Source: an uncultured Flavobacteriaceae bacterium
GTDB lineage: Bacteria > Bacteroidota > Bacteroidia > Flavobacteriales > Flavobacteriaceae
Direction: 5' to 3'
DNA: 61,235 nucleotides
Assembly: GCA_963974735.1 (NCBI GenBank)
Contig: CAXBEL010000001.1
Coordinates: 1 to 61,235 of the forward strand
Both the position numbers and the translations under genes were made by a program. The notes beneath the pieces were generated by a model. It was not told the DNA's origin. It worked only from the letters and a program-made list of their open reading frames with translations, and did not search any database. Below, in pieces: positions 1-61,235 of the stretch; position 1 is the first letter of the stretch, and the number at the start of each line of letters is the position of its first letter.

Positions 1-2
1 CA

Positions 3-1313
3 AAAATTAATGATACAGTTATAGGGTTTGCAGAAACAAAAGATGCTGAAGAATTTGTAAATGAATATTCTGATCAACGTTTTGTAGATCGTTATTTCTT
101 TAAAAACGAATTGCCGGCTGCTGCTAGGGATAGCATTTTTGCTCTTGAAGTAGGAGAAGTTTATGGTCCTTATAAAGACAATGGTTTTTATAAAATTTCA
201 AAGAATATTGCAGTTAAACAATTGCCAGATTCGGTTAAAGCTTCTCATATATTAGTTACTTATGCAGGCTTACAAAATGCAGGTGCAGAAACCAGAAGCA
301 AAGCAGATGCAAAAAAGTTGGCAGATAGTTTATTAACTGTTATAAAAGCTAACCCTAATAAACTTGCTGAATTAGCTCCAGAATATTCTGCAGACCAAGG
401 TAGTGCTGCTAAAGGTGGGGAATTGGGTTATGCTACTAAAAATACTTTTGTTAAACCATTTAATGACTTCGTATTTGAGGGTAAAACTGGTGATATAGGA
501 GTAGTTGAGTCTAACTTCGGTTTTCATATCATTAAAATTGATGAGCAGAAAAATCCGCAGCGTGCTGTAAAAATTGCTACAGTAGCTAAAGAGATTGAGC
601 CTTCTCAAAAAACAATAAATGATGTATTTACTACGACTACCAAGTTTGAAATGTCTGTTAGTGATAACAAGGAGAAATTTGCAGAGATCGCTAAAGACAG
701 TAACTATGTTGTGCGCCCTGTAAATAATATTAAAATTTTAGACGAAAATATACCAGGACAAGGAAGTCAACGTGAGATTGTACGTTGGGCTTTTGAAGAA
801 GATACTAAAACTGGGGATATTCAGCGTTTTCAAGTTGAAGGTGGTTACTTAATTGTACAACTTACTAAGAAGAACAAAGAAGGATTAATGACGGTAGAAA
901 ACGCTTCTGCCCGTGTTACTCCTATTGTACGTAACGAGAAAAAAGCTGAAATTATAAAAGGTAAAATTAGCGGTACTGATCTTAGTGCGATTGCTTCAAG
1001 TGAGAATGTAAGCGTTCAAAGTGCAGCAGCTTTAAATTTAAAAAATCCTACTATTTCTGGTGCGGGAACAGAGCCTAAAGTTGTAGGAACAATTTTCTCA
1101 TTAGAAGAAGGCGCGGTTTCAGAACCTATATCTGGTAATAATGGAGTTTATGTTGTGAAGGTGACTAAAATCACCAAAGCAGATGAAATGGAGAATTATG
1201 CAAGTTTTGCACTTCAACGTACAAACTCAAACCGGGCAATGGTAAATACTCAAGTTGTACAGACACTTAAAGATGCCGCAGATATAGAAGATAGAAGAGC
1301 CTATTTCTATTAA
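3..1313 (+). CDS. ppiD: Parvulin-type peptidyl-prolyl isomerase (PpiD/SurA-like), 5' truncated by the window edge
   Basis: Frame is open from position 3, so the TTG at 111 is internal; rotamase motifs VKASHILV, SADQGSAAKGGELG, VESNFGFHIIK. Confidence 0.85.
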   Translation, partial: KINDTVIGFAETKDAEEFVNEYSDQRFVDRYFFKNELPAAARDSIFALEVGEVYGPYKDNGFYKISKNIAVKQLPDSVKASHILVTYAGLQNAGAETRSKADAKKLADSLLTVIKANPNKLAELAPEYSADQGSAAKGGELGYATKNTFVKPFNDFVFEGKTGDIGVVESNFGFHIIKIDEQKNPQRAVKIATVAKEIEPSQKTINDVFTTTTKFEMSVSDNKEKFAEIAKDSNYVVRPVNNIKILDENIPGQGSQREIVRWAFEEDTKTGDIQRFQVEGGYLIVQLTKKNKEGLMTVENASARVTPIVRNEKKAEIIKGKISGTDLSAIASSENVSVQSAAALNLKNPTISGAGTEPKVVGTIFSLEEGAVSEPISGNNGVYVVKVTKITKADEMENYASFALQRTNSNRAMVNTQVVQTLKDAADIEDRRAYFY

Positions 1314-1336
1314 AAAGAAAATATTAAGATTTATTG

Positions 1337-1376
1337 AAAAAACCACTTTTTTAGGCAACTGAAAAAGTGGTTTTTT
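1337..1376. terminator. Bidirectional intrinsic terminator between convergent ppiD and GHMP kinase genes
   Basis: AAAAAACCACTTTTT...GAAAAAGTGGTTTTTT inverted repeat with A/T tails on both sides. Confidence 0.8.
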
Positions 1377-2301
1377 AGTTTAATACCATTTCTGAAAACG
1401 GCACTATTGTAGAAAATCCTTTTTCCCTAAAGTAATCCATATCCTCTACAGAACCGGTAGCAAGAATAAAATCACCACCCCAACCGCCAAGGCTCTTTAC
1501 ACTACCGCTATAGTCTGAAAATAAACGGGATTTTATAGTTGGGGTTTTTAGAATTGACGATAACAATGTTTCATGAGTGTCCAGAAGCATATTAAATCCA
1601 TTTAAAGAATTGGAATTAAGAATAGATTCCGTAAGACCAGAAATCTTTTTAACAGCTTCTACAATGTTATTTTGAGGTTGCTCCCTATAATGCTTTATGG
1701 AATCCCTACTATTCTGTTTTCTATTTAAGTGTATAAAGAAAAGCTTATCGAGAAAAGGCTTATTAAAAGATGTGAGTAAAACTTGAGGCTTTCTATCTAC
1801 TAGTTGATAGAGTAAGGGGTTGTCATTCTGCGCGCAGGCAATGTCATATCCACTACCGCCAAAGGTGTTTTCTAAAAGTTTATAAGCATCAATTTCTGCC
1901 CATTTTGCCACATTGGCAATGAGAGTAGAAGAGGAGCCCAAGCCCCAGTTCTGTACAAAATCTAACTTAGTTCTCACAAAAATACTAGGTTCTTCTTTTA
2001 AAAATTCTGGATTGAGTTTTTTTGCCTCTGCCAAAATTTGAAGTAGTCTGTCTTGTACTGATGGAGTAGCTGTATTTTTTAAGCTGAAATTCTCTAATTG
2101 AGAATAAGACAAATTTGTTTTAAACCAGCAGTCGTCTTTATGATCGATGCTATCCCAAAGTATCCCAGATTCTTGTGAAGGTTCAATAGAAAGCGATTGA
2201 CCTTTTTGGGTGGGTAATGCAAGGGCAAGAGCCCCATCTAAAACTAGATACTCTGCTGTGATTAAAAGCTTGCCATGACTATAAAAGTTTTGTGATATCA
2301 T
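1375..2301 (-). CDS. GHMP kinase, GYDIA family (probable mevalonate-pathway kinase)
   Basis: HGKLLITAEYLVLDGA N-terminus, WGLGSSS ATP loop, GSGYDIA, KSLGGWGGDF; overlaps the HMG-CoA reductase stop by 4 nt. Confidence 0.85.
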   Translation of the reverse strand: MISQNFYSHGKLLITAEYLVLDGALALALPTQKGQSLSIEPSQESGILWDSIDHKDDCWFKTNLSYSQLENFSLKNTATPSVQDRLLQILAEAKKLNPEFLKEEPSIFVRTKLDFVQNWGLGSSSTLIANVAKWAEIDAYKLLENTFGGSGYDIACAQNDNPLLYQLVDRKPQVLLTSFNKPFLDKLFFIHLNRKQNSRDSIKHYREQPQNNIVEAVKKISGLTESILNSNSLNGFNMLLDTHETLLSSILKTPTIKSRLFSDYSGSVKSLGGWGGDFILATGSVEDMDYFREKGFSTIVPFSEMVLN

Positions 2302-3614
2302 TTTCTCAACGCTTCTATAAAATTTTCTACGGCGTGATGCGTGACTGTATTCGATTTAAAATATTCGACAGCTCCGTGCTTTTCAACTGTTGAAGCTTCA
2401 AGTTGATTTAGGATATTCATTAAGTGCATTTTCATATGTCCCTTTTGAATACCCGTTGTTGTAAGTGACTTTAGGGCTGCAAAATTCTGAGCGAGTCCCG
2501 CCACCGCAACAATCTGCATCAATTCTTTTGCGGTAGGATTGCCCAGCATTTCCATATTTAGTTTGACTAAGGGGTGCAACTTTGTAAGTCCGCCCACAGT
2601 TCCCAATGCAAGGGGGAGCTCAATAGAAAAAGTGAACTGGCCATTTTTCACTTCAGCTTGTGTGAGACTGCTGTAATTTCCTGTTCTAGCAGCATAAGCG
2701 TGAACACCTGCTTCAACAGCTCTAAAATCGTTTCCTGTAGCTAATACAACAGCATCTACGCCATTCATAACCCCTTTATTGTGGGTAACCGCTCGATGTG
2801 GTTCTATTTGGGCTATTTTTACAGCTTGCACAAATTTGTTTGCAAATATTTCTGAGTCTATATCCTTGCCATTGCCCAATTCTTTTACCGGGCAGCTTAC
2901 AGAAGCTCTAACTATACAGTCGGGAATATAGTTAGATAAAATACTCATAATCACAACTAGATCACCTTGTATATTATTTGAATTTTTATAGGTGTGAAAC
3001 TCACGTTGTAGAGTTTCTGAAAATTTTTCAAGACAGCTGTTAATGAAATTGGCTCCCATCGCATCAAGAGTGTCAAACGTACAAAACAGTTGATAGTAGT
3101 TTGGGAGTGATTGAGTTTTATCTTTTAGAACAATATCCAGAAGTCCACCACCGCGTTTTTCCATATTTTCAGTGAGCGGTTTTACTTCTGAAATGAGTTT
3201 TGATTTTATTCCGTTAAAAAATCTTTGAAGCTCCTCTGTGTCTCCTGAAAAAGTAAAATGAACCTGCCCAATTTTGGTAGTGCTAATAACTTCCGCTTTA
3301 AAACCTCCGCGATCCATCCAATATTTAGCAGCATTACTGGCTGCTGCAACGACAGAGCTTTCTTCGATAACCATTGGTATCACATAAGGCTTTCCATTAA
3401 TTATGAAGTTAGGTGCGATTCCCAGTGGTAAATAAAAATTACTAACTGTATTCTCTATAAACTCGTCATGCAGTTGCTGAAGCTTGCTGTTATCATTCCA
3501 ATATTGTGTTAGAATATGATGTGCATTTTTGTTTTCTTTTAGGTAATTTTCTGTCAGCCAATCAATTTTTTCAGCTTTACTCAATCGGGAAAATCCCTTT
3601 ATAGTCTGGGTCAT
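2298..3614 (-). CDS. mvaA: Hydroxymethylglutaryl-CoA reductase, class II
   Basis: EESSVVAA, DAMGAN, HNKGVMNG, TGNDFRA, GIQKGHMKMH; ATG 3614 preferred over TTG 3629 (TATCTTTG promoter element at 3638-3645). Confidence 0.92.
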   Translation of the reverse strand: MTQTIKGFSRLSKAEKIDWLTENYLKENKNAHHILTQYWNDNSKLQQLHDEFIENTVSNFYLPLGIAPNFIINGKPYVIPMVIEESSVVAAASNAAKYWMDRGGFKAEVISTTKIGQVHFTFSGDTEELQRFFNGIKSKLISEVKPLTENMEKRGGGLLDIVLKDKTQSLPNYYQLFCTFDTLDAMGANFINSCLEKFSETLQREFHTYKNSNNIQGDLVVIMSILSNYIPDCIVRASVSCPVKELGNGKDIDSEIFANKFVQAVKIAQIEPHRAVTHNKGVMNGVDAVVLATGNDFRAVEAGVHAYAARTGNYSSLTQAEVKNGQFTFSIELPLALGTVGGLTKLHPLVKLNMEMLGNPTAKELMQIVAVAGLAQNFAALKSLTTTGIQKGHMKMHLMNILNQLEASTVEKHGAVEYFKSNTVTHHAVENFIEALRK

Positions 3615-3845
3615 AGTTTTAAACAGCAATTAAGTTTCAAAGATACTATTTTTCAAAAGCTATTAATAATTGCCCGTTTGAGAGAGATTCTCACAGGAAT
3701 GAGCAAAATACTTTTTTAACATTACTGATTCTGAAACAGAAACAGCTATTTTGCTTGTTGAGTTATGTATTTAACAGCGATCCACCTTCTTTTTTGCTTA
3801 ATTTTTAGTAAACTTGGCGATCTATTTTTAAGAAGTTCAGAATTT

Positions 3846-6017
3846 ATGAATTGGAAACAAAACTGTGTCATCATTTTCTTCTTGATGACTCTTGGGGCAG
3901 TCGCCCAACAAAAATCAATTACGCTTGAGGAAATTTGGAATGGCTCTTTTAGGATGGAATATCTTGACCGCCTGCATTCTATGCAAAACGGGACAGAATA
4001 TTCTGTTCTCAATACAGACCGTCAAGCTGGGTCTCGTACTATAGATGTCTATAGTTATGAAACCGGCGAAAAGGTAAGGACATTAGTAAATTCAACAGAG
4101 CTTGAAGGCCTTGAGAATTTTGTGAGTTACGATTTTAGTCCAGATGAAAGCAAAGTAATGCTTGGGGCTAACATCAGATTAATTTACCGTCGCTCCTCAT
4201 TAGGTAACTATTATGTTTATGACCTGGCGAGTAAAAAGCTTACTAAAGTCGCAGATGAGCCCATTCAAGAGCCAACTTTTTCGCCAGATGCTACTAAGGT
4301 TGCTTACGGTCTGGATAATAATATCTATATAAAAGATCTTGAATCAGGAAAAACCACCGAAGTTACGACCGGTGGCGAAAAAAATAAAATCATCAACGGT
4401 ATAACAGATTGGGTCTATGAAGAGGAATTTGCATTTGTAAGGGCTTTTGACTGGAATGCCGATGGGGATAAACTGGCTTATATTCGTTTTGATGAAACTG
4501 ACGTTCCAGAATTCTCAATGGATGTTTATGGTAAGGATTTATACCAAAAACAGGATGTTTTTAAATATCCTAAAGCTGGGGAGGCAAATGCAAAAGTCAG
4601 CCTTCATATATATGATGTCGCTATCGAAAAAATGAATGATGTTGACTTAACTGATTTTGAAAATTATTACATTCCGCGATTGGAGTGGACTAATGATCCG
4701 GATATTCTTTCAGTACAGACCACTAATAGAAAACAAAATGATGTAAACCTCATTTTTGTTAATGCAGAAACAAATACTGCAAAACGCGTGCTTCAAGATA
4801 CCGATGATGCATATGTGGATGTAACGGATAATCTTACTTTTCTTGAAGACAATAGCTTTATCTGGACCAGTGAAAAGGACGGTTGGAATCATATTTACCA
4901 CTATGATAAAAACGGAAAATTAGAAAATCAGGTAACTAAAGGGGAGTGGGAAGTTACTTCCTATTATGGCTATGATAAAAAAACCGATCGCGTCTTTTAT
5001 CAAAGTTCAGAAAATGGATCTATAAATCGGGGCGTTTACTCTATTAAACTTAACGGAAAAAAGAAACAGGAACTTTCTACAGAGAAAGGAACGAATGATG
5101 CAGATTTCAGTGCAGATTTCACGTATTACATTCATAATTTTTCTGATGCTTCAACACCTTACATATTTACTTTAAACAGTGCTAAAGACGGAAAGCTGAT
5201 AAGAAAAATCAAAGATAACAGTGCGCTCAAATCGAAATTTGAAGGTTATACAATTTCAGAAAAAGAATTCTTTACGATTCCCGTAAATGGTGTAGAACTT
5301 AATGCCTGGATGTTGAAACCTAAGAACTTTGATGCTTCAAAAAAATATCCTGTTTTTATGACACAATATTCTGGACCGGGCTCACAAAGTGTAGCGAACA
5401 GCTGGGGCGGCACTAATGATTACTGGTTTCAAATGTTAGCGCAGGATGATTATATTATTGTTTGTGTAGATCCCAGAGGTACTGGTTTAAAAGGTCGCGA
5501 CTTTAAAAAGGTCACCCAAAATCAATTGGGTAAATATGAAGTTGAAGATCAGATTGCTGCCGCTCAAAAACTTGGAGAGCGGGAGTATATTGATGCAGAT
5601 CGTATAGGTATTTGGGGATGGAGTTATGGCGGTTTTATGTCTTCAAATTGTTTGTTTCAAGGAGCAGATACTTTTGACATGGCTATTGCCGTAGCACCGG
5701 TAGGAAGCTGGAGATTTTATGATACTATTTATACAGAGCGTTATATGACCACGCCGCAAGAAAACCCTGCTGGTTATGATGATAATTCTCCTATAAGTCA
5801 CGTAGATAAATTAGAAGGAGAGTATTTATTAGTACACGGTAGTGCAGATGACAACGTGCATGTGCAAAATACAATGCAGTTGATTGAGGCTTTAGTACAA
5901 GCCAATAAACAATTTGATTGGGCCATTTATCCCGATAAAAATCACGGAATTTATGGTGGCAATACAAGATTACATTTGTATACCAAAATGACCAATTTTA
6001 TTAAAGAGAATTTATAA
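3846..6017 (+). CDS. Dipeptidyl peptidase IV (S9 family), exported
   Basis: Signal peptide from ATG 3846; DWVYEEE, GWSYGG nucleophile, DDNVH and NHGI triad motifs. Confidence 0.92.
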   Translation: MNWKQNCVIIFFLMTLGAVAQQKSITLEEIWNGSFRMEYLDRLHSMQNGTEYSVLNTDRQAGSRTIDVYSYETGEKVRTLVNSTELEGLENFVSYDFSPDESKVMLGANIRLIYRRSSLGNYYVYDLASKKLTKVADEPIQEPTFSPDATKVAYGLDNNIYIKDLESGKTTEVTTGGEKNKIINGITDWVYEEEFAFVRAFDWNADGDKLAYIRFDETDVPEFSMDVYGKDLYQKQDVFKYPKAGEANAKVSLHIYDVAIEKMNDVDLTDFENYYIPRLEWTNDPDILSVQTTNRKQNDVNLIFVNAETNTAKRVLQDTDDAYVDVTDNLTFLEDNSFIWTSEKDGWNHIYHYDKNGKLENQVTKGEWEVTSYYGYDKKTDRVFYQSSENGSINRGVYSIKLNGKKKQELSTEKGTNDADFSADFTYYIHNFSDASTPYIFTLNSAKDGKLIRKIKDNSALKSKFEGYTISEKEFFTIPVNGVELNAWMLKPKNFDASKKYPVFMTQYSGPGSQSVANSWGGTNDYWFQMLAQDDYIIVCVDPRGTGLKGRDFKKVTQNQLGKYEVEDQIAAAQKLGEREYIDADRIGIWGWSYGGFMSSNCLFQGADTFDMAIAVAPVGSWRFYDTIYTERYMTTPQENPAGYDDNSPISHVDKLEGEYLLVHGSADDNVHVQNTMQLIEALVQANKQFDWAIYPDKNHGIYGGNTRLHLYTKMTNFIKENL

Positions 6018-6030
6018 ACCCTAGCAATAT

Positions 6031-7617
6031 ATGGAATTTAAATACGGCGGTTCAGCTACAAATCAAAGAACGGTATTAGGACATCCTGCCGGACTTTTTG
6101 TATTATTCTTTACAGAAATGTGGGAGCGTTTCTCCTATTATGGGATGCGCGCACTTCTTGTGCTTTTCTTAGTAACTTCTATTATAGATGAAGGATGGGG
6201 CTGGGAACGTGCTGATGCGCTTACCTTATATGGTATTTATACAGGTCTAGTCTATGTAACACCTATATTAGGTGGACTTATTGCAGATAAGATAATGGGA
6301 TATCGAAGAGCCATTGTTCTTGGAGCTTTCTTAATGACATTGGGTCATGCTGCTATGGCATTAGAAATCTTTATGGATCCTTTCTTTTATGTAGGACTTG
6401 GTTTGTTAATTATAGGTAATGGGTTGTTTAAGCCGAATATTTCTTCAATTGTAGGACAATTATACAAGAGTCAGGGAAAGGAAAAGGATGCTGGATACAC
6501 TATATTTTATATGGGTATTAATGCAGGAGCGTTTTTGGGTATTTTGCTGTGTGGTTATATAGGAGAGCAAGTAGGATGGCATTATGGTTTTGGACTTGCA
6601 GGGGTGTTTATGTTTTTTGGAATGCTGCAGTTTTATTTTGCTCAAAATATTTTTGGCAAAATAGGACTTTCCCCAAGTCAATATGACGAATTTGAAGACG
6701 ATGAGGCGAGCCCTGTTGATAGGGAAGAGCAAATAGAAGAGGTTGTTGAAGATGCTGAAAAAAGCGTAGTAACAAGAGATCGTTTAATAGTGATAGGAGT
6801 ATTAGCCTTCTTTACTATTTTCTTTTGGTGGGCATTTGAGCAAGCAGGAGGTTCAATGACAATTTTTGCTGCAGATTATACAGATCGTGTTCTGGAAGGA
6901 AATGGAGCAATGACATTTAAAATATTCAATACCTTACTCACAGTCATACCTATGTTGATTATTACTTGGGTATTGGCAATGTTATTTAAGCAGACATTTT
7001 CTAAATTCAGTCTAGCGAATATCATGTTAGGAACGAGCTTTGTAATAATCTGGGGAATTGTAATCTGGATGTTAGGACGTCAATTTGCAGACGATGCTCC
7101 TGAAGTTCCGGCATCGTGGTTCGGGATTTTAAATTCATTTTTTATAATTGCCTTCGCGCCTCTATTTTCTAAAATATGGCAGAGTAAACTGAATCCTTCT
7201 GGACCAGTGAAATTTGCTATAGGTCTTATTTTACTGGGATTAGGATTCGCAATTCTTGCTTTTGGATCAATGGGAATTCCGCAAGGAGCAAAAACAGCAT
7301 CTGTTAGTATGATCTTTTTGGTTATAGCTTATCTATTTCACACACTTGGGGAACTTTGTGTTTCGCCGGTAGGTTTATCCTATGTAAGTAAGCTTGCCCC
7401 GATTAAACTTGTTGGTTTAATGTTTGGGGTTTGGTTTGTAGCTAACTTTATCGCTAATCTTTTAGCAGGGGTTACAGGTAGTTATATTGATCCTATTGTA
7501 GAGGAATATGGTATGACAACCTTTTTCTTAATATTTACGATAGTTCCAATAGCAGCTGGAGTAGTTATGCTGCTTTTAAGTAAGACATTAATCCGTATGA
7601 TGCATGGCATTCGATAA
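6031..7617 (+). CDS. Proton-dependent oligopeptide transporter (POT/PTR, MFS)
   Basis: EMWERFSYYGMR, GNGLFKPNIS, FYMGINAG, GELCVSPVGLS; many TM helices; follows the peptidase. Confidence 0.92.
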   Translation: MEFKYGGSATNQRTVLGHPAGLFVLFFTEMWERFSYYGMRALLVLFLVTSIIDEGWGWERADALTLYGIYTGLVYVTPILGGLIADKIMGYRRAIVLGAFLMTLGHAAMALEIFMDPFFYVGLGLLIIGNGLFKPNISSIVGQLYKSQGKEKDAGYTIFYMGINAGAFLGILLCGYIGEQVGWHYGFGLAGVFMFFGMLQFYFAQNIFGKIGLSPSQYDEFEDDEASPVDREEQIEEVVEDAEKSVVTRDRLIVIGVLAFFTIFFWWAFEQAGGSMTIFAADYTDRVLEGNGAMTFKIFNTLLTVIPMLIITWVLAMLFKQTFSKFSLANIMLGTSFVIIWGIVIWMLGRQFADDAPEVPASWFGILNSFFIIAFAPLFSKIWQSKLNPSGPVKFAIGLILLGLGFAILAFGSMGIPQGAKTASVSMIFLVIAYLFHTLGELCVSPVGLSYVSKLAPIKLVGLMFGVWFVANFIANLLAGVTGSYIDPIVEEYGMTTFFLIFTIVPIAAGVVMLLLSKTLIRMMHGIR

Positions 7618-7634
7618 GGCTTAAATATAAATTT

Positions 7635-7670
7635 AAAAGGCATTCCTTATTTTGGAATGCCTTTTGTTTT
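7635..7670 (+). terminator. Intrinsic terminator after the DPP-IV/POT operon
   Basis: AAAAGGCATTCC-loop-GGAATGCCTTTT followed by GTTTTT. Confidence 0.75.
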
Positions 7671-7690
7671 TAAAAATAAAAAGACCCCCG

Positions 7691-8230
7691 ATGAAAAAAA
7701 TTGCACTGTTTCTTCTCCTCCTTAGCTTGAGCTCAAACGCTCAAGACAAAATTAAATGGTTGAGTTTTGAAGAAGCTCTGGAAGCACAAAAAGAAAAACC
7801 GAAAAAGATTTTTATGGATGCTTATACAGACTGGTGTGGGCCTTGTAAATTATTAGATAAAAATACATTTGGTAATAAGTATGTTGCAGATTATATAAAT
7901 GAGAATTTTTATCCTGTAAAATTTAATGCGGAAGGTGACGAGTCTATATCCTATAAAGATTTTACTTATACAAACCCCAATTATGATTCCAATAGAAAGG
8001 GGAGGAATGGAGTGCATGTATTGGCTCAAGCTTTAAGAATTGATGCCTATCCCAGTATGGTGTTTTTTGATGAAACAGGAAATCTTATTCAGCCTATAAA
8101 AGGATATTTAACTCCTACTCAGCTTGAGATTTATTTGAAGTTAATAAGTTCTGACGATTATAAGAAAATTGTTTCCAAGGAGATTTGGGAGGATTATCAA
8201 ACCAATTTTGTAGGAACCTTTCAAGATTAA
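7691..8230 (+). CDS. Exported thioredoxin-fold protein
   Basis: Signal peptide MKKIALFLLLL from ATG 7691; WCGPCK motif. Confidence 0.85.
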   Translation: MKKIALFLLLLSLSSNAQDKIKWLSFEEALEAQKEKPKKIFMDAYTDWCGPCKLLDKNTFGNKYVADYINENFYPVKFNAEGDESISYKDFTYTNPNYDSNRKGRNGVHVLAQALRIDAYPSMVFFDETGNLIQPIKGYLTPTQLEIYLKLISSDDYKKIVSKEIWEDYQTNFVGTFQD

Positions 8231-8236
8231 AAGAAA

Positions 8237-10273
8237 TCACTCGATTTTAAAATATCCCTTTTCATATGTACTGTGAAAAGGGATTTCTTTTTTGTTACAG
8301 GTCTCCTTCCAGCGCATAACATAGCTTTTATAATTACTTCCGTCTGCTATAACTGTAGTTTTGGGAAAGATATTTATTAATCTATCCAGATTAACTTTAG
8401 GAGACTCTATAAGGAGGATAAAATCTGGTTTTAACTCTGGGATATTATAAATGCCTATGCTGTCAAGTATTAGAATGTTCTTCTTATTAAACTCAATATA
8501 ATTGGTTAGAACATTATTTTTAATTTCTTCAATATTTACTGATTCTAATAGATTGGTAATGCGACTATCTTTTAAGGGTTTAAATAGAGTGTCCCTTTGA
8601 AGAATATTCAGATTAGTTTTATGCTTTTGGGCGATAAGACTACTTCTATTTTTATGAAAGATCCAAAGTATATTTGACGAATTTTCTCTTTTTTTCCATA
8701 TGAGGACACTGGATAAAATGAGCGTTCCTAAGAGAAGTGATACTAATCTGCTATAGCTATATCTTTTTAGCACAAGAGAGATGGTCATAATTAAAAGATA
8801 GGTCACTAGCATCAGAGAAAAAGAGAAGTATATATTTTTAAAAATCAGATTGTCAAAGCTTGCCACCGTGCTGATAAAATTGTTTAGTATCGAAATTATA
8901 ATTCCATAAATATCTGCTACTATAGTAGGTAGTATACCTATTACCGCAAGTAAAATCAGTAGAAGTCCAAAACCCAAAATAATTCCTAAGAAAGGTATGA
9001 CGACCAAATTTGATATTAGAAACAATCCTGGAAATTGATGAAAATAATACAAGCTGAGCGGAAGAACCCCCAACTGCGCTATCAAAGAAACTGTAAATAC
9101 TCCCCAAAGTAATTTTAGTATATAATGTTTTGGCTCCCATAATTTAAATAAAGAAGGTTGTAGCCAAATGATAAAAAATACAGCCAAGTAGCTCAGTTGA
9201 AATCCGACTTCGTAGATCAACCCTGGATCAAAAATCAGCAATACAAAAGCTGAAAAAATCAGTGCATTATAACCACCGTTTTTATGATTGAATGCTAAAC
9301 CAACTTGAATGAAGCTGAACATTGTTGCAGCTCGCAGAATAGATGGGGACAAACCTGCAATTAAAGCAAATAACCATATGGCGCCTATTACAATTAATGT
9401 GCGTAGAATTCTTATTCTTTTAGTGTTGCCAAGAGGTTTTAAAAGCAATTGAATTATGAACATAAATATTCCCACGTGCAATCCCGAAACGGCTAGAATA
9501 TGTATCATTCCGGCGGCAGCATAATTATCATTAAGTTCTTTAGAAATTTCCTGTTTTTGTCCTAATAACAGCGCGTTCATAACTGCCCATTCATCCTTTG
9601 AAAAGTCATAAGGTTTCAGTTTGTTCTGTATAAACCTTCTGATGTTTGCAGCCAATCCCAGTACAGTTTTTGTATCGCCATCCAGGAGAAGCAGTTCTGA
9701 TCTTTCAGAATAAATTTGATTAAACACACCTTGCCTTTTTAAGTATTTTGAATAATTAAATTGATACGGATTTTTAGGCGCGGCAATTTCTGAAAGGTTG
9801 GTTTTTATATAATATGTGTCATCTACTTTTAGCTTTGGAGAGCGTAATATTGAATCTTTAGCAACATTTAATAAAACCTTACCGCTGGCGGGCCTATCAT
9901 TTAATTGCATTACATCGGCAACATACTTTTCCGCATAAAGAGTTGGTTTAAGAATTTCACGAATATTTATAAGAATTTCATTTTCTTGAGAGGTATTGAT
10001 AAGGTGGTTATAGTGATGAGTTTTCTCTCTTGGATCGTGCAATTTCACATTTAATATTCCAATTAGTATAAATGATAAAATGACGATAAAAGTGAAAGCA
10101 AAAGTTTTCTTTCGCTTTATTTGAAAGAAAAAATGAATTGCCGCCAACGTTAACAAGCAGATAGCAAATATTGCAATAAGGATGGAGATCGAAAAATTAA
10201 TCAGAGGTTCGACTAAAATGCCTAAAATGAGACTTAGGGTTAGAATAAGAATAGTGTAATTAAGTCCCTTCAT
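8237..10273 (-). CDS. comEC: ComEC/Rec2 family competence membrane protein
   Basis: HILAVSGLHVG, SPSILRAATM, GFQLSYLAV motifs; multi-TM. Confidence 0.88.
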   Translation of the reverse strand: MKGLNYTILILTLSLILGILVEPLINFSISILIAIFAICLLTLAAIHFFFQIKRKKTFAFTFIVILSFILIGILNVKLHDPREKTHHYNHLINTSQENEILINIREILKPTLYAEKYVADVMQLNDRPASGKVLLNVAKDSILRSPKLKVDDTYYIKTNLSEIAAPKNPYQFNYSKYLKRQGVFNQIYSERSELLLLDGDTKTVLGLAANIRRFIQNKLKPYDFSKDEWAVMNALLLGQKQEISKELNDNYAAAGMIHILAVSGLHVGIFMFIIQLLLKPLGNTKRIRILRTLIVIGAIWLFALIAGLSPSILRAATMFSFIQVGLAFNHKNGGYNALIFSAFVLLIFDPGLIYEVGFQLSYLAVFFIIWLQPSLFKLWEPKHYILKLLWGVFTVSLIAQLGVLPLSLYYFHQFPGLFLISNLVVIPFLGIILGFGLLLILLAVIGILPTIVADIYGIIISILNNFISTVASFDNLIFKNIYFSFSLMLVTYLLIMTISLVLKRYSYSRLVSLLLGTLILSSVLIWKKRENSSNILWIFHKNRSSLIAQKHKTNLNILQRDTLFKPLKDSRITNLLESVNIEEIKNNVLTNYIEFNKKNILILDSIGIYNIPELKPDFILLIESPKVNLDRLINIFPKTTVIADGSNYKSYVMRWKETCNKKEIPFHSTYEKGYFKIE

Positions 10274-10320
10274 TGTATTGAAAACCTTGAATTTATCAAA
10301 GCTGGAATAAAATCAGATAG

Positions 10321-10821
10321 TTAAATAATTCTTCGTGCTTCGGTGTAGGCATTATTCCAATATCCTTCGTTCAGAGAGGAGACAATAACGCCTCTTGAAG
10401 AAGTAGAATGAACAAAAAGTATTTGGCCAGGAATAATATCTACTACTAATCCCACATGATTTATTCTGCCACTTCCGTTAGTTTTAAAAAAGAGCAGATC
10501 GCCTACTTTAACATCCTTTGTTTTTACGCTTTTACCTTCCTTTGCCATATCCCGACTTACACGGGGCAACGCAATATTTTCTTCTTGAAAAGCTATATAA
10601 ACCAGACCGCTACAGTCCATTCCTCTTTTTGTCGTGCCACCAAATTTATATCTTGTACCTTGGTAACCTAAGGCGTGATTTACCACGTCATAAAGTTTTT
10701 TATCCACAGTAGGAGAATAATTTTTTTCTCGTGCATTTGTATAATTTGTTTTGCTGGATTTAGAAGAACCGCACGCTAAAAGGGAGAAGCAGGTTAATAG
10801 AAGTAAAACAAATTTATACAT
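10321..10821 (-). CDS. NlpC/P60 (C40) peptidoglycan endopeptidase lipoprotein
   Basis: Lipobox LLAC; GMDCSGLV, HVG and FVHS motifs. Confidence 0.9.
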   Translation of the reverse strand: MYKFVLLLLTCFSLLACGSSKSSKTNYTNAREKNYSPTVDKKLYDVVNHALGYQGTRYKFGGTTKRGMDCSGLVYIAFQEENIALPRVSRDMAKEGKSVKTKDVKVGDLLFFKTNGSGRINHVGLVVDIIPGQILFVHSTSSRGVIVSSLNEGYWNNAYTEARRII

Positions 10822-10824
10822 ATT

Positions 10825-11940
10825 TTAATTGTTTAAGGAGTTTACAATAAGTCTTGCTGTATTTCTACTTGCTCCTTGTCCACCTAATTTTTTCTCAAGT
10901 TCCCAGTATTCTATAAATAACCTGGCGCGCTGGTAATCATCTAAAATATGCTTTAAAGCTTCTTTTAAACGATTGGTATTAAAATCTGTTTGAATTAATT
11001 CGGTCACTACCTCTTTTTTCATAATCAGATTAACAAGTGATATAAAGTCGAGATTGATAACTCTTTTTGCTATTTCGTAGGATATTCTACCACCTTTATA
11101 ACAAACCACTTCTGGTACTTTAAATAAAGCCGTCTCTAATGTAGCAGTGCCAGAAGTAACTAACGCAGCTGTAGCCAGACTAAGTATATCATAAGTTTTA
11201 TTCATCACCAGATGAACTTGTTTGTTTTTTAGAAAAGGCTCATAAAGCTCGTAATCTTGGCTTGGAGCACCAGCAATTATAAATTGATAAGATGGGAAGT
11301 CTGGAGCAACAGACAACATCACTTCTAGCATTTTTTGAATTTCCTGTTTTCTGCTTCCGGGTAAAAGAGCAATTAAGGGACGTTCATCAAGTTTATTCTC
11401 TTGTTTAAAAATTTCTGGATTTACCTGTTTTCTATTACTAATAGCATCTATAAGAGGATGGCCAACAAAATGAACAGGGAAATTATGTTTTTTCTCGTAG
11501 AATTCTTTTTCAAAGGGTAGAATTACATACATAGCATCTATGTCCCTTTTAATCGCTTTAATTCGCCCCTCCTTCCAAGCCCATATTTGAGGTGAAATAT
11601 AAAAGTGGTTTGCAAATCCATTCTTTTTGGCCCATTTAGCTATACGTAAATTAAACCCTGGATAATCAACATAAATTATAACATCGGGTTTATAGGCTGT
11701 TATATCATTTTTACAAAAAGAGAGGTTTTTTGCTATTGTTCGCAGATTCATCACCACTTCTAAAAATCCCATAAAAGCTAATTCACGATAGTGTTTTACA
11801 GGTTTTCCGCCAACAGCTTCCATTAAGTCACCTCCCCAAAATCTAAATTCAGCTTGCTTATCTTCTTGAAGAAGGGCCTTCATCAAATTTGAGGCATGTA
11901 GATCGCCACTGGCTTCTCCAGCTATGATATAATATTTCAC
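10825..11940 (-). CDS. lpxB: Lipid-A-disaccharide synthase
   Basis: AGEASGD, DYPGFN, YISPQIWAW, LLPGSRKQE, SGTATLE. Confidence 0.95.
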   Translation of the reverse strand: MKYYIIAGEASGDLHASNLMKALLQEDKQAEFRFWGGDLMEAVGGKPVKHYRELAFMGFLEVVMNLRTIAKNLSFCKNDITAYKPDVIIYVDYPGFNLRIAKWAKKNGFANHFYISPQIWAWKEGRIKAIKRDIDAMYVILPFEKEFYEKKHNFPVHFVGHPLIDAISNRKQVNPEIFKQENKLDERPLIALLPGSRKQEIQKMLEVMLSVAPDFPSYQFIIAGAPSQDYELYEPFLKNKQVHLVMNKTYDILSLATAALVTSGTATLETALFKVPEVVCYKGGRISYEIAKRVINLDFISLVNLIMKKEVVTELIQTDFNTNRLKEALKHILDDYQRARLFIEYWELEKKLGGQGASRNTARLIVNSLNN

Positions 11941-11969
11941 CCGGTTTAATTTAGATGTTATTGTTCAAA

Positions 11970-12785
11970 TTAGCCGTTTAGGTTCCAGCTATTTAATTCT
12001 TTTATAAAATGGTGTGCGGTAAGGTCAAATTGGACGGGAACCACAGATACATATCCTTCCGCCAGTGCCCACTCATCTGTATCCTCACCTTTATCTTCAT
12101 TTACAAATTCTCCTGTTAACCAGTAATAATCGCGTCCCTGAGGGTTTTTTCTTTTGTCAAAGTTTTCCTTCCACTGTGCATTGGCCTGCCTGCAAATTTT
12201 TATTCCTTTAATTTCTTTTTCTGAAAGCTTAGGGATATTCACATTTAGAACAATACCTTTTGCCAAGCCATTTTTTAAAACATTTTTCGTAATACTTTTT
12301 ATATATTTTTTACAAGCTGAAAAATCTGCTGTAAGCGAATAATCCATCAAAGAAAACCCAATTGCGGGGATTCCTTCTACACCGGCTTCCACAGCAGCGC
12401 TCATTGTACCAGAATATATTACATTGATAGACGAGTTAGAACCGTGATTAATACCACTTACACAGATGTCCGGTTTACGTTGCATAATTTCCTGAGCACC
12501 TGCATACTTATGTGCCGCTACTAAAATAGTAGCAATCTTAACACAATCGGCCGGTGTGCCAGAACAACTATATTCTATATGAGACACATTTTTCTTTTGT
12601 TTAATAGGATCACAATAGATGGTATCGCTTACCGTTATGGCATGACCCATACCGCTCTGAGGACTGTCTGGTGCGACTACAACAACATCACCTATGGTTT
12701 TCATTACTTCGATTAGTGTACGTATGCCGGGAGCTGTTATACCATCGTCGTTTGTAACTAAAATAAGGGGTTTATTGTCGGCCAT
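11970..12785 (-). CDS. surE: 5'/3'-nucleotidase SurE, with an apparent 11-aa insertion
   Basis: ILVTNDDG, GTPADCV, SGINHGSN, YSGTMSAA; extra ILVAAHKYAGA after DCVKIAT. Confidence 0.93.
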   Translation of the reverse strand: MADNKPLILVTNDDGITAPGIRTLIEVMKTIGDVVVVAPDSPQSGMGHAITVSDTIYCDPIKQKKNVSHIEYSCSGTPADCVKIATILVAAHKYAGAQEIMQRKPDICVSGINHGSNSSINVIYSGTMSAAVEAGVEGIPAIGFSLMDYSLTADFSACKKYIKSITKNVLKNGLAKGIVLNVNIPKLSEKEIKGIKICRQANAQWKENFDKRKNPQGRDYYWLTGEFVNEDKGEDTDEWALAEGYVSVVPVQFDLTAHHFIKELNSWNLNG

Positions 12786-12876
12786 AAAATTTTGTTTTCT
12801 ATGCGCTAAAATACTAAATTACCCAGCCATTCAGTAGGCTTTGGTTTAACAAATAATTATAAGCCTAACTCTTAAA

Positions 12877-12891
12877 TGGCACGATTTTTAA
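12877..12891 (+). promoter_or_regulatory. Sigma54-like -24 element upstream of prc
   Basis: TGGCACG ATTT TTAA: perfect -24 box but non-canonical -12 (no GC). Confidence 0.35.
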
Positions 12892-12927
12892 TGTAGATTG
12901 CTGAAAAAGATGAAAATGCGAAGTATT

Positions 12928-15060
12928 ATGATAAAAAACTTTAAAGTCTTAGTGTTGGCTCTGCTTTTGGCTTTTGCCTCTTGTAGTTTCACAACTAAAG
13001 ATAGCGACCCAGGAAAAGACAAATTGCTTATAAGCTTGATTTCGTATGTTTTAGAGCGCGGTCACTATGACGCCAAACAATTTAACGATGAATTCTCTGC
13101 TGAAGTTTATAATGATTATGTGAATACATTAGATCCTTTGAAGCGTTATTTTCTTCAAAGTGATATAGATGAATTTGAAACATATAAATCAAAGATTGAC
13201 GATGAGATCCGTGATGAGGATGTTACTTTTTTCAATCTTACTTATGAGCGCTTAATAAAGCGTATGGCTGAGTCTAAAGCTATTTATGATGAGGTCTTAA
13301 AAGAACCATTTGATTATAACGAAGAAGAGTCAATTGATACAGATTATGAGAAGCTTGATTATGCTAAAAACCGTAAGGAACTTAAAGAGCGCTGGAGAAA
13401 GCAATTAAAATTTAGCACGATAGGAACTTATTTTGACAAGGTAGATGAAGAGAAGAAGAAAGTTGAAAAAGATGCTGATTATGTTGCAAAAGAAGATTCA
13501 GTAATTGAGTCTGAAGCTAGAGAAGCAACAAAAACATCTATAAAAGAATATTTTGAATTTGCTGATGAACTTGAGCAAGAGGATTATTTTTCGGTATATG
13601 TTAATGCTATTGTTGAAGAATTCGATCCACATACTTCTTATTTAGCACCTGTAGATAAAGATGTTTTTGATATGCGAATGAGCGGTCAGTTTCAAGGAAT
13701 TGGTGCCCGTCTGCAAAAGAAAAATAGTGAAATACGTGTGACGGAAATTATTTCTGGAGGTCCAGCATGGAGAAGTGAAAAACTGGATGAGGGAGATGTT
13801 ATTTTAAAAGTTAAGCAGGAGGATGAAGATGCAGCTACTAGTATTGTGGGGATGCGTTTAACCGATGCGGTAGAACTTATAAAGGGCCCTAAAGGAACTA
13901 AAGTAACCTTGAATGTTAAAAAGAAATTGGACGGAAGTCTTCAAAATATAACTATTACCCGTGATGTGGTAGAACTTGAAGAGACGTATGCTAAAACATC
14001 TGTTGTAGATAAGGATAATCGCAAATACGGGATTATTAATTTGCCACAGTTCTATTTTGACATGCAGAACTTTAAGGATCGTAATGCCGCCACAGATGTA
14101 AAAAAGGAGATTATAAGACTTAAAGAACAAGATGTTGAAGGCCTTGTAATTGATTTAAGAAATAATGGGGGAGGCTCATTATCTACAGTAGTTGATATTG
14201 CTGGGCTTTTTATAAAGGATGGACCTATTGTTCAGGTAAAATCCAATGGGGAAGACAGTGAAATATTGAAAGACAAGGATAAAGATATCCTTTGGGATGG
14301 TCCATTAGTGATTTTAGTAAATGAAATTTCTGCTTCTGCAAGTGAAATCCTCGCTGCGGCAATGCAAGACTACAAGAGAGCGGTGATTATAGGAAGTAAG
14401 CAAACCTATGGTAAAGGGACTGTTCAAAATGTTTATGATCTTAATCGCTGGTTGCGTGAAAATGATTATGGCGATATGGGAGCTCTAAAAATTACAACTC
14501 AAAAGTTTTATCGCATAAATGGAGGATCAACACAGCTAGAAGGTGTAAAAAGTGATGTTGTGGTTCCAGATCGCTACAGTTATATAGATATAGGGGAAAG
14601 AGATTTAGAAAATCCACTTCCTTGGGATAAGATTAAGGCTGCAGATTATAAGGTTTGGGACGGTTATATTGATTATGAACAAACTATAAACAGCAGTAAG
14701 CAACGTATGGCTAAGAATAAGCAACTACAGCTTATAGAAGAAAATGCTAAGTGGATAAAGAGCAAGCAGGACGATACAGAATGGCCTCTTAGTTTTAAAG
14801 AATATGAGGCTAAAATGGCTCAAAATGAAATGGAATCTAAGCGTTTTGATGCGATGAATGATTATCAGACTAATTTAAGTTATCAATCGCTCCCTTATGA
14901 GACGCAGCTTTTTGAAAAAGATACGGTTTTAAGAGAAAAACGAAATCGCTGGCATGAGAGCCTTGCAAAGGATGTTTATATGGAAGAAGCTGTAAACGTA
15001 TTAGAGGATCTTAAACTCAATAATATTAAGAGAAGTAAGGTAGCAGACGTTCGGGATTAA
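12928..15060 (+). CDS. prc: Carboxy-terminal processing protease (S41, Prc/Tsp)
   Basis: DPHTSY, PDZ region GIGARL, DLRNNGGG, SASASEI, GKGTVQ; lipoprotein-like signal from ATG 12928. Confidence 0.92.
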   Translation: MIKNFKVLVLALLLAFASCSFTTKDSDPGKDKLLISLISYVLERGHYDAKQFNDEFSAEVYNDYVNTLDPLKRYFLQSDIDEFETYKSKIDDEIRDEDVTFFNLTYERLIKRMAESKAIYDEVLKEPFDYNEEESIDTDYEKLDYAKNRKELKERWRKQLKFSTIGTYFDKVDEEKKKVEKDADYVAKEDSVIESEAREATKTSIKEYFEFADELEQEDYFSVYVNAIVEEFDPHTSYLAPVDKDVFDMRMSGQFQGIGARLQKKNSEIRVTEIISGGPAWRSEKLDEGDVILKVKQEDEDAATSIVGMRLTDAVELIKGPKGTKVTLNVKKKLDGSLQNITITRDVVELEETYAKTSVVDKDNRKYGIINLPQFYFDMQNFKDRNAATDVKKEIIRLKEQDVEGLVIDLRNNGGGSLSTVVDIAGLFIKDGPIVQVKSNGEDSEILKDKDKDILWDGPLVILVNEISASASEILAAAMQDYKRAVIIGSKQTYGKGTVQNVYDLNRWLRENDYGDMGALKITTQKFYRINGGSTQLEGVKSDVVVPDRYSYIDIGERDLENPLPWDKIKAADYKVWDGYIDYEQTINSSKQRMAKNKQLQLIEENAKWIKSKQDDTEWPLSFKEYEAKMAQNEMESKRFDAMNDYQTNLSYQSLPYETQLFEKDTVLREKRNRWHESLAKDVYMEEAVNVLEDLKLNNIKRSKVADVRD

Positions 15061-15065
15061 ACCTT

Positions 15066-16184
15066 ATGGCTGAACAAGCAACTTCTTTAACTCAATTAGC
15101 GCTCCAAAAATTTAAAAGAAATTTTTGGGGCGTTTCTAGTTTTGTCTATATCGTCTTATGTGGTTTGGTGGCGCTTTTTGCTTATGTTCTTGCTCCAGAT
15201 GATTCACAGAATGCAAACCAAATGCATCTTTCGATTCATTCCAAAAAACCTGGATTTTCGGTTAAAATGTTAACCGTGCCAGGAGAGCAGACGTTAGACC
15301 AAAGTTTGTGGGATATTTATTTTTTCGGAAAAAAAAATACAGATACAGAGATTCCTATATTGGATTATAAAGTAACAGAAAATGAAGTGGAATATATTCC
15401 ATATTCTGAAAATGGAATTACCGAATTAACAAAATCTGTTGATTTAAACTATTACAGGAAAAATATCGGTGATTGGCATGAAACTAATTTCTCTAATAGA
15501 TTTATTGAAGAAAAAACCTTCCTCTTAGGAACTGATAAATACGGTAGAGACTTATTAAGTCGAATGCTTATAGGCGCTAGAATTTCCTTTAGTATAGGTT
15601 TTGTAGCGGTTCTAATTTCATTAGTCATAGGGATATTTCTAGGAGCGACAGCCGGCTATTATGGAGGTATGGTAGATACTTTTATTATGTGGCTAATTAA
15701 TGTTACTTGGTCCATTCCCACTTTATTATTGGTAATTGCTATTACACTGGCTTTAGGTAAGGGCTTTTGGCAGGTTTTTATCGCTGTGGGCCTTACGATG
15801 TGGGTAGAAGTTGCTAGAGTTGTTAGAGGGCAGGTTATGAGCGTTAAGCAGATGCAATATGTTACTGCCGCCAGGGCATTAGGTTTCGGGAATATGAGAA
15901 TAATAATGAGACACATTATTCCTAACATAATGGCTCCGGTTATTGTTATTTCAGCTGCGAATTTTGCAGGCGCAATTCTAATAGAAAGCGGGTTGAGTTT
16001 TTTAGGAATTGGAGCTCAGCCGCCTATGCCTAGTTGGGGGGCAATGATAAAGGATCATTATTCTTATATAATTTTAGGAAAAGCTTATCTGGCAATTATA
16101 CCAGGATTAGCAATTATGAGTCTGGTAATGGCCTTTATGCTAATAGGAAATGCTTTGAGAGATGCTTTAGATGTGAAGGGGTAA
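15066..16184 (+). CDS. Peptide ABC transporter permease (OppC/DppC family)
   Basis: LGTDKYGRDLLSR, EAA-like YVTAARALG, ESGLSFLGIG. Confidence 0.88.
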   Translation: MAEQATSLTQLALQKFKRNFWGVSSFVYIVLCGLVALFAYVLAPDDSQNANQMHLSIHSKKPGFSVKMLTVPGEQTLDQSLWDIYFFGKKNTDTEIPILDYKVTENEVEYIPYSENGITELTKSVDLNYYRKNIGDWHETNFSNRFIEEKTFLLGTDKYGRDLLSRMLIGARISFSIGFVAVLISLVIGIFLGATAGYYGGMVDTFIMWLINVTWSIPTLLLVIAITLALGKGFWQVFIAVGLTMWVEVARVVRGQVMSVKQMQYVTAARALGFGNMRIIMRHIIPNIMAPVIVISAANFAGAILIESGLSFLGIGAQPPMPSWGAMIKDHYSYIILGKAYLAIIPGLAIMSLVMAFMLIGNALRDALDVKG

Positions 16185-16230
16185 AAAAAACCAACCTGCC
16201 AGGATAGGGGACCTGGGTGATTGGTCTTTT
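16183..16230 (-). terminator. Interrupted hairpin with 8-U tail on the minus strand (probably bidirectional)
   Basis: ACCAA..CCAGG-ATAGGGGA-CCTGG..TTGGT on plus; A8 at 16183-16190 and CTTTT at 16226-16230. Confidence 0.65.
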
Positions 16231-16378
16231 GGCTAATATTACCTAATAAGTAAAAAATAGTATAGAAAATATCACTGCATTAGGGATTACTCGGCACTTG
16301 ACATGAAAAAATGTTTACCTAACCTATATATCTACCAGATAATCTCTAAGCGATTTTTCCTGACAAGTTTCTTTACCT
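16183..16378 (-). ncRNA. Candidate small RNA downstream of the CHAT gene
   Basis: Promoter-like motif at 16386-16416, terminator at 16183-16230, only 5- and 2-codon ATG ORFs between them, four TAGGT repeats. Confidence 0.4.
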
Positions 16379-16385
16379 ACTATAT

Positions 16386-16416
16386 ACTAGTTCTTTTTAA
16401 CCCTGATTTCTTACCC
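16386..16416 (-). promoter_or_regulatory. Putative ECF promoter overlapping the CHAT stop codon
   Basis: GGGTAAGAAA-N13-GAACTAGT; same boxes and spacing as 19905-19935. Confidence 0.55.
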
Positions 16417-19164
16417 TTTAAAAGAATTTTTGCGTGTTAAACTTTTGTTAACAGTAAAAATAGAAAAGATTAAAAATAGTAACGAGAAAATTATTGAAAG
16501 AATCTGCCATAGGGCAAAATCTTGATTGGGTAGTGCTTTTGCATCACCAACCAAAATAAAGGATGCCCAAAAATAAGGAGAGGCTTCACTTAGCTGGTGT
16601 GTATCCAGATAATCTAATTTAGCTTTTCGGAGAGCCTCACTTTTAGTTTTGCCCTTTAATAAATGCTCATAAAAGTTATCCATTAGCTTTGGCGTTGCTT
16701 TATCATCTACTTTCCATAGAGAGGATAAAACACTCTTTGATCCTGAAAGGAAAAACCCCCTTGCCAAGCTTAAAACACCTTCACCAACTTCTTGCTCTCC
16801 TGCATTGGTTTCGCATCCACTAAGCACAACAAGATTAGCATTGTTATAAGTCAAATAGAGTTCATTTAAATAAAGAATAGAATCTCTAAATATAATTCGC
16901 GGTTCAGTTTCATCACCGGCGCTAGCATGAGTTGCTAAATGAATTATGTTGTAATAAGGCAGACTTTTTAAGAAATTACTTTTTGTAGAATTTTGATTTA
17001 AATAAATCTTTTTGTCTTTAAAATTGTCGGCTATGTTTTTGACTTCATCAATACTATGATTTAGGACACTTAGATCAGAATTTAAAAATTCTTTACTTGC
17101 CATACCCAGAAAACTTTTAGAATTGCCTTCTGGTTTGTTTTCAAGAAATGATTTTTGGAAAGACGCACTATAGGTATAACTAATATTATAATCTTTTATA
17201 AGGAAGGAATTTCTAATCTTTTTTGAGGTTATAAAACTTTCAAATGGAATTCCATTAAGGTCATTATCAGGAACGACTGTGATGGTATTTATTTTTTTTT
17301 CAATACTCTGTGGAATTAAAATATGATATAGATTGTTAGCCAGCTGAGTATAATTTTCTAAATCTTTTTTATAAGCAAATGGAATACTTATAGATTTTGA
17401 GAAGGAAGTTATCTTATCAAATAGATTGTCCAAATCATGAATTTCAAAAAAATCAATGGTATTTTTAGAAATATACAAGCCAAAACCATTTTGATTGTCA
17501 ATTAGACTATTTGTATTTTCAGAAGAAATATAATAGGTTAACCAAGCTTCATCGCTTTTTAAATTATTTTGTAATGATTTAATTTGAATGATAGGAGTTT
17601 TGTAGCTTTTGGAATAATCAGGGGCAATTATATTAATGCTGTCTTGTAAAGTTTTGAGCGCCCTTCTGCTATTCAAAAGCTCTATATTAATCAGATCTTT
17701 ATTAGGATGGTTCTTTACTTCAAGATCAATAATAGCTTTCTGCAGCCTTATTTCTTCTTCTTTTAGTTCTTGTGGAATTATTAAAGAGCGTTGAAACTGC
17801 AATTTTTTAATTTCTTCACTAAGTAGAATGGCTTTATTCCGCTCCATAAAGTAAAATCCCTTTTCGGGATTTTTTGCTAAAAAACAGGCTTTAATGGCGT
17901 TTCCGTATATGGCATTACTCTGTTTTCGCCAAAATAATTGAGATTTTAGCTCTTCGTTGGTTTCACTTATCCTGTCTAAGGCCTGATCTGCCAAATCATA
18001 ATAATGAAGTGCTTTATCTAGTAATATGGTCTCATTTGAATTTAAAAAATACGCTAAATATGTATCGGCTAATTGAGGGAATGCTACTACAAGATTATCC
18101 AAATAGTCAGATTGAACATCTAAAGTTGTGTCAAGTCTTTTTATTTTGTCAAAATTTTCATCCGTAAATACATTTAATGCTTTTACTTGATATTTTATAC
18201 TGGTTTCATATTCTTTAATGGAGGCGTAGCAGTAACCTAAATTGCTATTAAGTGCATAAATATAGGAGCTGTCTTTTAAATTTGCAGCCTCCAAATTTTT
18301 CTTATGAATGGAAATAGCCTTAAAAGGTTGTGTGGTATTGTAAAGATTGCCTTTTAAAAGATTTATATATTTAATTTTAGATGAATCTTTAAGCTTACTG
18401 GCCAAGATTAAAGCCCTATTGAAGTAAAGCTCAGCTTTTGGAATATCTAAATGTTCATTTTGATTAAATAACTGACCTAAGCTATAATTAATAAAGTAGT
18501 CTATAGATGCGCTTTTAGGTAAGATTTTAGAAATAGAATCAGCTTGAATAAGACTATTTACAGCTAGATCATGATAGTCTTTGTCTTTTACATTTCTATA
18601 TAAAAAAGAAAGACTTATTAAGTTGGTTCGAAGTGCCCTATCATCGTGAGAGGCTTTGAGAATATTACCAGCTATTTGATAATAATTGATAGCTTTAATA
18701 TAATCATGTCTGTCTCTGTATATTCTACCAATTTGTCCGTACGCCCTAGCTGCAATGGAATTATCAGGAATAGTTTTTACTGCTTTTTCAAAAGCTTCTA
18801 TGCCTTTATCATTTCTATTTAATTTCAGATAATAGAATCCTAAAGTGTAAAGGGTACGTTGTAATAGAGAATCATTTTCTTTTGGATACTCATTTAGAAA
18901 ATTGACTGCTTTTATTTGGCTATTTAAAGCAGCTTGAAATTGTTTATTTTCATACAGGTAGTCGGCATATGAATCGTAAGCTTTAGGTAAAATAGTGCTA
19001 TTTTCCTTTTTTAAATTATTTATAAATTTTTCAATTAGAGAATCTTTTTTTTGAACATCAGAATCTAAAAGAATTTTGAAATCTTTTAAACTCTGACAAA
19101 AACACAATAAAGGAGAAAAAAAAATCCAGATAAAAAGTATTGACTTAATAACTGGATTTTTCAT
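16411..19164 (-). CDS. TPR-CHAT (caspase-like, clan CD) protease with signal peptide and C-terminal membrane anchor
   Basis: N-terminal signal, TPR-like helical repeats, VVPDNDLNGIPFE, IHLATHA (His), VLSGCET (Cys), SSLWKVDD, PYFWASF, C-terminal hydrophobic helix plus basic tail. Confidence 0.9.
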   Translation of the reverse strand: MKNPVIKSILFIWIFFSPLLCFCQSLKDFKILLDSDVQKKDSLIEKFINNLKKENSTILPKAYDSYADYLYENKQFQAALNSQIKAVNFLNEYPKENDSLLQRTLYTLGFYYLKLNRNDKGIEAFEKAVKTIPDNSIAARAYGQIGRIYRDRHDYIKAINYYQIAGNILKASHDDRALRTNLISLSFLYRNVKDKDYHDLAVNSLIQADSISKILPKSASIDYFINYSLGQLFNQNEHLDIPKAELYFNRALILASKLKDSSKIKYINLLKGNLYNTTQPFKAISIHKKNLEAANLKDSSYIYALNSNLGYCYASIKEYETSIKYQVKALNVFTDENFDKIKRLDTTLDVQSDYLDNLVVAFPQLADTYLAYFLNSNETILLDKALHYYDLADQALDRISETNEELKSQLFWRKQSNAIYGNAIKACFLAKNPEKGFYFMERNKAILLSEEIKKLQFQRSLIIPQELKEEEIRLQKAIIDLEVKNHPNKDLINIELLNSRRALKTLQDSINIIAPDYSKSYKTPIIQIKSLQNNLKSDEAWLTYYISSENTNSLIDNQNGFGLYISKNTIDFFEIHDLDNLFDKITSFSKSISIPFAYKKDLENYTQLANNLYHILIPQSIEKKINTITVVPDNDLNGIPFESFITSKKIRNSFLIKDYNISYTYSASFQKSFLENKPEGNSKSFLGMASKEFLNSDLSVLNHSIDEVKNIADNFKDKKIYLNQNSTKSNFLKSLPYYNIIHLATHASAGDETEPRIIFRDSILYLNELYLTYNNANLVVLSGCETNAGEQEVGEGVLSLARGFFLSGSKSVLSSLWKVDDKATPKLMDNFYEHLLKGKTKSEALRKAKLDYLDTHQLSEASPYFWASFILVGDAKALPNQDFALWQILSIIFSLLFLIFSIFTVNKSLTRKNSFKG

Positions 19165-19190
19165 TTTAATTTATAAGTAACCTAATAATA

Positions 19191-19520
19191 TTAATGCTCA
19201 AGTCTATTTTCCTCTTCCAATTGCTTTTCTAACTCCTCTAAATCACAATCACCTCCTGGTCTGCCTGGGTTAAAAATCCATACTTCTTCGTAAATATCGC
19301 TAGGTTGATTTGGTGCCATGCTTAAAAGATAAAATCTCTGAAAATAGTCAGATCTAATGTGGGCAATTTCCTTTCGATTAAGGTCTCTATGGTAACTAAT
19401 AAAAATCATAGTGCCAGATACTGCTTCTTCAGTCCGAATAATTTCAGTAATTTCAGGCTTTGGAGCAAAACTGCATAATGCAATAAATAATAACGGTAAA
19501 ATAATGCTTAATTTTTTCAT
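19191..19520 (-). CDS. Small secreted hypothetical protein co-oriented with the CHAT gene
   Basis: Signal peptide MKKLSIILPLLFIALCSFA; TAAATTTG promoter element at 19544-19551; 26-nt gap to the CHAT start. Confidence 0.75.
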   Translation of the reverse strand: MKKLSIILPLLFIALCSFAPKPEITEIIRTEEAVSGTMIFISYHRDLNRKEIAHIRSDYFQRFYLLSMAPNQPSDIYEEVWIFNPGRPGGDCDLEELEKQLEEENRLEH

Positions 19521-19627
19521 TGTTTTGGATTTTAGGGTTTTAACAAATTTAAAATATTATTTCGGAGAATAAATTTTTTTCTGAAATATAATTTTTTAAT
19601 TTCAAAATCTCAAAAATATCGCCTAGT

Positions 19628-20191
19628 ATGCATATTGAAGACCCTGATTATTTAGAAGGCCTTATTAGAGGAGATAAAAAAATAATATTACAAATCTATG
19701 AATTTTTTTTTCCAAAGGTCAATGGGTTCATAAAAAGCAATAAAGGGACACGTGATGATGCTGAGGATATCTTTCATAACGCGCTGTTTCAAATTACAGT
19801 AAGATATAAACGGGAGAAATTTGAAATTAACACTTCATTTGAAGCCTATTTATTTACCGTTTGTAAAAATTTATGGCGAAAAGAGTTAAATTTTTCTAAA
19901 AAAAGGGTAAGAAAAAACCCTGAAATCGAACTGGTTAGTGTAGAATCGATTACTGCTAAATCAATATTAGAACAGCAGAGATGGGAACTATTTGATGAAA
20001 AATTAGAAGAATTATCTCCTAACTGTAGAGATTTGTTAAAGGCATATTTTAAACAAAAGCCATACGAGGAGATAATAGAAAGTTTTGGTTATGCCAATGA
20101 AAACACCGCATTTCAACGTGTATTTAAGTGTAAGGCTAAACTGATAAAGATCATAAAAGAAGACGATCGCTTCAGAAAATTAATGAAATAA
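19628..20191 (+). CDS. ECF-type RNA polymerase sigma factor
   Basis: Region 2 DAEDIFHNAL...FEAYLFTVCKNLW; region 4 LSPNCRDLL...YEEI...VFKCKAKL; 187 aa. Confidence 0.9.
   Translation: MHIEDPDYLEGLIRGDKKIILQIYEFFFPKVNGFIKSNKGTRDDAEDIFHNALFQITVRYKREKFEINTSFEAYLFTVCKNLWRKELNFSKKRVRKNPEIELVSVESITAKSILEQQRWELFDEKLEELSPNCRDLLKAYFKQKPYEEIIESFGYANENTAFQRVFKCKAKLIKIIKEDDRFRKLMK
19905..19935 (+). promoter_or_regulatory. Putative ECF promoter inside the sigma gene, facing the anti-sigma gene
   Basis: GGGTAAGAAA-N13-GAACTGGT, in the linker between regions 2 and 4. Confidence 0.5.
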
Positions 20192-20198
20192 CTGCTCT

Positions 20199-21011
20199 AT
20201 GAATTCTAAAACACAGGATCAGATTGAAAAATATCTTAATGGCGGACTCTCTAAAGAAGAGACCAAAGATTTTGAGTTAAAACTTAATGAGAATTATGAA
20301 TTTGCTGAAGAAGTAAAACTTTACAAATACGTAAATGAAGGTCTTGGTGAAGAATCTTGGTTTGAGATGGGTATTGAGAAAGATAATATTCAATATCAAA
20401 TGATGTTGAAAGCTGCAAATAGTAGCGAAGGTCAAAAGACACAAAGGGATTTACTAGAAGCTAAGGAAGTATATTTTGCTAAGCAAAGACAAGCAAAACA
20501 GAGACGTAGAATTTATGTTGCCATTAGCTCAGCAGCTGCGGCATTGTTGTTTTTGTTAATGACAACTGTGCTTGCACCTTCTCAATCTTCAGATGAGCTA
20601 TTTGTAGCTCATTTTACAAATAACGATATGCCTTCACTTGTATCACGTAGTAATGATGGCGTAAACGATCTGTTTAAAGGAATACAGGCTTATAATAATG
20701 AGAACTATAAGGAGGCTATAAATTATTTTGATAATTATTATACAGAAGCAAATGCAATCAATCCTTTGGTTTATAGTTATTCGGGCTGGGCTTACGCCTA
20801 TACTGGTGATGACAAAAAAGCATTTAGCGATTTTAATAAACTTGCTGATTCTGATCATTTGGACAGTTCAAAAGGTCTGTGGTTCAATGCTCTTTTACAT
20901 TTAAAATTAAACGAAACCAAAGAAGCAAAATCTTCCCTGCAAAAAATTGTGGTTGATGAGAATAATTTTAAGTTTGCCGAGGCGAAAGAAATTTTGGCAG
21001 ACTTAAAATAG
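20199..21011 (+). CDS. Putative anti-sigma factor (cytoplasmic N-domain, single TM, extracytoplasmic TPR)
   Basis: IEKYLNGGLSKEE N-terminus typical of anti-sigma domains; RRR then TM IYVAISSAAAALLFLLM; TPR-like C-terminus; 7 nt after the sigma stop. Confidence 0.75.
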   Translation: MNSKTQDQIEKYLNGGLSKEETKDFELKLNENYEFAEEVKLYKYVNEGLGEESWFEMGIEKDNIQYQMMLKAANSSEGQKTQRDLLEAKEVYFAKQRQAKQRRRIYVAISSAAAALLFLLMTTVLAPSQSSDELFVAHFTNNDMPSLVSRSNDGVNDLFKGIQAYNNENYKEAINYFDNYYTEANAINPLVYSYSGWAYAYTGDDKKAFSDFNKLADSDHLDSSKGLWFNALLHLKLNETKEAKSSLQKIVVDENNFKFAEAKEILADLK

Positions 21012-21014
21012 TAA

Positions 21015-21824
21015 ATGAGTAGAAAATACGTTTATCCTTTATTGTTCATCATTGCAACCGTTCTTATTTATTATGCAAATAATTATCTGGACGAGAAAGA
21101 AAGGGAGCCTTCGATTCATGAAGGCAAGCAGATTAAAGAAACTACAAATAGATTTTTATTACCCAGCTCCACCACAGGAGCTGTTATTCATCATAAATAT
21201 TATTCTCTTTCCTATAGCGAACCCAATGAACAAGCTGAATGGGTTGCTTATGAATTAGAAAACGAGCAGCTTTCACAGAATAATTTTGATAGACCTTATT
21301 TTGAGATAGATGAAGCTGTACCCACTAAAGCTGCACACTGGCGTAATTATAAAAATTCAGGCTATGACAGAGGGCATTTATGCCCTGCTGGTGATCGAAG
21401 ATTTGAAAAATCAGCATATATAGAAACTTTTTTAACAAGTAACATAAGTCCACAAAAGCACGATTTTAACAGTGGAATTTGGAATAGTTTAGAGCAAAAA
21501 GTAAGAAAATGGGCTGCAGCGTATGGTAGTATCTATGTTGTTACAGGAGGTGTTCTAAAAAATATTTCTTCGACAATAGGTGATGAACACGTCGCGGTTC
21601 CTAATTATTTTTATAAAATAATCCTTTCAGAAACTGACAAAGGTTACCAATCATTGGCATTTTTAATACCACACAAAAATACCACTACTTCACTTACTGA
21701 ATTTGTTACAACAATAGATAATATTGAAGCTCTTACAGGAATAGATTTTTTTCCTAATTTAGATGATAAAACAGAGAATTCTTTAGAGGCATCCAAAAGC
21801 TATAGTAACTGGAATTTGAGATAA
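21015..21824 (+). CDS. DNA/RNA non-specific endonuclease (NucA/EndoG type), N-terminally anchored
   Basis: GYDRGHLCPA, TFLTSNISPQ, FNSGIWNSLE, VPNYFYKII. Confidence 0.92.
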   Translation: MSRKYVYPLLFIIATVLIYYANNYLDEKEREPSIHEGKQIKETTNRFLLPSSTTGAVIHHKYYSLSYSEPNEQAEWVAYELENEQLSQNNFDRPYFEIDEAVPTKAAHWRNYKNSGYDRGHLCPAGDRRFEKSAYIETFLTSNISPQKHDFNSGIWNSLEQKVRKWAAAYGSIYVVTGGVLKNISSTIGDEHVAVPNYFYKIILSETDKGYQSLAFLIPHKNTTTSLTEFVTTIDNIEALTGIDFFPNLDDKTENSLEASKSYSNWNLR

Positions 21825-21857
21825 GCGTTTTTAACTCAAAGCTTATGGAAGTTAACG

Positions 21858-23120
21858 CTACCATTCGTTTACTCTATTTCCGTCAAGTTTTACAAAAATA
21901 AAAAGCAAAATTGTAAACCCCCATAATCCGGACCCTCCATAACTGAAGAATGGCAGAGGTATACCCACCGTTGGAAACATACCAGTAACCATCCCAATAT
22001 TTACTAGAAAATGGATAAAAAGTATGCCAGCAAGACTATATCCATAAATACGGCTGAATTGGTTTTTTTGCTTTTCTGCCAGAAAAATGATGCGCATCAT
22101 AAGGGCGATAAATAAGAAGACTACTAATGTGCTTCCTAAAAAACCCCATTCTTCTCCTACAGTACTAAAAATATAATCTGTATGTTGCTCAGGCACAAAA
22201 TTTCCTTTTGTTTGAGTCCCTTTTAAAAATCCTCGACCTGTCCAGCCTCCATTACCAATAGCAATTTCAGATTGATAGGTGTTATAGCCAATACTTTTTG
22301 TGTCAACTTCTTTTCCTAGAACTACATTAAATCTATCTCTGTGTCTTTGTTCAAATACATTTTGAAAGATATAGTTGACCGAAAAAACGAATGCCATACA
22401 AATGAGAGGTAAAATGTAGAGTAAACTTTTACCCGTTCTTTTCTTTCGTTTTTTAACTAAAGCAATAATAGCTATCAAGACTATTAAAGCACATACCCAT
22501 AGTGGACCTATAGCTAGTGTCAGGACAAATAAGGATATAGTTATAAAACCAACAATAAGATATACTCCAGAAAGCCCTTCTCTATAAAGCGGAAAAAAGA
22601 ATGCTGCATAAACAAGCGCGCTCCCAGGATCTGGCTGAGGTATTATAATGAGAGCAGGTAAGGCTATAATAGCAAAAGCTTTGAGTTGATGCTGTAAAGA
22701 AGCTACATTTGTTTGTATATCACTTAGATATTTAGCTAATGCCAGAGCTGTTGCTGCTTTTGCAAATTCACTAGGTTGTAGGCTGAAACTGCCAAATGCA
22801 TACCAACTCGTAGCACCTGAAATGTTTTTTCCGAAGAGAAAAAGACCTAATAAAGATAAAAGTGAGACTACATAAATTACACTTGCAAACCGTTCAAAAA
22901 ATTTTGCGTCTAAGAACAGAATAAAGACAATGATTACAAAACTAAGTATTATCCATATAAACTGTTTTGAGTATAAATTAGAAATGTCAAAAGATCCTGA
23001 TATAACATCTGGTTCAAGGGAAGCAGAGTAGATATTAATCCATCCTATTGTAATTAAGGCAACATAAAGTAAGATCAAAAGCCAGTCAAAATTACCGACC
23101 GATCTAGAAAAACTGCTCAT
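21858..23120 (-). CDS. rodA: Rod shape-determining SEDS glycosyltransferase RodA
   Basis: LQPSEFAK, QPDPGS, PEQHTDYIF, GIPLPFFSYGGS; last gene of the mre cluster. Confidence 0.93.
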   Translation of the reverse strand: MSSFSRSVGNFDWLLILLYVALITIGWINIYSASLEPDVISGSFDISNLYSKQFIWIILSFVIIVFILFLDAKFFERFASVIYVVSLLSLLGLFLFGKNISGATSWYAFGSFSLQPSEFAKAATALALAKYLSDIQTNVASLQHQLKAFAIIALPALIIIPQPDPGSALVYAAFFFPLYREGLSGVYLIVGFITISLFVLTLAIGPLWVCALIVLIAIIALVKKRKKRTGKSLLYILPLICMAFVFSVNYIFQNVFEQRHRDRFNVVLGKEVDTKSIGYNTYQSEIAIGNGGWTGRGFLKGTQTKGNFVPEQHTDYIFSTVGEEWGFLGSTLVVFLFIALMMRIIFLAEKQKNQFSRIYGYSLAGILFIHFLVNIGMVTGMFPTVGIPLPFFSYGGSGLWGFTILLFIFVKLDGNRVNEW

Positions 23121-24878
23121 TAATAATTAATCTTAAAGGGTTCTCCGCTTAAAGGCTTTGCATATTCTTCTTCTAGACTGTGGCTAAGAATCCAATCTTC
23201 TAAATCTGTTCTGGATATTTCACCACCTTTTAAATATTTTTCTATCATAAGGCTGGCTATGCGCCCAGCATATCGCGAACCCCAATATCCGTTTTCCACA
23301 AAAACAGCTAAGGCAATCTTAGGATTATCTTTTGGAGCAAAAGCAACAAAAATAGAGTGATCTGTTAACTGTACCCGTTTACCATCAATTTTTGTGTAAT
23401 TTTCAGCTGTACCAGTTTTACCACAAATTTCTATGCCAGGTATTCTAAGTGCTTGCGCAGTACCGTAGTTGTATACATCGTGCATTCCCTGAACAACAGG
23501 TTCAAAATTTTGAGCATCTACGGTAGTTATATGCTTGGTACGATACTCTAATGGTATTTTCTCTGTATCTCCTTCTATTTCTTTTAAAATATGAGGTGTA
23601 TAAAACCAACCTCTATTAGCGATTGCTGCTGTTACATTGGCTAATTGCATTGGAGTTGTCATGACTTCACCTTGCCATATATCCTCCAAGGCCAAAACTT
23701 TCCAGATGTTTTTTCCATACATCAATACCTTCTTGTGGTGTAGGATATTTTTCTATAGTACGTCTATATACATTCGCAAAGTAGGCATTACAGGAATTGG
23801 CAATACCGGGAACCATACTTAAAGGGCTTTTGTGGTGGTGACATCCAAGTTTTCTGCCCCTAGAGCCATAATAGTAACCTCCGTGACATGCAAAGCTCTC
23901 TTTGGTATCTACAACTCCTTCCTGAAGCGCTATAAGTGCATTTAATGTTTTAAAAGGTGATCCTGGAGGATATTCCCCTTGCAATACTCTATCAAACAGA
24001 GGTTTTGCGATAGTGTCTAAATATAAATCTGTAAAATGTTTAGATCTTTCCCTTCCTACTAGTAGAGCAGGATCATAATTAGGTGCCGCAACAAGAGCTA
24101 ATATTTGGCCTGTGTTGGGTTCTAATGCTACAATTCCTCCTCGCTTATTTACCATCAATTCCTCTCCATACTTTTGCAATTCCGAATCAATTGTAAGTTG
24201 AAGATCTTTTCCTTGCTGAGGCAGAGTATCTAATGCACCCTCTTTATAAGCGCCTATATCTCTATTAAACCGGTCCTTTTGAATAAACTTAACTCCTTTT
24301 ACCCCTCTTAGAACCTCTTCATATTGTTGTTCAACACCTTGCCGACCTATTAGATCACCTGATTGGTAATAAGCATTTTGTTTAATATCACGATTGTTAA
24401 CCTCTGCTATATAACCTAAAAAATTTGCACCATAATCAATCTGATAATCACGAAGAGATCGCTTTTGAATATAAAAGCCTTCATACTTCCTCATTTTTTC
24501 TTGGAGGTATGCATACTCAGTTTTTGTAAGTTGAGGTATTACAACAGATGGCAGGCGTGGAGAATAAACACGTGCTTTACGCAAGCGTTCCTTTAATTTC
24601 TCTTTATCCATGTTAAGCAATTGGCACATTTCTAATGTGTCAAATGGCTTTACTTCTCTTGGTATGACCATTACGTCATAAGAAGGTTGATTGCTTACTA
24701 GAAGTTTGCCCTCTCTATCATAAATGTGACCACGCTGAGGATAGTCATAAATACGTTTAATGGCGTTATTCTCTGATAGCCTTATGGCAGAAGTATCTAG
24801 AACCTGGAGGTAGAATAACCTTCCAGTAAATACAAGACCAGATAGAAGTATTATAGAAAATAGTAATAATTTTCTCAT
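23120..24878 (-). pseudogene. mrdA: Penicillin-binding protein 2, split by a frameshifting deletion at ~23674/23675
   Basis: Upstream frame carries SPFK and SCN and stops after FGLGGYMAR; downstream frame resumes at QGEVMTTPMQLAN and carries KTGT; span of 1759 nt is not a multiple of 3. Confidence 0.85.
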
Positions 24879-25381
24879 TTGCGTTTTGCGCTAAATAGAG
24901 TTATAAGAATTAAACTTAAAATAAGAGTAAATATGCCACTGAGTAACGTCTTTTTCAGTATATAAAGTATATCTGAGACGTTAAAAGTTTCCAGTAAGAA
25001 TAATACAAAATGATGTATTAAAACCAAAATTGTAATAAAGGTAAAACGCTCTGTAAATGAAGTTTGAGTAATTTTTACGGTATTATATTCATAAGCTACA
25101 CCAAAAACCGATCTTAAGATCCAAGGTCTTGAGTATGCCAGAACCAAACTTGCGGCTGCATGCATTCCCCCACTATTACTAAACATGTCTATTGTTAATC
25201 CAATAAGGAAGCTAAAAAAAAGAAAAGATGCTTTTTTATCAGAAATAGGAAAAAGCAGAATGAAAATTACATAGGGATATGGATTTATGTATCCTAAAAA
25301 ATTAATATGATTAAATAAGGCAACCTGTGCCAAAACCAGCACTACAAATCTTAGTATGTTATTTGCTATGCTATTGCTCAT
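24875..25381 (-). CDS. mreD: Rod shape-determining protein MreD
   Basis: Hydrophobic ~168 aa protein between mreC and mrdA; GLTIDMFSNSGGMHAAA. Confidence 0.85.
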   Translation of the reverse strand: MSNSIANNILRFVVLVLAQVALFNHINFLGYINPYPYVIFILLFPISDKKASFLFFSFLIGLTIDMFSNSGGMHAAASLVLAYSRPWILRSVFGVAYEYNTVKITQTSFTERFTFITILVLIHHFVLFLLETFNVSDILYILKKTLLSGIFTLILSLILITLFSAKRK

Positions 25382-26195
25382 CAATTGTTTGCTCTTCTAA
25401 CTCTTTTATTTGTTCCCGATCCATATTTTCAATGACATATACGTGACCAATATTTGTCATATCATTAAATAGTTTTATCGTAATTGTATAAAAATTCTCA
25501 CTTTGGTCGAGTTTAAAATCTTCAACTGTTCCTACTCCCACACCTTCTGGAAATATGGTTGACATGCCTCCTGTTATAATTGTATCTCCTTTAGCTACAG
25601 GTGCCTTTTCTTGGACATCAATTAATTCTACAAGATTTGGGTCTTTTCCATCCCAAACTAAAATTCCAAAATGACCACTTTTTTTAAGTTTAGCGTTTAT
25701 TTGAGAGTTACTGTTCAATATGCTTATAACTGTAGAATAATTGTTGGAGACTTTATCTATAATTCCTACGATACCATTACTTGTAATGACGCCCAGATCT
25801 TGTTTTATGCTATCTTTTCTTCCACCTTTTAGTGTAAGAAAGTTATCTCTAAGAGAATAATTATTGTTTATTACTTTAGCTTTTGTTACTTGGTACTTGC
25901 TATCGTAGGTAACCGTATCTATGGTGCTGGAAAGAGAATCCAGTGGGTTAAATAACTTTTGTCGCAGACGCTTATTTTCTTCTAAAAGTTGATCGTTATG
26001 AACGCGAAGGTCAAAATAACTGTTAATATTATCAATTGTAGTGTATATTCCTCCAGTTAAAAAGTTGGCCGAATTAACAAACTTACTCCTGTGGTAGGAA
26101 TGCGATTGAATAGTAAAAACAAAAGAAATAAACAGCAGAAAAACAAACAGCAGAAAGTTTCTATACTTTATTAGAAAATTGATTATTTGCTGCAT
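25371..26195 (-). CDS. mreC: Rod shape-determining protein MreC
   Basis: N-terminal TM, coiled coil LLEENKRLR, GDTIITGGMSTIFPEG. Confidence 0.9.
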   Translation of the reverse strand: MQQIINFLIKYRNFLLFVFLLFISFVFTIQSHSYHRSKFVNSANFLTGGIYTTIDNINSYFDLRVHNDQLLEENKRLRQKLFNPLDSLSSTIDTVTYDSKYQVTKAKVINNNYSLRDNFLTLKGGRKDSIKQDLGVITSNGIVGIIDKVSNNYSTVISILNSNSQINAKLKKSGHFGILVWDGKDPNLVELIDVQEKAPVAKGDTIITGGMSTIFPEGVGVGTVEDFKLDQSENFYTITIKLFNDMTNIGHVYVIENMDREQIKELEEQTIDEQ

Positions 26196-26210
26196 GAATC
26201 ACGTTTGCTA

Positions 26211-27239
26211 TTACTTTATTAGCACACTTTTATACTTGGGAAGATTTTTTAATGTAATCCCAGTACCTCTTACAACAGCCCGTAATGGATCTTCTGCTAT
26301 ATAAACAGGAAGATCGGTTTTTTGAGAAAGACGTTTATCAAGACCCCGAAGCATACTTCCTCCGCCAGCGAGATAAATACCCGTATTATAGATATCTGCA
26401 GCAAGTTCTGGTGGTGTTTGAGATAAAGTTTCCATTACAGCATCTTCAATACGCAAAATAGATTTGTCTAAAGCTTTTGCAATTTCGCGATAAGAGATTT
26501 GTACTTGTTTTGGCTTACCGGTAAGAAGGTCACGACCCTGCACGCTCATATCTTCTGGTGGTACCTCAAGATCTTCGGTAGCTGCACCTATCTGAATTTT
26601 TATCTTTTCCGCACTGCGCTCACCTACATAAAGGTTATGTTGGGTTCGCATATAATAAATGATGTCGTTTGTAAAAACATCACCTGCAATTTTTATGGAC
26701 TTATCACATACAATTCCTCCAAGAGCTATAACGGCAATTTCTGTTGTACCTCCACCTATATCTACAATCATATTTCCTTTAGGCTGCATTATATCGACAC
26801 CTATACCTATTGCTGCCGCCATAGGTTCATGAATAAGATATACTTCTTTACCGTTAACCCGTTCTGCACTTTCTTTAACCGCACGCATTTCTACCTCTGT
26901 TATTCCAGATGGGATACAGATAACCATTCTAAGGGCAGGAGCAAACATTCTTTTTTTGAGAGCAGGGATTTCTTTGATAAACATACTTATCATTTGCTCA
27001 CTTGCATCAAAATCTGCAATCACACCATCTTTTAATGGTCTAATTGTTTTGATATTCTCGTGGGTCTTTCCCTGCATCATTGCGGCCTCTTTTCCTGCAG
27101 CAATAATTTTATTTGTTGTGCGGTCTCGGGCTACAATAGATGGGCTATCCACCACAACCTTATCATTATGTATTATCAGTGTATTTGCCGTACCGAGATC
27201 TATCGCGATTTCTTCGGTTAGGAAGTCAAAAAAGCCCAT
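26211..27239 (-). CDS. mreB: Actin-like MreB
   Basis: IDLGTANT, RPLKDGVIADF, EPMAAAIG, DIGGGTTE. Confidence 0.97.
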   Translation of the reverse strand: MGFFDFLTEEIAIDLGTANTLIIHNDKVVVDSPSIVARDRTTNKIIAAGKEAAMMQGKTHENIKTIRPLKDGVIADFDASEQMISMFIKEIPALKKRMFAPALRMVICIPSGITEVEMRAVKESAERVNGKEVYLIHEPMAAAIGIGVDIMQPKGNMIVDIGGGTTEIAVIALGGIVCDKSIKIAGDVFTNDIIYYMRTQHNLYVGERSAEKIKIQIGAATEDLEVPPEDMSVQGRDLLTGKPKQVQISYREIAKALDKSILRIEDAVMETLSQTPPELAADIYNTGIYLAGGGSMLRGLDKRLSQKTDLPVYIAEDPLRAVVRGTGITLKNLPKYKSVLIK

Positions 27240-27313
27240 AAGCGGTTGTGAAAAATGTGAATTATTCTATTTATTGTTAACTGTTTCTAAAAGTAATTAA
27301 AAAAATACTCTTT

Positions 27314-28840
27314 TTAATGTTTAAAATGTCTGGTACCTGTCATAACCATAGCAATTTCATGCTCATTGCAATAATCTATACTTAATTGGTCTTTTATTGA
27401 CCCTCCAGGTTGAATTACAGCTTTAACGCCTGCTTTTCCAGCTATTTCTACACAATCTGGAAAAGGGAAAAAAGCGTCACTTGCCATTACAGATCCTTTA
27501 AGATCAAAATTGAATGAATTAGCTTTTTCTATTGCGTGTTTAAGAGCATCAACTCGAGAAGTCTGTCCTGCACCACTTGCACAAAGTTGCTTGTTTTTTG
27601 CCAAAACAATTGTGTTTGATTTAGTATGCTTACATATTTTAGAAGCAAATATCAAGTCACTTAACTCGCTTTCTGAAGGTTTATTGTCAGTAGCCCAAGA
27701 AAGGTCTTCTAATTGATCTGTCTTACTGTCTTTATTCTGAACAAGTACACCATTTAAGCAACTACGTACTTGATTTTCTGGTAATTCTACCGTTTTTTGA
27801 ACTAGCAAAACCCTGTTTTTCTTACCTTTTAAAATTTCTAAAGCTTCCGCCGAAAAACTGGGTGCAATAACTACTTCACAAAAAAGCTTGTGTATTTCTT
27901 CGGCAGTAGGCTTGTCAATTTCTTGATTCGAAATCAATATTCCTCCAAAAGCTGAAACTGGATCTCCAGCAAGCGCATCTATATATGCTTGATGTAAAGT
28001 TTCGCGTTGAGCTAAACCACACGCGTTATTGTGTTTTAAGATAGCGAACGTCGGTTTTTCATTGCTAAATTCTGCCATTAAATTTACGGCAGCATCCACA
28101 TCAAGTAAGTTATTGTAAGAAAGCTCTTTCCCATGTAGCTGCTCGAACATGGCATCAAAGTCTCCAAAAAATGTACCTTGCTGATGTGGGTTTTCTCCAT
28201 AACGCAATTGTTTACCTGTCTGAATACTGCTTTTGTAAACAACTTCTTCTTCATTAAAATAATTGAAGATTGCAGTATCGTAGTGAGAAGAAACATTAAA
28301 AGCTTTTGCTGCAAAACGCTTGCGATCTTTTAGAGATGTTGAGCCTTTATTCTCAGAAATTATTTCAAGAACCTCATTATAATCTTCAACTGATGATACA
28401 CATAAGGTATCTTTAAAATTCTTTGCAGCTGCGCGTATTAATGAGATGCCTCCTATATCTATCTTTTCTACTATATCTTGTTCACTCGCTCCAGACTCTA
28501 CCGTTTTCTCAAAAGGGTATAAATCAACAATTACAATATCTAATTGAGGAATCTTGTATTCTGCCATTTCGGTCTTGTCACCTTCGTGATCTTGACGATT
28601 AAGAATACCACCAAAAATTTTAGGATGCAATGTCTTCACACGCCCCCCTAAAATAGAAGGATAAGAGGTAACGTCCTCAACTCTTTCAACAGGCACATCT
28701 AAATCTTTGATAAATTTTTCAGTCCCACCTGTAGAATAAAGTGTTATTCCTAACTCATGAAATTTTTTGATAAGTGGCTCTAAGCCCTCTTTACTAAATA
28801 CAGAAATTAATGCGGCTTTAGCCTGAATATCGGTGTTCAT
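27314..28840 (-). CDS. purH: Bifunctional AICAR transformylase/IMP cyclohydrolase
   Basis: STGGT, GGRVKTLHP, IDIGG, LRYGENPHQ, KHNNACG, ASDAFFPF; TACTTTTG promoter element at 28863-28870. Confidence 0.96.
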   Translation of the reverse strand: MNTDIQAKAALISVFSKEGLEPLIKKFHELGITLYSTGGTEKFIKDLDVPVERVEDVTSYPSILGGRVKTLHPKIFGGILNRQDHEGDKTEMAEYKIPQLDIVIVDLYPFEKTVESGASEQDIVEKIDIGGISLIRAAAKNFKDTLCVSSVEDYNEVLEIISENKGSTSLKDRKRFAAKAFNVSSHYDTAIFNYFNEEEVVYKSSIQTGKQLRYGENPHQQGTFFGDFDAMFEQLHGKELSYNNLLDVDAAVNLMAEFSNEKPTFAILKHNNACGLAQRETLHQAYIDALAGDPVSAFGGILISNQEIDKPTAEEIHKLFCEVVIAPSFSAEALEILKGKKNRVLLVQKTVELPENQVRSCLNGVLVQNKDSKTDQLEDLSWATDNKPSESELSDLIFASKICKHTKSNTIVLAKNKQLCASGAGQTSRVDALKHAIEKANSFNFDLKGSVMASDAFFPFPDCVEIAGKAGVKAVIQPGGSIKDQLSIDYCNEHEIAMVMTGTRHFKH

Positions 28841-28924
28841 GAAGAAAATTTATAATAAGCTGCAAAAGTATGAATTTAGAGCCTAAAAATCAGATGCTAT
28901 TCCTGTAATTTCTATGGAAAAAAT

Positions 28925-28951
28925 TGTAACGTTATACAAGTTAATGCGTCT
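28925..28951 (+). promoter_or_regulatory. Putative ECF promoter
   Basis: TGTAAC-N16-CGTCT, matching the general ECF AAC/CGT architecture. Confidence 0.5.
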
Positions 28952-28978
28952 TATCGTCGTTAGCGAAAAAATACATCT

Positions 28979-30232
28979 ATGCTTATTTATTTAAGGGTAC
29001 TTAAAGAAAGTCTTGCTTTTGCAATTAATGCATTGCGCAATAATAAGTTACGTACCTTTTTGTCTTTGTTAGGAGTTACAATTGGTATTTTTTCAATAAT
29101 AGGTGTTCTGGCCGCTGTAGATTCATTGAAACAAGAAATAAAGGGCAGTCTTTCTTCATTGGATAACAGTACTATTTATTTGATGCGTTTTTCATTTGGC
29201 CCTTCTGATATTCCACAATGGAAGAGAGAACAGTTTCCTGATGTGACTTTTGATGAATATCAATATATAAAGCGAAGTGTTCCGCATGTTGAGGCCGCTT
29301 CTTACAATTTAAATGTAGGTCAAGAAACTATAAAATACAATGATAAAATTGTTACGGGTGCAGATATAGCGCCTGTGACAAATGAATATTATTACATTCA
29401 AGCGCTTCAGTTAGATGAAGGTAGGTTTTTTAATGAGGCTGAATCTAATAGTGGTGCACCTGTTGTAGTTTTAGGTGATGAGATCGCAAATAGCTTATTT
29501 GGCGCTATTAATCCTATAGGAAAGCAAGTGCGGCTTTATGGGCAGCGATTTACTGTAATAGGTACATTGAAGAAAAAAGGTAAAGGGCTTTTTGGCAATT
29601 CTGAAGATACCGTAGTAATATTACCTGTTAACATTGTACGTAGAATTTATGGCAGTAATAATAAAGGGGCTTTTCCTGCTATCATCATTAAACCCGAATC
29701 TGGCATAGATCTTCCTGAATTTACTGCAATACTTACTCAAAAATTGAGACAATATAGAGGTTTGCGACCTGATGATATTAATAACTTCTTTATTAATCAG
29801 CTTCAGGGATTTGCAGATTTAGTAGATAATATAACGGGAACAATGTCCACCATTGGTGGATTTATTGGTTTATTCTCACTGCTCGTGGGTGGATTTGGAA
29901 TTGCAAATATTATGTTTGTTAGTGTTAAAGAGCGAACCAACTTAATAGGAATTCAAAAAGCGCTGGGGGCAAAAAATAAGTTCATTTTGCTTCAATTTTT
30001 GTTTGAAGCAATAATTCTGGCTGCATTTGGAGGATTGATCGGATTGCTGCTGGTGTGGCTCATAACATTAGTTGCCTCACAATTTACAGGAGATTTTGAG
30101 TTTATATTGTCGAGCACAAATATTTTCTTGGGATTGTTTTCTTCAATAATTATAGGACTAATAGCTGGAATAATTCCTGCTTTTATGGCTTCAAGACTAG
30201 ATCCTGTTGAAGCAATAAGAACAGGAATGTAA
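28979..30232 (+). CDS. ABC transporter permease (MacB/FtsX family)
   Basis: RTFLSLLGVTIG, GRFFNEAE, VGGFGIANIMFVSVKERT, ASRLDPVEAIR. Confidence 0.9.
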   Translation: MLIYLRVLKESLAFAINALRNNKLRTFLSLLGVTIGIFSIIGVLAAVDSLKQEIKGSLSSLDNSTIYLMRFSFGPSDIPQWKREQFPDVTFDEYQYIKRSVPHVEAASYNLNVGQETIKYNDKIVTGADIAPVTNEYYYIQALQLDEGRFFNEAESNSGAPVVVLGDEIANSLFGAINPIGKQVRLYGQRFTVIGTLKKKGKGLFGNSEDTVVILPVNIVRRIYGSNNKGAFPAIIIKPESGIDLPEFTAILTQKLRQYRGLRPDDINNFFINQLQGFADLVDNITGTMSTIGGFIGLFSLLVGGFGIANIMFVSVKERTNLIGIQKALGAKNKFILLQFLFEAIILAAFGGLIGLLLVWLITLVASQFTGDFEFILSSTNIFLGLFSSIIIGLIAGIIPAFMASRLDPVEAIRTGM

Positions 30233-30240
30233 AAGCAGAA

Positions 30241-30699
30241 TTAGCTTAAAATTTCTGCAACCTGTGTATTTATCCATTCCAGAAATCTTTCATCGGCTTC
30301 TGTGAAAGGATCAGGAGTGTTTGAGTCTATATCTATTTGACCTATATTTTCTCCATTTACAAAGAGTGGGATTACAATTTCAGCCTTAACAGTTATACTA
30401 CAAGCAATATAATTATCCTGTGCGTTTACATCAGGAACGACAAAATTCTGATTTGAAACCGCTACCTGACCACAAATACCTTTACCAAATGGAATAATGG
30501 TATGATCTGTAGGCTCGCCCGCATAGGCTCTCAATTTTAGTTCGTTTTTATCCCCATTTTTAAAATAAAAACCCACCCAAAAGTAATATTCAATATTCTC
30601 ACGCAGAATGCTACAAACTTGTTCTAAACGATGCTCTACAGAAAGACTTTCACTATTTAATATTGATGATACTTTAGGCTTAAGGGCTTCAAAACTCAT
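30241..30699 (-). CDS. GAF-domain protein (free methionine-R-sulfoxide reductase-like)
   Basis: WVGFY, IPFGKGICG, VPDV, YIACS, IDIDS. Confidence 0.85.
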   Translation of the reverse strand: MSFEALKPKVSSILNSESLSVEHRLEQVCSILRENIEYYFWVGFYFKNGDKNELKLRAYAGEPTDHTIIPFGKGICGQVAVSNQNFVVPDVNAQDNYIACSITVKAEIVIPLFVNGENIGQIDIDSNTPDPFTEADERFLEWINTQVAEILS

Positions 30700-30739
30700 T
30701 TTTCTTGTATTTTAGGGGCCAAAACGACCTCATTTATTG

Positions 30740-31282
30740 ATGTTAAAATATATTCGCAAATATAAGTCGGTACTTTGGTTTGTCCTTACATTTTTAGGAA
30801 CCTATTTACTCCTTTCTGCAGCATACAATCAATATTTAAAACTGGAAACGTCAGCGGAATACTATCCTGATTATATCACACATCAGGTAGCGGTTCAAAG
30901 TGAATGGTTTATTAACCAATTAGGCTATACAGCCTCTATTGAGCCACACGAAGAAGAGCCCTCTATGAAATTAATTATAAATGATCAATTTCTTGCACGA
31001 GTGGTAGAAGGCTGCAATGCGGTGAGTGTAATAATTTTATTCTGTGCATTTGTTCTTGCTTTTTTTGATGGATGGAAAAAAAGTTTGGTGTTTTTAATGG
31101 TAGGAACACTTGCTATTTATATTATCAACGTTATACGCATAGGTTTGCTCGCAATCGCAATCTATGAATTTCCAGAATACAGCGATTTCTTGCACACAAT
31201 AGTATTTCCTTTGGTTATTTACGGTTTTGTTTTTTTGCTTTGGATTTATTGGATTCATCAATTTTCAATTAAAAGAAAGTGA
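30740..31282 (+). CDS. xrtF: Exosortase family protein XrtF
   Basis: RVVEGCNAVS (Cys), NVIRI (Arg), FLH (His); four TM segments. Confidence 0.85.
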   Translation: MLKYIRKYKSVLWFVLTFLGTYLLLSAAYNQYLKLETSAEYYPDYITHQVAVQSEWFINQLGYTASIEPHEEEPSMKLIINDQFLARVVEGCNAVSVIILFCAFVLAFFDGWKKSLVFLMVGTLAIYIINVIRIGLLAIAIYEFPEYSDFLHTIVFPLVIYGFVFLLWIYWIHQFSIKRK

Positions 31283-31713
31283 AAGGATTCTTCAATATCA
31301 TAATAGTTCTTTTTCTCTTTACGCTATTAGTGATGGTGCGCTTTTATCAAGAAAATTTATTTTATGATCCTTTATTGGAATTTTTTAAAACAGATTTTTT
31401 ACAGGTTTCTAGCTTGCCAAGCTTACAATTAGGTAAACTTTTGTTATCCCTTACCTTTAGATTTATATTAAATTCATTTATCTCTTTGCTCATACTTTTT
31501 GTATTATTTAGGGATTTAGGCATTGTTAAGTTTGCAGGTATTTTATTTATATTTTTTTATGCAGTTCTATTAGCCGCTTTCATAATATTAATAGAGAATT
31601 ATCATTCAGATAATTATATGGCACTTTTTTATGTACGGCGCTTTTTAATTCAACCTATTTTTATTTTGATTCTTATTCCTGCTTTTTATTATTATAAACG
31701 CTCTGATAATTAG
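31279..31713 (+). CDS. Exosortase F system-associated membrane protein
   Basis: LFYDPLL and FYVRRFLIQP motifs; GTG start overlaps the xrtF stop. Confidence 0.8.
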   Translation: MKGFFNIIIVLFLFTLLVMVRFYQENLFYDPLLEFFKTDFLQVSSLPSLQLGKLLLSLTFRFILNSFISLLILFVLFRDLGIVKFAGILFIFFYAVLLAAFIILIENYHSDNYMALFYVRRFLIQPIFILILIPAFYYYKRSDN

Positions 31714-31756
31714 AAGCATCTGTATATTTGCGGTTTAAAGAATAAAATAATAATCA

Positions 31757-32299
31757 ATGAAAAGAGTAGGTGTGTTAATAATGCTATTGATGGTAATTTC
31801 TTGTGGAGAAAACAAGACAAAATCCAATGTCATAGCTGTAGATACAAGTTCGGCCACAAGTAAAGAAAAACAAGTTTATGAAGCTGCAGAACGTAAAGCG
31901 ACTTTTAAAGACTCGGCTGTAGGGTTGGTTTACGATAATTATAATGCCGTAAAAACCGCGTTGGTCAACACAGATCCAATGGGAACCAAATTGGCTGCCG
32001 AAGATTTAAGTGCTGCCTTAAATAGTTTAGAAGCGAACAATGCTTTAAAAAAGTCAGTTGAAAAACTAAGTGCTGAAGAAGACATAGAAGTTCAGCGAGA
32101 GATTTTTCAAGAAGTAACTGCCGGTGTTAAATCCCTTGTGCAGAATAATTTAGAGGAAGGCAAGCTATATTATCAGTATTGTCCTATGGCTTTTCAAGGC
32201 AAAGGAGGGTATTGGCTTTCAAACGAAGAAAAAATACGCAATCCTTACTGGGGTGATAAGATGTTAACCTGTGGAGTAGTGCAGGGAGAGATTAAATAA
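31757..32299 (+). CDS. DUF3347-type lipoprotein (putative metal binding)
   Basis: Lipobox VISC; YCPMAF...GYWLS...IRNPYWGDKMLTCG; TATATTTG at 31723-31730. Confidence 0.75.
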   Translation: MKRVGVLIMLLMVISCGENKTKSNVIAVDTSSATSKEKQVYEAAERKATFKDSAVGLVYDNYNAVKTALVNTDPMGTKLAAEDLSAALNSLEANNALKKSVEKLSAEEDIEVQREIFQEVTAGVKSLVQNNLEEGKLYYQYCPMAFQGKGGYWLSNEEKIRNPYWGDKMLTCGVVQGEIK

Positions 32300-32320
32300 G
32301 ACTTAGGATTGATTCTAATT

Positions 32321-32357
32321 AAAAAACCACTTCAGCGCGCTGAAGTGGTTTTCTTTT
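32321..32357. terminator. Bidirectional terminator (perfect 30-bp palindrome) between the DUF3347 gene and groEL
   Basis: AAAACCACTTCAGCG/CGCTGAAGTGGTTTT at 32323-32352. Confidence 0.85.
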
Positions 32358-32393
32358 ATATAGGTTTTCGCTAATGCGAAAGATGATGTTATA

Positions 32394-34037
<1,644 letters not shown>

Positions 34038-34119
34038 TTAAATTTTTAATTTTTTCGCTATTGCGAAAATATTCTGTTTTGTTAAAATTGATTGGAAATT
34101 ATTAGAAGTAAAACGTGGT

Positions 34120-34395
34120 TTAGATAACGGCTAGAATGTCATCTTCACGCATAATAAGATAATCTGTACCTTCTAATTTTAATTCAGTACCAGCATACTT
34201 TCCATAAAGTACGGTGTCACCTTCTTTTACAGTCATCTCGTGATCTTTTTTGCCACTTCCCACAGCAACCACTTTTCCTTTTTGTGGTTTTTCTTTAGCG
34301 GTATCAGGAATGTAGATACCAGAAGCTGTTTTTGTTTCGGCGGCCATTGGCTCAACCAAAACACGATCTGAAAGAGGTTTAATGTTTACTCCCAT
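34120..34395 (-). CDS. groS: Co-chaperonin GroES
   Basis: [36 protein letters not shown]. Confidence 0.97.
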
Positions 34396-34449
34396 TGTGA
34401 TATGATTTTTTTAGTTTAACAATTTTTCTATTGTGTCACGTGCTAATGG

Positions 34450-34464
34450 GCAGAAATTATGCCA
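34450..34464 (-). promoter_or_regulatory. Sigma54-type -24/-12 promoter of groESL
   Basis: Minus strand TGGCATA-ATTT-CTGC, with GG and GC at canonical spacing. Confidence 0.6.
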
Positions 34465-34488
34465 CCTCAATACGGCTGACAAAAAGGC

Positions 34489-34517
34489 AAAAAAAAGACC
34501 GCAAATTTGCGGTCTTT
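34489..34517 (-). terminator. Intrinsic terminator after secG
   Basis: AAAGACCGCAAA/TTTGCGGTCTTT palindrome with an 8-U tail on the minus strand. Confidence 0.85.
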
Positions 34518-34541
34518 ATAATTATATAGTCAAGAATGTCA

Positions 34542-34889
34542 TTAATTCTCTGTGGTGTCCATTGAAGTTGCTGGAGCAACATCAGCTGGAGGGCTTTGAA
34601 CAGGAACAATATTTTCAACATCTTCACTGTTTATTACTTTCGATTCTGTGGTAGATCCTCCTCCAAAAATCGTTACGTTAGAGATAAGAATTAAGACCAA
34701 TAAAAGTGTAGCAAGACCCCAAGTACTTTTGTCTAAAAAATCTGTGGTCTTTTTTACCCCACCTACCTGTTGAGTACCTCCACCACCAAAAGAGGAGGAT
34801 AAACCACCACCTTTAGGATTTTGAACCATAATTACTACTATAAGTAGAAATGCAACTACAACGATAAGCCCTAAGAATACTAAAAACAT
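34542..34889 (-). CDS. secG: Preprotein translocase subunit SecG
   Basis: VIMVQNPKGGGLSSSFGG, FLDKSTW; two TM helices. Confidence 0.92.
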   Translation of the reverse strand: MFLVFLGLIVVVAFLLIVVIMVQNPKGGGLSSSFGGGGTQQVGGVKKTTDFLDKSTWGLATLLLVLILISNVTIFGGGSTTESKVINSEDVENIVPVQSPPADVAPATSMDTTEN

Positions 34890-34974
34890 AATTATGCAAT
34901 TTTATTAAGTAAGTGCCTTTATTGATTAAACACTTAACGCTGTTCTTATTCTAGAACAGATATTTTTTAATAGT

Positions 34975-35838
34975 TTATTTTTCGTTCAATTTTTCTATCG
35001 CCCGAATTTGGTCTGCAAAGAAACCACTTTTTTCGGGATATTTCAAACTTAAAATTTTATATGCTTGTTTAGCTTTTTTATAATTTTTTTGCTCCACATA
35101 AACCCGCGCCAATGTTTCGGTCATTAAAGTTTCTGATACCATTCCCTGATCATCGATTACGCTTTTTTTTGCGCTTTCCTCAGGCGGTTTAATTTTTATT
35201 TTAGGATTGGTATTGATAAACTTATCTATTAGTTTTAGTCTCTGTTTACGTTGGGGATCAGAAATATTTGATTTTGGATTTGGTTCGTTATTTTCTCTTT
35301 CAATAGGATCAAAGGAGGTTATTTTTAACCATTCAGTAAAAGAATGTGTCTCCTTATCAGTAAAATCCAAAGGTTTTCCTACTTCTAATATATCTTCTGG
35401 ATTCCCGTTTTTAGAATTCTCTTCATTCTCATTCTCTGAAGATAATTCCTTTCTAATAAGAAACTCCGGATCTAAAACAGTATTGGCCTTGTGCAATTCT
35501 TCAACTTCTACTTGAGAAGAAAGGTCAAGGGCATCGCTCACCGGCATATTGTATAGATGCTCTTCCTGTTTTTTAATTTGATTGCTTATTTCATTTTGAT
35601 TAAAAACAGTTGAGGTGATAAAATCAAAAAGAACTGAACGATCTTGAGTGTGGGCAGCAGTGCGCTTCAATTCCTGATTATAAACGAAACTCCCCTGGTT
35701 TTTCAAACCTTTTAAGTAAATCGTGCGTGCGGCTTGAAAATAAGGGAATTCTTCCAGAATTGAAGTTATCTGGCTGGTTTGTGCAGCGGTAATGCGCTCT
35801 GGATGTTCTAATAAATATGTAAAGGCCTCTTTGTTCAT
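34975..35838 (-). CDS. Conserved Bacteroidota TPR-containing protein
   Basis: EEFPYFQ and MTETLARVYVEQKNYKKAKQAYKILSLKYPEKS motifs; position between lptE and secG. Confidence 0.7.
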   Translation of the reverse strand: MNKEAFTYLLEHPERITAAQTSQITSILEEFPYFQAARTIYLKGLKNQGSFVYNQELKRTAAHTQDRSVLFDFITSTVFNQNEISNQIKKQEEHLYNMPVSDALDLSSQVEVEELHKANTVLDPEFLIRKELSSENENEENSKNGNPEDILEVGKPLDFTDKETHSFTEWLKITSFDPIERENNEPNPKSNISDPQRKQRLKLIDKFINTNPKIKIKPPEESAKKSVIDDQGMVSETLMTETLARVYVEQKNYKKAKQAYKILSLKYPEKSGFFADQIRAIEKLNEK

Positions 35839-36351
35839 TTACCAGTTAGCAAGGGATTCATTAAAGATATCTTGCGTAATACGTTCAAAAATTTCTGCTA
35901 CTGCATCGTCCAGATCAGCTCCCACCAGCTGTTGTGTTCCTGGTCTATCTACAAAAAATGAAAATCTTTTTTCGAAGTCTTCACTGCCATCTTCTTTTAA
36001 AGTATTTATGAATCGGACATTCACAGCTATGGTCAATCTGTTTTGTGCAGCTAAATTATCTGAAGTTGCAGTCTGGGGGGCAATATAATAATCAACAATT
36101 TCCCCTTCATAAATAAGATCACCCCCATTATTTGTTAGGCTTAAACTTGTTTGATTCTGTATAAGATCCTGCAGGGCAAATCTGAACGTTCTATCTAAGC
36201 CAGGTTCTATAAGCGGAGCGTTATTCGGAAAAAAGTTTACCTGAAAAGTCTCTGTGCCGGGAGCTATGGAGATCCCGCTAAAGGAATAAAAACCACAGCT
36301 ATTTAATAATAAAGTGCTGGCAAGAAGAAGGTAAACTTTTATTTTTTTCAT
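35839..36351 (-). CDS. lptE: LPS assembly lipoprotein LptE family
   Basis: Lipobox LNSC, YSFSG, NRLTIAVNVRF, DIFNESLANW. Confidence 0.75.
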   Translation of the reverse strand: MKKIKVYLLLASTLLLNSCGFYSFSGISIAPGTETFQVNFFPNNAPLIEPGLDRTFRFALQDLIQNQTSLSLTNNGGDLIYEGEIVDYYIAPQTATSDNLAAQNRLTIAVNVRFINTLKEDGSEDFEKRFSFFVDRPGTQQLVGADLDDAVAEIFERITQDIFNESLANW

Positions 36352-36408
36352 GAATTGTGCTTTCTGCTTTTGATTTTATAACGTGCAAGAAACTATTTAA
36401 TTTTTAAA

Positions 36409-37662
36409 CTAAAGATCATATTGTTTAATCTTTCTATAAAGGGTACGCTCACTTATCCCCAGCTCCTGTGCAGCTGCTTTACGTTTACCTGCATGCCGCT
36501 CTAATGATTTTTGTATAAGTTCAAGTTCTTTTTCCTGTAGTGATAGGGTTTCTTCTTCTTCAACATCTTCAGCAAAATGATACTTGTCATTAGCATTTTC
36601 TGTAATGGTTGTCTCTTGAGGAATTTGAAGTACTTCGGTTATATCTTCAGCACTTTCATAGGCGTCACTTTCATCTTCGCTATATATCTTTTTTATGAGG
36701 GATTTATTTTCTTCCTGTACATCTTCAGTATTGCCTTTTTCCATCAATTTAAGCGTGAGCTTTTTTAGATCATTAAGATCGCTCTTCATGTCAAAAAGTA
36801 CTTTATACAGAATTTCACGCTCACTGCTAAAGTCACCTTCACTCTTTTTAGGACCAACAACTGCCGGCAGATTAGAGCCAGAATCCGGAAGGTAAGAACG
36901 CAGTTTATCCAGCGTAATACTCCTGTTTTGTTCAAGAACAGATATCTGCTCCGCTACATTTCTTAATTGTCTAATGTTACCACTCCAGCGATATTTTAGA
37001 AGGGTTTGTATAGCATCTTCTTCTAACCTAATTGTGGGCATTTTGTATTTATTTGCAAAATCTGAAGCAAACTTTCTAAACAGCAAATGGATGTCATTTT
37101 TGCGATCTCGCAGGGGTGGAAGATGAATTTCTACCGTACTCAGGCGGTAATAAAGATCTTCCCTAAATTTTTCATTCTTTATTGCTTCAAACATATTCAC
37201 ATTTGTTGCGGCAACAATGCGTACATCGGTTTTTTGAGTTTTTGAAGATCCTACTTTTAAAAATTCTCCATTCTCAAGCACCCTTAATAATCGAACTTGG
37301 GTAGGTAAGGGCAATTCTCCTACTTCATCAAGAAAAATTGTTCCTCCATCTGCTTCTTCAAAATAACCACTTCTTGTAGAGGTCGCTCCCGTAAATGCGC
37401 CTTTCTCATGGCCAAAAAGTTCACTATCTATGGTGCCCTCGGGTATTGCGCCACAGTTAACGGCTATATATTTATTGTGCTTTCTATGAGAAAGCGAATG
37501 TATAATTCTGGGGATACTTTCTTTACCTACACCACTTTCTCCCGTTACGAGAACAGAGATGTCTGTAGGAGCTACCTGAATGGCTTTTTCTACAGATCTA
37601 TTTAGTTTTGGGTCGTCCCCTATAATTCCAAATCGTTGCTTAATCGCGTGTACAGATTCCAT
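36409..37662 (-). CDS. Sigma54-dependent AAA+ activator with Fis-type HTH and no receiver domain
   Basis: GESGVGKE, SELFGHEKGAFTGA, FLDEVGE, FREDLYYRL, WSGNIRQL, LGISERTLYRK. Confidence 0.92.
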   Translation of the reverse strand: MESVHAIKQRFGIIGDDPKLNRSVEKAIQVAPTDISVLVTGESGVGKESIPRIIHSLSHRKHNKYIAVNCGAIPEGTIDSELFGHEKGAFTGATSTRSGYFEEADGGTIFLDEVGELPLPTQVRLLRVLENGEFLKVGSSKTQKTDVRIVAATNVNMFEAIKNEKFREDLYYRLSTVEIHLPPLRDRKNDIHLLFRKFASDFANKYKMPTIRLEEDAIQTLLKYRWSGNIRQLRNVAEQISVLEQNRSITLDKLRSYLPDSGSNLPAVVGPKKSEGDFSSEREILYKVLFDMKSDLNDLKKLTLKLMEKGNTEDVQEENKSLIKKIYSEDESDAYESAEDITEVLQIPQETTITENANDKYHFAEDVEEEETLSLQEKELELIQKSLERHAGKRKAAAQELGISERTLYRKIKQYDL

Positions 37663-37676
37663 ATTTTGGGTAACTG

Positions 37677-39122
37677 TTAATTGTTTTCAGAATATCCTAC
37701 TGCTCTTCCTATAATGGTAGTGGTTGTGCATTCTTCTATATGAACCATTACAAAATCTCCAACCTTATAATGTTCTTTTGGAAAAACCGCTACCGTATTT
37801 TGAGTATTTCGACCACTCCATTGTTTGTCACTCTTTTTAGATGATTTTTCAATAAGGATTTCTATTGTCTTGCCTACTTGTTTTTTTGTATTGTAAAAAG
37901 AATGTTCCTGCTGAATATCTATAATTTCTGCAAGACGTCTTTTTTTAACAGCTTCGGGTACATCATCTTCTAGTTTACGTGCAGCCAGAGTTCCCGGTCT
38001 TTCACTATAAGCAAACATAAACCCGAAGTCATATTTTACATACTTCATTAGGCTTACTGTATCTTGATGGTCTTCTTCTGTTTCTGTTGGGAAACCGGTA
38101 ATCATATCTTGAGAAATAGCGCAATCTGGAATGATCGCTCGTATATCGTCAATGAGTTTAAAATATTCTTCACGCGTATGAAGGCGGTTCATTGCTTTAA
38201 GAATGCGATTACTTCCACTTTGAACAGGCAAATGAATGTACTTGCAGATATTAGGGTATTTTGCCATTGTCCTGATAACATCCAGCGTCATATCCTGTGG
38301 ATTTGATGTCGAGAATCGAATGCGCATTTTAGGCTGAGCTTGAGCAACAAGTTCCAGCAAACCAGAAAAGCTCACTGCCGTGGCCTTTTCCATTTCACTG
38401 GCTTTGTCATAATCTTTTTTAAGTCCGCCACCGTACCAAAGGTAACTATCAACATTTTGACCTAAAAGGGTAATTTCCTTAAACCCTTTAGCAGCCAGAT
38501 CGTTAACTTCCTCTAATATACTTTGAGGATCTCTACTGCGCTCGCGACCTCTTGTAAAAGGCACTACGCAAAATGTGCACATATTATCACAACCACGGGT
38601 AATACTAACAAATGCTGTTACACCATTACTTTGCAGACGCACTGGAGAAATATCGCCATAGGTTTCTTCTTTAGAAAGAATTACGTTAACAGCATTACGA
38701 CCATCTTCAACCTCGCTTATTAGATTGGGGAGGTCTTTATAAGCATCTGGGCCTACAACAAGATCAACAATCTTTTCTTCTTCCAGAAACTTGCTTTTCA
38801 GACGCTCTGCCATGCAGCCCAAAACACCCACTTTCATTCCTGGGTTAATTTTTTTAACCGCATTGTATTTTTCTAATCTCTTACGTACGGTAAGTTCTGC
38901 CTTCTCACGAATGGAGCAGGTATTTACTAGAACAAGATCAGCATCCTCAAGATTTTTAGTGGTGTTATAACCTTCTTTTGCCAAGATGGAAGCAACAATC
39001 TCGCTGTCGCTAAAGTTCATCTGGCAACCGTAACTTTCTATAAATAGCTTTTTGGGATTAGCTTGTTGTCCTTCTAATACTAAAGCTTGTCCCTGAATTT
39101 TTTCATCTATTATCTTCTCCAT
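37677..39122 (-). CDS. miaB: tRNA methylthiotransferase MiaB
   Basis: [24 protein letters not shown] radical SAM motif, TRAM domain; TATCTTTG at 39152-39159. Confidence 0.96.
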
Positions 39123-39250
39123 AATTTTTTCCTTCTCGCTAAATAAGTTGGCAAAGATACAACGAATGGATTTTGTGCCAAAGTGACAGTCGCGATAAAT
39201 AAATAATTTATAAACTTCTTCTATTTTTTTAAAAAAATCTTAAATTTTGA

Positions 39251-39278
39251 AGCAACGTTTTGCTAATCAATGCATCTA
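39251..39278 (+). promoter_or_regulatory. Putative ECF promoter
   Basis: AGCAAC-N16-CATCTA; spacer ends (GTT...AATG) shared with 28925-28951. Confidence 0.5.
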
Positions 39279-39296
39279 TTTATAAAAGTCTTAATT

Positions 39297-40535
39297 ATGA
39301 AACATTTTTTCTTCCTCTTTCTTATATCCATAGCATTTTTAAGTTGTGATAATGATGATTCTAACTATGAGCTCGTCACAGTTGCAAAAGCTAAAGTGAT
39401 TTCTAAAGCAGATTTAAGAGCACAGATAGAAGTCGAATCTCCAAAACCTATCACAGACTCTGGTAAGTTTTATTTTTATCAGGATTACATTTTTGTTAAT
39501 GATGGCGAAGGTGTTCATATAATAGATAATCAAAACTCTAATGCTCCTCAAAAAATTGCTTATTTAAGAGTGCCTGGAACTAAGGATATGGAGGTTAAAA
39601 ATGATATTCTATATGTCGATAGTTATTCGGATTTGGTTTTATTTGATCTGTCTGATATAAATAATGTTGATCGCCTAGATGTTTTTGAAAATGTTTTTAA
39701 CGGCTATAATAGGGTAATCCCCGGGGTTGAACAACAGGTTGATTTTTATGATTATGGTGCTTATGATTTTGATCAAAATATTATAGTAGGATGGGAATAC
39801 TCGCAGGAAATTCGAAAGATTGAGCCTCAACCGGTATATTTTGATGATGTTGCATCTGAGAATTCTGATGGTGCAGGTGGCGATGTGGGTGAAGGAGGTT
39901 CTTTTGCCAGTTTTAAAATCGTAAAAGATTATCTCTATACTGTTGATCGTTCTACTTTATATGTTTTTGATATTTCTAACGGAAATGAACCTGTTGCGAT
40001 GGGGCAGGAAAATGTGGGTTGGAATATTGAAACCATTTTTAATAAAGAAGATTATTTGTACATAGGTAGTTCCAATGGAATGTTTATTTATGATATCGCA
40101 AATGCTGCTTCACCGTCTAAGGTAAGTTCTATATCTCATGTTACTGGCTGTGACCCTGTGGTTGTAGAGGGTGATTATGCCTATTTGACTTTGAGAGGTG
40201 GTAATAATTGTGGACAGAATTTGAGTTTTCTTGAGGTGATAGATATAACCAATAAAAGTAATCCTTTGATTTTAGGAGATTACAATATGGACGAGCCTTA
40301 TGGGCTTGGTACACATTCAGATTATTTATTTGTTAGCGATGGTCCTAATGGTTTAAAAATATATGATAAAACCAACCCACGAGATTTGAAGCTGCTGGAC
40401 ATCAAAGAGGATCTTAATATTTTTGATGTAATTCCTTTAGAAGAGAAGCTGCTTCTTATAGGGGATGATGTGTTGCATCAATATTCTTATTCCGAAAATA
40501 ACTTAGAATTAATAAGTACATTCTCCCTTAACTAA
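39297..40535 (+). CDS. LVIVD-repeat beta-propeller lipoprotein
   Basis: Lipobox FLSC from ATG 39297; repeated YLY...LxVxDIS/T units; CDPVVVEGDYAYLTLRGG. Confidence 0.75.
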   Translation: MKHFFFLFLISIAFLSCDNDDSNYELVTVAKAKVISKADLRAQIEVESPKPITDSGKFYFYQDYIFVNDGEGVHIIDNQNSNAPQKIAYLRVPGTKDMEVKNDILYVDSYSDLVLFDLSDINNVDRLDVFENVFNGYNRVIPGVEQQVDFYDYGAYDFDQNIIVGWEYSQEIRKIEPQPVYFDDVASENSDGAGGDVGEGGSFASFKIVKDYLYTVDRSTLYVFDISNGNEPVAMGQENVGWNIETIFNKEDYLYIGSSNGMFIYDIANAASPSKVSSISHVTGCDPVVVEGDYAYLTLRGGNNCGQNLSFLEVIDITNKSNPLILGDYNMDEPYGLGTHSDYLFVSDGPNGLKIYDKTNPRDLKLLDIKEDLNIFDVIPLEEKLLLIGDDVLHQYSYSENNLELISTFSLN

Positions 40536-40559
40536 ATTAGGGTTTTTACACAGATTTTG

Positions 40560-40588
40560 GAGCCGTATTTTTACGGCTCTTTTATTTC
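40560..40588 (+). terminator. Intrinsic terminator after the LVIVD gene
   Basis: GAGCCGTA-TTTT-TACGGCTC followed by TTTTATTT. Confidence 0.75.
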
Positions 40589-40709
40589 TGGGGGCTCAAT
40601 TTTGATTTGATAATATTTTTTTACCATACTTTTGCATCTCAAAATATAGAGGTTATAGCTGAAAAATGATTGGAGTAGATATGCTCAGCAAGCCTTCAAA
40701 TAAAGCAAA

Positions 40710-43229
40710 ATGGCAAAAAATTTAGTAATAGTAGAGTCCCCTGCAAAGGCTAAAACAATAGAGAAGTTCTTAGGAAAGGATTTTAAAGTAGAAAGTAGTT
40801 TTGGTCACATTGCAGATTTACCCACTAAGGAGCTTGGTGTTGATGTAGATGGGGATTTCACTCCTAAATATATAGTTTCCAAAGACAAAAAATCTGTAGT
40901 AAAGAAATTGAAGGATCTGGCTAAAAAGGCTGAAATGGTATGGCTAGCTAGTGATGAGGACCGGGAGGGAGAAGCGATTGCCTGGCATTTGGCAGAAGAG
41001 CTTAAACTTGATAAGGAAAAGACGAAAAGAATAGTTTTTTCAGAAATAACAAAGAAGGCAATTCTACGTGCTATAGAAAATCCAAGAACTATAGATTATA
41101 ATCTGGTAAATGCGCAACAGGCTAGGAGAGTACTGGATCGTTTAGTGGGGTATGAAATTTCCCCCGTCCTTTGGCGTAAAGTTAAAGGAGGGCTTTCTGC
41201 AGGTCGTGTGCAATCTGTTTCTGTAAGACTTATAGTAGAGCGGGAACGGGAAATACAAGAGTTTAATACAGAAGATTATTTTAGGGTTGATGCTGAATTT
41301 GCTAATGAGAAAGGCAAATTAAAAGCTAAACTTCCTAAAAATTTAGGCACAAAAAAGGAAGCTCAGGAATTTTTAGAGGCTAATAAGGATGCTTCTTTCA
41401 AAGTTGCTTCTTTGACCACTAAACCGGCTAAGAAATCACCTGCTCCACCTTTTACAACTTCAACACTGCAACAAGAGGCTTCCAGAAAACTTTATTTTTC
41501 TGTAAGTAAGACCATGACTATGGCTCAAAGACTTTATGAGGCAGGTCTTATAACCTATATGCGTACAGATAGTGTTAATTTATCTAAGGACGCTAAAGAT
41601 GCAGCACAAGATGAGATTGTTTCTGCTTATGGTCAGAAATTTTATAAAGAACGTAGTTATAAAGGTAAGAGTAAGGGAGCTCAAGAGGCTCACGAAGCTA
41701 TACGCCCCACAGATTTTAGTAAGCATTCTGTAAATATTGATAGGGATCAAGCCAGATTATATGAATTGATCTGGAAGAGAGCAATTGCCTCACAGATGAG
41801 CGATGCCCAACTGGAAAGAACAAATGTTCAGATAGAATCTTCCAATCATCCTAGCAACTTTACTGCTAATGGTGAAGTGCTGAAATTCGAAGGGTTTCTA
41901 AAGGTTTATCTAGAAGGAACTGATGATGAAGAAATGGAAGATAGCGGCATTCTCCCTCCTTTAAAAGAAGGTGAAAACCTTGATAATTTGTGGATTACAG
42001 CAACAGAACGTTTTACAAGACCGCCCTATAGGTATACTGAAGCTTCCTTGGTTAAAAAACTGGAAGAGCTCGGCATTGGTCGCCCATCAACTTATGCGCC
42101 TACTATTACAACTATTCAGAACAGAAAATATGTTGAAAAGGGTAACGTAGAAGGTACTGAGCGGGAGTATGACCAATTAATAGTGAAAAAAGGAGTTCTA
42201 AAGGAAAACAAACTTTCAGAAAAAGTTGGATCAGATAAAGGTAAATTGGTTCCTACAGATGTGGGAATGGTTGTGAATGACTTTTTAGTAAATCATTTTG
42301 AAAATATCCTTGATTATAATTTTACGGCAAAAGTAGAGCAGGATTTTGATGAAATTGCTGAAGGTAATGAGGAGTGGACGAGGATGATGAAGGATTTTTA
42401 TAAAGACTTTCATCCTCAGGTTAAAGATGTTGCAGAAAATGCAGATCGTGAAGTGGGAGAGCGTGTTTTAGGTACAGATCCTAAAACGGGAAAACCTGTT
42501 AGTGTACGTTTAGGTAAGTATGGGCCAATGGTTCAAATAGGGAGTGTTGAGGATGAAGAGAAGCCGCAATTTGCAAGTTTATTACCAGAGCAGCAATTAA
42601 ATACACTTACTTTTGATGAAGCTATGGACCTATTTAAGCTTCCTAGGGAGTTGGGTGAATTTGAAGATGAATTGGTAGAAGTGAATAATGGCCGTTTTGG
42701 TCCTTATGTGAAATTTGGTAAAACATATGTTTCCCTTCCTAAAGGTAAGGATCCTTTAGAAGTAGATTTGGATGAGGCCATAGTTTATATAAAAGAAAAA
42801 CAAAAAGCTGATGCTCCTATTCATGAATATGAAGATAAGCCGGTACAAAAGGGAGTTGGTCGCTTTGGTCCATTTATCAAATGGGACGGAATGTTTATTA
42901 ATGTTAATAAGAAATATGACTTTGACAATCTTTCTATAGAAGATATTGAGCAATTGATAGAGGAGAAGAAACAGAAAGAAATAGATAAGGTAATACATGA
43001 TTTTAAGGATGAGGGTATTCGCGTGGAGAAAGCACGCTGGGGACGTTCAAACATTATAAAGGGAAGGACTAAAATTGAATTGCCTAAAACCGTAGATGCT
43101 CAAAAGCTTACACTTGCTGAGGTTCAGGATATTTTAGAGAAACAAGGTCCTAAAAAGAAAAAAGCAGCTAAAAAGACAACTGCAAAAAAAACAGCTACAC
43201 GTAAAAAATCCACAGCTAAAAAGAAATAA
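40710..43229 (+). CDS. topA: DNA topoisomerase I
   Basis: LVIVESPAKAKTI, DEDREGE, SAGRVQS, ITYMRTDS, GIGRPSTY, GRFGPY C-terminal repeats, Lys-rich tail. Confidence 0.97.
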   Translation: MAKNLVIVESPAKAKTIEKFLGKDFKVESSFGHIADLPTKELGVDVDGDFTPKYIVSKDKKSVVKKLKDLAKKAEMVWLASDEDREGEAIAWHLAEELKLDKEKTKRIVFSEITKKAILRAIENPRTIDYNLVNAQQARRVLDRLVGYEISPVLWRKVKGGLSAGRVQSVSVRLIVEREREIQEFNTEDYFRVDAEFANEKGKLKAKLPKNLGTKKEAQEFLEANKDASFKVASLTTKPAKKSPAPPFTTSTLQQEASRKLYFSVSKTMTMAQRLYEAGLITYMRTDSVNLSKDAKDAAQDEIVSAYGQKFYKERSYKGKSKGAQEAHEAIRPTDFSKHSVNIDRDQARLYELIWKRAIASQMSDAQLERTNVQIESSNHPSNFTANGEVLKFEGFLKVYLEGTDDEEMEDSGILPPLKEGENLDNLWITATERFTRPPYRYTEASLVKKLEELGIGRPSTYAPTITTIQNRKYVEKGNVEGTEREYDQLIVKKGVLKENKLSEKVGSDKGKLVPTDVGMVVNDFLVNHFENILDYNFTAKVEQDFDEIAEGNEEWTRMMKDFYKDFHPQVKDVAENADREVGERVLGTDPKTGKPVSVRLGKYGPMVQIGSVEDEEKPQFASLLPEQQLNTLTFDEAMDLFKLPRELGEFEDELVEVNNGRFGPYVKFGKTYVSLPKGKDPLEVDLDEAIVYIKEKQKADAPIHEYEDKPVQKGVGRFGPFIKWDGMFINVNKKYDFDNLSIEDIEQLIEEKKQKEIDKVIHDFKDEGIRVEKARWGRSNIIKGRTKIELPKTVDAQKLTLAEVQDILEKQGPKKKKAAKKTTAKKTATRKKSTAKKK

Positions 43230-43232
43230 TAT

Positions 43233-44399
43233 ATGCCTTTTGAAAACCTGCTCCCGGTTTCAGATGCTGTTGTTGCCCACACGCAGCTATTAAATAATCA
43301 GAGTTTAGGGCATATTATACGCATTCATTCTTCAAAAGAAGGAATGCCGGACATGGAAGGGGTTAAAATTGCTCTTATTGGTGTTAGAGAAAACAGGGGA
43401 GATATAGATTTATTAGAAGAGCCTATAGATTTTTCTGCTGTAAGAAAGTCTTTCTATCATTTATTTCCTGGTAATTGGCATACTGTAATTGCAGATTTAG
43501 GGGATATTGATGCAGGCGCGAGTATTAAAGACACTTTTTTTGCCGTAAGGCAGATAACAGAAACTTTAGTAAAAAAACAAATTATACCTATTTTTTTAGG
43601 AGGAACACAAGACTTGACCTATGCAATTTATCGTGCGTATGATAAATTGGATCAAATGGTCAACCTAGTTAATGTTGACAGTCGGTTTAATTTGGGTGAT
43701 AGCAATCAGCCTATGACAAGTAAGTCTTACGTAGGTAAAATTATCGTGGATCAACCTTATAATCTTTTCAATTATTCTAATATTGGCTTTCAGACCTATT
43801 TTAACAGTCAGGAAGAAATAGATCTTATGGACAAGCTTTTTTTTGATGCTTATCGATTGGGATCTGTTACCAATGATATAAGTATGGTTGAGCCGGTAAT
43901 GCGGGATGCTGATATCGTTTCCTTTGATTTGGGAGCGATTCAATCCAGTACTATGGGATTTATGCATCAAAATATACCTAATGGATTGGATGGCCGGGAG
44001 GCTTGTGCTATCTCCAGATATGCCGGGATAAGTGATCGGGTTAGTGTGTTTGGCCTTTTTGAATATGAGCTGAATAAGAATTCTGAAGCTGGTGCAGCGT
44101 TGATGGCTCAAATACTTTGGTATTTCATTGAAGGCGTTAATTATCGTGTGAATGAGAACTTGGGGGAGAATAGAAAAAACTTCTTACATTATGCCGTTCC
44201 TGTTGATGATGAGGTGCTTAGTTTTTATAAAAGTAATAAAACAGAACGGTGGTGGATAGAAATACCTTTTATGCAAGGGCTCAATAATAAATTAAAAAGG
44301 CACACGTTATTACCTTGCACATATCAGGATTATTTGAACGCTTGCGATCAGGAAATTCCAGAGAGATGGTATAAGGCAAGAAGAAAAAATGAGATATAA
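43233..44399 (+). CDS. Arginase/formimidoylglutamase-fold protein with degenerate metal ligands
   Basis: IADLGDI, IFLGGTQDLT, PNGLDGREAC, AQILWYFIEG. Confidence 0.75.
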   Translation: MPFENLLPVSDAVVAHTQLLNNQSLGHIIRIHSSKEGMPDMEGVKIALIGVRENRGDIDLLEEPIDFSAVRKSFYHLFPGNWHTVIADLGDIDAGASIKDTFFAVRQITETLVKKQIIPIFLGGTQDLTYAIYRAYDKLDQMVNLVNVDSRFNLGDSNQPMTSKSYVGKIIVDQPYNLFNYSNIGFQTYFNSQEEIDLMDKLFFDAYRLGSVTNDISMVEPVMRDADIVSFDLGAIQSSTMGFMHQNIPNGLDGREACAISRYAGISDRVSVFGLFEYELNKNSEAGAALMAQILWYFIEGVNYRVNENLGENRKNFLHYAVPVDDEVLSFYKSNKTERWWIEIPFMQGLNNKLKRHTLLPCTYQDYLNACDQEIPERWYKARRKNEI

Positions 44400-44509
44400 T
44401 CAATTGAAATAACAAGGGTTGAGCGCTTTTTTTTTATCTTAAAAATTGTTTATTAAGAATTTTATAGATAGGTTTACGCCCTCAAACCTTGAATTTAACC
44501 TAATTACCT

Positions 44510-45874
44510 ATGAAGAAGTTTGTTGCATTTATTGCGATAATAAGCTTGTTGATTAGTTGTGGTCGCAATGACCGTGGCGAGCTTGTAGGAGTAAAAGGAA
44601 AGAAATGGAACCCAGAAAAGCCTTACGGTATGACTCTGGTTTCTGGTGGCTCCTTTATTATGGGTAAAAGCGATGATGACATCGCTGCTGTCAAAGACGC
44701 CCCAACAAAAACGGTAACTGTCCGCTCTTTCTACATGGACGAAACCGAAATCACCAACTCAGAGTACAGACAATTTGTTGAATGGGTAAAAGACTCGGTT
44801 ATCCGAGCCCGATTGGCAATATTTGCAGATGAAATGGGGGAAACACCTGGTACTGGTGGTATAGGTGAATATGCATTTGTTGATAATGATCCCGAAGAAA
44901 TGAGTCCTTATGACAAGTATATGTATGATAATTATACAAGCTTTAGTGACGATTATTCTGCACGTAAATTAAATTGGGACATAGATTTAGAGGAAGATCC
45001 ACAGGATTATCCAGATGAATTTTACGTGGAGATTATGGATACTATGTATATTCCTTTAGAAGAGGCGTATAATGGACAACGTACCATAGATGTAAATAAA
45101 TTAATATATAAATATACTTATCTTGATATTGAGGAGGCCGCCAAGAAGAAAAATGGGCAGCGTAAAGACTTTATCAAGACAGAACAAGTTAAGATATATC
45201 CAGATACAACTGTTTGGATAAAAGATTTCGCTTATTCTTATAATGAGCCTATGCACAATGATTATTTCTGGCATACAGCTTATGATGACTATCCCGTTGT
45301 TGGGGTAAGCTGGGAACAGGCTAAGGCTTTCTGCCAATGGAGAACAGATAATAAAAACTCTTATAAAATGGAACGTGGCCAGCAATTGGTTAACCGTTTT
45401 AGACTGCCAAGTGAGGCAGAATGGGAGTATGCGGCGCGTGGAGGATTAGAAGGTGCAGATTACCCTTGGGGTGGGCCTTATGCTAAAAATGACCGAGGTT
45501 GTTTTATGGCAAACTTTAAACCACAACGTGGAGATTATGCAGCAGATCAAGCTTTGTACACAGTAGAAGCAGACTCTTACGAGCCTAATGATTACGATCT
45601 TTATAATATGTCAGGGAATGTGTCAGAATGGGTAGCCTCATCCTACGACCCTAACTCTTATGAATATGTATCTACTATGAATCCCAATGTTAATGATACT
45701 CAAAATCAGCGCAAAGTTGTGCGTGGAGGTTCCTGGAAGGATGTAGCCTACTTCTTGCAGGTAAGTACTCGTGATTATGAGTATGCAGATTCCGCAAGGA
45801 GTTACATTGGTTTTAGAACCGTTCAGGATTACCTGGGTGTAGATCAAGATGTAAATACCCGTAGAAACAGGTAA
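44510..45874 (+). CDS. gldK: Gliding motility/T9SS lipoprotein GldK
   Basis: Lipobox LISC; FGE-sulfatase motifs MDETEITN, RLPSEAEWEYAARGG, NMSGNVSEW, RGGSWKD; first gene of KLMN. Confidence 0.95.
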   Translation: MKKFVAFIAIISLLISCGRNDRGELVGVKGKKWNPEKPYGMTLVSGGSFIMGKSDDDIAAVKDAPTKTVTVRSFYMDETEITNSEYRQFVEWVKDSVIRARLAIFADEMGETPGTGGIGEYAFVDNDPEEMSPYDKYMYDNYTSFSDDYSARKLNWDIDLEEDPQDYPDEFYVEIMDTMYIPLEEAYNGQRTIDVNKLIYKYTYLDIEEAAKKKNGQRKDFIKTEQVKIYPDTTVWIKDFAYSYNEPMHNDYFWHTAYDDYPVVGVSWEQAKAFCQWRTDNKNSYKMERGQQLVNRFRLPSEAEWEYAARGGLEGADYPWGGPYAKNDRGCFMANFKPQRGDYAADQALYTVEADSYEPNDYDLYNMSGNVSEWVASSYDPNSYEYVSTMNPNVNDTQNQRKVVRGGSWKDVAYFLQVSTRDYEYADSARSYIGFRTVQDYLGVDQDVNTRRNR

Positions 45875-45951
45875 AACATCTTTTAAATTGAATAAATATT
45901 TTCCCAAATACTTATTACTTAACCTAATTTAAACTTAACTTAATTTTTACC

Positions 45952-46587
45952 ATGGCACAAAAAGGAAAAATTTCAACAACAAACTTCGTCTACGGGATGG
46001 GGGCAGCGATTGTGATCGTTGGGGCACTATTTAAAATTCAGCATTGGCCCTACGGTTCCGCTATTTTAACGCTCGGGATGGTTGTTGAGGCGGGAGTATT
46101 TGCATTCTCCGCTTTTGAAAAACAACAGAGTGATCTAGATTGGTCACTTGTTTATCCAGAATTGGCTGGAGAAGCACCGGCACTAAGAAAAAATCAGGTA
46201 GAATTGGTAGAAGAGCCAGAAGGTCTTCTTTCTCAAAAACTTGATGCAATGCTTCAAGAAGCTCAGATTGATGCTGAATTAATGAATCGATTGAGTGATG
46301 GAATACGCAATTTTGAAGGAGCGGCAAAAGGAATGATACCTAGTGCTGAAGCTGTAAACTCAACAAAAAAATACAGTGAAGAGATGTCTTTGGCAGCTGC
46401 GCAAATGGAATCTTTAAACAGTTTGTACAAAGTACAAGTAGAGACAGCAGGTCGTCAAGCTGAAATTAATAATGAAGTAGTTGACAATACAAGTAGACTA
46501 AAGGAGCAAATGGAAAGTTTAGCAACTAATCTTTCTTCGCTTAATGGTGTTTATGGAGGTATGTTGTCTGCAATGAACAAACGATAG
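45952..46587 (+). CDS. gldL: T9SS/gliding motor protein GldL
   Basis: YGMGAAIVIVGALFKIQHW, DWSLVYPEL, LNGVYGGMLSAM. Confidence 0.95.
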   Translation: MAQKGKISTTNFVYGMGAAIVIVGALFKIQHWPYGSAILTLGMVVEAGVFAFSAFEKQQSDLDWSLVYPELAGEAPALRKNQVELVEEPEGLLSQKLDAMLQEAQIDAELMNRLSDGIRNFEGAAKGMIPSAEAVNSTKKYSEEMSLAAAQMESLNSLYKVQVETAGRQAEINNEVVDNTSRLKEQMESLATNLSSLNGVYGGMLSAMNKR

Positions 46588-46626
46588 TTAGTTTTTCAAA
46601 AATAAAATTATAAAGAAAGACTACTT

Positions 46627-48159
46627 ATGGCAGGAGGAAAATTATCCGCAAGACAGAAAATGATCAATCTCATGTATCTGGTATTTATTGCTATGATAGC
46701 AATGAATGTAGATAAAGAGATATTGAATGCATTTAAAATATTTGACACAAAATTTACTTCTTCAAATTCGCGATTATCAGAAGATAACATGGCGGCAATG
46801 ACAGGGTTAGAGGCGAAAGCTGTTGAACAACCCGATAAATATGAGCCTCTTTTGGATAAGGCTCAGGAAGTAAAGCGCATTTCTGATGAGTTTTATACTT
46901 ATCTAGGAAATATGAAAGACACCCTTACTGCAGGTATAGATACCAGCAGCTATGCAAACTTGGACAAAACTGCGGTTTTAGATGAGCTTTGGTTTACGGG
47001 GGATCGTTACACAAAGGAAGGTGAGGCCTTTTTGGCCACATTAGATAGTTATAAGCAACGTATAGCTGATGCTCTTGGTTCAGAATTTAGTGAATTGAAT
47101 AGGCAAGTACAGCAGACATTCAATACAGATCCTCAGACCAATAAAGATGGTAAGGAGATAGCGTGGTTGCGTTACAGTTTTGAAGGTTATCCATTGGCAG
47201 CTTCTATCACGCGTTTTACACAAATGCAAAATGATGTAAAGGCGACAGAATCTGAAGTGTACTCGTCTTTATTACAAGGACAGTTAAGTGCTGATGTTTC
47301 TTTGAGTAATTATGAAGCAATTGTAATTCCTGAAAAAACAGCATTTTTCTCTGGAGAGAATTTTAAAGGGAAAGTTGTTCTAGGACGTTTTGATAACTCT
47401 TTAAATTTTGATAAAGTAGTTATTAACGGCAGAGAAGTTAATAATCTTCAGGCGGGTCAGGTTGTTCTTGATTTTCCAGCTGGCAATGTTGGCGAGAAGA
47501 ACATTAATGGAGAACTTGTTTACACAGAGGATGGAGAGCAAAAGAGCATTCCAATCCGTAGTTCATATGCTGTTATAAACAAGCCTAATAATGCTACCAT
47601 ATCTGCAGACAAAATGAATGTGGTTTATCGTGGGGTTGCTAACCCAATGACTATTAGTTTTGCAGGTGTAGCAGATAATAATGTTGCTGCTAATGCTCCT
47701 GGTTTAAGCAAGGCAAGTGGGAGTAGCTATGTGATGAACCCGGGCAATGGCCGTGAAGTGACAATTAATGTTTCAGGAACTTTAGCCGATGGGTCTAAAG
47801 TGAGTGACTCTAAGCAGTTTCGTATTAAAGATATACCAAGACCTACAGGTACGGTACGTGGCGAATCAGATATAATAAAGATGCAACGTAATGCGTTAGA
47901 GATATCAACTGTTGGAGCTAGTTTACCTGATTTTGATTTTGATTTAAAATTAAATGTAACAGGATTTAAGTTTAATGTACCAGGTCAACCTACAGTTCAG
48001 GTTAATGGTAGTAGACTTGATGCGGGCGCCAAGCGTGTTTTACAACGTGCTCAGCGTGGACAGACTGTTCAAATATTTGATATTAATGCCCAGATACAGG
48101 GTAATAGTAGTTATAAACTGAAAAAGGTATCACCTGTTTTAATAGAACTTACTAATTAA
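46627..48159 (+). CDS. gldM: T9SS/gliding motor protein GldM
   Basis: RQKMINLMYLVFIAM, ISADKMNVVYRGVANP. Confidence 0.95.
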   Translation: MAGGKLSARQKMINLMYLVFIAMIAMNVDKEILNAFKIFDTKFTSSNSRLSEDNMAAMTGLEAKAVEQPDKYEPLLDKAQEVKRISDEFYTYLGNMKDTLTAGIDTSSYANLDKTAVLDELWFTGDRYTKEGEAFLATLDSYKQRIADALGSEFSELNRQVQQTFNTDPQTNKDGKEIAWLRYSFEGYPLAASITRFTQMQNDVKATESEVYSSLLQGQLSADVSLSNYEAIVIPEKTAFFSGENFKGKVVLGRFDNSLNFDKVVINGREVNNLQAGQVVLDFPAGNVGEKNINGELVYTEDGEQKSIPIRSSYAVINKPNNATISADKMNVVYRGVANPMTISFAGVADNNVAANAPGLSKASGSSYVMNPGNGREVTINVSGTLADGSKVSDSKQFRIKDIPRPTGTVRGESDIIKMQRNALEISTVGASLPDFDFDLKLNVTGFKFNVPGQPTVQVNGSRLDAGAKRVLQRAQRGQTVQIFDINAQIQGNSSYKLKKVSPVLIELTN

Positions 48160-48170
48160 AAAATGACACT

Positions 48171-49058
48171 ATGAGTTTGAAGCAGTCATTTATCGCAATA
48201 GGAATTATTTTAGTTGGATTGACTTCTTATGGTCAAAACAATATTCTTAATGCCGTTGAACCAGACGACATGTTTGCCAAGACAGATGAACAAATTCTGC
48301 TTGACAATGATGAGCCTTTAGAATACGGTTATGTAGATAGCCGGGATGTATTATGGGGCAGAAACGTTTGGGAAATTGTCGATCTTGATGAGCGGGTAAA
48401 TTTCCCTTTGTATTACCCAACTGATTCAAATAACATAGGCTCTGACCGAAGATCTCTTTACGATGTCTTAGTGAAGAATATTAAAAAAGGTAAGATTAAA
48501 ATTTATTCTGATTCTTATTTTAATGATGAAATTGTCCTTAATGATATTGCAGCTGCAATGTCTAAAGTTGATACTACAGATTTAGGATATGAGCAGTATA
48601 ATGCAGGTGAGCAGATAGACCAACAATATATTGACAGACGGGATATTACTGCTGCAGACATTGAGCAATATTGGATAAGAGGTTATTGGTATTTTGATAA
48701 ACGCCAGGGCGAATTAAAATATCGTTTAATTGGTCTTGCTCCAGTAGCTCCAGATGTTAATTTTATTGACGATGATGAGCCGGTATTGGTTCCTTTGTTT
48801 TGGGTATGGTTTCCTGGTGCAAGAGATATTTTGCATAAGGCACAAGTATTCAACCCACAGAACTCTGCACAACCATTGTCTTTTGATCACTTGCTGAATT
48901 CTAGGCGATTTAATGGTATAATTTATCGTGTAGATAATATACAGGGTGATCGTGAGGTCAACGAGTATATAGCAGATAATGCAATGATGCAATTGCTGGA
49001 ATCACAAAGAATAAAAGAACAGATACGTAATTTTGAAAGTGATATGTGGAATTACTAA
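48171..49058 (+). CDS. gldN: T9SS/gliding protein GldN
   Basis: DLDERVNFPLYYP, WYFDKRQGELKYRL, PLFWVWFP, IRNFESDMWNY. Confidence 0.95.
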   Translation: MSLKQSFIAIGIILVGLTSYGQNNILNAVEPDDMFAKTDEQILLDNDEPLEYGYVDSRDVLWGRNVWEIVDLDERVNFPLYYPTDSNNIGSDRRSLYDVLVKNIKKGKIKIYSDSYFNDEIVLNDIAAAMSKVDTTDLGYEQYNAGEQIDQQYIDRRDITAADIEQYWIRGYWYFDKRQGELKYRLIGLAPVAPDVNFIDDDEPVLVPLFWVWFPGARDILHKAQVFNPQNSAQPLSFDHLLNSRRFNGIIYRVDNIQGDREVNEYIADNAMMQLLESQRIKEQIRNFESDMWNY

Positions 49059-49089
49059 TAGTTCGCATCTTCAAAATTTACAATAAATC

Positions 49090-49122
49090 AAAAACGCCTT
49101 TCTTTATGAGAGGCGTTTTTTT
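49090..49122 (+). terminator. Intrinsic terminator of gldKLMN
   Basis: AAAAACGCCTTTC-TTTAT-GAGAGGCGTTTTTTT. Confidence 0.85.
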
Positions 49123-49140
49123 ATACCTTATTTTTACGAA

Positions 49141-50199
49141 GTGAAAGAAGTAGATTATATAGTTGTGGGTTTAGGTCTTGCCGGGATGGCTTTTTGTGAG
49201 CAGTTGGAGAATCACAATAAAAGTTATGTTGTTTTTGATTATAGTGATGGAGATACGGCAAGCAGAGTAGCTGGCGGTCTTTATAATCCTGTTATTTTAA
49301 AACGCTATACTTTGCCTTGGATGGCTGCTGAACAATTAGATTTGGCCAGTACTTATTTTAAAAATCTTGAAATTAAGTTAGGTGTAAAAATTATTTATGA
49401 TCTGCCTGTTCTAAAAGTTCTTTCTTCTGTTGAAGACCAGAACAATTGGTTTGAAGCCTCGGATAAAAAGGGTGTTTCCCGTTTTGTGAATTCAGATTTA
49501 TATAGAAAGGAATATCAATATATAAACGCACCTTTTCATTATGGAGAAGTAAAAGAAACAGGACGAATAGATATAAGTATATTGCTTAATACATACTGTG
49601 ATTATTTAGAAAAGACCAGAAAATATGTAAATAAGATATTTGATTATGAAGCTCTTGAATTAAAGGATGAGTCAGTTAAATATGATGATATTATTGCAAA
49701 GCGTATTGTTTTTTCAGAAGGTTTTGGTATTAAACAAAATCCTTTTTTTAGTGCCCTTCCTCTAGTGGGAAATAAAGGGGAATATATAACCATTAAGGCT
49801 CCCAATCTTAAATCCAATGCTGCTATAAAAAGTTCATTTTTCATTATCCCTTTAGAGAATGACCTTTACAAAGTAGGAGCGACTTTCAATTGGAAAGATA
49901 AAGATACTGTGCCTTCTCAAGAGGCACGTGAAGAGCTGGTCCAAAAGCTTAAAAAATTAATTAGTTGTGAGTTTGAAATTGTTAATCATGAAGCAGGAGT
50001 AAGACCGACCACAGGGGATAGAAGACCATTATTAGGTATTCATCCTAAATTGCCACAATTAGCTTTATTAAATGGGTTGGGGACACGTGGTATTATGATG
50101 TCTCCATTTCTGGCTAAAATGCTTTATAATCATTTAGAGGAAGGTAAAGCCTTAATGTCTGAAGTGGATATTAATCGATTCCCAAAGAAGCTTAATTAA
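49141..50199 (+). CDS. FAD-dependent oxidoreductase (DAO/glycine oxidase-like)
   Basis: GTG start; IVVGLGLAG, ASRVAGG, AGVRPT, NGLGTRG. Confidence 0.85.
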   Translation: MKEVDYIVVGLGLAGMAFCEQLENHNKSYVVFDYSDGDTASRVAGGLYNPVILKRYTLPWMAAEQLDLASTYFKNLEIKLGVKIIYDLPVLKVLSSVEDQNNWFEASDKKGVSRFVNSDLYRKEYQYINAPFHYGEVKETGRIDISILLNTYCDYLEKTRKYVNKIFDYEALELKDESVKYDDIIAKRIVFSEGFGIKQNPFFSALPLVGNKGEYITIKAPNLKSNAAIKSSFFIIPLENDLYKVGATFNWKDKDTVPSQEAREELVQKLKKLISCEFEIVNHEAGVRPTTGDRRPLLGIHPKLPQLALLNGLGTRGIMMSPFLAKMLYNHLEEGKALMSEVDINRFPKKLN

Positions 50200-50587
50200 A
50201 ATTTTTAGCTTTCTCCTTATCATAACTCATAAATAGATTGATCCAAATATTGCGGGAAATCCTTAGGATAACAGGAAAAAGAATAAGTAATGTTCCCACA
50301 ATAGCCAAAAAGGAAACCATAAGGCCAGCACCTAAAAAGTAGTGCGCTATAATAAAAGCGGCTACGGCGCAAGCTATCCCAACACCATAACTTACATACA
50401 TTGCTCCATAGAAAAATGAAGGTTCAATTTTAAATTTCGTGTTGCAGTGGCTGCATCTTTCGTGCATTTCTTGCATCGTTCTAAGGTTGTATGGATTGGG
50501 ATTAACATACATTTTACCTATATGGCAAACAGGACATTTACCTGTGAAAATACTGTATAATTTACTTCCTTTTAAGAGTTGAGCCAT
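50192..50587 (-). CDS. DUF983-family membrane protein with a Zn-ribbon
   Basis: CPVC...CSHC, EPSFFYGAMYVSY, two TM helices. Confidence 0.8.
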   Translation of the reverse strand: MAQLLKGSKLYSIFTGKCPVCHIGKMYVNPNPYNLRTMQEMHERCSHCNTKFKIEPSFFYGAMYVSYGVGIACAVAAFIIAHYFLGAGLMVSFLAIVGTLLILFPVILRISRNIWINLFMSYDKEKAKNFN

Positions 50588-50695
50588 AACGTTGAATTAC
50601 TGAACAAATTTAGGCATCTTTGCAGAAAATTTGATTCGTCTATCCAAGTTATTTAAAATGGGTTGAGACGGGTCTACTAATAATTAAAGTTATAC

Positions 50696-52612
50696 ATGCT
50701 TAATATTCATAACCTATCAGTTTCCTTTCAGGGAGAATACCTTTTTGACGAAGTTACTTTTCGTTTAGGTGATGGTGATCGAGTAGGACTCGTAGGTAAA
50801 AACGGTGCTGGAAAATCAACGATGCTACGTATCATTTCTGGAGAACAGGAATATGATACCGGGCAGATTGCTACAGATAAGGACATGAGAATGGGCTTTC
50901 TGAAGCAGGATATTGATTTTGTAGAAGGACGTACTGTGCTTGAAGAATCTTATCAGGCATTTGAAACCATAAAGAAACTTGAAGCCCAACTCGATGAAAT
51001 AAATAAACAGCTGGCAGAGCGCACAGATTATGAAAGTGAAAGCTTTCATGATCTTATGGTAAGCCTTAATGATGTACAACATCAATACGAGATTCATGGC
51101 GGTTACAACTACAAAGGAGAAACCGAAAGGATCTTAATGGGACTAGGTTTTCAAAGGGAAGATTTTAACCGTCTTACAGATACTTTTTCTGGTGGATGGC
51201 GCATGCGTATAGAATTGGCAAAGTTGCTTTTACAGAATAATGATGTGCTGCTTCTCGATGAACCCACTAACCACTTGGACATTGAATCTATAATATGGTT
51301 AGAAGGATTTCTTACAAATTATACAGGTGCGGTGGTTATTGTTTCTCACGATAGAATGTTCTTGGATAATGTGACTAACAGAACAATTGAGATTTCTTTA
51401 GGCCGTATCTATGATTTTGCTAAACCTTATTCTAAATATTTAATACTGCGTGAAGAACTCCGCGAGCAGCAATTGGCAACTCAAAAAAATCAGCAAAAGG
51501 AAATCGAGCATACAGAAAAGCTTATAGAAAAGTTTAGGGCCAAAGCATCCAAGGCTTCTATGGCTCAATCTCTTATTAAGAAGCTTGACAGGATGGATGT
51601 CATCGAGGTTGATGAGGACGATAACAGCGTGATGACTCTTAATTTTCCGGTTTCTGTAGTGCCAGGTAAGGTGGTTGTTGAGGCAGAACATGTCTCTAAA
51701 AGTTATGGAGATAAAGAAGTTTTAAAGGATATAAGCCTATTAGTAGAAAGAGATAGTAAAACCGCTTTTGTAGGTCAGAACGGTCAGGGTAAAAGTACTT
51801 TGGCTAAAATAATTGTAGATGAAATTAAGTATTCTGGAAAGCTCAAATTGGGCCATAATGTTCAGATAGGTTATTTTGCTCAGAATCAAGCAGATCATTT
51901 AGATGGCAGTAAGACTGTTCTTGACACTATGATTGATGCAGCAAATGAAAAGAATAGAAGTAAAGTTCGTGATATTCTAGGTGCTTTCCTTTTTAGAGGA
52001 GAAGAGGCAGATAAGTATGTGCGGGTACTCTCTGGGGGTGAACGTAACCGTCTTGCACTGGCAAAATTAATGCTTCAGCCATTCAATGTTCTTGTAATGG
52101 ATGAGCCCACAAACCATTTAGATATAAAATCAAAGAATGTTCTAAAAGACGCTTTAAAACGTTTTGAGGGCACCTTGATTCTTGTTTCTCACGATAGGGA
52201 TTTTCTTCAAGGGCTTACTAATAAAGTTTATGAGTTTAAAGATCATAAAATCAAAGAGTATTTAGGAGATATCGACTTCTATCTTGAGCAACGTGAAATC
52301 TCAAATTTGCGCGAAGTTGAAAAAAGGGATATAAAAAAGGCCAAAACAGTTGAAAAGCCTGTAGTTAATAAAAATACTTATCAGGATCAAAAGAAATACA
52401 AGTCCCTCACGAACAGATTGAGCAAGGTAGAATCTCAGATTAGTAAATTGGAAAAAGAAATTAAGGCAATTGATGTAGAGCTGGGTATAGACTACGATAA
52501 GACCATTTCTCAACCAGATTTCTTTGACAAGTACCATGCTAAGAAAAAGAAGCTTGAGAATCTTATGGAAAATTGGGGTGAAATTTCTGAAGAATTGGAT
52601 CAGTACGCTTAA
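50696..52612 (+). CDS. ABC-F family ribosome-associated ATPase
   Basis: Two ABC cassettes (GKNGAGKS/FSGGW/LLLDEPTNHLD and GQNGQGKS/LSGGE/MDEPTNHLD), no TM, C-terminal coiled coil. Confidence 0.93.
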   Translation: MLNIHNLSVSFQGEYLFDEVTFRLGDGDRVGLVGKNGAGKSTMLRIISGEQEYDTGQIATDKDMRMGFLKQDIDFVEGRTVLEESYQAFETIKKLEAQLDEINKQLAERTDYESESFHDLMVSLNDVQHQYEIHGGYNYKGETERILMGLGFQREDFNRLTDTFSGGWRMRIELAKLLLQNNDVLLLDEPTNHLDIESIIWLEGFLTNYTGAVVIVSHDRMFLDNVTNRTIEISLGRIYDFAKPYSKYLILREELREQQLATQKNQQKEIEHTEKLIEKFRAKASKASMAQSLIKKLDRMDVIEVDEDDNSVMTLNFPVSVVPGKVVVEAEHVSKSYGDKEVLKDISLLVERDSKTAFVGQNGQGKSTLAKIIVDEIKYSGKLKLGHNVQIGYFAQNQADHLDGSKTVLDTMIDAANEKNRSKVRDILGAFLFRGEEADKYVRVLSGGERNRLALAKLMLQPFNVLVMDEPTNHLDIKSKNVLKDALKRFEGTLILVSHDRDFLQGLTNKVYEFKDHKIKEYLGDIDFYLEQREISNLREVEKRDIKKAKTVEKPVVNKNTYQDQKKYKSLTNRLSKVESQISKLEKEIKAIDVELGIDYDKTISQPDFFDKYHAKKKKLENLMENWGEISEELDQYA

Positions 52613-52710
52613 ATTTTCAGAAGAATCTTTTATGACTTCTTTAACGGGCGGGAGCGTACTGCGTTAATATTTTTGTGATTTGTCATTCTGGCCAGATCTA
52701 ATTAATTAAC

Positions 52711-53865
52711 ATGCGGAAAATTATTCTTTCAATTCTTGCATTTGCTATTCTGGCGGGTGCGGTAATTCTAGCTATTTATCTTTTTAATAGTAAGACAGCA
52801 CAACAACCACAAGTTGAAAAAGTAGTCAAGACCGTTTTTGTAGAAACAGTTAAAAATGGTGCTGTTCCCATAATTATTCCAGCTAACGGTAATCTTGTTG
52901 CAAAGAACAAGCTGGAGCTTTATGCAGAGGTTCAGGGTATCTTTAGAAACAGTGCTCATGACTTTAAGGCAGGGCAACAATATAACAGAGGTCAAACATT
53001 ATTAAGTCTTGATTCTTCAGAGTATTATGCAGCGGTACAGGCTTCAAAAAGCGAGCTGTATAATTTAATTACTTCTATTATGCCAGATTTAAGGCTGGAT
53101 TATCCTAAGGTATTTCCTAAATGGCAAGAGTATCTTTCAGGCTTTGATATAAATAAGAGCACTCCAGAACTTCCTGAAATTACTGCAGAAAATGAGCGTT
53201 ATTTTATAACTGGTCGTGGTATTTATTCAGCTTTTTACAATGTGAAAAACTTAGAACAACGCTTAGGTAAATATCGCATCACCGCACCATTTACAGGAAT
53301 ACTCACCGAAGCTTTAGTAACTCGTGGTACATTAGTAAGATCTGGCCAAAAATTAGGAGAGTTTATAGATCCATCAGTTTTTGAGCTTGAAGTTGCGATT
53401 AGTAAGACTTACAGTGATCTGGTAGAGGTGGGCGAGAAGGTAGAGTTGAATGATCTTAATAATACTGACACTTATACAGGCGAAGTAGCAAGGATCAATG
53501 GACGGGTTGATCAAGGTACACAAACAATAAAAGTGTTTATTGAGGTCAAGGGAGAGAATCTTAAGGAGGGAATGTATCTGGAAGCGCAGTTAGAAGCTAA
53601 AGAAGAGACAGATGCCATTAAAATACCGCGTCGTTTGCTGGTAGATAATTCTCAAATCTATATTGTGCGCGATAGCATATTAGATTTAGTTGATGTTAAT
53701 CCTATTTATTTTTCAGATAAGGATGTTGTCTTAAAAGGAATTCCTGATGGTACACAAATGCTTTCGAGAAGTGTTCCTGGTTCATATGCTGGAATGTTAG
53801 TAAAGGTTTATGAAGATGAAAATTCTTCAGGTGCTTCAACTTCATCAACCCAATCAGTAGATTAA
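52711..53865 (+). CDS. RND efflux periplasmic adaptor (MFP)
   Basis: N-terminal anchor, ITAPFTG, LKEGMY; precedes the RND permease. Confidence 0.85.
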   Translation: MRKIILSILAFAILAGAVILAIYLFNSKTAQQPQVEKVVKTVFVETVKNGAVPIIIPANGNLVAKNKLELYAEVQGIFRNSAHDFKAGQQYNRGQTLLSLDSSEYYAAVQASKSELYNLITSIMPDLRLDYPKVFPKWQEYLSGFDINKSTPELPEITAENERYFITGRGIYSAFYNVKNLEQRLGKYRITAPFTGILTEALVTRGTLVRSGQKLGEFIDPSVFELEVAISKTYSDLVEVGEKVELNDLNNTDTYTGEVARINGRVDQGTQTIKVFIEVKGENLKEGMYLEAQLEAKEETDAIKIPRRLLVDNSQIYIVRDSILDLVDVNPIYFSDKDVVLKGIPDGTQMLSRSVPGSYAGMLVKVYEDENSSGASTSSTQSVD

Positions 53866-53868
53866 GGT

Positions 53869-56800
53869 ATGCGAAAGATTATAAGTTACTTTATCAAATA
53901 TGAAGTTGCCGTAAATGTGGTGATTTTGGCTTTTGTAATATTTGGTATTGTGGGGATTTTTGGGATGCGTTCTTCATTTTTTCCATTAATTGAATCACAG
54001 ATAATTAATATCAATGTTACTTATCCGGGGGCTGCTCCTCAAGAAATTGAGGAAGGAATAATATTAAAGATTGAGGACAATCTAAAGGGTTTAGTGGGGA
54101 TAGACCGTGTAACATCTACTTCCCGAGAAAATGGCGGGAGTGTTACCGTGGAGATAGATCAGGATGAGGATATAGATGTAATGCTCAGTGAAGTTAAGAA
54201 CGCTGTAGATAGAGTGCCCAGTTTTCCCTCTGGAATGGAACCTCTTGTGGTTGCCAAACAAGAAGCGATAAGGCAGACTATTAGTTTTGCCGTGAGTGGC
54301 GAGAACATCGACTTAGCGACCTTAAAGCAGATTGCCAGAGATATTGAATATGATCTTAGAGCAATGGAGGGAATTTCTCAAATTGAAATAACCGGTTATC
54401 CAGAAGAGGAAATTGAAATAGCGGTGCGGGAAAATGATCTTCTTGCTTATGGACTCACGTTTACAGAAGTGGCACAATCTGTATCTCAGGCAAATATTTT
54501 AACAACTGGTGGAAATATCAAAACGGAGGCCGAAGATTATTTAATACGCGCCAATAACAGATCTTATTATGGAAACGAACTTAATAATCTGGTGGTACGT
54601 GCTAATCCAGACGGTTCTATTGTACGATTAAGTGATGTGGCGGTTATTAGAGACCGATTTTCAGAAACCCCTAATGCATCTTATTTTAATGGTAATCTGG
54701 CCGTAAATGTTGAAATAAGTAATACCAATAATGAAGATTTATTGCCCACAGCAGAAAAAGTAAATGAGTATATAGATGAATTTAATCAGAAATATACAGC
54801 AGTACATATTGATGTGGTTTCAGATTCTTCTATTCGGCTTGACCAGCGCACACAGCTTCTAGTAGAAAATGGTGCAATGGGTATTTTATTGGTACTTCTT
54901 TTTCTGTCTTTTTTCTTAAATACCAGATTGGCATTTTGGGTAGCGGTGGGTATTCCTGTTGCATTTTTAGGGATGTTTATTTTTGCTGGAAGTCTGGGAG
55001 TAACAATAAATGTACTTTCTCTTTTTGGAATGATTATCGTCATCGGTATTCTTGTTGATGATGGTATTGTTATTTCAGAAAATATTTATCAGCATTATGA
55101 GCAGGGTAAAACACCCATTCGTGCAGCAATAGATGGCACAATGGAGGTTATTCCTCCTATTGTTTCGGCAATCATTACAACGGTATTGGCATTTTCTACA
55201 TTCTTGTTTCTAGACAGTAGAATAGGGGAGTTTTTTGGAGAGGTTTCTACAGTGGTAATATTGACCCTTGCAGTTTCATTAATTGAGGCTCTTGTTATTT
55301 TGCCTGCTCACATTGCGCATTCAAAGGCTCTTGTAAAGGAAACTGAAGAAGAAAAAGCAAATAAAAAGGGTATAGATAAATTCTTCTACAAACTTCGCTA
55401 TTTTAATGAGAAGGGGGATCAACTTATGCGTTATCTGCGCGATAACATTTATAGCCCAGGATTGCGATTCACATTAAAAAATAGATTTCTTGCGTTTGCT
55501 ATTATAACAGCATTATTAATTATCACAATTGGCTCCATAGGAGGCGGGATTGTGCGTGTGACACTTTTTCCCAGTATTGCAAGTGATGAGGTATCAATAG
55601 ATTTATTAATGCCAGAAGGAACTAACCCAAAAATAACAGATAGTATAATTACTATGGTTGAGGAAGCGGCTTGGCGGGTAAATGAGGATTATACTGCACA
55701 TCAAACCGGAAATCAACAAGTGGTTGAAAATATAATAAAAAGGGTAGGCCCCGGAAATAATAAAGCATCATTGCGTGTAAATCTTTTACCTGGAGAATCA
55801 CGGGATTTTGCTTCGCCAGATATTACCAACTCTATACGTGATGAGGTGGGAGAAGTGTTTGGAGTAGAAAGGTTAACATTTGGTTCTGGAGGAAATTTTG
55901 GTGGTAGTCCTGTTTCGGTATCACTTTTAGGAAATAACACAGAAGAATTAGAAGCAGCAAAAGAAGAATTAAAGGCTATACTTCAGGAAAACCCATTGTT
56001 GCGCGATGTGACGGATACCGATCCCGAAGGAATAAAAGAAATAAGAATAGAATTAAAAGAAAGTGCCTATGCGCTGGGGCTTAATTTAAGCAGTGTTATG
56101 AGTCAGGTGCGTGCAGGTTTCTTTGGGGCACAGGCTCAACGTTTTCAGCGGGGACAGGATGAGATACGCGTATGGGTACGCTATGATCGCGAAAACCGTA
56201 GCTCTTTAAATGATCTTGACGAAATGCGAATTATTGCCTCAAACGGTGAACGTGTTCCTTTTGGAGAGATAGCAAATTATGTGATCGAAAGAGGGGATGA
56301 GTCTATTAGCCATTTAGATGGACAACGGGAAATCCAGGTAAATGCAGATATGGAAGATCCTAACGGAAGCGCCACTGATATTTTACAAGATATTAAGACG
56401 AATGTAATGCCAGAAATTCTTTCAAAGTACCCTACGCTAGGCGTTTCTTATGAGGGGCAAAATAGGGAAGCTGAAAAACTTTCCCGTTCAGCAAACAAAG
56501 TAATCTGGGTTATTTTATTTCTTATTTATGCCACAATCGCCTTTACATTTAGAAGTTACAGTCAGCCATTAATGTTGCTTTTAATGATCCCATTTAGCAT
56601 TATTGGGGTTGCCTGGGGCCATTTTATACATGGTTTCCCTATAAATGTACTTTCAGCACTCGGTATAATTGCTTTGATTGGAATTATGGTAAATGACGGC
56701 TTAGTGCTCATTGGGAAATTTAATGGATTTTTAAAAGAGGGGATGAAGTTTGAAGAAGCTTTATATGAAGCTGGCCGATCCAGATTTAGAGCGATTTTTC

Positions 56801-57072
56801 TAACATCAATTACAACTATAGCTGGACTTGCACCTTTACTTTTAGAAAAAAGTAGACAGGCTCAATTTTTAAAACCAATGGCAATCTCTATTTCTTATGG
56901 TATTGCCATTGCAACAGTACTAACCTTATTAATGTTACCCTTATTATTGTCTGCAACCAATTCGTTTAAGAAGCATTCAAAATGGTTGAGGACCGGTAAT
57001 GAAGTTTCAAGAGAAGAAGTAGAACGTGCTATTAAAGAGAAAAAAGAAGACGACAAGGATGAGGCAGCATAA
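53869..57072 (+). CDS. RND efflux permease (AcrB/AcrD/AcrF family)
   Basis: TYPGAAPQEIE, GILVDDGIVISENI, SRFRAIFLTSITT; 1067 aa. Confidence 0.92.
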   Translation: MRKIISYFIKYEVAVNVVILAFVIFGIVGIFGMRSSFFPLIESQIININVTYPGAAPQEIEEGIILKIEDNLKGLVGIDRVTSTSRENGGSVTVEIDQDEDIDVMLSEVKNAVDRVPSFPSGMEPLVVAKQEAIRQTISFAVSGENIDLATLKQIARDIEYDLRAMEGISQIEITGYPEEEIEIAVRENDLLAYGLTFTEVAQSVSQANILTTGGNIKTEAEDYLIRANNRSYYGNELNNLVVRANPDGSIVRLSDVAVIRDRFSETPNASYFNGNLAVNVEISNTNNEDLLPTAEKVNEYIDEFNQKYTAVHIDVVSDSSIRLDQRTQLLVENGAMGILLVLLFLSFFLNTRLAFWVAVGIPVAFLGMFIFAGSLGVTINVLSLFGMIIVIGILVDDGIVISENIYQHYEQGKTPIRAAIDGTMEVIPPIVSAIITTVLAFSTFLFLDSRIGEFFGEVSTVVILTLAVSLIEALVILPAHIAHSKALVKETEEEKANKKGIDKFFYKLRYFNEKGDQLMRYLRDNIYSPGLRFTLKNRFLAFAIITALLIITIGSIGGGIVRVTLFPSIASDEVSIDLLMPEGTNPKITDSIITMVEEAAWRVNEDYTAHQTGNQQVVENIIKRVGPGNNKASLRVNLLPGESRDFASPDITNSIRDEVGEVFGVERLTFGSGGNFGGSPVSVSLLGNNTEELEAAKEELKAILQENPLLRDVTDTDPEGIKEIRIELKESAYALGLNLSSVMSQVRAGFFGAQAQRFQRGQDEIRVWVRYDRENRSSLNDLDEMRIIASNGERVPFGEIANYVIERGDESISHLDGQREIQVNADMEDPNGSATDILQDIKTNVMPEILSKYPTLGVSYEGQNREAEKLSRSANKVIWVILFLIYATIAFTFRSYSQPLMLLLMIPFSIIGVAWGHFIHGFPINVLSALGIIALIGIMVNDGLVLIGKFNGFLKEGMKFEEALYEAGRSRFRAIFLTSITTIAGLAPLLLEKSRQAQFLKPMAISISYGIAIATVLTLLMLPLLLSATNSFKKHSKWLRTGNEVSREEVERAIKEKKEDDKDEAA

Positions 57073-58396
57073 TTCAATTAAATTTTCTTTATTAATAGCT
57101 TTAATAATTTGTGTGCAACCTGTTTTAAGTCAGCAGAAACAGCTTTCAAAGGGTGAAGCGATACAAATTACTTTAGAGAATAATTATGGTATTGAAGTAG
57201 CGGACAATAATCTGGAGATTGCAGGTAATAATGCAGATCTTCTCAATTCTGGATATTTACCATCTTTATTTGCACTCGCTGGAGCAGATTATCAACTTGA
57301 GGATACCCAGACAGAGCGTGATGATGGAAATTCTTTTGAAATTAATGGAGCAGATTCTGAAGCTTATAGGGCCTCATTAAATTTAGAATATACCCTTTTT
57401 GATGGCTTAGGGCGATATTATAATTTTAAGCGTTTAAAAGAGAGCTATAATCTTTCTCGCCTTGATGCGCGTGAGACTATTGAGAATACGATTATTCAAC
57501 TGTTTTCTGTTTATTATGAGGTCGCACGTCTTACAGAAAATGTTGAAATTTTAGAAGAGACATTAGAGATATCTAAGGATAGGGTCACACGAGCGGGATA
57601 TCAATTTGAATATGGTCAAAACACAAAGCTAGAGGTGCTAAATGCCGAGGTAGATGTGACCAATGATAGTATTAATCTGATGAATGCCCGTCAACAACTG
57701 CGTAATACTAAACGGGATTTAAATGTTGTTATGTCTCGTGAGCTGGATAATAATTTTGTCGTGGACACTTTAGTTGCTTTTATCCCAAAGCTAAAATTGC
57801 AGACGTATAGAGAAGAAGCAATGGCTAATAATGTAAGAATTCTTCAAAGTGAGTCCAATATTCTACTCAGTGAGTATGATATTAGAACAACAAAAGCAGA
57901 TTTTTTACCCACTGTGGGTCTTACAGGCTCCTATGGGTGGAATAAAAGTGTAAGTCCTGCATCGGCATTTTTTACAGGAAGTACACAAGAAGTAAAAGGA
58001 CTGTCTGCAGGTCTGAATTTAAGATGGAATCTTTTTGATGGAGGAGGAACGATTACAAGATATAAAAACGCCAAAGTTGTAAAAGAGAATCAACAATTGT
58101 TTAAGCAACAAATTGAACTGCAGGTAAAGCGGGATATTGCAAATGCATTAGGGGATTATGAAAATTTGCTGGAGGTTTATCAAATACAGGAGCAAAATGT
58201 AATTACCAATCAAAATAATTTTGACCGTTCTCGCGAACGGTTAAATTTAGGGCAAATTACGTCTATAGAATTTCGGCAGGCACAGATAAACCTTATTAAT
58301 GCGCAAACAAATAAAAACCTGGCAAAATATGACGCAAAACTTGCAGAACTTCAGTTATTGCAATTAATAGGTCAACTACTTAATGTTGATTTCTAA
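57059..58396 (+). CDS. TolC-family outer membrane channel
   Basis: Signal peptide from ATG 57059; YLPSL, YTLFDG, FLPTV, WNLFDGG repeats. Confidence 0.9.
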   Translation: MRQHNSIKFSLLIALIICVQPVLSQQKQLSKGEAIQITLENNYGIEVADNNLEIAGNNADLLNSGYLPSLFALAGADYQLEDTQTERDDGNSFEINGADSEAYRASLNLEYTLFDGLGRYYNFKRLKESYNLSRLDARETIENTIIQLFSVYYEVARLTENVEILEETLEISKDRVTRAGYQFEYGQNTKLEVLNAEVDVTNDSINLMNARQQLRNTKRDLNVVMSRELDNNFVVDTLVAFIPKLKLQTYREEAMANNVRILQSESNILLSEYDIRTTKADFLPTVGLTGSYGWNKSVSPASAFFTGSTQEVKGLSAGLNLRWNLFDGGGTITRYKNAKVVKENQQLFKQQIELQVKRDIANALGDYENLLEVYQIQEQNVITNQNNFDRSRERLNLGQITSIEFRQAQINLINAQTNKNLAKYDAKLAELQLLQLIGQLLNVDF

Positions 58397-58575
58397 TGTT
58401 CGAACATTTTTTTCAATGTCCATACTGTTGGGAGGAAATTTCTATGCTCTTAGACCCTTCCGTTGCCACAACTTATATAGAAGACTGTGAGGTTTGCTGC
58501 AATCCTATTCAGATTACAGCTGCTTTTGATGGTGGCGAATTGTCTGCGTTTGAAGCGGTTAGTATTGATCAGTGA
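58396..58575 (+). CDS. CPXCG-motif cysteine-rich small protein (59 aa), absent from the ORF track
   Basis: Hand translation MFEHFFQCPYCWEEISMLLDPSVATTYIEDCEVCCNPIQITAAFDGGELSAFEAVSIDQ; TAATG stop/start overlap with tolC. Confidence 0.88.
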   Translation: MFEHFFQCPYCWEEISMLLDPSVATTYIEDCEVCCNPIQITAAFDGGELSAFEAVSIDQ

Positions 58576-58632
58576 TTAAAATAATACACATATTTTAGAA
58601 AGTTCATGTATATTGCACCCTCTTAAAGTAAG

Positions 58633-58992
58633 ATGGCGCTTAAAAAATTTGAATTTGCAGACAAGGTTTTTGGATTTATCGCTTCAGAAAAAGTGGATAA
58701 AGAAATTGTTGCAAGCATACATAAAACCATTGATGAAGCTTTAACAAAACACGATCATATAAGTCTCTATTTTGAAGATACGACTGAAGCTTACATTACT
58801 CCCAGAGCTTTATTTAATGATTTTTTGTACCGTATAAATAGTGCAAATAGCTACACGCGTATTGCAATGGTTTCTGATAAAAAATCTGTTGAGCTATACA
58901 CAAAATTTAAAGCATTATTTATTAAATCTGAAATGAAACATTTTCCCCTTAAAGCACGTATGGAAGCACTCAACTGGGTCTCTGCTATTTAG
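58633..58992 (+). CDS. STAS/SEC14 (SpoIIAA-like) domain protein
   Basis: ~120 aa; HDHISLYFE, RIAMVSDK, EALNWV pattern. Confidence 0.7.
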   Translation: MALKKFEFADKVFGFIASEKVDKEIVASIHKTIDEALTKHDHISLYFEDTTEAYITPRALFNDFLYRINSANSYTRIAMVSDKKSVELYTKFKALFIKSEMKHFPLKARMEALNWVSAI

Positions 58993-59132
58993 GTGCTTGG
59001 AAATGAACTAATTATTAGACTATAATTAGTTTAGTATGATTTATTCATAATAGATATTTAAAAGTTCAAAAACGCTTTCAAAGTATTATATTTAAAACGT
59101 TATTTATTAGAAATTATAAGTGTCATTTTTAA

Positions 59133-59501
59133 ATGAGAAACTCTGAAGAGAATGGTTTTAAATTAGCCGATAATGTTATAGGTTTTATTGCGACTTGTGA
59201 TGTTGATTCATCTTATATAGATAGTGTTTATGATCGAGTAAGGGAAGTGTTGGAAAAACATGAGAAAATTTCACTATATCTTGAATTTACCTCTGAAAGC
59301 AATATTAAGCCCGAAGGCATTCTTAGAGATCTCACCCATGAGATTAAACTTTTAAATCGTTTTAAAAAGGTTGCTTTGGTTTCAGACAAGCCGCTTATAA
59401 AAGCTTTGGGAAGGTTAAAGAAAAACTTTATAAATGCAGAGGTGCAGGCTTTTTCTACCTCTTGTAGAATGGATGCTTTATCTTGGGTTTCTAAATTTTA
59501 A
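59133..59501 (+). CDS. STAS/SEC14 (SpoIIAA-like) domain protein, paralog of 58633-58992
   Basis: HEKISLYLE, KVALVSDK, DALSWV. Confidence 0.7.
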   Translation: MRNSEENGFKLADNVIGFIATCDVDSSYIDSVYDRVREVLEKHEKISLYLEFTSESNIKPEGILRDLTHEIKLLNRFKKVALVSDKPLIKALGRLKKNFINAEVQAFSTSCRMDALSWVSKF

Positions 59502-61054
59502 GATTTATCTCCATCTCCCGTCATAGTTGAAATTAGACCAGATTTTACACTCAACCAAAGATAATTAAAAATAGATTTTGTTTTATCACGAGTGGCATTT
59601 CCCGAGCCTTCTCTAAATCTTTTATCCTCTTGATCATCACTGTCCTTAGAAACAAAAATGTTAGCTATGGTAGATACTAGCCAGTTTTTCTTTTTTTTCT
59701 TATTTAGAACAGCAATCTTAAATTCGTCATAATCCATTTTCATATTAATTTGGGCTGTATTGTTATTCCCCGAAATATCAAAATAAGATTTCTTCAATTC
59801 TCCCGACAGTTCTACTAACAGATTAGGTTCAGTAAAACTATTCATAGCATCAGCATTTAATTGTCCTACATCACTTTTAAAACGAAAGACATCCAATTTA
59901 TTTTGAACATCAAAATTCCAATTCACATGAATTGGGCTTTGATTCATAAAAGTTGCATCTATATCAAGGGCAGTTAATTTTTCTCCTTCATTATAGGTAT
60001 TTCCTACATTTTTTATAGAGGCGTTAAGATTATTAAATTCAATCTCGCCGGCTGGTTGATCTGATTTAACTTTTTCCGAATAATATATATTAGCATCATC
60101 TATGGTTATATTATTGATCATTAAATCAATAGGGAGTTCGCGCAACATTTTACTGTATAGCGGTTTAATCTTATGATCATCAGTAACCAGTTTGTCTCTA
60201 TATATATTAAAATTGGGTTGTGAGATAATCATTTGATCTCCTTTAGCAAAGAATCGATCTTCCTGAAAGCCCCAATCTATTTCATTTAGTGTCATCTCAG
60301 GAATAGACAGGTTCATGTGATCTCTTTCTTTAGGAATAATCTGAGAAAGTCTAGATCTGCTGTATTTGGTTTGGATACTTGCATTTTTAATCTTCAAAGA
60401 GTTGTCTTTTAAGTCTAAATTCGAAATCTTTAAATTGTCATAGGGATTAAGGCGATAAAAAATAGAATCCGCTTCAATATTTATTGAGGCGAATTCAATA
60501 GGCAATTTTTCATTTACAATATTCTCATCTGTTCTGATCTCTTTTAAATCGAAGGTTAGATGTGGAATCTTAAGTAGTAACGAATCTTTTACATTATCAA
60601 AAATGGTAATTGAAGAAGGCCCAATTTTGAATGCGTCTATTTCAATGTTTTTATTCAGTTTTATTGGTTTTTCTTGCTCCTTACTGCTAGTATCAGTCTG
60701 TTTTGTTTGATAATAGGTTAAAGAGTTGTCAGTGATCTCAATTTTGTTAATGTGGATTTTTTTGTTCACCAAATAATCCCAATAACTCAAATCTTGAATT
60801 CTTAAGTTTTCGGATGTTAAATGAGTGGAAGGTAAGCTGTCATTTGGAGATTGAAGAACTACCGAAACATTGGATAAATGTGCTGTTCCAGACCAGGAAT
60901 TAATTTCTAATGCGTCGTATTCAACTTTTACTGAACTTGGAATTTCTTCTTTTATAAAATCATTTATTTTATTTTTTAAGTAGTAATTTAAGCTAAAGAC
61001 GCCTATTATTATGCAAACAGCAAGTATGCATAGGATTATGAATAATTTTTTCAT
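59498..61054 (-). CDS. N-terminally anchored AsmA/DUF748-like protein
   Basis: Single N-terminal TM, long beta-rich body, KPLYSKMLR and RDKTKSIFNYLW motifs. Confidence 0.55.
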   Translation of the reverse strand: MKKLFIILCILAVCIIIGVFSLNYYLKNKINDFIKEEIPSSVKVEYDALEINSWSGTAHLSNVSVVLQSPNDSLPSTHLTSENLRIQDLSYWDYLVNKKIHINKIEITDNSLTYYQTKQTDTSSKEQEKPIKLNKNIEIDAFKIGPSSITIFDNVKDSLLLKIPHLTFDLKEIRTDENIVNEKLPIEFASINIEADSIFYRLNPYDNLKISNLDLKDNSLKIKNASIQTKYSRSRLSQIIPKERDHMNLSIPEMTLNEIDWGFQEDRFFAKGDQMIISQPNFNIYRDKLVTDDHKIKPLYSKMLRELPIDLMINNITIDDANIYYSEKVKSDQPAGEIEFNNLNASIKNVGNTYNEGEKLTALDIDATFMNQSPIHVNWNFDVQNKLDVFRFKSDVGQLNADAMNSFTEPNLLVELSGELKKSYFDISGNNNTAQINMKMDYDEFKIAVLNKKKKKNWLVSTIANIFVSKDSDDQEDKRFREGSGNATRDKTKSIFNYLWLSVKSGLISTMTGDGDKS

Positions 61055-61138
61055 GGAATTAAAGATACCTATAAGTCAAATGTTTAGTGTTATGGAAAAT
61101 ATAATATTTAATTAAGGGTTAAATTTTATCAAAAGAGG

Positions 61139-61170
61139 TTTGTGAGATTAAAAGAAGCGTTGTATATTTG
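61139..61170 (+). promoter_or_regulatory. Bacteroidota primary-sigma promoter of the tRNA
   Basis: TTTG at 61139-61142 and TATATTTG (TAnnTTTG) at 61163-61170. Confidence 0.7.
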
Positions 61171-61181
61171 CCGTCCAATAA

Positions 61182-61235
<54 letters not shown>

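What the first reader, a model, noticed from the sequence alone, without database searches (positions are those of the whole stretch)
16183..21011. Candidate caspase-like protease to anti-sigma to ECF signalling system with a small secreted partner and an sRNA output
Seen: four genes in a divergent layout, visibly AT-richer than their neighbours and inserted among housekeeping genes. They encode a 109-aa secreted protein, a TPR-CHAT protein with intact His/Cys motifs (HLATHA, LSGCET) plus signal peptide and C-terminal TM, an ECF sigma, and a single-TM TPR protein. Established: CHAT domains are clan CD caspase/separase-like proteases, and in type III-E CRISPR the TPR-CHAT protein Csx29 cleaves Csx30, which binds a sigma factor. 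Inference: this is a CRISPR-independent, trans-envelope version. Both the protease domain and the anti-sigma TPR domain are predicted periplasmic, so CHAT could act as a site-1 protease releasing the ECF. CHAT/ECF neighbourhoods recur in Bacteroidota as far as I recall, but I know of no mechanistic description.
Basis: partly seen in the sequence, partly recalled or inferred. Interest (0 to 1): 0.85.

Follow-up and report, generated by a model that had tools for sequence, protein, structure and literature searches.

The report
Split caspase-like protease sigma-factor switch
A Bacteroidota genome carries a four-gene module, also found in many relatives, in which a caspase-like protease predicted to face the periplasm likely cuts a membrane-bound inhibitor after one conserved arginine to free a sigma factor; it looks like an unstudied two-protein version of the Myxococcus DdvA switch.

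Summary
Real. The four genes, motifs and layout are as described. The TPR-CHAT, sigma and single-TM TPR protein sit together at 85 of 100 family CHAT loci examined. Q-rule signal peptides and positive-inside charges place the CHAT and the TPR domain in the periplasm. The putative anti-sigma has a conserved Arg150 past its membrane helix; CHAT Glu707, at a clan-CD S1-pocket position, is kept in 89 of 90 Arg-type loci and lost in all 5 Met-type loci (probably one event). A complex prediction gives weak support (0.50; best control 0.01). Added here: the 109-aa protein is a stand-alone homologue of a subtilase prodomain; the sigma's predicted promoter (GGGTAAS-N15/16-GAAC) is embedded, conserved at synonymous sites, inside the sigma gene facing the anti-sigma; and the genome's best-scoring copy heads a 198-nt structured non-coding stretch. 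That RNA has no homologue and may be a relic. No cleavage, binding or expression is shown. No paper on this module was found; this scan has noted the trio in about 62 other genomes.

The parts
16411..19164 (-). TPR-CHAT protease, 917 aa: predicted signal peptide 1-23 followed by Gln24, TPR solenoid, CHAT domain 607-874 (His746, Cys784; candidate S1 acids Glu707 and Asp821), C-terminal TM 888-906 with a basic tail
   Evidence: model pLDDT 92, pTM 0.92 whose best Foldseek matches are Csx29, DdvA and separase
19191..19520 (-). 109-aa exported protein; stand-alone homologue of the N-terminal prodomain of S8 subtilase lipoproteins that occupy the same slot in sister loci
   Evidence: leave-one-out HMM E=2.2e-11 among 2692 ORFs; hhalign to S8 N-termini 94.9%, E=4.6e-8; ferredoxin-like model
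19628..20191 (+). ECF sigma factor, 187 aa
   Evidence: TIGR02937 over cut-off; Pfam Sigma70_r2 below cut-off
20199..21011 (+). Putative anti-sigma factor, 270 aa: cytoplasmic N-domain without Cys/His, TM 107-125, periplasmic linker with Arg150 (codon 20646-20648, motif VSR/S), TPR domain
16388..16416 (-). Predicted promoter of this sigma (GGGTAAG-N16-GAACTA), overlapping the CHAT stop codon
   Evidence: rank 1 in the 4.5-Mb genome with a matrix trained on 25 sites from related loci, this locus excluded; motif enrichment
16184..16381 (-). Candidate 198-nt non-coding RNA: long irregular hairpin starting at the predicted +1, then a terminator-like hairpin (16185-16235) with a U run; no ORF; sRNA or relic leader
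   Evidence: z -4.34 whole, -2.80 hairpin alone; terminator z -4.68; no Rfam family; no homologue in 300 family genomes
19905..19933 (+). Predicted internal promoter (GGGTAAG-N16-GAACTG) inside the sigma coding sequence, about 290 nt before the anti-sigma start
   Evidence: rank 2 in the genome; score >=14 in 13 of 30 divergent-layout sigma genes vs 0 of 59 others; synonymous-site bias; present in 4 of 4 complete-enough close metagenome sigma genes not used for training

Best explanation
This is a conserved Bacteroidota gene module in which a membrane-anchored TPR-CHAT protease, predicted to face the periplasm, likely acts as the site-1 protease of the neighbouring putative anti-sigma factor, cutting it after Arg150 so that RseP would finish it and free the ECF sigma. 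Shown by sequence: the linkage of the genes, the catalytic dyad, the topology signals, the Arg150 motif and the promoter motif. Inferred: sigma binding by the N-domain, the cut, the RseP step and the trigger. The freed sigma would read GGGTAAS-N15/16-GAAC promoters. In relatives these precede exported proteins. Here they precede a 198-nt non-coding RNA and, from inside the sigma gene, the anti-sigma gene (with nucA 3 nt behind it), which would give a negative-feedback shut-off. The 109-aa prodomain-like protein is most likely an exported modulator (inhibitor, decoy or ligand) derived from the subtilase gene of sister loci; its role is the least supported step.
For: Co-occurrence: 85 of 100 family CHAT loci, and all 3 CHAT loci of this genome, have both partners, in several gene orders; 13 of 60 phylum-sample loci do. 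Topology: small residue + Gln after the N-terminal hydrophobic stretch in 80 of 91 CHATs (background 11%), C-terminal TM in 89 of 91, basic tail in 86 of 89; anti-sigma basic side N-terminal in 89 of 89 (Q-rule, PMC5837995, search listing only). His and Cys were invariant in the Arg-type set. Of 102 pairs, 90 have Arg at the linker site; 89 of those have Glu707 and all 90 Asp821. All 5 Met-type loci have Leu/Thr at 707, and two Lys-type loci that lose Glu707 gain Asp at Cys-2. These are the alpha1, L4 and L5 positions that set P1 specificity in clan CD (MALT1 Asp365, Asp462, Glu500; PMC4357240 passages); Glu707 lies on the helix after the first catalytic-domain strand in the model. Complex prediction: weak support, 0.50 vs best control 0.01, runs sharing at least 73% of contacts, partner pLDDT at least 82; the mark was reached by 116 of 157 solved and 2 of 215 mismatched pairs, but at 0.60 or under by only 18 solved pairs and both mismatches. 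An RseP gene is in the genome. Precedent: RseP degrades DdvA lacking its TPR-CHAT (PMC11506125); Csx29 cleavage of Csx30 relieves CASP-sigma (PMC10028731 passages). Promoter evidence.
Against: No cleavage, binding or expression data. The Met-type loci form one clade (100% SH-aLRT in a quick tree of 86 rows; the fifth, L177, was not in that tree), so the co-variation is about two independent events. An Arg in an S1 pocket can also inhibit (gingipain prodomain Arg126). 12 of 100 family loci and 46 of 60 phylum loci have a CHAT with no anti-sigma found by my profile, including 9 with a C-terminal TM, so such CHATs have other jobs. The anti-sigma call rests on position, topology and sub-cut-off matches (NF052375: E=0.0044 here; 28 of 75 relatives). 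In DdvA itself CHAT activity was not seen and dyad mutants behaved like wild type in unstimulated cells. rseP is near only 3 of 103 loci. This locus lacks the promoter before the small gene that 13 of 19 close relatives have.
Confidence: 0.6

Rival explanations
1. The sigma/anti-sigma pair is released by a general periplasmic protease. The CHAT is a downstream or side-branch enzyme that processes the exported partner (subtilase zymogen, prodomain, lipoprotein).
For: An exported protein sits directly before CHAT in 63 of 88 trio loci, and in relatives that operon carries the sigma promoter. TM-anchored CHATs occur without the pair. A Prc-type S41 protease gene lies two genes away, though it is there in relatives lacking the module too.
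Against: The exported partner varies (S8, prodomain only, ~200-aa lipoprotein, large secreted proteins) while the CHAT/anti-sigma link is constant. It does not explain the near-invariant Arg150 or its co-variation with Glu707.
Confidence: 0.18
2. CHAT binds the anti-sigma linker without a productive cut. Arg150 is a pseudo-substrate that holds the protease off, or CHAT shields the anti-sigma until a signal separates them.
For: It explains the same co-variation and the weak complex support. An inhibitory Arg in an S1 pocket is known for the gingipain prodomain. DdvA's TPR-CHAT blocks RseP sterically.
Against: His and Cys are invariant across the family, which argues for catalysis. A site about 25 residues outside the membrane is where a site-1 cut would expose the helix to RseP (inference from the DdvA truncations).
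Confidence: 0.12
3. The 198-nt unit is not a functional sRNA but the left-over leader and terminator of a target gene that was lost at this locus. (Separate question from the protease mechanism; the confidence refers to this part only.)
For: All 11 of 20 close relatives with a promoter after CHAT have an ORF 17-281 nt further on; only this locus has none. No homologue in 300 family genomes beyond 20-39-nt matches. The terminator would be needed anyway to end the CHAT operon against convergent oppC.
Against: The promoter is the best match in the genome. The hairpin begins at the predicted +1 and is more stable than the same stretch in all 11 relatives (z -2.95 vs -1.72 to +1.75). A second promoter-hairpin-terminator unit exists on contig C314.
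Confidence: 0.5
4. Like DdvS and CASP-sigma, the module is an anti-phage alarm, with nucA or the RNA as effector.
For: Both characterised CHAT-sigma systems are defensive. The module is patchy within the genus. nucA directly follows the anti-sigma here and in 5 other loci.
Against: Only 6 of 150 flanking genes scanned (of 166 picked) hit PADLOC: one TPR, one mad2 and four QatD models, no Cas or CBASS model. Predicted targets in relatives are mostly exported proteins. nucA is also present in genus relatives that lack the module.
Confidence: 0.15

Closest known systems
DdvA/DdvS of Myxococcus xanthus (PMC11506125; abstract, passages and part 1 of the Discussion read; PDB 8rot, 8rw5)
   Same: ECF sigma, single-pass anti-sigma, periplasmic TPR-CHAT with His-Cys dyad; proposed CHAT cut in a juxtamembrane linker followed by RseP. 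The CHAT model and profile match DdvA.
   Different: DdvA is one chain with a zinc-binding anti-sigma domain. Here protease and anti-sigma are separate, the N-domain has no Cys/His, the anti-sigma has its own TPR domain, and the CHAT is anchored at its C-terminus. DdvS drives a CBASS-CRISPR island; the authors found DdvA-like proteins only in Myxococcota and one Comamonas.
Type III-E CASP/Craspase: Csx29 - Csx30 - CASP-sigma (PMC10028731, passages read)
   Same: A TPR-CHAT protease cuts a separate sigma inhibitor in trans; best structural matches of the CHAT model.
   Different: Cytoplasmic and activated by Cas7-11 bound to target RNA; cuts after a hydrophobic residue. No Cas gene is linked here, and the module is trans-envelope and predicted Arg-specific.
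ECF54 of Actinobacteria (PMC7826278 supplement, passages read; the file is cut in storage)
   Same: ECF genes encoded with a TPR-CHAT protein and a subtilase, the same three-way association as in sister loci here.
   Different: Actinobacteria only, no putative anti-sigma, different predicted promoter (GTATCAG / CTCC).
SAVED-CHAT / PCaspase / PCi / PCc-sigma of Haliangium (bioRxiv 10.1101/2023.06.23.546230, passages read)
   Same: CHAT protease encoded with a sigma factor and a small protease-inhibitor-like protein (PCi), a precedent for a small inhibitory partner.
   Different: Cytoplasmic, cA3-activated CRISPR cascade; PCi inhibits PCaspase and has a predicted CI-2-like fold.
Regulated intramembrane proteolysis of RseA by DegS then RseP (as summarised in PMC10028731 and PMC11506125)
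   Same: Predicted two-step logic: a dedicated site-1 protease, then RseP.
   Different: Known site-1 proteases are serine or metallo-proteases (recalled); a clan CD cysteine protease in this role has not been shown in the papers I read.

Membership tests
CHAT (clan CD) protease | CHAT domain above the Pfam cut-off | tested here: met
   PF12770 194.8 bits vs 24
CHAT (clan CD) protease | His-Cys dyad and caspase-like fold | tested here: met
   His746/Cys784 invariant in the Arg-type set; model matches Csx29, DdvA and separase, E down to 1e-16
CHAT (clan CD) protease | Proteolytic activity | not testable with these tools
   needs an assay
ECF sigma factor | Short sigma-70 family protein of ECF type | tested here: met
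   TIGR02937 51.1 vs 42.9 bits, 187 aa
ECF sigma factor | Assignment to a numbered ECF group | not tested
   no group profiles on hand; in the stored (cut) supplement 'CHAT' occurs only under ECF54
Class I transmembrane anti-sigma factor | Gene directly after the ECF; single TM with N-terminus inside | tested here: met
Class I transmembrane anti-sigma factor | N-terminal anti-sigma domain | tested here: inconclusive
   only sub-cut-off matches to anti-sigma models; no solved anti-sigma among the best 60 PDB matches shown
Class I transmembrane anti-sigma factor | Binds and inhibits the sigma | not tested
DdvA/DdvS system | Zinc anti-sigma domain, TM and TPR-CHAT in one chain | tested here: not met
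   two genes; no Cys or His in residues 1-106 of the anti-sigma
DdvA/DdvS system | Linked CBASS/CRISPR regulon | tested here: not met
   housekeeping neighbours; no Cas or CBASS model among 150 flanking genes of relatives; the rest of the genome was not searched for Cas
Type III-E Craspase/CASP | Encoded with Cas7-11 and Csx30; cytoplasmic | tested here: not met
ECF54 | Actinobacterial, no anti-sigma, GTATCAG/CTCC promoter | tested here: not met
Subtilase (S8) prodomain | Sequence homology to the region N-terminal of an S8 catalytic domain | tested here: met
   of the 150 best library hits 104 are 380-520 aa and 95 of these have S8 Asp and Ser motifs; 37 of 37 long hits scanned are Pfam S8. 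The library profile itself held 11 S8 N-termini among 21 rows; the S8-free profile also found S8 proteins (best E 2e-5)
Subtilase (S8) prodomain | Match to Pfam Fervidolysin_NPro-like or Inhibitor_I9 above cut-off | tested here: not met
   none for this protein; two relatives sub-cut-off, E 0.047 and 0.022
Subtilase (S8) prodomain | Prodomain fold | tested here: inconclusive
   ferredoxin-like model; protease prodomains 8gko_A (Z 5.2, rmsd 3.3, 67 aligned) and PCSK9 (Z 5.2, rmsd 3.6-3.9) score below ribosomal S6 and others (best Z 6.8)
Known sRNA families (Rfam 15) | Match at the gathering score | tested here: not met

The most novel reading that the evidence does not exclude
The module is a protease-surveillance circuit. 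The exported subtilase prodomain holds the caspase-like protease inactive until foreign or own proteolysis removes it. CHAT then cuts the anti-sigma at Arg150, and the freed sigma transcribes a structured sRNA (perhaps a second one on contig C314) plus its own inhibitor from a promoter hidden in its coding sequence. This would be the first shown caspase-like site-1 protease acting in trans across a bacterial envelope, in a module that about half of the family's sampled genomes have a CHAT for.
Probability: 0.13. Interest if true: 0.85.

Novelty: new variant of a known kind. Interest (0 to 1): 0.65.

Why it matters
The proposal that a periplasmic CHAT domain acts as a site-1 protease (DdvA) is untested because its trigger is unknown. 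This module splits enzyme and substrate and offers what is needed to test the idea: a predicted cut site (Arg150), natural Arg-type and Met-type pairs in one genome for specificity swaps, and a predicted promoter for a reporter. CHAT genes were found in 124 of 251 sampled family genomes, and most CHAT loci examined carry the pair, so this would be a common, unstudied signalling route in these bacteria that controls exported proteins. A promoter conserved inside a sigma gene to drive its own inhibitor is a compact feedback design worth testing on its own.

Tried and rejected
The search for related loci with the CHAT in genome contigs found no relative. The 109-aa protein has one near-length relative by single-sequence search, no Pfam/NCBIfam/PADLOC family, no usable ESM Atlas hit and no Foldseek match at E<=0.001. 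No RNA holder was listed for the region; this is no evidence on expression. A tiny peptide ORF, as earlier notes report elsewhere, is not present in the 198-nt unit (longest ATG-started frame 5 codons). A shared motif CCCCTATC..TGGCAGG looked like a conserved RNA element but 12 of its 14 matches in 301 genomes lie in ORFs, with about 6 control matches: rejected. The first promoter matrix was mis-built (6 sites) and its genome ranking was discarded; only the enrichment counts of that call are used. The synonymous-resampling p-values are biased by picking the best position (unrelated sigma genes also give small p) and are not relied on; one search is. The exact pattern was written after seeing the sites and gives 3 matches against 2 control matches, so it is not independent evidence. 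phmmer of the CHAT domain against PDB found nothing; the profile did, but its alignment to the craspase protease is gapped at Glu707, so the S1 assignment rests on topology. The careful tree did not finish; only the quick tree was used. Literature searches that found no paper on this module: (PMC open-licence and bioRxiv only; subscription journals and the cut part of the ECF supplement were not seen).
Full report
OBSERVATION. The four ORFs are at the stated places: a 917-aa TPR-CHAT (16411-19164, -), a 109-aa protein (19191-19520, -), a 187-aa ECF sigma (19628-20191, +) and a 270-aa single-TM TPR protein (20199-21011, +). Pfam gives CHAT at 607-874 far above cut-off, plus TPRs; the sigma passes TIGR02937. 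The catalytic residues are His746 and Cys784. GC is 0.308 against 0.356 +/- 0.021; 2.8% of 1343 genome windows are as low. In 17 of 17 same-genus loci fetched, oppC and nucA are adjacent with no module. The module also adjoins nucA or oppC in 3 of 100 family loci and 3 of 16 metagenome loci, so the slot is either a hotspot or ancestral with losses. The host is a Bacteroidota, probably Flavobacteriaceae; that is my inference from gene content, and no call names it.

CO-OCCURRENCE. CHAT was found in 124 of 251 family genomes. I fetched about 13 kb around 100 of the 150 listed matches (233 in all). I took mostly the best match per genome and left out truncated frames and most extra copies, so the sample leans to high-scoring CHATs. 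With profiles seeded from this genome's three loci, 85 of 100 had both sigma and anti-sigma-like genes, 3 only the latter, 1 only a sigma, and 11 neither; gene order varies. The genome's two other CHATs (contigs C155, C11) have the same trio, next to large exported proteins; its only rseP lies beside the C11 copy. In 60 loci hand-picked for family diversity from a phylum-wide search (171 of 351 genomes positive), 13 had the trio and 40 had CHAT alone; most of these lack the C-terminal TM, but 8 TM-anchored CHATs in GC-rich genomes also had no pair by my profiles.

TOPOLOGY. SignalP was not available, so I used family statistics. Of 91 CHATs with an anti-sigma partner, 84 have an N-terminal hydrophobic stretch, 80 a small residue + Gln just after it (background 11%; the Bacteroidetes Q-rule, PMC5837995, search listing only), 89 a C-terminal TM, and 86 of those 89 a basic tail. 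All 89 full-length anti-sigma-like proteins are more basic on the N-terminal side of their TM. Both the CHAT and the TPR domain are therefore predicted periplasmic. The CHAT model (pLDDT 92) matches Csx29, DdvA and separase.

CANDIDATE CUT SITE. Arg150, about 25 residues past the TM, is the best-conserved linker residue (85%). Of 102 CHAT/anti-sigma pairs, 90 have Arg, 5 Met, 6 Lys and 1 Thr. CHAT Glu707 is Glu in 89 of 90 Arg loci and Leu/Thr in 5 of 5 Met loci; Asp821 is Asp in all 90; two Lys loci without Glu707 have Asp at Cys-2. In clan CD, P1 specificity is set by alpha1, L4 and L5 (MALT1 Asp365, Asp462, Glu500; PMC4357240 passages), and Glu707, Cys-2 and Asp821 fall at those places by the model's secondary structure (my mapping). 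The four Met loci in the quick tree are one clade, so this is about two independent switches. A complex prediction of CHAT 31-880 with anti-sigma 127-270 gave weak support: 0.50 against a best control of 0.01, runs agreeing in at least 73% of contacts, partner pLDDT at least 82. The mark was reached by 116 of 157 solved and 2 of 215 mismatched pairs, but at 0.60 or under by only 18 solved pairs and both mismatches; no interface was given.

THE 109-AA PROTEIN. It is nearly an orphan by single-sequence search. A profile from 10 proteins in the same slot of related loci finds it at E=2.2e-11 and also finds the N-termini of S8 subtilase lipoproteins in that slot; hhalign gives 94.9%, E=4.6e-8 (S8 confirmed). 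The domain occurs at 27 of 103 loci, with or without the protease domain. In a 1.84-billion-protein library the profile gives 185 hits; of the best 150, 104 are 380-520 aa, 95 of them with S8 motifs, and 38 are short; 37 of 37 long hits scanned are Pfam S8. Its model is a ferredoxin-like sandwich, compatible with but not specific for prodomains. It is thus a stand-alone prodomain homologue. More generally, an exported protein of varying type precedes CHAT at 63 of 88 trio loci. Whether it inhibits, activates or is a relic is unknown; PCi is a precedent for a small inhibitor beside a CHAT and a sigma.

PROMOTERS. GGTAA[CG] occurs in 13 of 19 regions before the exported gene and 12 of 20 regions after CHAT in close relatives, against 1 and 1 on the opposite strand and 0.8 and 1.4 in shuffles. 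A matrix from 25 such sites (GGGTAAS-N15/16-GAAC; this locus excluded) ranks window 16416 (-) first in the genome, 19905 (+) second and C314:3385 third; it finds nothing before this locus's small gene. The second site lies inside the sigma gene, about 290 nt before the anti-sigma. A site scoring >=14 is at that place in 13 of 30 divergent-layout sigma genes and 0 of 59 others. The four columns with the strongest third-base bias among 167 are residues 92-95, the -35 box, and Leu after the -10 Glu uses CTN in 13 of 13 cases against 5.9 expected (relatives are not independent). The site is also in L242, L243, L244 and L246, which were not used for training. I infer a feedback promoter for the anti-sigma (and nucA, 3 nt behind it). 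That the motif belongs to this sigma is inferred from linkage.

THE RNA. From the predicted +1 near 16381 to the U run at 16184 lie 198 nt with no ORF, folding at z -4.34; the 5' hairpin alone gives -2.80, lower than the same stretch in 11 relatives. No Rfam family matches and no homologue was found in 300 family genomes. All 11 relatives with this promoter have an ORF behind it, mostly exported proteins, one lanthipeptide-like precursor (my reading). No RNA run was listed. sRNA and relic are about equally likely.

MECHANISM AND RIVALS. Most likely (0.6), CHAT is the dedicated site-1 protease: a signal sensed by the TPR solenoid activates it, it cuts after Arg150, RseP follows, the sigma transcribes exported proteins or here the RNA, and the internal promoter restores the anti-sigma. 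Rivals: CHAT acts on the exported partner (0.18), or binds without cutting (0.12). A defence role is less likely (0.15): 6 of 150 flanking genes scanned (of 166 picked) hit PADLOC, none a Cas or CBASS model.

COMPARISON. It works like DdvA/DdvS, where a periplasmic TPR-CHAT is proposed to cut the linker before RseP; there the RseP step was shown and CHAT activity was not (PMC11506125). It is not a member: two chains, no zinc domain, no linked defence island. It shares the in-trans logic of Csx29/Csx30/CASP-sigma (PMC10028731) without CRISPR, and the ECF + CHAT + subtilase association of actinobacterial ECF54, which lacks an anti-sigma. Seven searches found no paper on the Bacteroidota module; subscription journals and the cut part of the ECF supplement were not seen. 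This scan holds 63 earlier notes on the trio in at least 62 genomes. Word look-ups for the internal promoter with the prodomain, and for the promoter motif, returned none, which does not show that no note mentions them.

VERDICT. A real, widespread module and a new variant of a known kind. Interest 0.65.

Noticed in passing
G000 contig C314:3385-3530 (+); L220: Third-best match to the promoter matrix, followed by a hairpin and a strong terminator between a clpS-like gene and a tRNA: a possible second non-coding target. No Rfam family at gathering score. Not present after clpS in 8 genus relatives, one of which has a weaker site at another place. The terminator may simply end the upstream operon.
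   Followed up: partly
G000 contigs C155:2699-7265 and C11:10671-15240: Two more sigma/anti-sigma/CHAT loci of the Met type (linker Met, CHAT Leu at 707), beside large exported proteins (one with a subtilase-like motif); the genome's only rseP is at C11:7134-8453.
   Followed up: partly
L053, L064, L247 (leaders after the CHAT-side promoter): A shared leader motif (GACACAA..GTGAGTGTC ... TGTTCAC) precedes different target genes; a possible cis-regulatory RNA. Absent from this locus.
   Followed up: no
L053 downstream of CHAT: The promoter precedes a short Cys-rich lanthipeptide-like ORF and a 412-aa LanC-like ORF (labels from my recall, not scanned).
   Followed up: no
L262 (= L120) and window 16195-16210: The only two intergenic matches of CCCCTATC..TGGCAGG among 14 both lie right after a CHAT gene, but in opposite orientation; probably chance.
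   Followed up: partly
L192, L194, L196, L202, L206, L212, L216, L217: Signal peptide + C-terminal TM TPR-CHAT genes in GC-rich genomes of the phylum with no sigma or anti-sigma found nearby; several lie beside recF-like or murQ-like genes (labels recalled).
   Followed up: no
L076:7173-8522 and L130:7305-7949: The prodomain-like lipoprotein carries long acidic tandem repeats in place of the S8 domain.
   Followed up: no
window 23120-24878: The PBP2-like gene (label recalled) is in two frames (403 + 201 aa), a frameshift or assembly error; surE at 11970-12785 has an apparent short in-frame insertion.
   Followed up: no
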